Part shown: one piece after another, positions 1 through 64,000 of the stretch
Numbering within the stretch: position 1 is the first letter of the stretch
How the letters are laid out: each line of letters starts with the position of its first letter
NCBI GenBank assembly: GCA_964270895.1
Contig: OZ185445.1
DNA length: 64,000 nt
DNA from: Podarcis filfolensis
Taxonomy: Eukaryota
Direction: 5' to 3' (one strand)
Notes under the pieces: generated by a model
The model's database searches: none
Told to the model about the DNA's origin: nothing
Seen by the model: only the letters and a program-made list of their open reading frames with translations
Position numbers and translations under genes: made by a program

Positions 1-195
1 TAGGTACCACTCCGGCGGGAGGTAAAGGCATTTCCGTGTGCTGCTCTGGTTCGCCAGAAGCGACTTAGTCATGCTGGCCACATGACCCGGAAGCTGTACG
101 CCGGCTCCCTCGGCCAATAAAGCAAGATGAGCGCCGCAACCCCAGAGTCGGTCACGACTGGACCTAATGGTCAGGGGTCCCTTTACCTTTACCTT
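1..195 (+). mobile_element. Sauria SINE (Squam1), 3' part, truncated by window start
   Basis: Matches 45300-45510 closely (taggtaccactccggc...gtcaggggtccc) and ends in the (ACCTTT)n tail typical of the family. Confidence 0.85.
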
Positions 196-925
196 ATCTG
201 AGCTTGCAGCCATCCACAACGAGCTATCATTACTACAGGGTGTTGTCATGGCAGTTAAACATATATGACTTCTTTACAGAGTTGGAAGGTAAGCTCACTG
301 GCGGCTGCTAGCAATAATAGCAACCTTGCCTTTCAGAGACAATGTGTTTCTGACTACCAGATGTTGGAGATTAACAATATGAGATGGATATTGCCGTCAC
401 GCCCTGCAGGTGAACCTCCTTGAGGCTTCTGTCTAGCCACTGCCAACAGAGCGGATGCTGAGCTAAATGGACCATTGTTGCAACCCAGCATGCCCCTTCG
501 CAAAGGTACACAGGTCCAAATGTTAAACCACAAATCCTATAAAACGGAGGCATCTGATTTAGATTTAATTTAGATTTCTCTTTTTAAAGCGTCTCAAAGA
601 ATATAATTCCTAGACAACAGTGCCGCCCAGAGGCCAGCAAGTCACAAGTGTACCCACAAAAAGTTTATTTGACTAATTAACCTAAACAACAGTGCCACCT
701 AGGGACCAATGAGTTACTAGCAGGTTTATTTAAGTATATATTAGAAGAAAACTATATGAATTCCGAATAAAGCACAGTAGCCTAGTCTCCATCCTAAGCA
801 GTATGAACTGTAAGCAGCATGCAACTTGCATTGCACAGCAGTGCTGATGCTGTCAAAGGCTTTGCATTTGAAACATCCATATAAACATTGACAGAATGGC
901 TTGTACCCAAAGTTGCACTCAGCCA

Positions 926-1114
926 GTTGTTCCATTAGCGGGAGGATTTCTGCTTGTGCAATGGAACTTCCTCCCTCTACTCCCCCTACACTCCCCTAAA
1001 TCTGTTCTGGAGGTTCTCCCAACCCTCCAGAGTTTATTTAGGGAGGGTGTGGGGTTCACGTGGGGGAGAGGAAGTTCCATTCAACAAGTGTAAATCCTTG
1101 TGCTAACGGAACAA
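926..1114. repeat. Palindromic interspersed element, MITE-like, class unknown
   Basis: Ends gttgttccattagc / gctaacggaacaac are inverted; inner inverted pair atggaacttcct / aggaagttccat. Core cccctaaatctgttctgga (993-1011) recurs at 38552-38570. Confidence 0.6.
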
Positions 1115-1235
1115 CCGCATGCCCATTCTGGCTTAAAGAGCTGAAAAAGGCAATATATGTTGGCAAAAGAAGTGAAGGAATGCAAATGTTTGCAAACGAA
1201 TGCAAAGTGACTAGAATTATAGCGCTTTAAGAGCC

Positions 1236-1236
<1 letters not shown>

Positions 1237-1276
<40 letters not shown>

Positions 1277-1575
1277 TATTTATTTATACCCCGCCCATCT
1301 GGCTGGGTTTCCCCAGCCACTCAACAGAGTATTAAAAACACAATAAAACATCAAACATTAAAAGCCTCCCTAAAAAGGGCTGCCTTCAGATGTCTTGTAA
1401 AAGTCAGATAGTTTTTTATTTCCTTGGCATCTGATGGGCAGGTACCACTACCGAGAAGCCCCTCTGCCTGGTTTCCTGTAACTTTGCTTCTCACAGTGAG
1501 GGAACCGCCAGAAGGCCCTCGGTGCTGGACCTCAGTGTCCGGGCTGAACGATGGGAGTGGAGATGCTCCTTCAGA
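1237..1575 (-). mobile_element. L2-clade LINE 3' fragment with (AAT)n tail
   Basis: Minus ORF 1351-1623 ends ...DAKEIKNYLTFTRHLKAALFREAF, an L2 ORF2 C-terminus; reverse-complement homolog of 9192-9900 and 43737-44061. Confidence 0.8.
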
Positions 1576-1658
1576 TCCATGCAGACCTTTTCCTGTTACA
1601 TATTTTCCTAAAGGTGTTGTCACTTGGCTTCACCCTGGTCGGCAATCCAAACCAAGTA

Positions 1659-1993
1659 CAGTGGTGCCTCGCAAGACGAAAATAATCCGTTCCGCGAGTC
1701 TCTTCGTCTAGCGGTTTTTTCGTCTTGCGAAGCAACCCTATTAGCGGCTTAGCGGATTACCGCTATTAGCGGCTATTAAAGGCTTAGCGGCTTAGTGGCT
1801 AAAAGGCTATTAGTGGCTTAGCGGCTTAGAAAAAGGGGGGGGCGAAAAAAATCGCAAGACTCGCAAGATGTTTTCGTCTTGCAAAGCAAGCCCATAGGGA
1901 AATTCATCTTGCGAAGCACATCGAAAAGCGGAAAACCCTTTCGTCTAGCAGGTTTTTCGTCTTGCGAGGCATTCGTCTTGCGGGGCACCACTG
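1659..1993. mobile_element. Tc1/mariner (Tigger/pogo-like) MITE with internal (TTAGCGGC)-like tandem repeat
   Basis: 22-bp TIR cagtggtgcctcgcaagacgaa (1 mismatch), TA on both flanks; degenerate ttagcggc repeats at 1740-1829. Confidence 0.85.
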
Positions 1994-2539
1994 TACACTT
2001 AGTCGAAGTTCTAGACCCATCGAACTGGACAAAACTGACTTTCAAGTGAATATGCACGGGATTGTGCAATGATGGGTCTATGAAACACCTCCCCAACCGC
2101 ACTTTATTTAACAACACCCAACCCTTAAAAAATAATTATTATATTTTATTAAGGTGATTTCAGTTAAAAGAAATAAAGTGATACAGAAAAAAAGAAGGAA
2201 AAATGAGAGGGAGAGAAATAACAACAAAGATACATATAAAAATGAAAATACACACACACACAAAAAGCAATATATAATATTCCCATACATTCTTGTATAA
2301 ATTGGTATACCGTAGTTTTATTGTCCAAGTGCTTATGTAAATGCTAATAGCCTACTACATTTTGTATAAACTCATTCCAAATGTTATCATATTTATCCAT
2401 ATGGAGTCTGTGCCTGTAAGCAGATTGCCAGTGATATCATATCATCAGTCCAGGGTATCATACCTTTATTTTTCCAATTCCTCAACACCCAACCCTATAA
2501 ACAGGTAGCGGGGAATCCCACAAAGTCACTGGACCATAC

Positions 2540-2690
2540 TTAGAATTGTAAGAGTTGGAAGGGACCCAAGAGGGCCTTCTAGTCTGAGCTGTTGCAAGGC
2601 AGAAATCTCAACTCAAGCCGCCAGGCCATCTACCCTCTGCTTAAAAACCTCCAAGGAAGGAGAATCCACCACTTTCCTGGGGAGTCACGG
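2540..2690 (-). mobile_element. CR1 LINE 3' fragment
   Basis: gagttggaagggaccc...ctctgcttaaaaacctccaaggaaggaga matches the CR1 3' end at 48703-48850. Confidence 0.7.
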
Positions 2691-2722
2691 GAAGGATTGA
2701 AGCCTGAGACTTACAAACACCT

Positions 2723-2854
2723 GGATGGCTCAGTTGGTGAGGGCATGGTGCTAATAACGCCAAGGCTGCAGGTTCGATCCCCGTATGGGACAGCTGCATA
2801 TTTGGGTTGGACTAGATGATCCTCAGGGTCCCTTCCAACTCCACGATTCTATGA
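2723..2854 (+). mobile_element. tRNA-derived SINE with CR1-type tail (Squam3-like)
   Basis: Pol III A box tggctcagttgg, B box ggttcgatccc, then CR1 tail ggactagatgatcctcagggtcccttccaactc...attctatga. Confidence 0.8.
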
Positions 2855-3156
2855 AACTATTATCTGGATTTGCCACCAATCAGCTTGGGCGTAGCCAAGT
2901 GGAGGCAGCTGCCCCGCAAATCAACACAAAACTGAGGTTCTGCTCACCCTAACAAAGATTCTGGCTATGCCATGCCCACCCAGATGTTGGTTTTTTAAAA
3001 ACACAATTTTTCATCATATCTATGAGAAACCCCCCAACTCCTTTCCCGCTTTCCAAGCTTCTCTTTTTTATTTCATTAATAATAATTTTTAATAGTTTTC
3101 AATTACAATCCAATAACAGCCTCATTATAACAATACCAATTTATAATACAATTATT

Positions 3157-3298
3157 CAGTGCTTTTTTTCCTGGGGGGGGGACGCATACCCCTAAACATT
3201 TTGTGAATCTTACGTTTGGCCTCATTGAGGGGCAGTATTTCAATATGAGTAGGAAAATGAGAGCACCCCTAAAAAATTTTTTTTAGAAAAAAGCACTG
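3157..3298. mobile_element. hAT-type MITE
   Basis: TIR cagtgctttttt / aaaaaagcactg with a perfect 8-bp TSD caattatt (3149-3156 and 3299-3306). Confidence 0.85.
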
Positions 3299-3603
3299 CA
3301 ATTATTAATACCAATCGTTCAAACACCTAATTATATTTTTTTTTATTATTTTAAACTCCTTTTCACTTTACACTAGGAAGGGAACGTACCCTAAACGATG
3401 CCGACATAAAAACCTTACTCATGTGCCAAGTTGGAAAAACGAATTTTTTTTTAGTGTGTTTCTCCCCCACCCTCTCTTCTTCCCCCACTGGATACCACAT
3501 TGCCTTACAATGAACATAACCAAAAGACTACTTATTGCTATGATGATGATGATGTATTGAATTTATATACCGCCCTATGCCTGGAGGTCTGAAACAGAAA
3601 AGA

Positions 3604-3635
3604 AAGAGAGGAGAGAGAGAGAGAGAGAGAGAGAG
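3604..3635. repeat. (GA)n microsatellite
   Basis: Visible GA run about 300 bp upstream of the SRFBP1 ATG. Confidence 0.9.
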
Positions 3636-3739
3636 ATTGCACGTTCCTTTGTCATTCATGAAAATCTTTCATAAAAATAATTTTTAAAAGCCCACAGAGC
3701 TGAAGCGGACTCGAAAGCAGCCTGCTTGTCCTCCTAAAC

Positions 3740-4110
3740 CATAGAGGCTGAGCTGCAGAGCGGCACCCGGAAGGAGCGCGCCGGAAGGGCCGCGCACGCG
3801 CGTTGTTATTTCGCTCGCGTCCGTCGTGAGGAGAGACGCGAGGAGCGGCGAAGGTGTGCTGCGCGCGTGTGTTTGGGCGCCGAGCCGTCCCTTCCGCGGA
3901 GCCCCGGTGCGCGCGATCCAAGGGGAGGCGATGGCGCAGGCGCTGAACCTCAACAACGAGGTGAGCGGAGGGGGAAGGCGCCCGGCGGGTTGAGGGTGAC
4001 CGGGCGGGGAAATGCGCGCGCGGGGTCGGCCGCGAAACGGCGTCCTCGCCCAAGGGAGTCGAGGGCGGGAGCTCTGCTCAGTTAGGATCAGGGCCTTCCC
4101 AATACACGCC
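3740..4110 (+). promoter_or_regulatory. SRFBP1: CpG-island, TATA-less promoter and 5'UTR of SRFBP1
   Basis: Dense CpG against an AT-rich background; tandem ETS/GABP motifs CCGGAAG at 3767-3773 and 3781-3787; NRF1-like gcgcacgcgc at 3792-3801; surrounds coding exon 1. Confidence 0.8.
3931..3960 (+). CDS. SRFBP1: SRFBP1 coding exon 1 (MAQALNLNNE)
   Basis: Kozak ggcgATGG; matches the vertebrate SRFBP1 N-terminus (LNLNNE); donor GTGAGC at 3961, phase 0. Confidence 0.92.
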
Positions 4111-4177
4111 GCCTTCTGAGGGAGTCCTTGCTCGGGGTTGGACTGGATGACCCTTGGGGAACCCTTCCAGCTCCGTG
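4078..4177 (+). mobile_element. Degenerate Squam3-like SINE
   Basis: gctcagtt head remnant and tail ggttggactggatgacccttggggaacccttccagctcc, similar to 2800-2850. Confidence 0.5.
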
Positions 4178-4299
4178 AAGCTCATCCCACCGCTGGGCAG
4201 GAGATGTCGAATTACAGATTTAGGCGTGGAAACTTTAATTATTGGCTTCGGCTGAATTTAAATCCCACCGGTCTACTACCCTTAGTAAAATAGAAAACA

Positions 4300-4846
4300 A
4301 AAGGTAAAAGACGTCTGGATGGTTAAGTTCAGTCATAATCATCATCATCATCATCATCATCATAAATTTTATTTATGCCCCGCCCTCCCCAGCCAAGACC
4401 GGACTCAGGGCGGCTAACAACCAATAATAAAAACAAGTTGATTAAAACACAATTTTTAAAAAAAGATTAATATACTATGGGGTTGCAGCGCTCATCTCGC
4501 TTTTCAGGGTGATGAGTGCTGCACCCCATAGCCCATGGGTAGGCAAACTAAGGCCCGGGGGCTGGATCTGACCCAATCGCCTTCTAAATCCGGCCCACGG
4601 ATGGTCCGGGAATCAGCCTGTTTTTACATGAGTAGAATGTGTGCTTTTATTAAAAATGCATCTCTGGGTTATTTGTGGGGCATAGGAATTCGTTCATTTC
4701 CCCCCCAAAAAATATAGTCCAGCCCCCCCCACAAGGTCTGGGGGACAGTGGGCCGGCCCCCTGCTGAAAAAGTTTGCTGGCCCCCGATAGCCAAATTCAA
4801 CTGGACTTTACCATCCAGGGGTCCTTTACCTTTTTTACCTTTACCC
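4300..4846. mobile_element. Nested cluster: inverted Sauria SINE 3' fragments interrupted by an L2-like tail (about 4337-4475) and a hAT MITE
   Basis: Minus SINE tail aaaggtaaaagacgtctggatggttaagttcagtca resumes at 4478; plus SINE gatgagtgctgcaccccatagcc resumes after the MITE and ends ...tcctttacctttt. Confidence 0.65.
4534..4786. mobile_element. hAT-type MITE (same family as 9543-9792)
   Basis: Shared body aatcag...tttttacatgagtagaatgtgtgcttttatt...; TIR catgggtaggcaaact / agtttgctggcccccg; atagcc is duplicated on both flanks. Confidence 0.8.
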
Positions 4847-4894
4847 TTATGGTATGTATTTTTCTGTTTTTATATTGTAAACTGCTCTGGGATC

Positions 4895-5269
4895 AAAGGT
4901 AAAGGACCCCTGGATGGTTAAGTCCAGTCAAAGGCGACAATGGGGTTGAGGCACTCATTTCGCTTTCAGGCCAAGGGAGCCGGCGTTTGTCCACAGGCAG
5001 CTTTCCGGGTCATGTGGCCAGCATGACTAAACCACTTCTGGCACAACGGAACACTGTGACGGAAACCAGAGCGCACGGAAACGCCGTTTACCTTCCCGCT
5101 GCAGTGATACCTATTTATCTACTTGCGCCGGTGCGCTTTCAAACTGCTAGGTTGGCAGGATCTGGGACAGAGCAATGGGAGCTCACTGCCACCAGGATTC
5201 GAACCACTGACCTTCTTGATCAGCAAGCACAAGAGGCTCAGTGGTTTAGACCTCAGTGCCACCTGCTCC
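4895..5269 (-). mobile_element. Sauria SINE, near full length
   Basis: Starts with the inverted tail aaaggtaaaggacccc; reverse-complement homolog of 45152-45510 including the tRNA-like head (ggattcgaacc). Confidence 0.85.
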
Positions 5270-6042
5270 ACTACTCTTAGTATCACAAGATTGTCACGAG
5301 AGCACGTGGACTAAAATGGTCAACCCAAAGCTTTGCATTTCTGGTTTATCACTGCAACAGTTATTAACACTGGGCTTCGGTAAAGCAAATAATTAAATCA
5401 GACAGCGCCTATAGGACATCGAGCGACAGAGTAATTTGGCCACCGTAAGGAAATTTTGTCCATGGTATGGTTATTTGCCACACAGTCGTTTTGACCCGTT
5501 GGCACCCTATCTGCAAAATGTAATAATTCCAAAATACAGACATGCTTTCAATTATGCAAGATTAAATATACTGTACTGCCCTTGGCTGTACTTGAGAATC
5601 AGTTTCAAAAATCCCACTGGAAAAACGTTTATTTCCATGTGGAGATGGCAGTATTGAGTCAGGGCTCATGTGCACTCTCTCTATAAAGATTTGAGGAGTG
5701 AGGTGATTACCCCTCTACTATTGTCCATGTTGGGTCACTCAGCCATTGCTACTGTGTCCTTTCTTCTAGCAGATCAAGATAATCAGGTGACAGCAAAAAC
5801 TGCAGTTTTTTTAGCAGGGGCAATTAGAATAAGATCCATTATTTTATTGTTGTTGTAAACCTCCAGAATATATTTTGTATAGTTAAGTTTTTACCTCTAT
5901 CTTCAGTTCATTTTATTTTATTTCTATGGCTAGTGGCTGAGGCAAATAAACATTCTTCTTCTTCAGGAGCTCTGCCTTGGCTGTTTTGGCTTTGTAGTGC
6001 TGCTGCAAAACTCCTGAGCTCGCTCAGTGTCTGTTGCCCTGC

Positions 6043-6177
6043 AGATATAGAGTTGGAAGGGATCCGGAGGGTCATCTAGTCCAACCCCCTGGACAATGCA
6101 AGGATCTCTTTTGCCCAACATGGGGCACTAACCCATGAACCTAAGAGTTTCATGTTCTGCTGACTGAGCTATCCCAC
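6043..6177 (-). mobile_element. Squam3-like SINE
   Basis: CR1 tail gagttggaagggatccggagggtcatctagtccaacccc at the left, tRNA-like head (ctgactgagctatccc) at the right. Confidence 0.65.
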
Positions 6178-9100
6178 ACAACATTTCCCAGGTTCCTTTT
6201 CTTCCTCTTAGAACAGCTGCAGCCCCATGCCTCTGCATGTTTACCCTCAGAAGTAGACCCTGCTAAATGCACCAGTTAAGGGTGCAGTGAGTTGCAGTAT
6301 TGACTTTCCCTCTCGCCAAAGGGCCACTGTGTTAGGTCACATCCACAGCATACATTTAAAGCACTGTTCTAACGGTCATGGCTACCTGCAAAGAAACCCA
6401 GGAACTGTAGTTTCTTAAGGGTGCTGACCTCACAGTCCTACTACTGCCAGCACCTTTAACAAACTATAGGGTTCTCCATGGCTGTTAAACTGGTATAAGA
6501 GCACTTTAAGTCTGCGGTGTGGTTATGGTCTTAGTCTTTTACAGCAAAAACAACTGAGTGTCTTGTCACACCTGGGGGAAAAAATCAAATTTATTATAGC
6601 ATACTTTTTTTTTGCAACTTTTCAAAATGCAAGTTTATATTGATTAAATGACCTGTGGTCCACAAAAGTTTACGTCTTAATACTCCTCATGTTGACCCAA
6701 TTTGGTTGAGACATTAACTTTGCCTTTCCTCCATTTCTGTGCCTTTCTTTTCTCCTCCTTTCTTTCATTCACACACACCTGTCTTCATTATCTTCTTTTC
6801 ATAGTTTTGTGTTTCACGTTCTCCCACATCTTCTCTTTCCCTGTTTCATAGTGTTGCTGTGCATTTTCTGTGCAGAAGTAAAAGAGCTGAAAACTGAAAA
6901 CTCCGATGAGTGGGCAGGTACTACTGCCAGTGGTGGCCTTACTAGTGGTAGCCAGCACAAGCCCTCAAAACAGGGAATTGTGGGAGTAGAGAAGGTGTGG
7001 AACTGGGCCTGATAAGGATTTGCTGGTTCAGCTACTGGTTGGGTCTCTATGCAGCACCAGCATGGATTGGGTGCAGTGAAAACCGGAAGCTTGTGGCCAT
7101 AAGTGGCAGAGCTGCAGATGCATTGTTCTGTACTGCTACTTCTTCCTGGGAGTTAGACTCACTCCCTAAGGCTTACAAAATACTTAAGGACACCAATTGT
7201 GAAGGAGAAGGTTGGATTTCTTTGTACGTGTGCATCTCTTTTGTGATTGCATGGAACAGCATCATGTCGTTAACACCTGAAGAAGTAGGTCAATTTCTAA
7301 GACTGTAAATGATGAACTCTAGTGTCCCACTGTAGATCCAGTTAGATCCCTTGACATTCAATTCTTATGATTCTCTTATTTGACATCTTCCAGTGGGATC
7401 ACTTTGTCAGTCTGTTACACCAAAAAACAAAGCAGGTGAAGTAAACTCTAGTTCATGAAAGCTTATTCCATAATAATTTTCTTAGGCTTTAAGGTATCAC
7501 AGGATGCCTTCTTCTCTTTCATTAGGTGTTTGATATATTGAATACTTGCACCAAGTTTACCCTTGCTATCTTTTATGCTTTTTTAATGCTACTTTTAATT
7601 GTTTGATAGTTGTCATGCTTTATTCTGATTTTAGTTGGGCTTTGTGTTTTTATTTTTTGCTGTTTTTATTGTGAATTGTATTTTCTATTTTAGATTTAGA
7701 TCTGACACACTTGCAAGTGTTAAAAGATACAAGAAGTGGTAGAAAATGTTTGAGGTTACAAAAGGGATAATATGTTCCAGCAATACATTTAATTTTGCGG
7801 TTGTTTGAATATCAGACTTCGAATTTAACACTGGTTTATACTATATATATATACATTTTAATACACACTATACTTAATCTGCTTCTCCCTGCTGTCCAGC
7901 TTGATCATGCAGCACCACAGCTGCAGTTTGTTGTGAGTTCCCTTCTTTTCATATCCATGCAAAGCACTTTAGCATCAGAGATAGCTGTTATTGGGTAAGA
8001 ACTGCATAAGTGTCTATTGCTGACTAGGAATCGGGAGTAGGGACAAATACTTACTATTTTATTCAATTTCTAAACTGCCCTTTGTAATCAGTTACGATCC
8101 CAGGGCTGTTTACAAAACCAGCGTCAAATTATTTAAAAAATGACGTTCAACCAACAGTTATATTTTTAATCAGAACAGCAGACATCGCTCATAATCACTT
8201 CTCAAATTAGCTTCCCCAAAAGATTAGGGTGAAGAGGTAAGTCACCAGCTGGGTGCCAATAATGATGTCACCAGTCATACCCCCAAATAATTTTCATAGA
8301 CAAGATGCCAACACAGAGAAGGCCTTATCGCATGTCATTGTCACATGAGCCTATCTTAATGCACAGGCAGGATAATAGGAATATATAGCCACAAGTGAAG
8401 AAGCCATTGTGCTGTACGTGTGTGAATATTATTGATCTCATTCAAGTCTCTGAACTGTTGGGAAAAGAAAAATAATCTGTCTTTTTCTTTCTTCTCCTTT
8501 TTTGTAACTTTTAAAAGCAATAAATATTATTTTAAAAAAAGAAAAGAAAAATAATCAATTCATATATTGGTATGAAGCAGGCTTCATTTAAGGTTAGTGT
8601 TGGAGCAGGGAATGATCCCGATTTGCAATTATGCTTGCAATCTGGAAACAGCCTTTTCCCGGAGACCTAAACAATCAGCGATGCATTGTTAATTTGTATA
8701 ATAGAATTTTGATTCTTCTGGTCATAACTTTTTGGCAGAGAATAATCAAAAGAAAAAAATAAGATGAAATGGTCACATATTTAAAAATATACTCGTAAAA
8801 TGGCTTTATGTGCAAATAATACTTGAAAATGTTGCTAGGTGGCAGCACAAAATAAGTAATAAGCTCCTCTTAACCCCCACCCCTGCACTACTTGTACAAG
8901 TTCTCTTGCAAATGTGCTTAATTTACAAACTGATTAATTTAAAGGCTTAAATATATGTAGTGTTCCAAACAGAATTGTGAGATGTATTCTTTTAGGACAG
9001 AATCCCCCCGCCCTTCAGTGTTTACATATACACTTTTAATGGCACTTGGGTATTTGGGGTGAAACTTCAGGACTTCATTCTGCTTTCCTATAGATGGAGC

Positions 9101-9191
9101 ATAGCAAAGCCCTCTCACCTATTTTGCGAGGAATTTGCTCTAGTGGAATAAATACTACCGCTTTGTTCCTCCCATTGCATCTATTATGTTT

Positions 9192-9903
9192 AAGACCACA
9201 TAACACCTGTCCTGAAAGACCTACATTTGCTCCCAGTACGTTTCTGAGCACAAGTTAAATTGTTGGTGCTGACCTTTAAAGCCCCAAACGGCCTTGGCCC
9301 AGTATACCTGAAGGAGCGTCTCCACCCCCATCGTCCAGCCCGGACACTGAGGTCCAGCGCTGAGGGCCTTCTGGCGGTTCCCTCCCTGTGAGAAGTGAGA
9401 TCACAGGAAACCAGGCAGGGGGCCTTCTCGGTAGTGGTGCCCGCCCTGTGGAACGCCCTCCCACCAGATGTCAAGGAAATAAACAACCATCTGACTTTTA
9501 GAAGACATCTGAAGGCAGCCCTGTTTAGGGAAGTTTTTAATGCAGGGGTAGGCAACCTAAGGCTCAGGGGCCAGATGCGGCCCATTCGCCTTCTCAATCC
9601 AGCCCGCAGACAGTCTGGGAATCAGTGTGTTTTTACATGAGTAGAATGTGTGCTTTTATTTAAAATGCATCTCTCGGTTATTTGTGGGGCATATGAATTC
9701 ATTCATATTTTTTTTCAAAATATAGTCTGGCCCACCACATGGTCTGAGGGATGGTGGACCGGCCCACGGCTGAAAAAGGTTGCTGACCCCTGTTTTAATG
9801 TTTGATATTGTCACTTTTTATTATTAATATTCTGTTGGGAACTGCCCAGAGTGGCTGGGGAAACCCAGCCAGATGGGCAGGGTATAAGTAATAAATTATT
9901 ATT

Positions 9904-9962
<59 letters not shown>
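9192..9962 (+). mobile_element. L2 LINE 3' fragment interrupted by a hAT MITE, with (TTA)/(TTG)n tail
   Basis: ORF 9395-9640 GAFSVVVPALWNALPPDVKEINNHLTFRRHLKAALFREVF is an L2 ORF2 C-terminus; the 3'UTR resumes at 9801. Confidence 0.85.
9543..9792. mobile_element. hAT-type MITE
   Basis: TIR caggggtaggcaacct / aggttgctgacccctg; perfect 8-bp TSD ttttaatg (9535-9542 and 9793-9800). Confidence 0.9.
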
Positions 9963-12900
9963 GAATCAAGTGGAAATGTAAGCTAGGTGAATCAAAACAA
10001 TTTGTGTATATTGTTCAGTGGGACTTACACTCTTGGCAATATATTTAGGACAGTATCCATTGGTCTAGTTTAAATGTACATAAGCAGGAAGGTTCACATG
10101 TCACACAAAATTATGGCTTTGTGGGGCATGCATTAGCAGGAACAAAGTATCAATAACTTAAGGTTTGCATGCTCTCTTCTCTTCCTTCCCTGCAGCTGCA
10201 ACACAGACTACGGCAGTCCCCCCCCCCCACTCCCTGCTTTCCCTGAATCCTGGATTGTCATGTTATCCAGACCAAGGATCATACTTTATAACAAACTTTG
10301 GTAGGTTTTAAATCAAGCCAATGCCCAACTGTGGTTTCTGAAGCTCACTTGTTTAACTTAGTGTTTGATAGAAAGCACGATCCTTGGTCTGGACAACACA
10401 CGAAGTTGATTTGGTAATGGAAAGCAAAACTTAAAAGCTACCCAACTTGTCCGCCCAGCTGCAAGGAGGAGAAGTGGGAAGGATGGTGGTTTCTTCCTGC
10501 TCATGCACATCTCAGAATACCATTTCTAGGCTCTAGAAATCAAATCTTGAAAGTAGGTTTAGAACTGAAAGGTCATTTCCTAGCCCTTATGGGTTGTAGC
10601 TTGCAAAAGAGGTCTGGAACTACGATGGCCAAAATACTCACAGATCTGAAGTATAGGATGAAACCTGGATTTCACGAAACTTTGAAGTGCTATAAAATTA
10701 AAACCGTTTGAGATAGAAGGGAAATATTTAAGGGGGTTTCTTTCAACCATAAGGGAAGGGTGTAGACCAAGTTTCATCAAAACCCAAGACGGTGGGTGGC
10801 ATGACCGCGTTGAACTGACGTGGAATGACCTGGAGAGTAGCTGGTCACAAACTTCACGCACACACTTCCCTCTGCCCAGAAATAGGCTGATTTTTTTTCC
10901 TTTAATTTCTAAGGATAAGAATGATGAGCTAGATTGAGTCTATTATAGTAAGTTGATAATTCTACACATCTACCAAGTATTTGCTTCATAGAACTTTGTC
11001 AGTGTTTGCTAGAAGCCATTGGCAGACTGTATACAATTCAATTTAGTCTTTTTGTCCAAAGGCATGAATGTGTAGATTGTTAAGAAGGAAACCATTCTTA
11101 GGTTGCCCTAAGCCTTTCTTCATCCTTTGAGAATACGTGTAACAAGTTTGTCTCTTGTTTAAAATAGTTTAATATTCTCTAGCAAGTTCTTTAGTAAGAA
11201 TTTCCTGTGATGGATTGAGTTCTGCTGAAAAAAAATCTCTTGACATTCTTTCGGACCATGTCAGTGTTCTCAGCAACCATTCCGATAAAGCTTATGAAAT
11301 TTCCAAGCTCAGCCTCTGAGATAGAATTTAGAAGAACATTTTCCCCCTAGGATCTCTTCCAGCAGCTATTATTCAAGTTTTGAGTTGCCACATCATCAGT
11401 TGCAGAACATTAAAGGCATACTGTGACCAGCAGATTCAAGCACATTTGCTTGCAGCAGATTATGAAGAAATTAAAAATGCAACAGCAGCCTGCATACTTG
11501 TTGCAAACTGAGCAGTATTAAATGAATATAGATGAAAATGAGATTTTGCCTCCCCCTTCTGCTCAGAGTGGTTTGTGTGAAGTGCATTTGGTTGGGCCAC
11601 GTAGGCTAGTTAGAGGTTGCCAGAAATAAAACATGTGGCTGCTTACTTGAGCTGGTGCGTAATAAAAAAATTGCAAGCTCAGTCATGGGAGCTTGCTGTA
11701 GACTATATTTAAAGGAGCTGTAACATAGCTGTGATGAAAACACTGACTGGTTAACTGGTAAAGCTACAGGTGTCTAAAAGAGATATTAATTGTACCAGGT
11801 GACTTTTAATCAGAACTGATCATTCATTTTACTTATTGTATATGACATCCCTTCCTTTTCAGTCATTGAACTGTTGAACACATCATTCATTTTTCTTTGT
11901 AACTGGGATGAGGCTGGTTTTTTGTGTCTAAACTCTGAATGTCATTCCTAAACCTGAACAATCTCATTGTGTATAACTGAAACTCTGATGCGTACAATTC
12001 AATTTAATTTGGTGTTTTTCCAGCATACGAAGGGAAGATGCAGGGTTTCCCCCCCCCAGTCCACTTATCAGTCTCCTGATTCAGTGACCCCTACTGCATG
12101 CAACACATCACAAAAGAGACCCTCCTGAACCTCCTTTGTAGAAATATGGCAACTTTTGCCTGCCTGCAGTTCATTTCATTTGTTTTTTCATGGTTCCCTG
12201 CTCCAGTTCTGCTGGCGAAGGCTTTGCAGTATATGGTGGTTAGAATTCTTTTTGTTTAACTTTCTGGTCCTGTCAAAAACAAGAGAGACACAAACCACAG
12301 CTTACACTCTCTTGGTGTAAACACTAATTTGAACCACTGAGCTTATGTATCTTAGGCGCTGTGACCCTGAGCTACAAGGATCTCTTCTTTCAGCTTAAAT
12401 GGAGCTACATGCTCCGTAGGTCATCATCAGTTGTGTCCTGCTTGGCTGTGCTTTTCTTTAATCCACAGCAAATATTGACCACAGTCCCAACCATGACACT
12501 CTGCACATGTCTAGAGACCCCCTTGCCACTTACTGTTCCCAGGCTCCACAAGTAAATTGGGGCATTAAGTGGGACATTCTGCCCCTCCCCTATACTTTCC
12601 CAGCTCCATATCCATCTCTCTATTCCCCCCCCCCCAACTCAGCATAAACTAACAAGGAAAAGGAATAAATTAGTTTGGAATTCTCTGCCATGCTTTAATC
12701 TGATTGTTCTTTGCTTTAGAAACACTCGCCTGTTTGGTTTAGGTTGCCCTGGGGCAGATAAAACAACTAAAATTCTAATTATCATGATGATGATAACAAC
12801 TTGACCTCATTCATTGCTCTCTCAGCACCATGTACAGTGTGGGGATAATCATGCCACATGCATATCTTTTTATGTTTGGAGCATTTGAAATGTGCCATTT

Positions 12901-15388
12901 AAATGCCTTCTTTACATGAAGCTAGTTTAACCAGGCCTTCGGCTGATTAATATTCTACAGCCTTTTGTGTTTGCAGGTGGGTGGTTACTATTTTGTTGCT
13001 TCCATTTTGACTATTAGTTTGTGCCTTAAAGGGCAGTATATAAATCAAACAAATACATGTGGGAATGTTGTAATAATGTGTAATTTATCATTTGAAAAGA
13101 ATGTGAAGTGTGACATTGGTTCTTGGTATCTTTCTTCAATGTTTCTTCCACATTAACAGGGATTTTGTCAGTCTTCAAGATATTTTTGAACAAGTCAGCA
13201 AACAGTGCTGTTGATAGTACCAGCTAGGTTCACAAGTAAAAACTTTTGATTTTTGTGACTTGGCAAATAAGATTTAACATCCAGGTTAACATTCCCATTT
13301 TATATTTCCTGTCATTTTAGGACTGTCAGCTGTTACAAGTTTTGGTTATGAGACCATGTATTTGGCATAAGAAAAAAAATTATTTCTTGCAGCGACTCCA
13401 TGATAGATGGTGGAATATAGGTGGCCAGTATTAAGTATGCAAGGAATGCCAATTGTCAGAAATGGTTGGGAGGAATAATGTTATACACTACCCTAGAATG
13501 AGGTATAACTGCAGCTGTGAACACAAGTATGCCACGCTGCAAGAGTCATTATCGAACTTATGGATAATGGATATTTCCTTCCCAGTCTTGGTTTCTTTTT
13601 GACATTTAAAGAGAGTACAGAGTGGAGAACCAGTGGATGTGGAGAGGAGGTGCTTAAAAACTTTCTGATCATTACAGTATTTATTGATTCGGATGGGAGT
13701 AAAGCTACGCAGAGGAAAGGGTTGCAGGGGATAAGCTGTGGTGGGAACAGGTGAAGTAGCTGTTGTTTTCTGCTGCTTCTCCTTGCAACTGTGTAATAAT
13801 ACTTTGTATATCAGAGCCAAGCACCAAACTGGAAATCCTTTGTTGGGCACTGATATTTAGTTCCAATCTTAGTTCTTTTTTTCTTTTTCTTTTTTTTTTT
13901 AAAGAAAGCAACCACAGCAGGTAATGGATTAGTATCCATACCAAATTAGTTGCACTTAAATTCCCTTTGCAGTCATTGGGACAAATTGCTCATTACTTAA
14001 GTCAAATTGATTTCAGTTCATTAACTTTTTGCTCTACAGTTTTCTAGTGTGTTTCTTTTTGTCTGTAGCTTTCTCTCACTGTGATGATTATGCTAATTTG
14101 TAAGTGATTATACTGACTTCCATATTATAATCCAAATAAGTTTAGCTAAGTGAAGCAATTTAGTCTATATTTAGTCTTTGTATTCCATCCAAATTGGATT
14201 GGTGGCTTATCATATTTGAATTAAGGCAAGCCATGAGAATAAAGCAAAGAAGAATCCAACAAGTTTGAAAGGGAGCTTATAGCTTACTGCCAATTTAAGA
14301 GAATTGTGGCCATAGCATGTGTGTTCTATATAAAGCCTGCTACAGCTGTTTTCATGTCAGTTAAGGAGGCCTGAAAAGGGGGCTAGAATCTAAAATTCAG
14401 AAAACATCATTCTCTTAGAACTGACCATTCATAAATCTTCATTTTATTTGTTTTTTTGCAAAATGATTTAATCTGCTAAAATATATCTACTACTGATTTA
14501 AGTGTAGGTATTCCTTTGTATATAATTTTAAGTTTGCAATGCCTACAATTGTGGCAGCAGTTTGGGGGGGCACTGCTGCCAAGTTTATCTGTGTACATTT
14601 CTTCACTCAATACTCTCTTCATGTGGGAATGCTGAACAGTAGAAGAAATATTGTTTTACAAAAATTCCACAGAGTAGGCAGACATTTTGTAAGGAAATAC
14701 TTCTCACCTCCTTCTTAGTTTTTAAAGCATTTTTTTCCAATTGAAGGAGGGAAATCTGCTTGTAATTGAAATCACACACCCCCATCTATCTCGTACCCTA
14801 ATTTATGTCACAAGTCACTGGTTATTAGTCTCTGTTTTCTAATGGTTCCACAGACCAACTTGAAAAGCAGGTGCAAAATTTGATGCTTGCTTGCGTAGCA
14901 GTTGCTCTTGGGGCAAGCAGGTGAGCGGCTGCATCTGTCTTTCATCACCACCACCACCTTCCAACATGAAAAAGCATGTTGCTGTCAAAAGATGTGTCTG
15001 GCATCATCAAAACTCTCCCTAGGGGCCAGTGAAGCCGAGGATGCTGGCAAGACAAAGCTGTTTTAAGACTGAAGATTGCTATCAGTCCCAAGGCAAAGTG
15101 TCTGCCAGTTGCAATTTGCAAGATGCTTAAGGAAGAGTGCATAATAACGGGTACAGAAAAGCCAGTGCTCTTAAGAAGATTGCCCAGGTAAGGATGTCCA
15201 GGGGGAAGAGGAAGGGAGTGAGGCTTAGCCTGGGGGAACAACGCAGGGCAACTTGAGTGAGAGAAAAGTTTTACTTTACCTGATGCCAGATCACTTATTT
15301 ATTTCACCAGTTTCACCAGTTTGCTCTACAGAAAAAAAAAAAACAAAACAAAACAAAAAAAAACAAAAAAAAGCCAACCCACCCCTAT

Positions 15389-15609
15389 GTTGTTGTTGTT
15401 TAGTTGTTTAGTCGTGTCCGACTCTTCATGACCCCATGGACCAGAGCACTCCAGGCACTTCCATCTTCCACTGCCTCCTGCAGTTTGGTCAAACTCATGC
15501 TGGTATCTTCGCAAACACTATCCAACCATCTTGTCCTCTGTCGTCCCCTTCTCCTTGTGCCCTCCATCTTTCCCAACATCAGGGTCTTTTCCAGGGAGTC
15601 TTCTCTTCT
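15389..15609 (-). mobile_element. Bov-B (RTE) LINE 3' fragment
   Basis: Minus ORF RREDSLEKTLMLGKMEGTRRRGRQRTRWLDSV is the Bov-B RT C-terminus; (CAA)n tail; ccaacccacccctat is duplicated at 15374-15388 and 15626-15640. Confidence 0.9.
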
Positions 15610-17640
15610 GCAGCAAAACAAAAAACCAACCCACCCCTATAGTGGTTTACAAATTGTCATTGAGAAGCCAGTCCCAGCCCTCAGGCTCACAGCATAGGAG
15701 ACACAACATGAAAGGAGAATGGACAGGAGGGGAGTAGGAAAAATGAGCTCAGGCACTAATTCTTAGTTACAGAGCTCTTGTGGTGAATTGCAGGAATGGA
15801 AAAATTAAATGAGGAAGCCAAAATTTGCCAGTCTTAAGAGAAGCCACTCTCGCATCCTGATGCAAAGGCTGTTTAGGGGCAAATTCACACTGTGATTGCT
15901 GATGGTAGCCACTGCCATGTGCAAAATTAAGCTTTGTGCATGACATTGAAGACACTTGAGAAAGTGACCTTGGCAACAACATTCAGCAGTTGGATGGTCA
16001 CCGAGTGCTGATGTCTTGTGGGCTCAGTGGTCATATGCCTTGAGGTGCGATAGGAATGGTGTCCCACTGAATGGCTTCCAAGTTAACATTGTTAGAATCA
16101 TAGTCAAACCTGCATTTTAAGTTGTTTTATAGATGTATATTCTAAGATGTATATATCTAAGTGATTTAATAGTGTCCTTTGGCTTTTACTATAAATTCAG
16201 TGTCAGTTTTTCTTGATTCTTTTTTACTACTTGGGTGTTCAAGAACAGAATGTAGCTCTCATCCTAACACAGGTTGGTGTTAATGTTTTCATACTTTGAC
16301 CTACCCACGGTGATACGCTTTAAGCTATAGATTTGTACCGTTCATGAGAGCTCTTTCCCCTTTTGGTCAGACTTTCCTATGAATGTTCTTAAATTCTTGG
16401 CTGTGGGTTCGCTTAGGTTGGACCCCTTCTCTCTCTTCAGATTTAAAGCAAGCCCCCAAAGTAGCCAAGCATAACATTTTATTCTAATGCAATACATCTT
16501 TCCAATATTTGCCACCCCTTACAAGGTCTTTACAATGTATAATCTTTGGCTGTGATCCAGCGAGTCCTTTTAATACACCCTCTTAGCATTCCATCACCCT
16601 CCGCAATCTCTAAAGCATGCCTTAAACTTCTCTGCAGTTTGTTAGTTGACTAGGCTCTGCTAGATTTTTTTCTTTCTTAAACTCCCTGCACCACAGTTGT
16701 CATGAGTGGAATAATCAGATGCTTGGGATTCCATTGGGTGTAGGAAAGGAAGCAAGGAAGTGTATTTGATTAACATTCTCAAGTAAGTTGAATCTGTAAG
16801 CCTTCTCAAAGTCGGGTTTATTTTGGCTGCATGGGAAAACATGATTACAGTTGAGTAATTACGTGAGAGTCAAATGAAGTGATATTTGAAAATGACGCAA
16901 GAATGACCTACACTTGTGAATTTGCTAGAGGAGGCATGGTGGACACATGGACCGCAGAAGTGCTGCCATTCCAATTTCCAAGTTTAGAACATGAATCCCC
17001 ATTTCCTTTTTCTTCGTTCTCATCTGGCTCTAATCCAGTTCAAACCTTACCTTGCATGATGCTGCCCTTCCTCTTCCCTCCCCCTGCGATGCTCTGAAAT
17101 TGCTATGTTAACCATCTTTAAGTATCTTCAGTTCCAAGCATGGATTTCCCAACCATCTGCTACATATTTCCCCATACCCAGGTCAATATCTTGCATTGTT
17201 AAGAAAATAACATTTACATTAGAAATATTAATGTTTACATTTCAAAGCACTGCGGTCTGCGCAAACATCCCAAGCCAATGTGTTCCCACCATGTGCACAG
17301 TTGATATCTATTTGCTTTTGCACTTTACCAGCCCCCTTGGATGAATAGGGTCCTGGCTTTTGCCCCAGACCACACAACAAAGGAAATTGCATGTAAGTGA
17401 AGAAGTAAACACTTGTTATATCAGCCTAGCAATACAGACTCGGTAGCTGGGAAAGAGCTCTTACAAAGACAGAGGTGCAGCAACGAAAAATTCAGTCCGA
17501 CAGCAAAGGCCAAGATTACTGGCAAGAGCTCCAAGACTTCAGGGGAGCTGCTATGTTGTTTCAGTAAATTTCCCCGCCTCTCTGCCAAGCTTTTAAGCAG
17601 GGAGAGGAGGCAGATGAGTAATGGAGTCCATAGGCGATTA

Positions 17641-18035
17641 CCGTGTTTTTCTGTGTATTGGATGAGGTTTTTTGACTCAAAAATTACGTCAAAAAACTGG
17701 GGTTGTCCAATACATGGATAGTGGCATAGGGGGAGAAGCGGTGCGCCGCCAGCCAGCTCATTGGTGAGAGCGCAAATTCCCCCGATGCCGCTGCGTGTGG
17801 CGGGCGCTCCCTGGATCGTTTCCCGCACAGCGGCATCAGAGGTGGTTGTGCTCCCGGGAGCGCAATGCCGCTGCACGCGGGAAACGATCTAAGGAGTGTT
17901 TCTTGCCCGCAACTGCATGGGGGGAGAGGCTAAGCAACTTTGGGCCATCTTCCCTCATTTTCCTAAGATTGAGTCCCCCCAAATAGGGGGTGGTGTTCTT
18001 ATACAAGGTGGCATCCTATAGACAGAAAAATATGG
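17641..18035. mobile_element. Tc2-like (Tc1/mariner) non-autonomous element with GC-rich internal hairpin
   Basis: TIR ccgtgtttttctgtgtattggatg / catcctatagacagaaaaatatgg (4 mismatches in 24), TA flanks; internal inverted repeat gatcgtttcccgc..cagcggcat / atgccgctg..gcgggaaacgatc. Confidence 0.75.
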
Positions 18036-20467
18036 TATTTCCAGGACCCTGAGGGCAATGGTAGGATCTGCAGAAGCTGGTTGGTTTGCCAGACACATTC
18101 TAGTCCCTTCACATTTTCTGTCAGGCCACCAGACACCCAAGTCATTGCATGTAAGGTTATGTATTGCACAAAAAGGCCAGCTGTTCAGCTGTCACAGCAT
18201 TGCTGACGTGTCTGAGCTTATAATGATTCAGGAGGCACATACATGCGCAGTTAACAGTAGGTAAGTCCTCTCGCATGGAAAAGGGAGAGTCTTTGGCTCC
18301 TTTCCCTTCTGCTATTTCCTCCAGTTTGGTGAGCACAAATAGGTCTTGCAGTTACAGAATCATACAATTGTATTCATACAATTTTCACTGTATTCATGCT
18401 GCTAACCCAGAAGTGGCTTCAGCTAACACCCCACCGAAGCCAGTGAAATCCTCTTTGAGCCAGTCTTTGGCATCTAAATGCAAGGTCAGATCTAATAGCT
18501 CTGTCAGGCTGTGGGAAATCCCAGTAATTTAGTAAACTGCACTTCCAGAGAACTCTGCCTCCATCTTGTCTGGATTGGGCATCACTTTATTACCTTTACT
18601 CTCTCTCATTGCTGATCCAAACACGTGTTCAGAAGATTAATACCCTGAGTAAAAAGGAAAAAGTAGATGTTGGAAGCATATTGGTTGAAATAAGCTTGCT
18701 GGAGACATTGGACAGCAGCTGATTTTTCCACATTATACTGATTTGGACTAATGTGCCAAATCAGTATAAGATAACATGTCCATATGTTCTTACGCCACAG
18801 GGTGTGTCCTCTTTCTTGCATTCATGGCCAGCAGTTAGTTGACCTTTGGTTAAATGGGTTCCTAAAAATATACTGTGTCTCCACACATAGTCCTGAAAAG
18901 AATAAATTAAATATTGGATAGGAAGTTAAAAATATATGTTAGAGTACGTAATGATCCGCTGTGATTCTCTAAATTGTGGGCCTTGCTTATGCCTGGTTGT
19001 TGTTGTTTTTATTATAGCTTGTGAACTTTTCATCTATATCAGCTAACGTATTCATGGAAGTAGGTGGGTTTGCCGTCAGTTTGCCAGATCTGTGACAGGC
19101 AAGAATTGAACTTGTGCAGCTATTCCTGCTAGAGAGAATGTATTAACAGCTGCAGACGTGTCAAAATCCAAGTCCCTTGTTGGGGAGCAATGTTGTAGTG
19201 ACGAGTCAGATGTACAAGTCTGAGCACCTGATTCCTTAGGATAACGTTGGAAATCTGGTTGGAACAGGTTGGATGGGCAGGTACAGGAAAGAAGATGGGC
19301 CTTGTTTGGCCCTGAAGTTTTGGCAGAGAAACATTTATCTAGGGTGGCCAAAAACAACTGATGGGAACCCCAAGTTTAGTTTGAGTACTTGTTGTTTATA
19401 AACTCCATTTTCATATCCGTACTTAAAAGAGTGGCCTAGTGAGTTCCGATTAAAATATTTTTATTTTTTACATCATAGTTTATTTTAAGCTGTGTGCGTT
19501 GAGCCTTTTTCCTTATAAACACTATCAGGGATAATATTTATGGACAATCATTTGCTATTACAGGCATCGTTTATTTAAATTTTGACTCTGCAGAAGTGTT
19601 TTTGCAAGCCAGTGCTTCCTGTTTGCACGGTAGTAAGATGGAACCGTAGCATGACATGGTCACTCTGGCCAAATTTCTAAGTCCTGACCCAATTGGTTTC
19701 AAATATGCAAACACTTCTACCTTGCAATAAACTGTTTTTAAAGGGTTTTAGTTTTAGTATCATTTTACATCAATGTTTGTTCCACATGGGGTGCATTTTC
19801 CCAGAGGGAGGCTGTCTTTTTGGAGAATGTCACAAGGAAGAGGAAAACAAGCCTTGCAAATTCTCTTGACTCCTTTTCCCCCCAACCTTAAATAAGAGGT
19901 CAGGCTGATGGTTTGGAATTGACTGTTACACTTATACTTCCCACTACTAAACAAATAGGAAGTGTCTACAGAGTCGGAATTTGAATAATAAACTACCCCT
20001 CCTGTAGCAAGTAATATTAATAAATATTTTCTCAGGTCTTAGGGGAGGAAATAGTGACGTTTTACTTACTTGTTTTTTATTAAATTTCTAGCCTGCTCTT
20101 CCAAGGACAGCGAGCAATCCAGTTTACAATTTAAGGCAATGCAATTTAAAATAAAAACATTTAGAGCATCTAAAAACATTTGAAAGCAATACAGTTTAAA
20201 ATAAAAGCTATTTAAAAAAATGTAGAGCATCTAAAAACATTTTAGAGCAATCATGTATCTTCATAGTTGCTAATTTCAAGGTTGCCATGGTCAGTAGTAT
20301 CCCATCCAATACCTGGCTAGAAATAGATGTTTTTTTTATTTTCTCCTGAAAGTCAGCAATGAGGGAGGCAGAAGCAGCTCGCCAGGGAGGGCATTCCACA
20401 AATGGAAGCAGTCCCTGGTCAATGCCAACTGGGCAGCAGCTACAGGTAGCACTACCAACTGGGCCTC

Positions 20468-20765
20468 CTACACCCGGAGGTCTCAGGGCGGTTCACAGAA
20501 AAAAAATCAGAATATAAAACCACAAAATATATAATAAAAATAAAAACAACGACCCAGTGACCCCCCCCAACACACACAAAACCACATTTTAAAAGGGTGT
20601 AAGATGTCAATCAAAGTAAACCAAGGCCCGGTTAAAAAGGAATGTTTTTGCCTGGTGCCTAAAGGTGTATAATGAAGGCGCCAGGCGAACTTCCCTGGGG
20701 AGAGCATTCCACAGACGGGAGCCACTGCAGAGAAGTCCCCGTTCTCATGTTGCCACCCTCCGGAT
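20468..20765 (-). mobile_element. L2-clade LINE 3' fragment (second subfamily)
   Basis: Minus strand reads FSAVAPVCGMLSPGKFAWRL..., a frameshifted version of the L2 FSVVAPxLWNxLP motif; ggtctcagggcggttcacag 3' terminus. Confidence 0.65.
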
Positions 20766-21578
20766 CTCTTGCTTGCATTTATAGCTGATAGTGCGGGAAA
20801 CTTTGCTGTACTACTAGCTCCCCACCCCTCAGACCATTGTAGTGTAAATCCCTCACTTCTGCCCTTGTTAACAAATGACCCTATAACTCTATTAAAAACA
20901 GGTGCCACTTTCAAAGTGGCATTTTTTACTTCATTGGATATTTCATTGTGGTCATATAATAAAATGGGAAGTCGTTTGACATTATTTGACTATCAGTTAA
21001 CTGATGTACCAGTTTTCTGAAAGCCACTTGCTTCCCACAGAGGCCTTCCCTATCTTCCTGGAGAAAGATAGAAATGAGCTCCTTGTTCTGCTTCTCCCTC
21101 CAGAATTGGCACCAGCAGCTCTCCAGGCAAGTAAATAGAAATACAGAGTAAGCTGAAAGGGCTACTTTAAAATGCGTTCCAAGTTCCTTTCTAGCGTTGA
21201 GTCTGTGAGGTAGGCTTCAAAAAACACCATCATATCCAAATCGGCTTTGATCATGGTGGAATTAAATTAGATACACGCATGCATTCGCACATTGCCACAT
21301 AGCAGCTTTTCACTGAGTTGGATCCAAACTTACGTTTTTGTGAATGGAAGAGCTTCCATCTGTGTACAGCTTTTGATCCAGCAGAGGGTTCCTATTAATG
21401 GAAGGGGAGGGAGAGGCAGTATTTACCAATCCTCCCTACCTCGAATCATTCCCAAGTATCTGCAATAGAAGGTGTGAGGAGCTATAGGAGAAATTGGCAT
21501 GTCACCTCCGTTCATCCATCAGTGAGAACAAAGTCTAGATCTGGTGGTGTTCTCTGGTTAGAATTTAGTGTTCTTATA

Positions 21579-21818
21579 TAGTCGTACCTTGAAAGCCAAA
21601 CAGAATGCGTTCCCGAAGTCCATTTGACTTCCAAAACATTCAGTAACCAAGGCTCTGCTTCTGATTGGCTGCAGGAGCTTCCTGCAGCCAATCGGAAACT
21701 GCGCCGGACGTTCGGCTTCCAAAAAAGTTCAAAAACCGGAACACTCACTTCCGGCTTTCGATTGTTCGGGAGCCGAAATGTTAAGCAACTAAGCCATTCA
21801 AGATCCAAGATACGACTA
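21579..21818. mobile_element. Tigger-like MITE
   Basis: Ends tagtcgtaccttg / caagatacgacta; central inverted ctgattggctgcagg..cctgcagccaatc shared with 49424-49615. Confidence 0.7.
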
Positions 21819-22695
21819 CCACATTTCAGGTTCTCAAAGCAATTGACATGACCTCAACTATGGCACCATTGTAAGAGAGGCTAGTGTTGCTATTTTTGGT
21901 TATTAAACATACTTTAAATAACTTGGGTAGGCTAGCATTCTATTTTTAACTTTGGGGTGTGGTGATTTCTGTCTTATTTATATGGGTTCCTTTTTTTAAG
22001 GCGTTAACCCTGTCTTTGTGCTTCTTTTTTTTTTTTTTTACCTATTTATTGCATGCTGACCTCATGTTGTAGGACATCGTGGAAGTGCTGTAGGAATTTA
22101 TAGGGTTGCCTAGAAATGTTTGATCTAAGATAAAATTTGGGTCTTCTTGACTGTCAGTGCCGATTTAGTCCATTCACTGCGCCAGAAAACAGTCTATTTC
22201 TCTGTGAAATGGAATTTGAAAGAGTGTTTTACCGAAGAATGAGTCAGGTTTGCATTAACATCATCTTAAATTAAAACATTCATGTGGTTAACTGAAGGAA
22301 GTCTTGTTCTGTAGAAGGCTTAGAAGAAAGTACAGGTGTTTTGTGGTAGTGTGAGTACATAAATGAACATGTAACACAAATAAGCTGTCTTCACCTATAG
22401 CCAAGCCTAGGTCTAAGAAAATTAAACATGACTGCACAGGAATGTCCTGGCTATTTCATGGCTTGTTTCTTTTCAGAACTCAGACATGTTTTGAGACTTG
22501 GTTTGTTCCTCAACTGGCTGGCTGTTTTTGGAAGCAGTTTTGACTTTTAGCAGAAAAACTGAATTCAGTCTTTTGTTAAGCAAGGGAGCTAACTATGCTC
22601 AAAGCTGTTTGTAAACTTTTGAGTGTTTATTCAAAATATGCTATTGATGGTTGTTGTTTTTTTTACAACACATTTTCTTTCCCCCGAAAAAACAG

Positions 22696-22784
22696 GTTGT
22701 GAAGATGAGAAAAGAAGTGAGGAAAGTCAGAGTGCTGACAATTCACAAACTAACTAGACATATTGCAAAACTGAAGGCAAAAAA
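22696..22784 (+). CDS. SRFBP1: SRFBP1 coding exon 2 (VVKMRKEVRKVRVLTIHKLTRHIAKLKAK)
   Basis: AG acceptor at 22694-22695, GTAAGC donor, 89 nt; matches SRFBP1 VVKMRKEVK.IRVL.. Confidence 0.95.
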
Positions 22785-23793
22785 GTAAGCTTAACAATTA
22801 TTCTTTTTATGGTTTTCTGCAGTCCCAGGGCAACTGGTAGTAGGAGCTGAGGGCTCTTTCTAGCAGGAAAGTGGGCAGCAACCCCTTGCCCCTGCCCCTC
22901 TCTGGCCAAAAAATATCCCTCTTGCCATGATGACGTATTTCATCCTGCAGCCTCCCCAGTAGTCCCAAGTCTCCACATTCTTTCATTTTCTATAGCGTGT
23001 TTTGGAGTTTCCAGGTCACTTTGGTAGCTAAGCCAATGCACTGTCCAAGCCTGAAATCATGGTTAAGGAATCTCCTCCTTAACCAGGGGCATAGTGTGGG
23101 GAGGGCCAGGGCGGCTGTGGCCCTGGGCACAGATTTTTGAAGGGGCACGACGAGGGGCCGCAACCAGGGGTCCTCATCAAGTTTGGAGCAGTGAGAAGGC
23201 AAGCCAAGCTGACCTGGTCCAGGCCTTGCGGGCTGGGGCAGCAGCGCCTCCTCCTCCTCGTGGCTGATGAAGGGCCACCAGTGTGTGGCCCAACCCTGAG
23301 CCGGCCGAGAGGGAGGAAGGGGGAGGTCTCCTCCTTTGCCAACAGGGCACCTCAGGTCTATCCTCAAATGGCAGCTTTGAACCTCTTTCTTCCTCCCCTC
23401 CCCTTGCTTCTTCACCTCACTTGCTGCCGACTCAGACCGCCGTGGCTCAGTTGGTGGTGAGGGCTTGGGCTGGCATGGCTGCCTCTCTCTCCCTCACACA
23501 CACACACCCCGGGTGCCAGCAGCCCATGCTACACCACTGTCCTGTAGCCAAGCTAAGTCAGACCTTGGATTAGCTGCCATTCTGCACTCATATGATGTGC
23601 AAACCATTCCACTATGCTCCCAGTGCAACTTTTGCATTTCCTAACTGCGGATAAGAGATTGCAAAAAAGAAAAGGGAAAAAAAGAACTGCACCAGGCCTT
23701 GGTAACTATTACCATGAATTATTTTACAGTGAATAATAACGGAACATAACATATGTAGTATTGCAATATTATTTAAATACCTTCCTCTTTCAG

Positions 23794-23866
23794 GGGCACG
23801 GAAGATGCAGTATTGAAAAACCATAAACGTGCAGAGAGGTTACTGGAAGAAATTCATGCCATGAAG
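23794..23866 (+). CDS. SRFBP1: SRFBP1 coding exon 3 (GTEDAVLKNHKRAERLLEEIHAMK)
   Basis: cttcctctttcag acceptor, GTAACG donor, 73 nt, phase 2 to 0; matches human GTEDALLKNQRRAQRLLEEIHAMK. Confidence 0.96.
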
Positions 23867-24904
23867 GTAACGCTATGCATATGCCTTTGGATATCTAGTC
23901 TACAAACTGCTTAAATTACAAACATCTGTACAGGTCTTTTTTAAAAAAAAAAATCCACTTCAAATAAATTTGTTTCAGATTTTGTATGGACTAGTTTTGG
24001 CTGTAAATAGAACATATGGGAGAGCAACAGACCACAAACGTGGTGGGAGACTATTTTTAAATTTATATTTTACTTTTTATTGGTGTAACTGTCAAGGTGC
24101 TAGACTAATTTGACTTGTACGTGTTGCCAAGCTAAACTAGCATTTGTTTCCAACAGACCAGTGTGCCTCAATTTTTAATTCCTGAACTGAATGATGACTG
24201 TTAAGTGCCTCTGCTGCTCAGAAATGCGATGGACATTTTGGTGGTTGACATCATAGTTCCTAGTCTTCCCACTTGCCAACTCCTTACATTTTTCTGCAAT
24301 GCTGTCACTGCTCTAATGTGCAAAGCAGTAACTGACAAAATGGATTGAAACCAAAGTATTTTTTCTCTTCTGAAGCCAGGGTATTCATTAGCATTTGCAA
24401 GGCTCTTTTACTTCTCTTACACTGACATGCTGAGCCAGTAAATGTCTGGCAGGCTTTTGAATAACAGGTCTTTTTTGTAGCAATGAATAGCTTAATTACA
24501 GTCTCTTTTCTTCATACAATATTTATAATTTTAAACGTCAAAGTGCAAGACTGGTCTTTCAAATTAGCCATAAGATTAAGCTGCAGGAATGCTGTTTTGC
24601 CCTGCTAATGAATGCATAGTTTACTTTTCTAAACAGGTGAGCTATAGTAATTTTACACAATATGCTGGTTCTTGGAAGTATTTAAGAACTCATTATTAAT
24701 GAAAAGTAGATTAAACAGCTTACACTTTGGTGCCTATAGAATTGCCTTAAAATGTATACAGCAGTTTTCAAAGCACATAGAAAATGCTCTGGTCTTTGTG
24801 ATCACCGAAGAAGAAGATAACTTTAAAAGAGGGGAAATAAGGATATGTTATTTTAAGTCTCTCTAAGACAGGCTACAGACAAAAAACAAAATAATAGCAG
24901 AACG

Positions 24905-25171
24905 GGGTTGGATCCAGAATTTTGCTTAGCAGAGTTTTACTGGCACTGGAAGGAAGAAGTGATTTTAGTTTATTTGTCCTTTTCTCCGACAACCCCTATA
25001 CCTCCTGAAAACTGTTGCATAGGGTTGGAGACCTGCAGGAGCTCTAGAGACAGCATGGCAATAGGGGAAGTCAGTGGAAATCCTCTTCCGTTCCTCGGGA
25101 CAGAACCAGAACCCAATGCCTTCTATGAATGAACTCTTCCATTGAAGAAATAGCCACTCTGGATCCAACCC
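24905..25171. repeat. Palindromic element with 14-bp TIR, class unknown
   Basis: gggttggatccaga / tctggatccaaccc is a perfect inverted pair; inner ggaagga..tcttcc symmetry; no clear TSD. Confidence 0.55.
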
Positions 25172-25361
25172 TTTGTCATTTAGCTATCTTGCCCTTTCTT
25201 CATTCCATCAAAAATGAAGGCTTTTGGTATCTGTGGAATTGCAGGGCACAGCTATGTTTTTGGACAAGCAAACGGACTTGCATTACAGAAACTTGATGGT
25301 GTGTTTCAGATATCCAGTTCCCTGCAGAAACCAGAAATACTGATTACCTGTACCATTAATA

Positions 25362-25603
25362 CAGTGGTACCACGGGTTAAGTACTTAATTTGTTCCGGAG
25401 GTCCGTTCTTAACCTGAAACTGTTCTTAACCTGAAGCACCACTTTAGCTAATGGGGCCTCCTGCTGCTGCCACGCCACCGGAGCACAATTTCTGTTCTCA
25501 TCCTGAAGCAAAGTTCTTAACCTGAAGCACTATTTCTGGGTTAGCGGAGTCTGTAACCTGAAGCGTATGTAACCTGAAGCGTATGTAACCCCTGGTACCA
25601 CTG
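25362..25603. mobile_element. Tigger-like MITE
   Basis: TIR cagtggtacc / ggtaccactg, TA on the left; internal taacctgaa repeats; related to 36831-37072. Confidence 0.85.
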
Positions 25604-26188
25604 AATTGGAATTTCAGCATGTTGCTGTCCTTGAAATGGGTCAAGCCTTTGAAACTTTGAAGCACTCCTAAAGTGAACCGTTGCAAGCTTGCATTTGGAG
25701 CACTTGCAGAATGCTTAGAGGACACACACAAAGCAGCCCTTGCCAAGATTGTCAACCTCCTTTCCCTGCTCCAAGGTCTGGAAACTTTCCTTGGCGAAAG
25801 GAGGGAAAGTGGCTGAGGCATTGAGTGCGCCTTGGGCTCCTCAGGTTGTCTTCTCCTGCTGTTGATGGGACTGAGACTACCAGCCCCAAAGCGCCCTAAA
25901 AGGCTTCTTTGTTTGTGGAAATTATGTGTAAAGTTTGTTTCCTACCAGTATTCTTGGACTTGGGGTCCAGTATCATCCCTGGCAGGAAAACACTCTCTGC
26001 CGTGGCCTGTGAAGCATCCAGTTCTGCTGTCGTCTTCTTGTGCCTATAGTGCATTTCAGAGTTTGGGGGCAGTTCACGGGATTGAAGGGATTGCTTGCTT
26101 CGATCCTGGTTGCAAACATTCAAGCAGAGGCTCTCACATTTTACAATGAACTTTGCCCGAAAGATTCTATAACTCCTACTGTCAAGCT

Positions 26189-26324
26189 CAGGCATAGGCA
26201 AACTCGGGCCCTCCAGATGTTTGGGACTACAGTTCCCATCATCCCTGACCACTAGTCCTGTTAGCTAGGGATGATGGGAATTGTAGTCCCAAACATCTGG
26301 AGGGCCCGAGTTTGCCTATGCCTG
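26189..26324. mobile_element. Near-perfect hairpin hAT MITE (136 bp)
   Basis: 58-bp arms with one mismatch; perfect 8-bp TSD gtcaagct (26181-26188 and 26325-26332). Confidence 0.92.
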
Positions 26325-27679
26325 GTCAAGCTTTTCTCTAGGTGAAGTTCATTATGTTTGTACCTCTTTCATATGTAAACATGAAGTTTCTTTGCGAAAC
26401 AGATTTCGAAATGGATTCAAGGGCAAAAACAGCTTCAGCTTGGAAAAAAAACCATTTCTATTTTGCAACGTAACTTGCATTATATAAAATTTGAAATACA
26501 GACCGCTGTGTGTCGAGCACTCTTAATCTCATGTCATGTTGGGCTGTGAGTTTACCTGTTTTTTTATTTTAATGTAAAATACTTTTTGGGGTTAAAACAT
26601 TCTGCTAGGTGCTAACAGTTACATATGAAGAATTGTTCAGTAGTCACTGTGTATGGTACCCGATAAGATTTAGGCACTTGCACTTGAAAAATGAATACCA
26701 GCCAGAGGATGGTATGTATTTGATGGAACTTGAGAAGTCCTGTCGCTAACTGTTAAAAAGATTAAAGTTTTTCTCTATGGCAGGTTTGTTCTTACGACAT
26801 CAGTGTGGTCTGGTCCAAGGGGCTTTCCCCCTTGATATTTGCACTTTATATTTATTAAAAGAGGACTAATAGGCATATGTAGTAATCAGATGATTCAGAA
26901 ATCCCAAACATTCCAAACTCAAAAGCTAGAAATATCCTCTTTGCAGGCAAACAACATTGGTTAAAAATTCTAGCTACGTGGATGAAAAAACTGGGTTAAT
27001 TGTTTGCAGGAGTTCGTGAAGCTATTGGAACAGAAAACTGTTTTTAGATTCTTCAGGCTTCATTTTGCCAGAACTGTATAAAACATTTATTTTAAAATAC
27101 AGGAAAGAGACAAAGAACGCTATGAACCTTGCTAGTTCTTCCTCTGTGCGTGATTTATTTTATGAATGTCCAAACTGGACATATAAGATGTATTTGTAGA
27201 AAAAGAGGGTGGATTACAATAATACTATTATTTGGCCTTCATTGATTCAATTTATCCTATTTCACAAAATATTTATATCACATGACATGTTACAAGTTTT
27301 TATGTAAACCCATGTCACTGTTCTGAAATGAGCATTCTGGGCCAGTGTAACAGAGCTGAGGTGATGCCCAGCTAATCCCTACTCACGGTAGACCCATTGA
27401 AATCAGTGGACTTAAGTTACTTAAGTTCATTGATTTCCATGGATCTGCTGATATTGTGTATTAGTTGAATGTTGCCTATGATCCGCAAACCCTAATTAAG
27501 AAATTTGGAACTTGCCATAAGATTCCATGGTCCTGGCAAGGAACAAATTCCCTCTTCCTGCCTTAACAGCAGTTAAGGCGCACATCAGTATCAACACAGC
27601 TGACCATTAAAGCTAAAGAAATTTCAAGAATAATCTGCCTCCTATGGTTCAAAGTTAGGTATGAATTTGTCTGCAAATA

Positions 27680-28175
27680 CAGTGGTACCTTGGTTCTCAA
27701 ACACCTTGATACTCAAACAACTTGGAACCCAAACACTGCAAACCCGGAAGTAAGTGTTCCAGTTTATGAACTTTTTTCCAGAAGCTGAACGTGCTCTGTT
27801 TTGATTATTCTTCCGTTTTGAGTGACACATCTGTCGGTTTTGAGTGCCACACTTCCATTTTGAGTGTTATGCTGAGGTCTGTCTGGTTTTGCTATTTATT
27901 TTGCGTTTTTGTTTTTGCTGCTTTTTTGTGACTGTGTGGAACCCAGTTCAGCTACTGATTGATTGTGTGGCTGCAGTACATTGTTCATTGCTTTCATTTT
28001 ATGCATCAGTGGTCTCGTTAGATAGTAAAATTCATGTTAAGTTGCTGTTTTAGGGGTTGTTTCTAAAAGTCTGGAATGGCTTAATCCATTTTGCATTACT
28101 TTCTATGGAAAAGCTTGCTTTGGTTTTGGAACGGACTTCTGGAACGGATTAAGTTTGAGAACCAAGGTACCACTG
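27680..28175. mobile_element. Tigger-like MITE (about 500 bp)
   Basis: TIR cagtggtaccttggttctcaaac / gtttgagaaccaaggtaccactg, TA on both sides. Confidence 0.9.
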
Positions 28176-28425
28176 TATGGACCTTATAGATATAAACAAT
28201 TTTCTAGATAAATTTGTATATTTGTTTGTGTATCAGCAATAGTTCTTTGGAATTGTTTGAGTGTATTTCTTCAAAGTGTGGTGGCAAATGACAGCGCATT
28301 GATCAAGTTGCCCTGTTCATTAGCTACACCTTGGATAATAGTTTACTTTCGCCACAGAGGAAGTGGGGAAATCCTTCAACAGGAAGGAAATGGGACTGAG
28401 CTGTTATGGCCAGCTCTGAACAGCA

Positions 28426-28703
28426 GGGTAAAGGTAAAGGACCCTGACAGTTAAGTTTAGTCACGAACGACTCTGGGTTGTGGCACTCATCTCGCTTTCA
28501 GGCCAAGGGAGCCGACGTTTGTCCACTCCGCAGACAGTATTTCCAGGTCACATGGCCAGCATGACTAAGCCGCTTCTGGCGCAACAGAACACCAAAACCA
28601 GAGCAGCACACGGAAATGCAGTTTACCTTCCCACCAGAGTGATACCTATTTATCTACTTGTACTTTCTGGCGTGCTTTCGAACTGGTAGGTTGGCAGGAG
28701 CTG
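28426..28703 (-). mobile_element. Sauria SINE, 5'-truncated
   Basis: ggtaaaggtaaaggaccc tail; homologous to 4895-5160. Confidence 0.85.
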
Positions 28704-29150
28704 AGTCAGTTTACTATCATTAATTTCTGAAATAATCACCACGCATCATTTACCAAAACTGGATATATCTTCTCGCATACTCTTTCATCCTCAAGTCGTT
28801 TGTTCTTCCATAAGAGAATCAAGTCTTTAGGGATCAGCTGCCAGACAGGTGTAGTAAGTTATGTTGAAATGCTATCAGTCAGAGTGCTATTCGAGGATGT
28901 CAGGTACAAACACTTAAGAATAATACGATGACTGTTTGGGGATAGTACCTGAAGAAAAATACCCAAAGAGGCAAGGCCACCCTTGGCATTTAATCGAGGT
29001 GTGATCACTCACTCCTTGTTCTGTTCGTTGTCTCCACTCCCATCGATTTACTGCCTCCAGGACTGCCTTCCCCCACCAACAGCCTGTTAATCTTTAAAAA
29101 AAGGCATTGTACATATTCAGAAAACAAAGTACTGCCTTGCTTTCACAATA

Positions 29151-29352
29151 CAGTGGTACCTTGGTTCTCAAACTTAATCTGTTCCGGGAGCCCATTTGAC
29201 TCCCGAAATGGTTTCAAAAACCAAGGCATGGCTTCCTTCACTCAATCGGAAGCCATATCGGACTTCATCTTCCGAAAAATGTTCGCAAACCGGAACACAA
29301 ACTTCTGGGTTTGCAGCATTTGGGAGCCAATTTGTTGGGGAGCCAAGCTGTA
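29151..29352. mobile_element. Tigger-like MITE with eroded right end
   Basis: Left TIR ta|cagtggtaccttggttctcaaac is identical to that of 27680. Confidence 0.7.
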
Positions 29353-30037
29353 TAGTTTCCTTGCAACTCCCTGGCCTGCTTTAGAATGGCTGCAGTTGTA
29401 CATGTATGCATGTTCACTTTTTGTGCCTATAATGTGATACATGCAAGACAAAGAAAGATATGGAAGAGAGTTGCATTTTTAAAAAATGTTTCTGGAATGA
29501 GTCGCAAGCTTGGGGGGTGTATTTGCGTGCTTCTCTCCTCCCAGCGAGATGCATACATTCCTGGCATGAAGGCGCTTCCTTCTGTGTGTGAAGTTGCCAC
29601 AAGTTGCCTTTTTTCTATATGTGAGCTGCTGCAGCAGGATGGCAAATTATAAGCAGATTAGAATGGCTATGGCAGCTTGAACTTTTGCTATGTGCAAGGA
29701 AGAGTATTAATATCACACAAGAGAAAAACAAATGCCTTCAAGATGAAATTTTTATGCTCCACATTGTCTCTTCTGAAGTCAGTTCAGGGAGCAGGGTCAT
29801 AAATAATGTTTGTTTTTCTTAATTATTGGGTAATGACAGCCAATACAATCCAAAACAGCTTAATGGCTTGCCTTGTGTCCAAAATGGAATTTTTAAAATC
29901 TGCTCTGTGTTCCGACTACTTTTGCTGCTTTTCTCTTCTCTCTGGTTGAATCTCAACCATTTTAAGCATTCTTGCGGTTGTTTTTCAATGCCTGTGCCAT
30001 GTTGGTAAATATGATTGCAAGAAAATGGCTTCATTTA

Positions 30038-31748
30038 CCGTATTTTTCGCACCATAGGACGCACTTTTTCCCTCCTAAAAAGCAAGTGAAAATGTGTGTG
30101 CGTCCTATGGAGCGAATGCAGGCTTTCACTGAAGCCTGGAAAGTGAGAGGGGTCGGTGCGCACCGACCCTTCTCGCTCTCAAGGCTTCAGAAAGCTATCC
30201 GCTAGCCGTGGGAGACCCAGCTCTCCCACGGCTAGCGGGGCGCTGCATTAATCCCGAAGCTTGGGGCGTGCGGAGCTCAGCGCGCCCCAAGCTTCTGGGT
30301 GCCGGCAAGGTCTCCGCTAGCCGTCTAGACCTTGCCGGCACCCAGAAGCTTGGGGCGCGCTGAGCTCCGCAGCCCCAAGCTTCGGGATTAGCGCTCCGCT
30401 AGCCGTGTCTAGGCTGCGGATAGCAGCCTGCTTCCCGGAGCGTCGGGCGCCCTGAAAGCAGAGCGCCCGGCGCTTAGGGAACACATCCGCAGCCTAGGCA
30501 ACCCTGCGGGAGGTCCCGCAGGGATGTCTAGGCTGCGGATAGCAGCCTGCTTCCCGGAGCGTCGGGCGCCCTGAAAGCAGAGCGCCCGGCGCTTCGGGAA
30601 CACATCCGCAGCCTAGGCAACCCTGCGGGAGGTCCCGCAGGGATGTCTAGGCTGCGGATAGCAGCCTGCTTCCCGGAGCGTCGGGCGCCCTGAAAGCAGA
30701 GCGCCCGGTGCTTCGGAAACACATCCGCAGCCTAGGCAACCCTGCGGGAGGTCCCGCAGGGATGTCTAGGCTGCGGATAGCAGCCTGCTTCCCGGAGCGT
30801 CGGGCGCCCTGAAAGCAGAGCGCCCGGCGCTTCGGGAACACATCCGCAGCCTAGGCAACCCTGCGGGAGGTCCCGCAGGGATGTCTAGGCTGCGGATAGC
30901 AGCCTGCTTCCTGGAGCGTCGGGCGCCCTGAAAGCAGAGCGCCCGGCGCTTCGGGAACACATCCGCAGGGTGGGGAGCCCTGCAGGAGTTCCCCGCAAGG
31001 CTCCCCACGCTGCGGATAGCAGCCTGCCGCCCGGCGGGCGGGGCGCCCTGAATCAGAGCGCCCCTCGCGCCGGGCAGACATCCGCAGGGTGGGGAGCCCT
31101 GCAGGAGTTCCCCGCAAGGCTCCCCAAGCTGCGGATAGCAGCCTGCCGCCCGGTGGGCGGGGCGCCCTGAATCAGAGCGCCCCTCGCGCCGGGCAGACAT
31201 CCGCAGGGTGGGGAGCCCTGCAGGAGTTCCCCGCAAGGCTCCCCAAGCTGCGGATAGCAGCCTGCCGCCTGGCGGGCGGGGCGCCCTGAATCAGAGCGCC
31301 CCTCGCGCCGGGCAGACATCCGCAGGGTGGGGAGCCCTGCAGGAGTTCCCCGCAAGGCTCCCCAAGCTGCGGATAGCAGCCTGCCGCCCGGCGGGCGGGG
31401 CGCCCTGAATCAGAGCGCCCCTCGCGCCGGGCAGACATCCGCAGGGTGGGGAGCCCTGCAGGAGTTCCCCGCAAGGCTCCCCAAGCTGCGGATAGCAGCC
31501 TGCCGCCCGGCGGGCGGGGCGCCCTGAATCAGAGCGCCCCGCGCGCCAGGCAGACATCAGCCAGCCCCACAAGCTCGGGGGACAGCAGGGAGGCGCAGCG
31601 CCACTATCCCGCTGTTCCTTGACCTGGTTCGGTTTCCCTGACCTGCTTTTGGGGGGGAAATAAAGGGAAAAATTTTTTCCTTTATTTCCCCCCAAAAAAA
31701 CTAGGTGCGCCCTATGGTCCGGTGCGTCCAATCGTGCGAAAAATACGG
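30038..31748. mobile_element. Tc2-like (MER104/Kanga-type TIR) non-autonomous DNA transposon carrying palindromes and a tandem array
   Basis: 27-bp TIR ccgtatttttcgcaccataggacgcac / gtgcgtccaatcgtgcgaaaaatacgg (2 mismatches); TA at 30036-30037 and 31749-31750; no transposase ORF. Confidence 0.88.
30407..31560. repeat. GC/CpG-rich 119-bp tandem array, about 9.7 units, two variants
   Basis: Type A units start at 30407, 30526, 30645, 30764 and 30883 (partial); type B at 30969, 31088, 31207, 31326 and 31445. The ORF track also repeats at a 119-nt period. Confidence 0.95.
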
Positions 31749-32089
31749 TATATATTTAATAAGTACTTCTTGAACTTGAATTCTAAATTTGCTACCAAGT
31801 GGAGTTTAGTGTTTGCCTGAAGAATTTATAAAGCAAAAAAGGAGATAGAACTATGTACTGCCTGTGAATTTACAGCTGGGTTTTCAAGTGAAGGATTTTC
31901 TCTACTTCACTTTTACAAAGTGGCATGAATATTTCATAGAATGTACTTGTAAGAGCAGTGGCTAGCTAAATTACAGTTATACCTATGCCAGTGAAATACC
32001 ATAACATTTAAATTTTAGGACTTCCAACTGTAATACCATTTTCTGCCAGAAAGGGTTTTAGTGGACTGTTCAAGTTCTAGGTCATGATG

Positions 32090-32253
32090 AGTATAGATTG
32101 GCTTTACCTGCAGCCAATCGGAAGCCGTGGAAGTCCTGTTGGACATTCGGGTTCCAAATAACTTTCACAAACTTTCACCCACTTCCTGGTTTGCAGCATT
32201 CGGAAGCCAAAATGTCGTGAGTACCAAGGCGTTCAGGATCCAAGGTACAACTG
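32090..32253. mobile_element. Tigger-like MITE, right half
   Basis: Ends caaggtacaactg|ta; internal gcagccaatcggaagcc as in 21579 and 49424. Confidence 0.65.
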
Positions 32254-34742
32254 TATTTGAAAATTAAAGAGAAAACTGCTTATGGTGATAGTTACTACCT
32301 AAGTACATGCCCACATATCAAAACTAGGAAAGCTTATTCTTGCTTTAATCCTGATATTGCTTATAATTGAAATTTGATTTTGACTTTGGGGAAGGTGATG
32401 TGGAACACATTTCAAGGAAAAATTAGAGGATACTATCCCAAGCGAATGCTGACATACACAACTGAAGAATTGCTAAGGAAATGGAATGTTCAAACATTGC
32501 AATTTTGGTTTTTGTGATTGCCCCACTGAATGATGTTATGACCCAGCTTTTTCCTTTTGTCCAACTTGGTTTTTGTAGCATCGATAACCAAAATACTTTC
32601 TGCAGTAGCTTGCAAAGAGCAGTTTGGAGAGCGACTGCTTTTTAAATCACCACAAAATTACGGTCTTGCAAACGAATGTTTTCATCCTAGAGGAAAGACG
32701 GTTAATTATATTTCCTATATGTGACTACTGACTTGAATGGGAACCATGGGGCTGAAACCATTCCTCTAGTTACACTGTCTAAAATGCGCATATCATAGTT
32801 TCCAGGTTAAACTTTAAGCTGAAGTCATTGCTTCCATTTTGTCTTGGAAGCCTTTTAAAATCATGAAAATAAGTTTAGGAACATGTCACTGCATTTGAAA
32901 AGTTAACTGTGCCAGCACTTTTGTACTTATCTGAATCGTATCTCACTGATTTTGTTGGTGCTTTTCCCAAATTCAACAACTTCAACAACAACAACAGTGA
33001 CATTTTATTACAGTCATAGACCAGCATAAGGAAAGAGGGGTACAATCATTTAAAATCATATAAAATCTAAAAAACAAAACAAAACACTAAAAGGAGTTAA
33101 AACAGAATATATATATATATAAGTCCAAAAGAAGCTAAGAAAGTCTAAAAGAAGGGTTAGGAACATCAGACAATAGTGAAAGAGTGCAAAAGGCTAGTAT
33201 ATATAAGACCACAGATATCAGTCTACAGAGCACTCCAAGTAAGTATTAACAGAATTACAGTCTTAAATCTATATGTGAGCCAGTAGAGTTTAGTTTAAAA
33301 GGAAGCATTATCCAAAGGGGTTATTTTAGGGATTCTAAGGGCATATGCATGCCCAAGGCCTTTTTAAAAATAAATGAATGTGGTTTTTTGTATAATTTTA
33401 ACAACATACCTTTGTTGTTGTTAACAACTGCATTTAACAACTGCATTAGTTGTTGGTTTTGAAGAAAGACTAGTTCAACTCTGAAGGTTGCAGCCAAGTA
33501 AGACTCACTGAAATGAATGAACCAAAGATAGTCATTTATTTCAGTGGGGCTACTCTGAGTAACATTGAATACAACCTCCAGTTTTTATAAAGGAATTATG
33601 TTTATTTGGATTCTTGTCATTATTTGGAATGGTATTGTGGCTGAATTTAAGTGAGTGGGGATTCTTAGCAGCAGAAGATAAATTTGTGTCGATTTAGTAC
33701 ATTGAAATAATGTCACTGTTATTGGTAAAAATACCAGTGCATGAGTTTACTTCAAGATTGAATTTTGTCTTAAATTTTATGTACTTGTAGACTATTTTAT
33801 ATTTTATGAAACTTTGATAAATAACAGCTCTTGTCAACAGAGCAAAGTGTTTTAGTAGCCTGCCCACATCTGTCTACTTTGTGTGTAAAGATATTTGTGG
33901 GTTTCTTTTCTTTACACCTGTAGACTAAGATTTCCCTGGGCCATAGGGTTGCATTCCTTACCACAGGAGTTGGAAAACTCCACCCGGCAGCCCTAACTAG
34001 GCTCATCATGAGCCCCATTTGGTCTGCGAGGTAGTTTTCTCCAGACCACCCCCCCAATACTTAATGTCCTTTTTGACATCATCTGCGGGACAGGTAGTGA
34101 CAAAACTGCCAAGGAGCAGTCAGTAGCCTTAAGGTGCCCTTCACAAGGCTGCCAATCAGCCTGTCAAGAACTCTGCAGCATAGCTGGCCCCTGCCAAAAG
34201 TGAGGCTTGAAGTCATTGCCAGTCAGCTGTAAGGTACTGAATTTAACCTGGCTAGGATGGTTGTACCGTGGAGTTCCCGATGGAGAACTCAGTATTGCAG
34301 CTGCCCCTGTTGAAAACGTGGCTTGAGGTCTGCTGCCACCAGCTGATCGACACTGACTTCAACCCCTAGGGATTGGTTGTGTGCTCCTTGAATTCCAGCC
34401 ACCAAGGAAAGATTGTGATGTCGGGGGATGGGCAAGTGGGCATCCCTTCTGGACATGGGGGGAACCCTGGATCTAGCTTACCAGCTAGAAAAGGTCCCAC
34501 CTTGCCTTATCCATTCTGTCACTACTTGCCTAAGCTGGTCATTCTCATTTTACAGAGAAGCTTGGAAACATAACCAGAGAGATTGTGACTTGGCTCAGCC
34601 GGCTCTGTTTGAGTTGTGATTTTAGGCCAGGTCCACTGCACAACTTTATCAGTTACACGCTATTTATGTGACATCACACAAGATGCATGCTCAATTCTTC
34701 TTTGTTAATTCAGTGTTGGCCTTAAATATAAACTTGGAGATA

Positions 34743-34904
34743 CAGTTGTACCTTAGAAGTCGAATGGAATCCGTTCTGGAAGTTTGCAACGGACGTTTGG
34801 GTTCCAAAGAATGTTCGCAAGCCAGAAGAATCACTTCCAGGTTTGCGGCGTTCAGGACCCAAAACGTTTGACTCGCAAGTCGTTCGAGATTCAAGATACA
34901 ACTG
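34743..34904. mobile_element. Tigger-like MITE
   Basis: TIR cagttgtacctt / aagatacaactg, TA on both sides. Confidence 0.8.
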
Positions 34905-35457
34905 TAGTGGGTATCAAGTTCAAATTAGTCTTAACTGATGATTCTTCCTTTAGGTTAGGTGGAGGTGCTGTTGGAACTCCTTGTGGGTCAAGTTTATTGT
35001 AAAGCTAGTAAGTGGGGTGGGTGTGTTTTTCCTCCAAAGGCATGAGGATGTTTTTCCCCAGTTGGCGTCAAAACTTCAAATGACATTCCCATCTGCAAAA
35101 CCTGGTGTGAATTTGACCACAGTAGCTATCAGACGGCTGGAACTTTCATCACCTTGCTATGACCAAAAGGGGAAAAAATCCCCTTGCTGTTTTAAATTTG
35201 CAATGCCAGATGTGATGTGTTACTTGCATTTCTTACCAACAACCAGACAATAAACAACAAGTTTTAAAATAGAATACTGGAATGAAAGTCACAAACTGAA
35301 TTAGCCTAAGCCATTCTCCATATTGTAGCGTATTGTGGAAGAATTAAGAACATTTTAAATGATACTCGGTGAACTGCATGTTCAATCCACTGCTCAACCC
35401 ATTACTTGAATTATGTCTTGTATGGAGTTGCCAAGATACAGAAGTACGTCAGGGTAC

Positions 35458-35645
35458 CATAGGAGCCAACTCCCAGGGGCTGTGGGGGCTTTGACCCCCA
35501 CAATGAAATATTTGGGGGGGCGGACCCCCACAAAGTTGATGGGCATTCTCATTCAAATGGTGTGTGTGCACTGTATCATGTGATCGATTATGCAGGGTGG
35601 GGCTTACCTGCCCCCCCCCATATTTTATTCAGGTTGGCACCCCTG
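35458..35645. mobile_element. hAT-type MITE
   Basis: Ends cataggagccaact / aggttggcacccctg; degenerate 8-bp TSD cagggtac / cattgtac. Confidence 0.55.
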
Positions 35646-35795
35646 CATTGTACAGAACATCACTAAAGAATGTAATGCCTTATGTCAGTTAGAAATCATT
35701 TACATTTCCAGGGTGACCCGAAGTGGAAGCTGTGTGGATTGTTTTTTCTAAATATAGACGATTCAAATGCAGATTCTAATTTTGAATTTCATATC

Positions 35796-36037
35796 CAGTG
35801 GTACCTTGGTTCTCGAACGTAATCCATTCCAAAAGTCCATTTGACTTCCGAAACATTCAAAATCCAAGGTGCTGCTTCTGATTGGCGCCGGTGCCCAAGG
35901 AAACAATAGCCGACAGCCACATCGGATGTTTGGCTGCCAAAGAACATTTGGAAACCAGAACACTTACTTCTGGGTTTTTGGCATGTGGGAGCCAAAATGG
36001 TTCAAGCACCAAGGCGTTCAAGACCAAGGTTCCACTG
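35796..36037. mobile_element. Tigger-like MITE
   Basis: TIR cagtggtaccttgg / ccaaggttccactg. Confidence 0.8.
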
Positions 36038-36671
36038 TATTTTCAAAATAAGCATGCATACTACCTGTTAAACCAGCTGCTGTTACTCTGTATTGTAACT
36101 CTACCTCATAACTGTACATTGTATCTCTACCTAGTGTAGCCATTTACACATCACCACAAAAAAAGGGGAATTGCAACAAAATAAGGCTATTGTTGCCAAC
36201 GTGCTCCGAAAGAAAACTGTACAGGAGGTGGAGAACTGTAAATGCCGAGTGGTTGAAATTTGGGGATATTGTTTACTGCACTATGCAGCTGGCGTTATCC
36301 TAGAAGGGCTGTGTTATAGGTCAACTTGTGTGTATGTGGTGGATTTGTTTTATTTTATTAACATATGAAATCGAGCATAAAACAAAACCATCACAGAAAA
36401 CAGATATGAAATATCAAAGCAGAAACAAGAAGAAGGCCAGAGACCTCAGTAATGCCTTCCAGATTTTTGGTATAATAGGAATTACAATGAGTCTATATAT
36501 TTAAAAAAAAAATTAAACACCATTAACATAGATATCTCTTATTTTTCAAGAGGGATGAGCTGCATTTCCAGTTAGATTTTAATCTAAATTAGATTTTAAT
36601 CCTGTTTTGTCAAAAAGCGGAAATGAAAGCCTTTAGCTAACTCTATTTCTCTCTCTCTTTTCCCCCCACAG

Positions 36672-36743
36672 GAGATAAAGCTTGACCACGTTACCAAATT
36701 AGCACTCGAAAGAGAAATTAATTTTGAGATTGTTTGCAAAAAG
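36672..36743 (+). CDS. SRFBP1: SRFBP1 coding exon 4 (EIKLDHVTKLALEREINFEIVCKK)
   Basis: Long pyrimidine tract plus cag, GTAGGA donor, 72 nt, phase 0 to 0; matches human [24 protein letters not shown]. Confidence 0.94.
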
Positions 36744-36830
36744 GTAGGATTCTTTGTACATTTGTGTTAAGTCATCATGTAAACATGCTTGCAGGAAAGA
36801 ACCCACTTTTGACCTGAGCAAATATATTTA

Positions 36831-37072
36831 CAGTGGTACCTCATGTTACATACTTAATCTGTTCTGGAGGTCCGTTCGTAACCGGAAACCGCTCGTAACA
36901 TGAGGCGCGCTTTCATTAATGGCGCCTCCCGCTGCTGCCGCGCCTCTGGAGCACAACTTCCACTTGCATCCCGGGGCAAAGTTTGCAACAAGGAGCATCT
37001 ACTTCCAGGTTAGCGGAGCGCATAACCCAAAGCTTTCGTAAGGGGGACGGTACGTAACCCAAGGTACCACTG
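36831..37072. mobile_element. Tigger-like MITE
   Basis: TIR cagtggtacct / aggtaccactg, TA on both sides. Confidence 0.85.
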
Positions 37073-40000
37073 TACAGCCATCCCAAAGGTTTGTCACAGG
37101 GTTTCATGTTATGTTGGTGCTGATGGCATATGTCATTGTAGATCCTTCAGAGCACTTTCCTAATGTTCTGACTTTTCAACAACAAAGGCATGTGTAGATG
37201 CCTGCTTTGGTCATGATGGATGCCTTGATGAGATTTCTGCTCTCAGTTGCAAATGTCTCTGTCCTTCGTATTTTTTCCATGCACTGGAAGTTTAGAAGGA
37301 AAAAAGCTCCATACATATCTCATGGAGATACTTTACAGGTGTCTATTTAGATTGTCAGCACTTTTGCTTTTGAGATGGGAGGTGAGCTGGGGGATAGGAC
37401 TCTAGATGTTTTTGTAAGCACTTTACAGCTGATCTGCATTGTCCTATTTTATTTATAAACTAGCATCTCTATACGGATGCCAAAATAAATTGTATTTCAA
37501 ATATCATCTCTGGTGCAGTTGATTACATAGGTTTTAGGTCTATGTCTATCCAAGAAAGAGGGCAAAAGTTGCTGGCTGGCATTTTGAGATACATTTTCCA
37601 GATTTTACATTGGGTGACATTCAACCCTGTCAGACACTTGCACAATGGACTTCTGTTCAAACAATTGGGATTCTCTCTTCTCCTTGAAGCCCTTCATATG
37701 TCCCCAAAATCTGCTGCAGAGACTTGGGGGAAATCCCATTTGTTCCTTTGGAGAAGAAGTCCCATCATGTTAGCTGGTGCGACATTGGACCTTGCTCGTT
37801 TTTTTTCCAGGGATTGTTTTTTCCAGGGAAAAAAGGATTCAGCTGCAAGTTCATCATTTGCAATGAAAACCTTTGTGTTGTAGGTTTGTATTTGCTTGAA
37901 ATGGTCAGCATTTGTTTTAAATATTGTATATTTCCTATGGTCAACGGATAACTTAATAGCAAGGATATCTTATCGCAGGATGGAGCAATTTATTTATTAT
38001 TGAGATCCTTCTTGTTAGTTAATGCATATAGTTAGAAAGAGGCAAACTTCTTGTGCCTGCCAGGGTCCAGCTTACAGCTGTCTTTGAAAGGGGGAGTTCT
38101 CAGATTTCTACCAATGCCCTAGCTTTCCTTTCAAACTTTGCCAAAGCAGAATGAGCCGATGTAGGCAGATTTGCTTACTCTGTGTAATATAATTTAAGCA
38201 TGTAATGTGAGTCTCTTTGGCGGAATTTCTGTTTCTAGCAAAACCACAACATACATACAATTCACCAATATGGTAGTTTAGGGTTTGTTGTGATCTCTTT
38301 TTGTTGTCGTTGGTTGATGTTTTAAAAGGAAAAACCAGTTTATTAATGCAAGGTACAGGAAGCAATGGCATTTCTCCTTCCGGTGCTGCTCAGTGCATAC
38401 ATACATTAAAAGGAAGCGGAAATTATTTTCAACGCTTGGGGAAGATGAAGAATTAGAACGTAGAATTGAGTATGTTTAAGTGGAACAGCGGATTGTGGTC
38501 AACCTAGCACAAAGTTGGCCACAATGTTCTCCACTCTCCTCCCCCATGTGCCCCCTAAATCTGTTCTGGAAGTTCCCTCAAGCCCTCGGAGCAGATTTCG
38601 GGATGGTTTAGGGCATGTCCTGGGGGAGGGGGGAACCCCATTGTGCTAGTGCTGATCATTGCGTCAAATATTTGTGGGGTGGGGAGTCTGCTTTAGAGAA
38701 GTATACAAAGGGAGAGTTTCTCTCATGTGCCCCTCAGTAATGGGGAACCTGTGGCCCACAGGCCTTATTAAGCGGGCCAGGCTTCTCTGTTTGGGTCGTG
38801 AGGCCGTTTCAGCTAAGTCACACCCACCTGTACTATACCTGACGTCATAGATATATGAAATAAGGTACAGAGCAGGAATTGGGGCTTGTCAGCACCAGCA
38901 GCCTATACTGCTCAACACTCAGCTGTGCACTGGGCTTTAGAAGTTGCAAAACACCGACAATCAGCTTATTGGCAATGTCTGCAAAGTACCGTTCTTCAGC
39001 CGTGTGGTTTGATTTGAGACCACACAGACAAAGGGAAACGGGTCATCTGATGATACTGTGATATCAGGTGACTGACAGGTGGATGGCTCCGCCCACCTGT
39101 CAGACAGGGCACCTAGTGGAGAGGAGAGAAGACTCCAGCCCACAGACCAGACCTAGTTCTCCCTCCCTCCATTGCGGTGATCTTACAAGGAGACCATTTC
39201 TCCATCATCAAAAGTGTAAAGGCAAGAGTTTTCTTGGTCCAGATGTGGAACAGTCTGCCTCGACCATCGCTTTTTTGTATTTTTTTGGAAGATAGGTGAA
39301 AACAGGTCTTTTCCCCAATATATATGTGCCAATAGATTGTCAGTTATTTGGGACTCAGTATAACTTTGGCAAGCTTTTATGGCTAATGATTGAATAGTAT
39401 TTTATTGGTAATACTGTTACTGTGTTCTTTGTGAGCCATTTATACACTTCAAAAATAAATTAATAATTAAAAAAAATACTTAAGCAATGCATGGGATGGA
39501 ATGCATGGGAAAGCCCGTTGCTTTTATGCAGTGTGCATTACAGCCACTTGAAATTTGATTCAGAAGTTTTGGAATCCAAATCATGATGTTTCTCTGCTGG
39601 CTCAAGGCCATTCACTTTGAAAACGTTATGTTTCCTTCATGCTAATTATACATTTATGTTGCTTGATAGAAGATGCTGGCATTTGTTACGACATTAATAA
39701 CAGAACACATAATTACTTACTTGGATTTTTAACATTCTTTGCCTTATTTAAAAATTCTGTGTGCAGTCCTTAAGCCAAGAAGAAACAAACTTCTGTGAAA
39801 TCTCTGCTGTCATTTTTAGCTAAATAAGTCTTGGTATTTGTTGGTGACATCTTATACTTAATGTGTACTTTGTAGGAAGTGAGTGCTTGGGATTCTGTCA
39901 ACATGCATCTCATCCTAAAGTCAAAAGATACATGTGGTGAGCAGGTGTCATTGCTTTTGTGATCTGCACATCTTCAGGGCCAGACCTTATACTAAGATAT

Positions 40001-41318
40001 CCCAAATTACTGCAGTGGGGTAGCCCTGTTAGTCTCTTGCTGCAAAAAACAACCAAACCCCAGACTGTTGTAGCCCCTTAAAGGCCCTTATGGCATTATC
40101 TTTTGTGAATTCAAACCCACCTTGTCAGATCACTCTGCTCAGTAGGGCTTTTCGAGTAGGTTAAAGGCTGCTCGGAGTTCCCTGGACACGAATGCAGTAA
40201 GAAGCAAGTTTAATGTTTCTTCATAAGGCACAAGATAAGATACCCTAGGAATAACCTTTATAGAGCCTGAACAGTCCCCTGATTCTGTCTGAAATGGAAT
40301 TGACTGTGGGTGTTTAAAAACCACTGTTTCCTGATAAATTTCCATGGCAAACAGATCCTAACTTCAAACACAAATGGTTGTGGTTACTCTTAAGAACATT
40401 GGCGATGTGGGAATGTTTCATGAAGGTGTAAGATTTGTCTCCCTGTGACTAACTCTGTTCCTGTAATGCAGATGATTCAGCCTTGTGGTCTTCAAAAGAT
40501 TTGTACGTTTGAACTATGTTCTTAAATATTTTCACAGCCTTAAGAATTTGTTGTCTAGCTTAACGTCTCCTTGGTGCCAAAGGTACACTGTCTGCCCGGT
40601 GATTTTGGCTTTTGAACGGAAATGAACTAGCTCAAAAACGGTTTCAAGAGTTAATATCCAGTCCTGGTGCCCGACAGTGTATTTTTCCTGTTGGTCTACC
40701 TCTAAACACTGTGCAAAAGCATAATGGATAGTTTCCATGTGTACTATAGCCTGCCAAATGGCTTTCCCCATCGCATAGATTATTTCTTCACCACCAGGAG
40801 CCTGGGGAAAATTTCAGTGAGAACAATCCATTTAATGGGGTTTTCTGTGGCCACCATACAGAACAGCTGCTACAAATAAGCTGTTTAATGGAGCTTTGCA
40901 ATGGCAATGCAATTCTGAGACCCTGAGAATCCTGAGAAATGAAGGGTCCCCTCCGCTCCTAACTACAGAGGAAGTGAGTTCAGTTCCTAAATCAACGTCT
41001 TACGAATTTTGTCTCATACACTAGTCCAAAATCCTGCCTCATTGTTGAGTCTCCTACTGATGCAAGGCATGCACTTCATACAAGGAGTATGGGCAGCAGA
41101 GATCTGGATGAGATCAGTGGCTACAGTCACTGTGGGAAAGACTTTAAAATATTTTTGTTTTGTTTGGCATTTTAACATCTATGAATAAGCGAGCCTAGGA
41201 TAATTGTTATCCACTATGCAGTTGACTTTTTATTTTATGTTACATTTTTAATGCTATAGCATCAGAAGGAACTTTTAAGCTAAGATTGAGAAGTGAAAAG
41301 AAATGCAGCCTATACATA

Positions 41319-41537
41319 CAGTGGAACCTCTACTTATGGACATAATCAGTTTGGAGGTCCATCCGTAAGTCGATGCAGTTCGCTGGTAGAAGCGCCGTTG
41401 GGCGCAGGCGCATTCGGCGGCAGCGCGCTTTTGCACAGGTGCAAATCGCAGCAAACCCCGTATTTACTTCCAGGTTTGCTGCGGTCACAACTTGGATCGG
41501 GCCCAAGTAGAGGCGGTCGTAAGTAGAGGTTCTACTG
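41319..41537. mobile_element. Tigger-like MITE
   Basis: TIR cagtggaacctctactta / taagtagaggttctactg, TA on both sides. Confidence 0.85.
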
Positions 41538-42288
41538 TACTGACTTTGGAATAAGCCCCAATCAACTTGGTAGAATGTCCTTCTCAGCAAACACACAGAG
41601 CATCAGGTTTTAACTTGATTCATCTATCCATGCAGTCCTGTATCTGCTCATCAGAAGCACATCTTACTGAGTTCCATAGGATTTAGGATTGCAGCAGATA
41701 TGTACTATAATCTGCATACCTTGGATGCTTTGAAAGACTTGGGCCAAATTTTTTGCCATAGTGTCATGGGCATTCTTATGGGAAAATACGACTGCTACCA
41801 TCTTTTGCCAGGGTTTTATGTGCAGAAAAATACTAGTAAGCTATAAAAATGTGGACGTCACATTGTATGTTTAGCGACCCTTTCCTTCTCAACTGTAACT
41901 ATGAATGGGAGGAAATTGAATTTGTTGTAAAATGAAAGATTTTAGTGTTTTCCATTCGTGCATGAACTAAAGGTATTTGGTACTCACACAGAAGCTATGG
42001 CTGCTCTTTGGTCACAAGAAAGTGTTTCCTAGTCCCGTAGGTTGGCGAAAGTAAGTTAGATTCAATTTTAGAAATACAGATTCTAGCTGTTCCTAAGTAA
42101 TAGTCTCACAATAGTATTTGATCTTCAGAAATGTCAATGAGGGTGTAGTTTGGTGTAATACCACTGCCATTGGTAACCTTTCAAGCCCCTTATTACAGGG
42201 TATGCAAACTTAAACTTGATAGGGTTGATTTTCTTTTTCACCTTTGTTTTGTCACTCAACAAGATGCTTCACCATTTTTCTAATACAG

Positions 42289-42370
42289 CCTAATTCTACA
42301 GTAAGAGAAAGAGCCATTGCTAGATTGACAACGCACCCACTACTGAAGACAAAAATTGCCAATATTAAAG
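42289..42370 (+). CDS. SRFBP1: SRFBP1 coding exon 5 (PNSTVRERAIARLTTHPLLKTKIANIK)
   Basis: atacag acceptor, GTAAGC donor, 82 nt; matches human [23 protein letters not shown]. Confidence 0.96.
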
Positions 42371-43736
42371 GTAAGCCAAAATTTGTGCAGCTAATCTTTA
42401 TGCACTGGAGCATGTACAGCTATTGTTGTTGTTGTTGTTGTCGTCGTCGTCGTCTTGAGCTGCAGTGTGTCTAGGCACTGATGACCTTCTCAAACTGAGT
42501 ATTTGCAATAGTCGAGTAAGCTAAATGTATTGTATTCTGTGTACCTGAAATAATGGGAGAGAGAGATCTCAAAAACAGTTCATCTACAGATGCCTAGCAC
42601 GCTCATAAGCCAAATGTTTCTGGGTGTGTCTTAAGATTTTCAGGGCTATTCTACAACCATGTGCACTATTGCACGTATGTATTGTTACTCATACCAGCAA
42701 GTTGAGGGGTTACGCTGACTCATAATTACCACTCTTGCTATTTCCATAGTTGCTAAACTAGTGAAATTAAACAATGATTCAGGAGGTTCTGGTAGAACAA
42801 TGAATACATACTGTTAAAGCAAGACATGCGCAGCTCAGTTTTTGCTTAAAGGCTTTAAGAATGAGATCTTCATGAACTGTTTAAGTCTGTGTGTGATTGA
42901 AAGTAATCTCACTATGCTCACTAGGGCCTGTGACTAAGTAAGTGTGTCTACTTTGGCAGCCAATTTTTCTTGGTAATTTATCTTTTCATCTTCTTTTTTT
43001 CTGAGAGCCCTGAAAAAGAAAGAGTCTCTAATTCCCCCACCTCTGTCTTTACTCTATTACTTGGAGAAACTTGGAGTTTTGCAGCCTTGCATCACTGGGG
43101 TCATCTTAAACTCCCTTTAAATTTTTCAGTTGTCTTTCTCCAGTAGCCGTAACAATATGCTTAAGTGCCTTCTAATGACTTTCTAATTAGATAAAGAGTT
43201 ACTAGCTTTCAATTCTACACACACTTACCCATGAGAAAGTCCCATTGAATTTAATGAGAGACTTGGGGCCATCCCATGGCATAATTGTCGCTGGGAGCCA
43301 TTGAGTAAAAAGTCCAAACACTCCTGCAGTCCTATACTCCTGACTACCTTTCCAGTGCCTCTTGGTGCATGGTTCAGTGAACTGGATGCAGAATCCAAAT
43401 TGTGTGGGTGAGAAGGCTTCCTATGTCCTATAGCAGACATAGGACTCAGCTAGACGGGTAAAGAAAAAATGATTTATATGTGTTGGATGTGCGATATAAC
43501 ATTGTGCCACCAGATGGCGATGTGGAGCCCCATTTTTCTCTACCTGCTTTCCCTGTTTAAATTTACAATGCTTTAAACTGAAACGCTTCTTCGATGGGCA
43601 TAGATCCAGGCTTAGTAGTAGGTATGACTTTGGGCACACTTGTAAAGGTGTTGGTCAGATGCCTTATACTTGATGTAAACATATTCCTCTAGAAAACTGC
43701 CTTCCCTAACACAGACCCTGTCTGGGCCATGTATTC

Positions 43737-44061
43737 TCTACCCCCATCGTTCAGCCTGGGCACTGAGGTCCAGCTCCAAGGGCCTTCTGGCAGTTCCCTC
43801 ACTGCAAGAAGTGAGGTTACAGGGAACCAGGCAGAGGGCCTTCTCAGTAGTGGTGCCCGCCCTGTGGAACACCCTCCCATCAGATGTCAAGGAAATAAAC
43901 AACTATCTGACTTTTAGAAGGCATCTGAAGGCAGCCCTGTTTAGGGAAGTTTTTAATGTTTAATGCTGCATTGTGTTTTTAACATTCTGTTGCGAGCCGC
44001 CCAGAGTAGCTAGGGAAACCCAGCCAGATGGACGGGGTATAAATAATAAATTATTATTATT
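43737..44061 (+). mobile_element. L2 LINE 3' fragment
   Basis: Homolog of 9320-9540 and 9801-9900; ends aataataaattattattat. Confidence 0.85.
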
Positions 44062-44258
44062 CTCTTCCTGCTACCAGAGACCCTCTTCACATGAGGTGCC
44101 ACAGAGAAAAATATATTTTATTCCACCACTACACTATGCGGCCCCACTCCACCACCCACCACAACGAAATGAGTTTGCTTTAGAACCCCTTTTATCATTT
44201 CTGTGTTTTTACCATTTATGCTGCATTATTTTTTTAAAAAAATCTTGCTTTTTTTTAG

Positions 44259-44991
44259 CTGCTGTAAAAGCCTTCAAAGATGCGAGACAGAAGCCAGCAG
44301 GACCCATTTCTTCAGAAGAGCATAAATCGGAAGAACAACTTACCAAACAATCTGAGCTAACCCAGCATTCCAGTAGCAGTCTACATAAGAAAACAATTAA
44401 ACAAGCTGGAAACCAAGACAAAATAAAGGTGAAAGAGAAGCCAGGCTCTGACATGGGAAAAGAACAAATTTGTGTGAGAGAGAAGCTGAAAATGGCAGAC
44501 GGTGAGGAAATACGCCTGTTGGATGATGTTACAGTGCAGGCTGCAGAGCATCATAAATTAGCTGCTCAGGCTCAAGCAGAAAAGTTAGTATATTCCGAAG
44601 TTACAAAATGTTTGGATGACCTCCTGAGTAGAACAGAAGTTGATTCACCTGATAGAGTGACAAGTGAGGAAGCTGGAATGGAGAAGGAATACTTTGATGA
44701 CAGCACTGAAGAAAGATTCTATAATCAGTCTTCTGGCTCTGATGAAAATGATAGCGATGATGACTTCTTCATTGGCAAAGTAAAGAGAACGAAGAAAAAG
44801 AAGGGAGCAGCTGATATTTCATTACCTACAGACCAGAAAGGCAAATGCATCCAGCTCAAAAAGGGCTTGCAGTCTGACACAGCCCAGGACACAGATGCAA
44901 AAGGCCAAAATCAAAGCTCAAAAACAATGAAGCTAGAATCCATGTTTTACTCTTCACTGTCAGAAACAAATAAGTCCAAATCAGTGAAAAG
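44259..44991 (+). CDS. SRFBP1: SRFBP1 coding exon 6 (large exon, start of the Bud22 domain)
   Basis: ttttttag acceptor, 733 nt in frame (AAVKAFKDARQK...EKEYFDDSTEERFY...SDDDFFIGKV...KLESMFYSSL), GTAAGC donor at 44992. Confidence 0.95.
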
Positions 44992-45151
44992 GTAAGCCAT
45001 CAAAACCCTCAATCTAGTTTGCAAACTTTTTGGACAAATGTTTTCACCCTTCAGGTGGCTTACATGCTGTGAAAAGGCTTTGCATATTTTCTGACTAGCC
45101 CCCTCTGTTGAGTCAATTTTTGCATTAGACTTTCCCTAGAGGAGCTGCCAT

Positions 45152-45510
45152 GGGACGCGGGTGGCGCTGTGGGTCCTAGAGCCTAGGACTTGCCTATCAG
45201 AAGGTCGGCGGTTCGGATCCCCGTGACGGGGTGAGCTTCCGTTGCTCGGTCCCTGCTCCTGCCAACCTAGCAGTTCGAAAGCATGTCAAAGTGCAAGTAG
45301 ATAAATAGGTACCACTCCGGCAGGAAGGTAAACGGCGTTTCTGCGCGCTGCTCTGGTTCGCCGGAAGCGGCTTAGTCATGCTTAGTCCACATGACCCGGA
45401 AGCTGTCTGCGGACAAACGTCGGCTCCCTCGGCCAATAAAGCGAGATGAGCGCTGCAACCCCAGAGTCGGCCACGACTGGACCTAATGGTCAGGGGTCCC
45501 TTTACCTTTA
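45152..45510 (+). mobile_element. Sauria SINE, full length
   Basis: tRNA-like head gggacgcgggtggcgctgtgg with B box ggttcggatccc, ACCTTT tail; flanking duplication tagaggagctgccat / tagaggagctactat (13/15). Confidence 0.9.
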
Positions 45511-46088
45511 GAGGAGCTACTATTGTCAGATTCAATAGCTTTAAGGAAGTCATGGAAACTGAGCCTTATTCACGATCAGACCGTGAGCTTGGCTTGGCTA
45601 TCAAACCCCATTTATGCAGAGCGAGTGAAATTCTTAACTTCCTCAACTCTGTAGACCAACTGACAAGTGGGCAGGGTCACTGCTTGTCAATCATCTGATG
45701 TAAAAATGATGCCCAGTGAATAAAGTTGGCCTACAGAGGTGAGGACAGAGAAGTCCCCATGCAGGAATGAACAGTCACTCATCAGCATATAGAAAACGGG
45801 GTTCAATGTGACTTTCATCAAGGAAAACAGCCACATCTCTGCCTGACCTCCACCTCATGTTGCGTATGATGTCAGGTGTGGAATAGATGGGTGTGGTTTG
45901 GAGAAGGTTGCCTTGTGGGACAAATGGGGAGGCCAGGCTGGCCGTATTTGGCCCATGGCCAGAGTTTCCCGCCCCAGATATAGATAATTCTCAGGTCTAT
46001 TTATGTGCTTTAGGTTTCACAGATATCACATGTTTGTTGCACTCAATAATGTCTTGACTTCTAAAAATATCACTTTTTTCTGTTCTAG

Positions 46089-46126
46089 AACTGTAAAAGA
46101 CCACCTTCCCAGAAGTAAAGCAAAAG
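46089..46126 (+). CDS. SRFBP1: SRFBP1 coding exon 7 (38 nt, TVKDHLPRSKAK)
   Basis: cacttttttctgttctag acceptor, consensus GTAAGT donor; 38 nt bridges phase 2 (exon 6) to phase 1 (exon 8). Confidence 0.88.
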
Positions 46127-46545
46127 GTAAGTCAAGTTGATGTTGCTACTTGCATTCATGCAGCATCAGAACAAAATCTCATTTTGTATTTAAACTGTAG
46201 CAGTAGTTTTTCAAATGCATTTAATTGTATTGAATTTTTTTAAAAGCACTGTACTTGAACTTTATAGAGGCTTTTAAATTTTCAGTTTTTGGAAGGACAT
46301 TTTTACAATCTAGGTTTGTACAGCTAATTTTACTAGCCCTACTCGAGGTCAAGCAATCGCTATGATTTTACTGAAGTTTGGAATAATGTGCTATCCTTGT
46401 TTTCATATTTTCCAAAAGGGTTTATAAGGCACAGGAGTCTCATTTTCATATTTTATTAAATTTCGGGAGGAATTCAGTGTTGCACCAAGACGATAATTCC
46501 GTCAGGGAAAGAAAGCACTGTGGCTTGTCATATGTAATATCCCCT

Positions 46546-46548
<3 letters not shown>

Positions 46549-46579
<31 letters not shown>
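46549..46579. repeat. (CA)n microsatellite
   Basis: Visible CA run. Confidence 0.9.
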
Positions 46580-46581
<2 letters not shown>

Positions 46582-47061
46582 CACTGTTCTGCAGGTTCTC
46601 TCTGCCCCACCCCAGGGCCAATTTGGGCCTCTGATGGCCCAAAACTTTACCAATGCTGCATAATTCAGTACTGTTTTATATACAATCAGAAGAAATTACT
46701 TTTGAAAACCACATATCTCTGTACCATATTTTGAAGTTTTGCTTGTCCTCCAAAACTGCATGAAGTTCCACTTTGCATTGGCATGCCTGGAAGCTTTCCA
46801 TAAGATAATTAAAAGAATGCCAGTGGCTTCTGTTTAATGTGTGGATGTAACCAGGTATGTTGCGTCATAAATATATAATAAATAATCACTAAAGCACATA
46901 GGATAAGGTGAATCCTGACTTGTGCTCAGTGGAACTCTGCGATCTCCCCATATCTTTCCCCAGGTGCCCCCTCAAATGCTGCTCAGGAGGGATGGGAGAC
47001 GTTCTGAAACACCATCAGAGGTGGTGCTGGGGGCTACACAGGGAAATGACAGCTCTTTGTA

Positions 47062-47315
47062 CAGTCATACCTCGGGTTAAATTTTCTTCAAGTTGAGCGC
47101 GTTCGAGTTGCGCTCCGCGGTAATCTGGAAGTAACGGAGCGCGTTACTTCCGGGTTTCGCCGCTTGCGCATGCGCAGGTGCTCAAAATGACGTCATGCGC
47201 AGAAGCGGCGAAAAGCAGCGCGCTCGTGCGCAGACGTGCCATCGCTAGATACGTTTACCTCTAGATGCGAACGGGGCTCCAGAACGGATCCCGTTCGTAT
47301 CTCGAGGTACCACTG
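47062..47315. mobile_element. Tigger-like MITE, CpG-rich
   Basis: Ends cagtcatacctcg / cgaggtaccactg, TA on both sides. Confidence 0.85.
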
Positions 47316-47479
47316 TATATTGAGAAGTCTACTGCATCCTAGGTGGGAAATATCCTATCTGTTCGCAGAAGAGCAAATCTGGATCCGACTTCTTATCTCT
47401 GAGGAACCAACTAGAAGCTATATACCTCTGTGGTGTGCGAATTGTCGATGCTCTTAATGTTCTATGAATTCTTGTGCAG

Positions 47480-47658
47480 GTTTTGAAAGAAACGGTCCAC
47501 AGAAACAGATGTTCAAAGGTTTGAGTATGAAGCAAGGTATTAAGAGAGAACAATTGGAACAGCCACTTCATCCTTCCTGGGAAGCGAGCAGGAAACGTCG
47601 AGAGCAAGTATCTCAAATTACAGCATTCCAAGGGAAAAAAATTAAATTTGAAGACTAA
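47480..47658 (+). CDS. SRFBP1: SRFBP1 last coding exon (…[32 protein letters not shown])
   Basis: ttcttgtgcag acceptor; Bud22-family C-terminal motif LHPSW.A...FQGKKIKF; TAA at 47656-47658. Exon lengths sum to 1296 nt = 431 aa. Confidence 0.96.
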
Positions 47659-47793
47659 GGGGGTGTTATTTCTTAAGGACTCTCTTCTTTTCCTCCTTTT
47701 TTTATCTCATCTGTTGACAACTTGTTGACACAGCTGTATAAACTAAAAACAGACATTTCATTTATAGATTTCCAATATAACTGTAATATATAA

Positions 47794-47799
47794 AATAAA
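47794..47799 (+). terminator. SRFBP1: Candidate SRFBP1 polyadenylation signal AATAAA
   Basis: First AATAAA after the stop, followed by a T/GT-rich tract. Confidence 0.5.
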
Positions 47800-48206
47800 T
47801 TGTTGATTTTGAAGTTGTTCATTGCAAGAGGCTTTTTTTCTATAGAAACTATTCTACACTTGTCAGGAATAGCTCCATTTGCCATGTTTTTAACTTCTTA
47901 ATGGGAACTTGCATGAAAGATCATGGGTATCGACAATTGGTGAAGATGCACCTCTTTATCCAGGCCTTAGATTCAATGGAATCCTTTTCCTTCTCCTGCA
48001 TGACTGTTCTGTGCTCCTGTTTTGTTGCTTTGCCATTGGTTGTTTTGTGGTTTTATTTTATGATTTGAATGCAAATTGTACTCGCTTACATCGAGACATT
48101 TTTGTAACGTTTGGGAACCATTCAGTGAAGGGCTAGCTAGAAGTTCAAAAATAATAGGCCTTTCTGGAAATCCCATAGGCAGAAAAAACATTTTGCTGTA
48201 CATCAT

Positions 48207-48690
48207 TGTTGTTGTTGTTTAGTTGTGTCTGACTCTTCATGACCCCATGGACCAGAGCACGCCAGGCACTCCTGTCTTCCACTGCCTCCCGCAGTTTGGT
48301 CAGACTCATGTTTGTAGCTTCGAGAACACTGTCCAACCATCTTGTCCTCTGTCGTCCCCTTCTCCTTGTGCCCTCCATCTTTCCCAACATCGGTCTTTTC
48401 CAGGGAGTCTTCTCTTCTCATGAGGTGGCCAAAGTATTGGAGCCTCAGCTTCACGATCTGTCCTTCCAGTGAGCACTCAGGGCTGATTTCTTTCAGAATG
48501 GATAGGTTTGATCTTCTTGCAGTCCATGGGACTCTCAAGAGTCTCCTCCAACACCATAATTCAAAAGCATCAATTCTTCGGCGATCAGCCTTCTTTATGG
48601 TCCAGCTCTCACTTCCATACATCACTACTGGGAAAACCATGGCTTTAACTATACGGACCTTTGTTGGGAAGGTGATGTCTCTGCTTTTTA
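48207..48690 (-). mobile_element. Bov-B (RTE) LINE 3' fragment with a frameshift
   Basis: KSRDITFPTKVRIVKAMVFPVVMYGSESWTIKKADRRRIDAFELWCWRRLL...; (CAA)n tail; 12-bp TSD gctgtacatcat (48195-48206 and 48691-48702); 2-nt deletion near 48390 relative to the 15389 copy. Confidence 0.93.
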
Positions 48691-48702
48691 GCTGTACATC
48701 AT

Positions 48703-49035
48703 AGGATCTTGGAATTGTAGTTGGAAGCAACCCCAAAGGTAATCTGGTCCAATCCTCTGCAATATAGGAATCTCAACTAGATCATACATGACAGATGGCC
48801 ATCTAGCCTCTGCTTCAAAACCTCCAAGGAAGGAGAGTTCACCATCTGTTGTGGGAGACTGTTCCACTGTCGAACAGCTCTTGCTGTCAGAAAGTTCTTC
48901 CTGATGTTTGGTCGGAAACTCCTTTCTTGCAACTTGAATCTATTGGTTGGGGTCTTAGCTTCTGGTGCAGGGAAAAAGAAGCTTGCTGCATTGTCCATGT
49001 GACAGCCCTTTAGATATTTGAAGATGATTATCATA
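48703..49035 (-). mobile_element. CR1 LINE 3' fragment
   Basis: Minus ORF IIIFKYLKGCH...FKLQERSFRPNIRKNFLTARAVRQWNSLP...LKQRLDGHL is the CR1 ORF2 C-terminus. Confidence 0.88.
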
Positions 49036-49423
49036 TATGGCAAATTATACCATTACACCTTGATCGTGTTTTGTTGCTTATTAAGATGCTGCGGGGCTTG
49101 GCTGTTTTTGCTTGAAATGTCAGAGTTTGTATTAAATTACTAGTTCTGGAACAAATGTATAAACAGAAACCACTGGAAAACAGCATGTGTCTTGCAGTGT
49201 GAATAACTGACATATGCTGTCCAGAAAAGGAAGACTCTACATCAGAGGTCAGGAACCTGTGTCCAAATGTTGGATTCTAGCTCTTGTCAGCCCCAGTCAG
49301 TATGGCAAATGGTCAGGGATTATGGGAGTTGTAGTCCCAACAACATTTGGAGGGACACAAGATCACCATTCGTGCTCTAAACTAATGAATCTGGTGTTAG
49401 ATCATATATTTACCTCCTTACTA

Positions 49424-49615
49424 CAGTGGTACCTTGGTTGTTGAATGGCTTGGGTCCCGGTTTGCAAATGTTTTGCATAAGCCGAACGTCTGACGCAGCT
49501 TCCGATTGAGTGCAAGAAGCTCCTGCAGCCAATTGGAAGCTGCGCCTTGGTTTTCGAACGGTTCTGGGAGTTGAACGGACTCCCGGAACGGATTAAGTTT
49601 GACAAGTTACCACTG
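49424..49615. mobile_element. Tigger-like MITE
   Basis: Left TIR ta|cagtggtaccttgg; right end ttaccactg, eroded. Confidence 0.75.
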
Positions 49616-52393
49616 ATCTGTTAAAGTCAGAAATTTGTATCTATACTGTCCAATGGTTTCGTTCATTTGTGTTTTGATATTCTGAGATTAGAAGGGCATT
49701 TGACTGAATTGAATGTCATCTATTTTCAGATCAGTTAATTCTTTTGGTTATCTAGAGTGCATTAATTGAAAAAGTAGGGTGAAGTTGTTTGCTTATAATA
49801 CTGCAGGATTTGTCTTTTACATCCAAAAGAAATTATTTTCATATGGTCCTTCATTACTCTTGGGATTCAAGCTACGTCTTAACAAGCTGTAACTATTAGT
49901 GGCCCCACTGCTTTAAAAGCCTTTCCCCATTTTACATGCATGTTGGAGAGAAAAATATTACATAAGTTAATGCTAGCCCACTATTAGGGTTTCCTATCCC
50001 TTTATTATTTAGTCTCTCATTTTCCTAAATTTACAACTACACGACATGCCCTGAATCTCTCTAGTTGATAAACATCTTTCCATTGGGGAAAAACAAGTTG
50101 TGAATGGCTAAAGAAAACTTGCACACTACATACAAAGTAATAAGATAACGCCTTTTCCTGTTTTAGTTGAAAATAGAGAAACTTGAAAAATTCATAGCTT
50201 GGGTAGCATCTCTTTACATGTCTCTGGACTGCCAAGAGAACTTAGTTTTTCTTGGCAATTGATGAACAGGAGAGAATTTCTTACTGCTATAACTTATGAC
50301 CCTAGCAGTATTCCTATGGGGTGTCTAGCACATCAAAGCATTTTTAAAAGTGCTGGATTTACAGCAAAGCTTTTGATCTAAGGAACGAGCTATGTAGACT
50401 TTGTCTACATAGGAGGGCAATACCAGGTGAATGTAAATCACATCTCTTGTTTTCTTCTATTCAGATAAACCAGTGTTTTTAAAACTGTGAGACATACAGA
50501 GAAGTAGCACCAGTTGAAAAACACCAATATAGAAGGAAAATCTAGCAACCTTAAAGTACATTATTGAATGTTTTCGTTTAGCGGCGTTTTGGACGCATGG
50601 TGGACTAGGATTCCGTTATGGTCATACTGTATTGATACAAAAGTCTCAAGTCTTATACTGTATTGTATTTGGTAGAAATATAAACATTCTGAACTCAAGG
50701 ATACATTTGAACTCAAAGTAATTTTCCAGACAGGCTTACTAAAATTGTGATACAGGACAATAAACTAGCCTACTGAAGACCTGTTGACTATCTGTCTAGT
50801 CTTGTGGCATGGTCCTGATCATGAATATCACTGTTTTTATCCTATGAGCTTTGTCCCATAATCTTGTCATAATGCATAATTAGTAGCATTTTTACCAGCT
50901 TTCCCTCTGGAAAGTAGAGGCAGCCCTGTTATAGACTTTTCTCCAAGCTCGATATGGTCTGCCAGAGATTAGCAAACTTTCTGCTTAGATAAGAACTGTG
51001 ACTGATACATACAATTTTCCTCATCCATGTGTGATGACTTCTATAAACTCCTTTAGCTCTCTTAGGTTGATCCTCCTATCCCTAGCAGAGTAATTACTTC
51101 AGATGCTAACCTTAGATAATTTTGTATCATGTTTGTATTTTTTAGAGAATGAAATGCTTCCCCTATAGAGAGGAATGATACAATCATGTATATAGAGATT
51201 CCTCTTAACCTGTAAGAAAGATTTTGGTGAAAGCTGGAGAGACATTCTGAGCATTTCAAAAACAAATTTATTCAGGTCATTTTCACATAAATTTGCAACC
51301 ACGATACAAGAATTAAACAAGAATATGGAAGTGCAATGAAGAAAACAAAGCTAGTGTATGAATAATTATAAATAACTTCTCAGAGAAAGATGCAAAGATT
51401 TTAAAAGCAAGGCTCTTTGAAAAAAATAATGAAGTAAATATTAGAATTCCTTGCAAGAAGTTAGAGTGGCTCTTCACTAAATTTGTAACATTTGGTTGCT
51501 TATAAATTTCCTGACAGAAAACTGTTTATTTCAATTCAAGTTAAAATATGTAAGCACCTTTGTAGTATCTGGAATGTGAAAATGATGTTTTTGGTGTAAG
51601 GCACAGGATAGACCACTTGTAAGAATATCTTCAGTTATCTCCAACTAAACCTATGGGGAGGTACTAAAATGGTGACTGGGAAAAAAATCAGTTTACCATT
51701 AAAAATCCCTTTGATCTAAATGTGAAATATTTGAATTAGAAACATTTTCTGTGCTATAGTCCGAATAAGGGCCTGCCAAAAAAAAGTGAAGAAAATCTAT
51801 CTCTGTGTCATGCAGCTGGAAGGGGAAAGGATTAGTTTCTCGCAAAAAGATGTAGCCCATTAATTCCTCGTGTGTTCCAAAAACCACAAGAAAATCTTCC
51901 AAGCTGCCATGAATCTTCATGAATTAGTACCTTTCTTTGTTAGAACTGATCTTGGCAAAGTGAATCTTGGCTGAGGTCTGAATCCAAAAGTGTCAGATAT
52001 TCCAGTTCACATCATATGTAACAGCAGATAACCTGCTTCCCTCCAATAAATGAAAACACAATTTTGTAACTGGAAAAGCTGCTAAATGTGGGATAGTGGT
52101 CCTACGAAGTTGCTCAGCCCTATTCCTTGAGATGCCATCGTCATGCCATCAGCTTTCCTGATCCCCTGCCCTTCTCAGTAGTCACTGGCTCCCCAGTACC
52201 AGCCCACAGTTTTTCCTGCTGCTACTAAAACATGTTAAAAAAGAAAAAATTCTACATATAAGCAAGCAAGGCTGCTTACACGCGTATCATGTGAATAGTT
52301 ACAGGTAGGTAGCCGTGTTGGTCTGCCGTAGTCAAAACAAAATAAAAAAATTCCTTCCAGTAGCACCTTAGATACCAACTAAGTTTGTTATTG

Positions 52394-52431
52394 GAGTGAA
52401 CTTTCGTGTGCATGCACACTTCTTCAGATGC
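52394..52431 (-). ncRNA. Degenerate minimal hammerhead ribozyme motif (core intact, helix I broken)
   Basis: Minus strand GCAU CUGAAGA A GUGUGC AU GCACAC GAAA GUUC ACUC. Confidence 0.6.
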
Positions 52432-53059
52432 ACTGAAACGGAAGTCACCAGACCCTTATATATAGTTAGAGGGTGGGGAGGGGTATTACTCAGAAGGGGG
52501 GTGGGAATGGGTGATTGGCTGATTGGTGTGGTAGACCTGTTGACAACTGTTAATGACTGCAATTGGTCTTACAGGGAAAAGCAAGGGGTGAGATGGCTAA
52601 AAATAGCTTTATCGTGTATAATGAGATAAGAATCCGATGTCTCTATTCCGACCAGGTCTCTCCATGGTTTTAAGTTTGGTAATAAGTTGCTGCAATTCAG
52701 CAACTTCACTTTCCAGTCTGTTTCTGAAATTCTTTTGTAATAAGACAGCTCCTTTGAGATCTTGTATAGAATGTCCTGGGAGACTGAAGTGTTCTCCTAC
52801 TGGTTTCTCTGTCTTGTGATTCCTGATGTCCGATTTATGTCCATTTATCCTTTGGCGTAGGGTTTGGCCTGTTTGTCCAATATAGAGAACTGAAGGGCAC
52901 TGCTGGCATTTGATGGCATACACGATGTTAGAAGTTGAGCAATTAAATAGTCCTGAGATGGTATGTTTGATGTTGTTGGGGCCAGTAATGGTGTTATTCC
53001 CACCACCCTTCTGAGTAATACCCCTCCCCATATAAGGGTCTGGTGACTTCTGTTTCAGT

Positions 53060-53097
53060 GTATCTGAAGAAGTGTGCATGCACACGAAAGCTCATAC
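53060..53097 (+). ncRNA. Minimal type I hammerhead ribozyme motif in the Penelope pLTR
   Basis: GUAU CUGAAGA A GUGUGC-AU-GCACAC GAAA GCUC AUAC: conserved core, 6-bp helix II, palindromic AGCU helix III, 4-bp helix I; predicted cut after C53093. Confidence 0.8.
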
Positions 53098-55138
53098 CAA
53101 TAACAAACTTAGTTGGTCTCTAAGGTGCTACTGGAAGGAATTTTTTTTATCATGTGGCTAGCAATTGTTGTTGACGTATGAAAGGGTGTTGCTTATGTTC
53201 ATGTGTGATACTGGACATATTACACATGGTAGGACTGGTGATTTCAACATCCACCAGAACTATCCAAGCTAAGGGGAAGGCACTGGCAAGCAAAATAGGC
53301 AGAAGCAGGTCTTGTCAGCCTGGACAGACAGTGGTGTGGATGACAAATTTTTGTTTAAATTTGCAAAATAAATTGTAGTACTAAAAGTGGAGGAGCTTGA
53401 GCATCTTCAAGACAATCTGAAACGCATATTCCAAGCCATTAAACATCTCCAAGAAATGGTTATTGAAAATGTCCTTATATTCCCCAAGCTGAATGTATAT
53501 CACTTCTTTCATATTTAATGTATGGAATGCACTCAAAATGCAGCAAGTTTTAGTTCTAACAGCTAAAAAGCATGGCCAACTGAATATTTATAGGGCCTTA
53601 CAGAAAGCTAGTAGTGGGAAGGAAGACTCCCATCTGCTAGAAATTATTTCACAGTTTTGGAAGGTGGAGAAACCCATCTATCGCACTTTAGCCAAAGGAG
53701 GAATGATTCTTCTACCTCTAACAACCAAATTTCAATTTGGAGTTATGATTTTCTTCACTTGAATTATTTACATGTTTGCCTGTTGAATCCTGCATATGGC
53801 AGGTATTATCATATAATACAGTACTGCATTATTTAGTATGCAGCCTACTGAATATCCTGCTAGTATGGTTTTTTTTTTAATTAAAAAAAACACCATTCTT
53901 TCTGACTGCCTACAAGGTTTAAAATACAGTATTCATGAACATCCATTAGCTCCTTGTGAATCAGTCTTTTAAGCCTTGTTTTGTGATGCTACCAAACTAT
54001 ATTACTCCTAACCTTTTTTTAAAAAACCAATTAAAGTTTGCACTAAATAATGGAATTTATTGAGAAATTCCACCTTTGTAAATAGACTTATTTTTTTCTG
54101 CCGAGTGTATAGATCAGCTTTAATCCAGGTTACCCAAATTATATTAAGGGAGAATAGTTTCTAAATAATCGTAATTTAAAATCTTTAGAGCTGTACGGGA
54201 AAAAAGAAGAAAATGTGCAAAGCAATCTGCAGCAAACATTGGAAATGGGTAATTCACTATTTCATATTTCTTCTGAAAAAATGGCTTGTCAAAATATCAA
54301 TAGGCATCTGGTTTAAGAAGATACTTGCCCGCTAATACGTCTAAAATGCAAATACTTTCATCTGAAAGGGTGTAATGAAAAGCCATTGCTATACATGAAG
54401 CATGAACAGTTCTTAAAAAGTGAACAATACATTTTGTCCCAAGGATAGAAAATTATCATGCTGGGTGTTTAGCTCTGTTGGAAGTTTCATTTCCCCAGAG
54501 TTTGGTCCAGATTTTGCCCCATGACCACTGATTTTTCCTCCTCCTCCTCCTTACTCTCAGTATTTATTATATGGCTGCAGACCAAATAATTGTGAAATTA
54601 GTTCCATGACCCTTTGGACACCACTGCCCTGGCCACTTGCCACATAGCAATAAACCTCCAAAGAAAATGAAAATGTAAAAAGCATAGTTTTGATATGGAG
54701 GGGTTGGAGTCTGTTGTTAAAAAAAGTAAAATGTGTAAGATTCCATTGGGCATATATGAACCTAAAGTAACTCTTTGAATCTCAGCCTCTTTGAATATCC
54801 TTTAAATTGTTCCTTAAGCTCATTCACAAATAGCGTACTGATTTTCCAGTAGTCAGAGAAAAGGCATTTCTGTGAATGGGTTAAAACTTCCTGTAGAATT
54901 TGAAATACTGTATATAAAGCACCAATCTTTCACTGTCCTCAAAAGTTGAACACATGAATTGAGTGACAGCATTCATTCTGAAGGAGGTCTTAATGCTTCA
55001 GAGTCATTAAAATTCTTTTTGTATATACTCTGGTCCTTTTTTCGTTTTCGCTTTCAAAAGTTTTTACATCCTGTCTCAAGTTTATAAAATAATTTCACCT
55101 CAAAACCTTGGGCACCGTTGCATAAATTTTCTTTCATC

Positions 55139-55145
55139 TTAATAC
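55139..55145 (-). CDS. LOX: LOX last coding exon (g TAT TAA, completing ...SPY*)
   Basis: Strong minus-strand acceptor cttcttttctctttaatag; phase 2 from exon 6 gives CCG TAT TAA, the canonical LOX C-terminus. Confidence 0.9.
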
Positions 55146-57306
55146 CTATTAAAGAGAAAAGAAGCAGTCGTTAAGCATAATATACATCAAGACAAAAGTA
55201 CTTAATAGACCTTCAGATATCGTCGCTGGAGTTAAAATTTAAGCAACATTAGCACAACACTTTTCCTCTGCTTAAACTGCTCCTATCGATTGACCTAAAG
55301 GAGATGCAGTAAAAGGCAAATCACTATTGACTCTACCCTTGCACAGGTCTCTAACTTTAACAAGTCTTGTTAAGAGTTTAAACACTCGTGCACTTAGACA
55401 ACATTTCATTACTTCCAAATGGAATTGTGCCAGGTTCTTAAAGTAAAGGGGCTGTTCCCAGAACGTCGTTTTAAATTATTTCTTAGCATAGTGAGAAGCT
55501 GTGACAAATTCCTCTTGCTGCTCTGCTAATGTCACTGTTGACCTCTTAAGAATCCTGCTGTTCTAGCTCTTGGGCTCTTAGAAACTCACACTTGCAAGAA
55601 TTCATAAAAGCCTGTGGCGAGGCCTCTTAAGTTGTTGATTCTGTAAACCAACTGCAACTTTGGGCTAGTGGTGACAAAAATAAGTTCAGTGGGTTGTTTG
55701 GATGAATAAATATAATTGCCTATTCTTAGGGCTAGTACTGGTGTTCTCTAGAATGCGTTTAATAGCTCGTTCCTTAAGGCAAGCTGAAGAATAAACATGG
55801 ACATTGGAACAGGGGTATTAAAGACAAACATTGCATTGTTATATATAGATGAGCTCATGCTAATTACTGAACGCCAGATTTGCAACTTCCTCTGAAGCAC
55901 AGATCCCCACCCACAACAGATATCTCCATGCAACCATGTTAACAATTTTATCTCCCCAGGCACACATTTACATGGAAAAACAGCAAGACCAGATACAGTG
56001 ACTTCCATAATTGCTGGGGGAAGTCCTGTCCAAAAGACCATTGGCAGTGCTATCAGTGTCAAACATAATCCATCTATTTATGCAAGTGTGGGCCTGGACG
56101 ATGGACCAGACCAACTGTATATGGGCAATCCCCAAGGGGCTTGGTAAAACTAAAGTCAGCTTGGATTCGTTTGAACTTCCTTAGCAATGTTCTCTGCGTT
56201 TTTGTAAGGATGCTCTGTATGTGGAATGCATAAGCAGTATCCGGAAAGTGGTGTGAGCCAGAAATAACAGCTGACGCTTGCTAAGTCCTACTGCTGTAGG
56301 AATGTACAAATCCCTTTAAATCCTCAAAACAAGATTTCTAAAGAAGTATTTCAGAAAGAATCTGACTTGAGTGTCTTGCACTGGCAAGCAATTCAACACT
56401 TGCGTTACTCTTAAGTTCATTCTAGGCCATTCAATCCCACAGATTTTATGAAAAGCTAAAGGATAAAGCACATCATTTCACTATGAAGAGAGGTTCGAAT
56501 CTGAAAGCAAAACAACTGAGTCTAAGAAAAATGACATAAACTGGCCATGTTCATACATTATGATAAACCATGGTTAATGGTTTACTATTAACACTAAGAT
56601 TGTTACTGCTTTGCTCCCCTGCGTCTGTATGAGTGGGAGCAACAGACTCCAATTCCTGACCTAGGATTACGCAGGATTGGAGTGACACAAACCATAGTCC
56701 TTGATCTATATGTAACACTGAGCCAGGGATTGTGTTCACAGTAACTATGATTTATTGTGATATATGAATACAGCCATTGTTACAATGACAGGAAGGGAAG
56801 CATGCATTTTATAGAATGAGCCTTTTTAGTCAATAGCGCTAAACTATATGTTAGCATAATATGCACATAACACAGAATCGCACAATTCCCCCCCTCCAAG
56901 ACATTGGAAGCATCTGCTCTCACTTTTAACTTAACCATAGTTCCCCGTTACATTTGAGCTCAGGAATTCCAATTGATTTAAACCATGGTTTGTTCAAACA
57001 AGTGATGGTCATAAGCCATGGTTTGATCCTAGCTTGTTTGAACAAAGCCTAGTTTGAACTAGCCATTGACCCCCTGTGATATGAAAAGGAACTCTGTTAG
57101 TTTAAAAGTGCAAATGAATGCTTCTTGAGCTCATCATTCTACCCGATAAGAGGAGGAAAGGAGGGATTATGTGGTTTGGCATTATGCGGTTGAGTTAAGA
57201 CCAAAAAGTCTCATTCTATAAAATACATGTTGCACAACACATTTTTGGAAAGACCGTAAAAATGTGTAAATTTTTGTGTAAAAATGTGTAAACAGGAAAT
57301 TACTTA

Positions 57307-57604
<298 letters not shown>

Positions 57605-58893
57605 CTAAAATTGAAGTGTAGCAGGATAGTGAAGTGAAAGTCTTAACTTTCTTTTATATATATGTAAGTACAATGTTGACAAATGTCAAAAAGCTTCCCT
57701 AGATAATTAACATTTCTCAGTGATTCATAACACCTTACTGCCACCATTAGTTCCATCAAAATGATTGCTCTCCTGCTATATAAATAGAATGACCCTTATA
57801 GAAAAGGTCTAAATTCTAGCAAAATAATTTTGCCTTCCAAAACAAACAAGAGATCCAGCATTTTCCCATTCAAAAGCAAAGGAGCCATTTTCATGAAAGA
57901 CAAGGATATCAATGGCTGCTAGACACAATCACTGTATTCTTCCCCCCACTATATTCTCCCCCCAGTTGTTGCAAGTCACAAGGACAGGACCTCCTTGCGA
58001 GCTTCCCATTAGGGTAACTTGGTAAAACAGGGCTTAGGTTAGACTCTTTTCATGTCTCATTGTTATTTTGCTAGATTAAAAGGGAGGCTTGACTTTAGGA
58101 AACATATTTTTGTCCTGAAATGACAGCTCCCCTTAAGCCATGAACTCACAGCCCTTTGGGTCTACGTAATGTGTGCAGTTCAGTTCCTTTCCCTACCCTG
58201 AAATCATTCTGAGTGGTGCCTGGCTGCCCCTACGAAAAGTACAATGTTTTGCCACAGACTGTGTGTCACTTGGCAAGGGTTGCGTACTTGCTGCGGAAAG
58301 AAAGCTCATGGGTATACTGAGAGCTGGCAGCTATGCGCATTTTTTAAAAAATAGGATGCAGTCTTCATTTGCTGAGGAAAATACTTTGCAACAAGCACAA
58401 GTCTCAAAACAGTGGATGAAGCCGCAAGAATTCTAAAAGAATTCATAGTAGCAATCAGATGCTATAATACTTAAGAGACTCAGCTAGCCAGTTTGCAGAA
58501 AAGTTAGGAAAGCATTCCAGGACATAAATCTGTAGGGGCTCACAAGAAGGTAGTTGCCAGTTGCCTCTAAACTTAGTTGTACCTCTTGCAACCAATATAG
58601 GGATCAGAGCTGGAAGATATCTCAATGCATTGTCTGAAACTGGTTTGAAGTTCAGATTGCGATACCGGTTTCAACGTCATTATCCAAGAGATGGCATTTC
58701 TACATCTCTCTGTGAATACTGAATAAAAGACCTTAGTAAGAGCTTCTTGTCTTTCCATTACTGGCAGCCTGCCGTGAGGGAGGGGGAAACAGATTCCCTG
58801 AAGCCTATATGGTGCTGTTGTTTCAAGACTGATGTTTGAAATCCATCTATATTCTGACAGCAAGAGATGAAAAATGATCAGCGACTACCTTAC

Positions 58894-59050
58894 CTGCGTA
58901 TGTGCTGTACACGCATACCTTCTATAGTATCCGTAATCGCAGGACGTATCTTCAAGACAAAAGCTTGCTTTGTGTCCTTCAGCTACTCTCCTTTGGGAGC
59001 TTGCTTCAAGCAAGTCATAATGGCTGAATTCATCCATACTGTGGTAGTGT
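58894..59050 (-). CDS. LOX: LOX exon 4 ([14 protein letters not shown]...[28 protein letters not shown])
   Basis: 157 nt, AG/GT; copper-binding histidines and the LTQ Lys (GHK, codon 58969-58971). Confidence 0.97.
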
Positions 59051-59669
59051 CTGTTAAACCACAGGCAAACTTTTTTATTAAGTGTTAACCCAACAACCAT
59101 AATAAATAATAATAACAACAACAATAATAATAATAGTGGCACAGCAAAACAACGTTGGCATAGAGCCTTACAATCGCTGTTTATTATTCCAAAATAATGG
59201 GCTAATTTTGTTGCCCTATGATACTGTTCTTCATATAGCTCCATTATTCAACAATTATGTTACAAATACAGCTCTTGAGAGCAAATTGTTGCATAGCATT
59301 TAGTTTGTTTAAAGACTAAGCAAAATCATTGTTCCAAAATTTCCTGTTGCAAGAAGTAGGAAGCACCTAAGTGTCTATATCGGAGTGTCCAATTGTTACC
59401 CTTGAATACTGTTCATCTGAATTAAAAATGCTTACTTTGTATACTGTAAATTCCAAGGATACTATGGATTCTGATTCTTTTTCTATCAGTGGTCCCCAAG
59501 TATGTACGCAAAATATTTTGATATTTAAACTCCACTGTGTTAAATATGTTCTAGTTTTACACACATTGCCTTATTATGCTTCTGATTATTCATTGGTCAT
59601 TTTGTGAAAGGCCTGTTCTGTTGCTACATTATATTTCTCACAGTAGAGTAGCTGGAGGGGAAATAGATT

Positions 59670-59860
59670 CAGGTAGGTAGCTGTATTGATCTGACCCAGT
59701 CGAAATAAATAAAAAAATTGTGCAGTAGCACCTTAGAGACCAACTAAGTATGTTCAGGGTATAAGCTTTCCTATGCATGCACACTTCTTCAGATACCTTC
59801 TTGTGTGCATGCCCAGAACATACTTAGCTGGTCTCTAAGGTGCTACTGGACAATTTTTTT
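59670..59860. mobile_element. Penelope pLTR-derived fold-back remnant in LOX intron 3
   Basis: Same pLTR end as 52300-52430 (aggtaggtagc..., cagtagcaccttagagaccaactaag); 47-bp inverted arms with 3 mismatches. Confidence 0.8.
59758..59797 (-). ncRNA. Minimal hammerhead ribozyme motif with G10.1-C11.1 pair broken
   Basis: Minus strand GGUAU CUGAAGA A GUGUGC AU GCAUAG GAAA GCUU AUACC. Confidence 0.6.
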
Positions 59861-60399
59861 ATTTATTTGGAGGGGAAATAGGTTAACTTTAGACAGCCAC
59901 CTCAACATCATCTCTCCATTGTATTTTCTTATTGTTGATTCCAACAGAAGATGGAATCAAGCAACATGTTTCAACACAAATGTCCCTCTTTGGGTCTAAA
60001 GCTGCCTTTGCAGGCCCTCCCAAGCTGATGTGAGTTGTGGTACCAAACATCTGGGGGCACCAGATTGGCAAAGGCAGGTCTAAAATCAACCAAGGTAATA
60101 TTTGCCCTACGTGTGGCCTAAGCAGCTGAAAACCAAAGGCTACCTTCTGTCGTACGGCAGTCTTCAGATCACAGAAACCATACCTATGTTAGCACATCTT
60201 TGAATCCTTCTCATATGCAGGAAATGCTCATTGAGTTCAAGAGCTCGGGTACTAACATCACCTTGAGTTGACCGATTTCACCCACCTAACATTTCCACTA
60301 ATTACTGAATAAGTATGCTCTGAACATCCAAAATGTATACATTGAAGATGAACAAGTTACATTTTCCATCACATTGGAATAGCTCCTATTTATTTTCTA

Positions 60400-60625
60400 C
60401 AGTGGAACCTTGGTTTTTTAACGTCTCGGAAGTCGAACATTTCAGTTTACAAATGCCGATAACCAGGAAGTAACTGCTTTGGTTTTCAACTGGGAAGTCG
60501 AATGGCTTCCGTTTTGAGTTTTCTGTAAGTAAATACTGCTGGAATTGCATGCTTTGGTTTTCGAACGTTTTGGAAGTCGAACGGTCTTCTGAAACGGATT
60601 ACGTTTGAAAACCGAGGTTCCACTG
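60400..60625. mobile_element. Tigger-like MITE in LOX intron 3
   Basis: TIR cagtggaaccttggtttt / aaaaccgaggttccactg, TA on both sides. Confidence 0.88.
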
Positions 60626-60803
60626 TATTCCTAAAGCAGGGTCGTAAACTTGAGTTCAGTGGGTAAGGGTTCAACTCCTGCTATTTTCTGCATGGCAGCA
60701 AGAGCAGGGGAAGGGAGTGGAGTGGAGTGCTGGAAGCCACATCACAACAAACAAACAGCAAGTGAACATAATTGGAAAGTACCATACTGAGCCCTTCACT
60801 CAC

Positions 60804-60941
60804 TGATGACAACTGTGCCACTCCCAAGAGTATCGTGGTCGGCTTGGCAAGAAATCCGATGTGCCTTGGTTTTTCACTCTCTGGGGGAATCTCAGAAGCA
60901 TTCTATTATCATAGTCTCTGACATCCGACCTGTAAGCTGAG
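60804..60941 (-). CDS. LOX: LOX exon 3 ([45 protein letters not shown])
   Basis: 138 nt, tttgcag acceptor, GTGAGT donor; start of the copper-binding motif [11 protein letters not shown]. Confidence 0.97.
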
Positions 60942-61134
60942 CTGCAAATATGTAAAACACACATGCGCATGAAATAGGCTTGAAATTGCTCGTTAAACAC
61001 ACTTTGCCTTATGGTGCGACATTTGTATTTATTATAGTTGAAACAATCTCTTGGGGCCTTTTTAGAGAATGCAGCATAACGAGAGCTGAAGCTGCTTAAC
61101 AATGACCAATGCAGTATATATCAGTGTTTTCCCT

Positions 61135-61400
61135 TCTCTACAGACCCTCTCAGATCGGCAGAGGGGGTCCTCTTGGTAGTTCCCCCACCCCTCCTGTGAG
61201 AGGGGTAAACTGGGAGAGGGAGTTTTCTATGGCAACTCCTAAGCTGTGTAATTCCTTCCCCGGAGAGGAAGAAATCTTCATTGTGCAGTTTGCATTATAT
61301 GCTGAAGATGTGCCTCTTTACCCTGACCTTTGACACCTGAAATATGTATTTTAGGAGCCACCCTATTCTATTGACTGTTATTGTTTTAACTGATTTTAAT
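61135..61400 (+). mobile_element. Degenerate L2-like 3' fragment
   Basis: agaccctctcagatcggcagagggggtcctcttggtagttcc...ctgtgtaattccttccc resembles the L2 ALWNxLP region. Confidence 0.4.
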
Positions 61401-62895
61401 ACTGTATTATTAAATTGTGGAAACCTGTCTTGAGACCTCATAGGTGAAAAAAAAATAACAATTTACTATTGTTACTACTACTATTCCATTTGCTATTAAT
61501 GTTTATGTTTGACTCCTTTTTGATTATGCCCAGCACGTGCCAAGTTGAGGAGCATAACCAATTCCTCTCTTCAAATCAGAGGAAGTATGCATTAGTTCAA
61601 TAATATATTTAGGAAAATATTTTAAAAAAACTAAGAAGTAGTAGGCCATGGCTGAACGTCAGATAAAACATATCCCATGCCTACTTTTTATTTACTGAAC
61701 TTCTTTTTAACTTCCCTTGTTGGTGTCCTATGAAAGGTGGATTTTCTGTTGTTGCAGTAGACCAAAATTTGCTTTGTGTACTGGGCCACCAAGTCCAAAT
61801 CTTTTACCAGAATTTTTTGTGTCTGCTGAGTCAGAGTAGGTGTTGATTCCTCTTCCTGCTGATCATGTCCATGTGATCTCCACTTCCTTCCTCTCCTGCC
61901 AATTTCAGCAGAGTTTCTATATTTCCCCTTTAAAATGTCAACTAAGAATATGATGGAGTTGTGTAACATTAGCTAGCTATTTTTCTATCATCCTCAAGTA
62001 CAATATACTCTTAATCAATTTGCTGGCACTACTGCAAGTGTAAAAAGCATATTACCAAATCTTGGCTGGCATTGCTATGAACTAATTTTTGGAGGCTGTT
62101 TTGCATAACAATATTCCATCAGATCTAAAATACATATTTTTATATTAGTATCCTCACAGCCTCATCTTATGCATATTTACAAAGAAGTCTAACTGAGTTC
62201 AATGGAATTTTCTCTCTAGTAGATATGCATTGGTTGAAAAACCATGGAATAATAATAATAATAATAATAATCAGAAAGTAAATGGTTTATTAAGAGCTGA
62301 TTGCAAATTGCAATCATCAAATAGCAAGATTTTGCCTTTTTTTTAAAAAAAACCCCAACTTATTTCACAATTTGTAAACCATGTGTTCAAGGGGGACTTG
62401 TTTTCAAAAATTAGCGAAGCACTGACTTAATGAAAAACAGGCACTTCTTAAGGCAGTAATTCCCAAACAATAAGGGCATGGAAGCCTTGTAGTTTGGTCA
62501 TCCAGCTCTCAGCAGAGGGTAATAGAAACAGTATGTTTCATCAACTGGAATGGAGGCAGAACTCTCTGCTACTTTTGAAATCAACTCCTCTTCCCTCTCG
62601 TTAAGCTGCCAGTGTGACATTGTGACATTTTTGTCAGCGTGTCCTGAACTGTGATGTAAAAGCAATGTTGTGGTTCCACACAAAGTTGGTCATGCTTTGG
62701 TCCTATTGAAAGCAACGGTACTTTGTAAGGTAATAACAACCAACTTATCCCACCAATTTCAATGTGACATTCTGAATCTAATCTGGTGGGTGCCTTTTTT
62801 ACAAACCCTCGTTCTAAGACTCCAGATCTTCCCGTCAGATTCAGTTAGGAATCCAGTGTCAACATAAACCAAGGGGCAGGAGTGACTCCTGTTTA

Positions 62896-63129
<234 letters not shown>

Positions 63130-64000
63130 CTATCTTAGAGGAGTCACAAACTAAATCTTCCTAAACACTACATACAATCCACATCTCTCACATCCATGTC
63201 TGGTTAACAAGAACCAAGAGTCATTTTTCTCAAGATCAAAAGGGGGGGGGGATATGAAAAGACAACGTGCCTTGCAGATTGGCAGATACTGTGAAACACA
63301 GCACTCTCCAAAGCAATTTTTCTCATAAATCTTCAAGGCATTCTTCCTCATAAGGACACCAGCTGAGGAGTACACTTAAGTCTGCCAGATCAAAATACCA
63401 GAAATGTGTCCGACACTGTGGAGCTTTGCTCTTTGTTATATGGACCTGCAGCTATGCCGAAACAAATGATGCTGGCCATCCATTAGGCAGGTTGTGGTTT
63501 GAATTAACCCCGTTCAAAGAGCCTGAAGATGAAGGGCATCTTCCAGCCTTACTTTAAAGCAAAGAGACAGAGCATTGGTGCAAGTTTCCTTTGTTCTGGG
63601 AGTGGGGAAATTTGGGGGCAGGGGTGCCATAACCATAAGGCTTCTTTCTTCAAAGCGTGCAGTAGGGGTCTTAACTGATCCATGGTTCAGCCCCAGCAGT
63701 TTGTGCACAGGACCAGATTTAATAATAACAGTGCCTCTGACCATGCGCAGAGAGCTTTTTTGATGGCTGGCAAGGGGCTTGTGGGCTGGAGTTAAAATGT
63801 CAGTGTTGCAGTAGGACAGAACTCCACTCCCTCCAGCATAAAGGAAATGAACCACCGCTAAGATAACAGAACGTTTGTCCTGAAAAACCTCCCCACTCCA
63901 GCGCCTCTGCACTGAATTGTAGAAGTTGATTTGTGGGTTGTTGTTGTTGTTGTTTTAACATTACTTTTTAAAGTACAGAGAAACAACCCTTGTTGAAAAA

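Follow-up and report, generated by a model that had tools for sequence, protein, structure and literature searches.

A palindromic 119-bp repeat array in the lizard Podarcis filfolensis as the probable internal minisatellite of a MITE-like DNA transposon

A tandem array of GC-rich 119-bp units, with two hairpins per unit, is present in a 64,000-nt stretch of Podarcis filfolensis DNA (contig OZ185445.1), which is referred to below as the window. We interpret this array as the internal repeat core, that is, a minisatellite, of a 1.71-kb non-autonomous cut-and-paste DNA transposon of MITE-like type, which would extend from 30038 to 31748 and have 27-nt terminal inverted repeats and TA flanks. This explanation as a whole, a MITE-like transposon with an internal minisatellite of DNA palindromes, was given a probability of roughly 0.65. 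A previous account of the array, made from the letters alone (the sequence-only reading), did not include an enclosing element with terminal inverted repeats, nor a third variant of hairpin 1 that is located upstream of the array.

Tandem Repeats Finder detected a single tandem array at 30411-31544, with a period of 119, 9.5 copies, 95% matches and no indels, and every unit is direct on the plus strand. An exact 19-nt shared core was found ten times, only on the plus strand, whereas none was expected. The units start at 30413, 30532, 30651, 30770, 30889, 31009, 31128, 31247, 31366 and 31485, and the tenth of them is incomplete and decays past approximately 31557. The sequence-only reading had described two variants, A and B, that differ in sequence and keep the same two hairpins, and both the unit alignment and pairing far above chance bear this out. 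The A block (30413-30968, plus strand) contains five A-type hairpin-1 and four A-type hairpin-2 modules. The B block (30969-31557, plus strand) contains five B-type hairpin-2 and five B-type hairpin-1 modules, the last of which decays into the right flank. The sharp switch from A to B was located at exactly the position first proposed, 30968/30969, which is the end of a shared 10-nt core inside the fifth unit (30889-31008, plus strand). This unit is a hybrid in which an A-type hairpin 1 is followed by a B-type hairpin 2.

Two details of the unit description had to be adjusted. Both types indeed have 119-bp units with common cores, but the hybrid unit is 120 bp long. Similarly, the shared middle block exists, but it is one nucleotide longer in A (24 nt) than in B (23 nt), and the position that had been written as a dot is AG versus T. 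B retains the length of 119 bp only through two opposite changes, as loop 1 has lost 1 nt and the loop of hairpin 2 has gained 1 nt. Within the A block, private differences amounted to 1.0% in hairpin 1 and 0% in hairpin 2, and within the B block to 0.5-1.0%. Each block is ~99% homogeneous internally and the junction lies within the shared core, which fits the suggestion that two separately amplified blocks were joined there.

The array is flanked on the left by 373 bp and on the right by 204 bp of non-repeated sequence that bears the inverted repeats, and all ten cores are on the plus strand. The left terminal inverted repeat occupies 30038-30064 (27 nt, plus strand), and the right one, at 31722-31748 on the minus strand, is identical to it at 25 of 27 positions (two mismatches). 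The 27-nt terminal sequence had only two matches in the window, the two ends themselves, and zero were expected in shuffled sequences. The termini begin with CC and end with GG. In addition, a direct look-alike of the inner part of the right terminal repeat was found at 31705-31717. The dinucleotide TA could be read directly on both sides of the element, at 30036-30037 and 31749-31750, and is a putative target-site duplication; its support is weak, because it is just 2 bp long and lies in an AT-rich flank. The composition of the element is CpG-island-like, with a GC content of 0.67 and a CpG observed/expected ratio of 0.80, compared with 0.42 and 0.39 for the window. No transposase gene was found in the element, in which the only ORFs of at least 80 aa are TTG-start runs on the minus strand of the stop-poor, GC-rich array, and self-BLAST yielded no second copy of the element within the 64-kb window.

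The array is continuous with its surroundings on both sides, as an A-type hairpin-2 arm is present at 30405-30412 and the B-type unit decays into the right flank. The right non-array part (31558-31721) holds a palindrome at 31646-31702, designated R1, and an inverted look-alike of the array core motif near 31601-31613. Such inverted look-alikes of the start of the core motif occur on either side of the array, at 30194-30202 and 31601-31613, both in parts of the element that are not repeated, and they may be what is left of the sequence that was first copied into the unit.

The outer stem of hairpin 1 is paired at 13 of 13 positions in A (two of them G-T) and at 10 of 13 in B, exactly as counted in the sequence-only reading. 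Hairpin 2 was also said to have changed between A and B. It did, but less than it appeared: when the units are in register, there are two true double-change pairs, and one more mismatch has become G-C. To measure pairing over the whole array, the fold of the A unit was applied to the alignment of all ten units, with partners slid by 1-3 columns as a control. With this fold, 92.4% of cells were paired, versus 33-47% with slid partners, and six pairs were altered on both sides, versus 0-2. Five of these six double-changed pairs distinguish the two types (alignment columns 21/68, 27/62, 32/57, 84/118 and 87/115). In the variable stems, 24 of 28 pairs were kept despite 20 changed columns (p about 3e-5). 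This value comes from a simulation that started from A and gave the variable stems independent changes, 9 on one side and 11 on the other; at least 24 of the 28 pairs were kept in only 3 of its 100,000 trials. The paired changes in the arms of A and B are far beyond chance. Individual units fold with z scores of -5.6 to -9.8.

The character of these changes is informative. All but one of the five robust double changes between A and B are of transversion type (U-A/G-C, A-U/C-G and, twice, C-G/G-C). Changes of this type cannot pass through a G-U intermediate, and therefore they fit copying from arm to arm. It should be noted, however, that the co-variation within the array represents few events, since all of it traces to one A/B split. 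The differences between A and B are also unevenly distributed: 21 of 43 variable-stem columns differ, versus 3 of 54 core columns (Fisher p = 8e-7).

More recent changes have a different appearance. Nine private substitutions were detected among the units (0.8% of cells), and every one of them is one-sided. Six are at a CpG, five substitutions are CpG transitions, and one of the nine converts a B-type mismatch to C-G. The CpG-type private changes are as in the normal decay of methylated vertebrate DNA. Eight of the nine fall within the 26 columns of the hairpin-1 variable stem (alignment columns 20-32 and 57-69; 30413-31557 in the window), which are also the columns in which A and B differ, and a C>T change in alignment column 24 occurred twice (30912 and 31270). 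The hairpin-1 variable stem looks over-hit even given its CpG content. This may reflect either a hot spot of mutation in the stem or protection of the cores, and we favor a hot spot. A hot spot is plausible because a mismatched stem, when extruded, would be a likely target of repair, and it is preferred because individual units of a single intergenic insertion would seem implausible targets of selection.

Palindromes are not restricted to the array. The left non-array part consists of four successive palindromes and, folded as DNA, reaches -171.6 kcal/mol, versus -69 kcal/mol when shuffled (z = -24). The outermost (L1, 30046-30117) forms between the inner portion of the left terminal repeat and its inverted subterminal copy at 30098-30113, with 22 Watson-Crick pairs. 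The next (L2, 30121-30197) is 77 nt long and has 30 Watson-Crick pairs, three G-T pairs and two mismatches. It is followed by a 40-nt palindrome with a perfect 17-bp stem (L3, 30199-30238), whose bounding 10-nt motif is found again at 30314 and 30396, and by a 158-nt palindrome of 71 bp (L4, 30239-30396). Over the whole element, the module pairs include 243 Watson-Crick pairs. The palindromes of the left part are unrelated in sequence to most of the 119-bp unit. Some resemblance between hairpin 2 and L3 was seen by eye; it was not among the BLAST matches and is not claimed here.

The third, diverged version of hairpin 1 (C type) is located in L4, one copy per arm, at 30249-30306 on the minus strand and at 30334-30390 on the plus strand. 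Its similarity to hairpin 1 of the array, together with a few preceding bases, is about 69% over 55 nt, and 32 of 58 columns are invariant in a four-way alignment of hairpin 1. An 18-pair stem compared across the A, B and C types was paired in 88.7% of cases, versus 28-54% with slid partners, and five of its 18 pairs had changed on both sides, versus 0-2. Four of these five double changes in the three-variant comparison were again transversion-type. The presence of this version in both arms of L4, one per strand, shows that modules have been copied directly as well as invertedly, and its position outside the array means that the keeping of hairpins belongs to the DNA of the whole element. The interior of the element thus appears, from its sequence, to consist of diverged versions of a single palindromic module that was duplicated directly in the array and invertedly in L4.

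Two readings of the unit had been put forward previously, either a structure-constrained ssDNA or RNA, or palindrome arms that are co-corrected by template switching. The co-variation that both set out to explain is confirmed, and the evidence favors template switching. The preferred folding strand is opposite in the two types: A folds with -90.6 kcal/mol on the plus strand versus -82.4 on the minus strand, and B with -81.7 versus -93.7. Among the mismatches of all modules, there were 10 G-T on the plus strand versus 5 A-C (which are G-T on the minus strand), a split with p = 0.30 to be read with the folding program's own preference for counting G-T; six further mismatches were of transversion type. 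Thus, one consistently better-folding strand with a wobble bias was not found, either in A and B units or in all modules taken together. A search of Rfam at the gathering score gave no match in the region of the element. A permissive Rfam scan (E up to 1, 29900-31900) gave 89 matches, which were sub-threshold, on both strands, and limited to generic hairpin models of the miRNA-precursor kind. No ribozyme family was among these 89 matches, in agreement with the previous statement that no hammerhead core is present on either strand. Constraint on a single-stranded RNA is not supported by these data, and the modules look like self-renewing DNA palindromes. No evidence of a host role was seen for this copy of the element.

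Several observations nevertheless weigh against our interpretation as a MITE-like element with self-copying palindromes. The differences between A and B are concentrated in the stems, and the 26 stem columns noted above also hold eight of the nine private changes. Fixed cores next to stems that change in pairs would also be expected of a structure-constrained molecule, and template switching accounts for the pairing but not obviously for the fixed cores. The TA duplication is only 2 bp, and the window holds no second copy. One may therefore ask whether the unit is a structure-constrained single-stranded molecule, either an RNA, such as a hairpin precursor of small RNAs that the transposon gives rise to, or an ssDNA form that serves the element, in which selection keeps the hairpins and cores while the stem sequence drifts. 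Co-variation far above chance, invariant cores beside changing stems, and long stable stems (z = -5.6 to -9.8 per unit) would all suit such a molecule, and MITE-derived hairpin small RNAs are known in other organisms, which provides a general precedent. We nonetheless consider it quite unlikely, as A and B prefer opposite strands, wobble-type mismatches lack a strand bias, the double changes are mostly transversion-type, unrelated palindromes occupy the rest of the element, Rfam has no match, and the recent changes are mostly uncompensated CpG decay. Moreover, although pairs were kept through double changes, this occurred in two or three paralogous variants of one locus and hence involves very few independent events, and DNA palindromes give an equal signal. 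A related possibility, to which we assign a small chance, is that the palindromic modules are working parts of the transposon family, either as ssDNA or RNA hairpins that are needed for its spread or as sources of small RNAs, with the cores serving as recognition sites and the stems changing only in pairs. Cores with such a function would explain why both the old changes (A versus B) and the recent ones avoid them.

Other alternatives concern the history of the array or its assembly. The A and B blocks might come from two members or subfamilies of one transposon family and might have been fused at the shared core, either through recombination or through a jump from one copy to another as template during gap repair, in which case the paired differences would have been inherited from the family's pool of modules. 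The boundary that lies exactly in the shared core, the 120-bp hybrid unit, and the fact that the blocks are ~99% homogeneous yet differ at about half of the stem columns are consistent with such an origin. However, the flanks are already continuous with both types, with the A-type arm at 30405-30412 on one side and the decaying B unit on the other, and growth in place fits equally well. We regard the two-member origin as unlikely; it concerns history only and is compatible with our main explanation of how the arms came to match. Alternatively, the A/B junction or the number of units could be an artefact of assembly, such as a collapse or a chimera within the repeat, since near-identical, GC-rich, palindromic units of 119 bp are difficult to sequence and assemble. 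This is very improbable: the junction is clean, in register and within the shared core, the hybrid unit has the expected length (80+40 = 120 bp), private substitutions label single units on both sides, and the array of just 1.1 kb is well inside the length of long reads.

If the array is the minisatellite of a MITE-like element, its history might be as follows. The 119-bp unit consists of two palindromic modules between short shared cores, the cores being the two arms of a closing stem, and the modules would have multiplied by direct and inverted duplication. Complementarity of the arms would then have been kept at the DNA level by copying of one arm from the other, either through intrastrand template switching during replication or gap repair, or through the repair of hairpins that have been extruded. 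In this way, a change in one arm would be either lost or passed to the other arm. Later, neighboring units that had diverged into A and B may each have expanded to ~5 copies by slippage, unequal exchange or break repair, and because A and B expanded separately, a sharp boundary in the shared core would result. We infer this copying mechanism and the order of events from the pattern of the changes described above.

Elements of this general kind have been described previously. We read the lizard element as a tandem-repeat-carrying MITE-like transposon, probably with a TA target as in Tc1/mariner/pogo elements, and as such it would be of a kind that is already known. MITEs with tandem repeats, ordered unit variants and palindromes at the ends of the units have been documented (PMC3879986; review PMC9659126), and in the pearl element DTC84 the palindrome at the unit end was proposed as a driver, or hot spot, of length change (PMC3879986). 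Similar to the lizard element, the bivalve pearl elements, including DTC84, are short and non-autonomous and have a few central direct repeats between flanking modules that carry inverted repeats (PMC3879986). They also share with it a fixed order of unit variants, lower variability in some segments and a palindrome near the unit junction (PMC3879986). However, there is no sequence relation between them. In DTC84, the target sites are AA, the 156-bp units contain a palindrome of just 12 nt, and a microsatellite tail is present (PMC3879986), whereas the lizard element has TA flanks, units that are almost wholly made of two long hairpins, and unit types that are set apart by paired changes. In vertebrates, MITEs that carry or seed satellites include miDNA4, a Tc1-mariner element of Xenopus tropicalis, and Xmix/Xstir of Xenopus laevis (review PMC9659126). 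By their description, these resemble the lizard element in being vertebrate MITEs with a tandem repeat that was born inside the element and homogenised within arrays (PMC9659126). With regard to the paired changes, template switching in replication is known to make multi-base compensatory changes and perfect stems by reverse-complement copying, without selection on each intermediate (PMC8794818). Those hairpins were found in RNA genes compared across species, whereas here we are dealing with a DNA palindrome inside a transposon, for which the same mechanism would have to be assumed.

Several other classes of repeats were considered and rejected. A Helitron has no terminal inverted repeats, begins with 5'-TC, ends with 3'-CTRR, has a single 3' hairpin and inserts between A and T; the lizard element has 27-nt inverted termini of the form CC...GG. 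Foldback elements have long terminal inverted repeats composed of opposed subrepeats; here the units are direct and central and the terminal repeats are short. A hammerhead retrozyme or viroid-like repeat was rejected because no self-cleaving core was present in the units (permissive Rfam scan, 29900-31900). A coding array was also rejected, as the period is not divisible by 3 and the sole long ORFs are TTG-start runs on the minus strand. A search with the exact 19-nt core in public collections, which did not contain lizard DNA, gave 69 metagenome-contig, 4 genome-contig and 2 viral-contig matches. We attribute these to chance, since they are single matches in bacterial or viral contigs with similarity over no more than 37 nt, and they contributed nothing to the analysis of co-variation.

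The array offers a small and clean example of how paired, apparently compensatory changes can come about in the palindromes of selfish DNA, although such changes are usually taken to prove that an RNA fold is functional. It thereby suggests caution for RNA discovery based on co-variation in repeat-rich vertebrate genomes. Many CpG-island-like copies of 1.7 kb could matter for methylation or replication, an effect that was not seen here. If the cores should prove to be protected family-wide, this transposon family would merit closer study.

Some other features of the window were detected in the course of this analysis. The longest ORF, at 43973-44995 on the plus strand, encodes 340 aa with a GTG start under the bacterial code and has no Pfam match. 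A weak Rfam tRNA match was observed at 2726-2784 on the plus strand (31.1 bits, gathering score 29), which could be the head of a tRNA-derived SINE instead of a gene. An ORF piece at 58885-59244 on the minus strand matched the Pfam family Lysyl_oxidase (E = 1.8e-22), and this exon match places LOX on the minus strand; the palindromic element is located ~19 kb beyond the 3' end of this gene. A second, unrelated small element was found at 27680-28175. It has perfect 23-nt inverted termini that start with CAGTGG (27680-27702 and 28153-28175), and single termini of its family were present at 29151-29173, 35796-35818 and 60603-60625.
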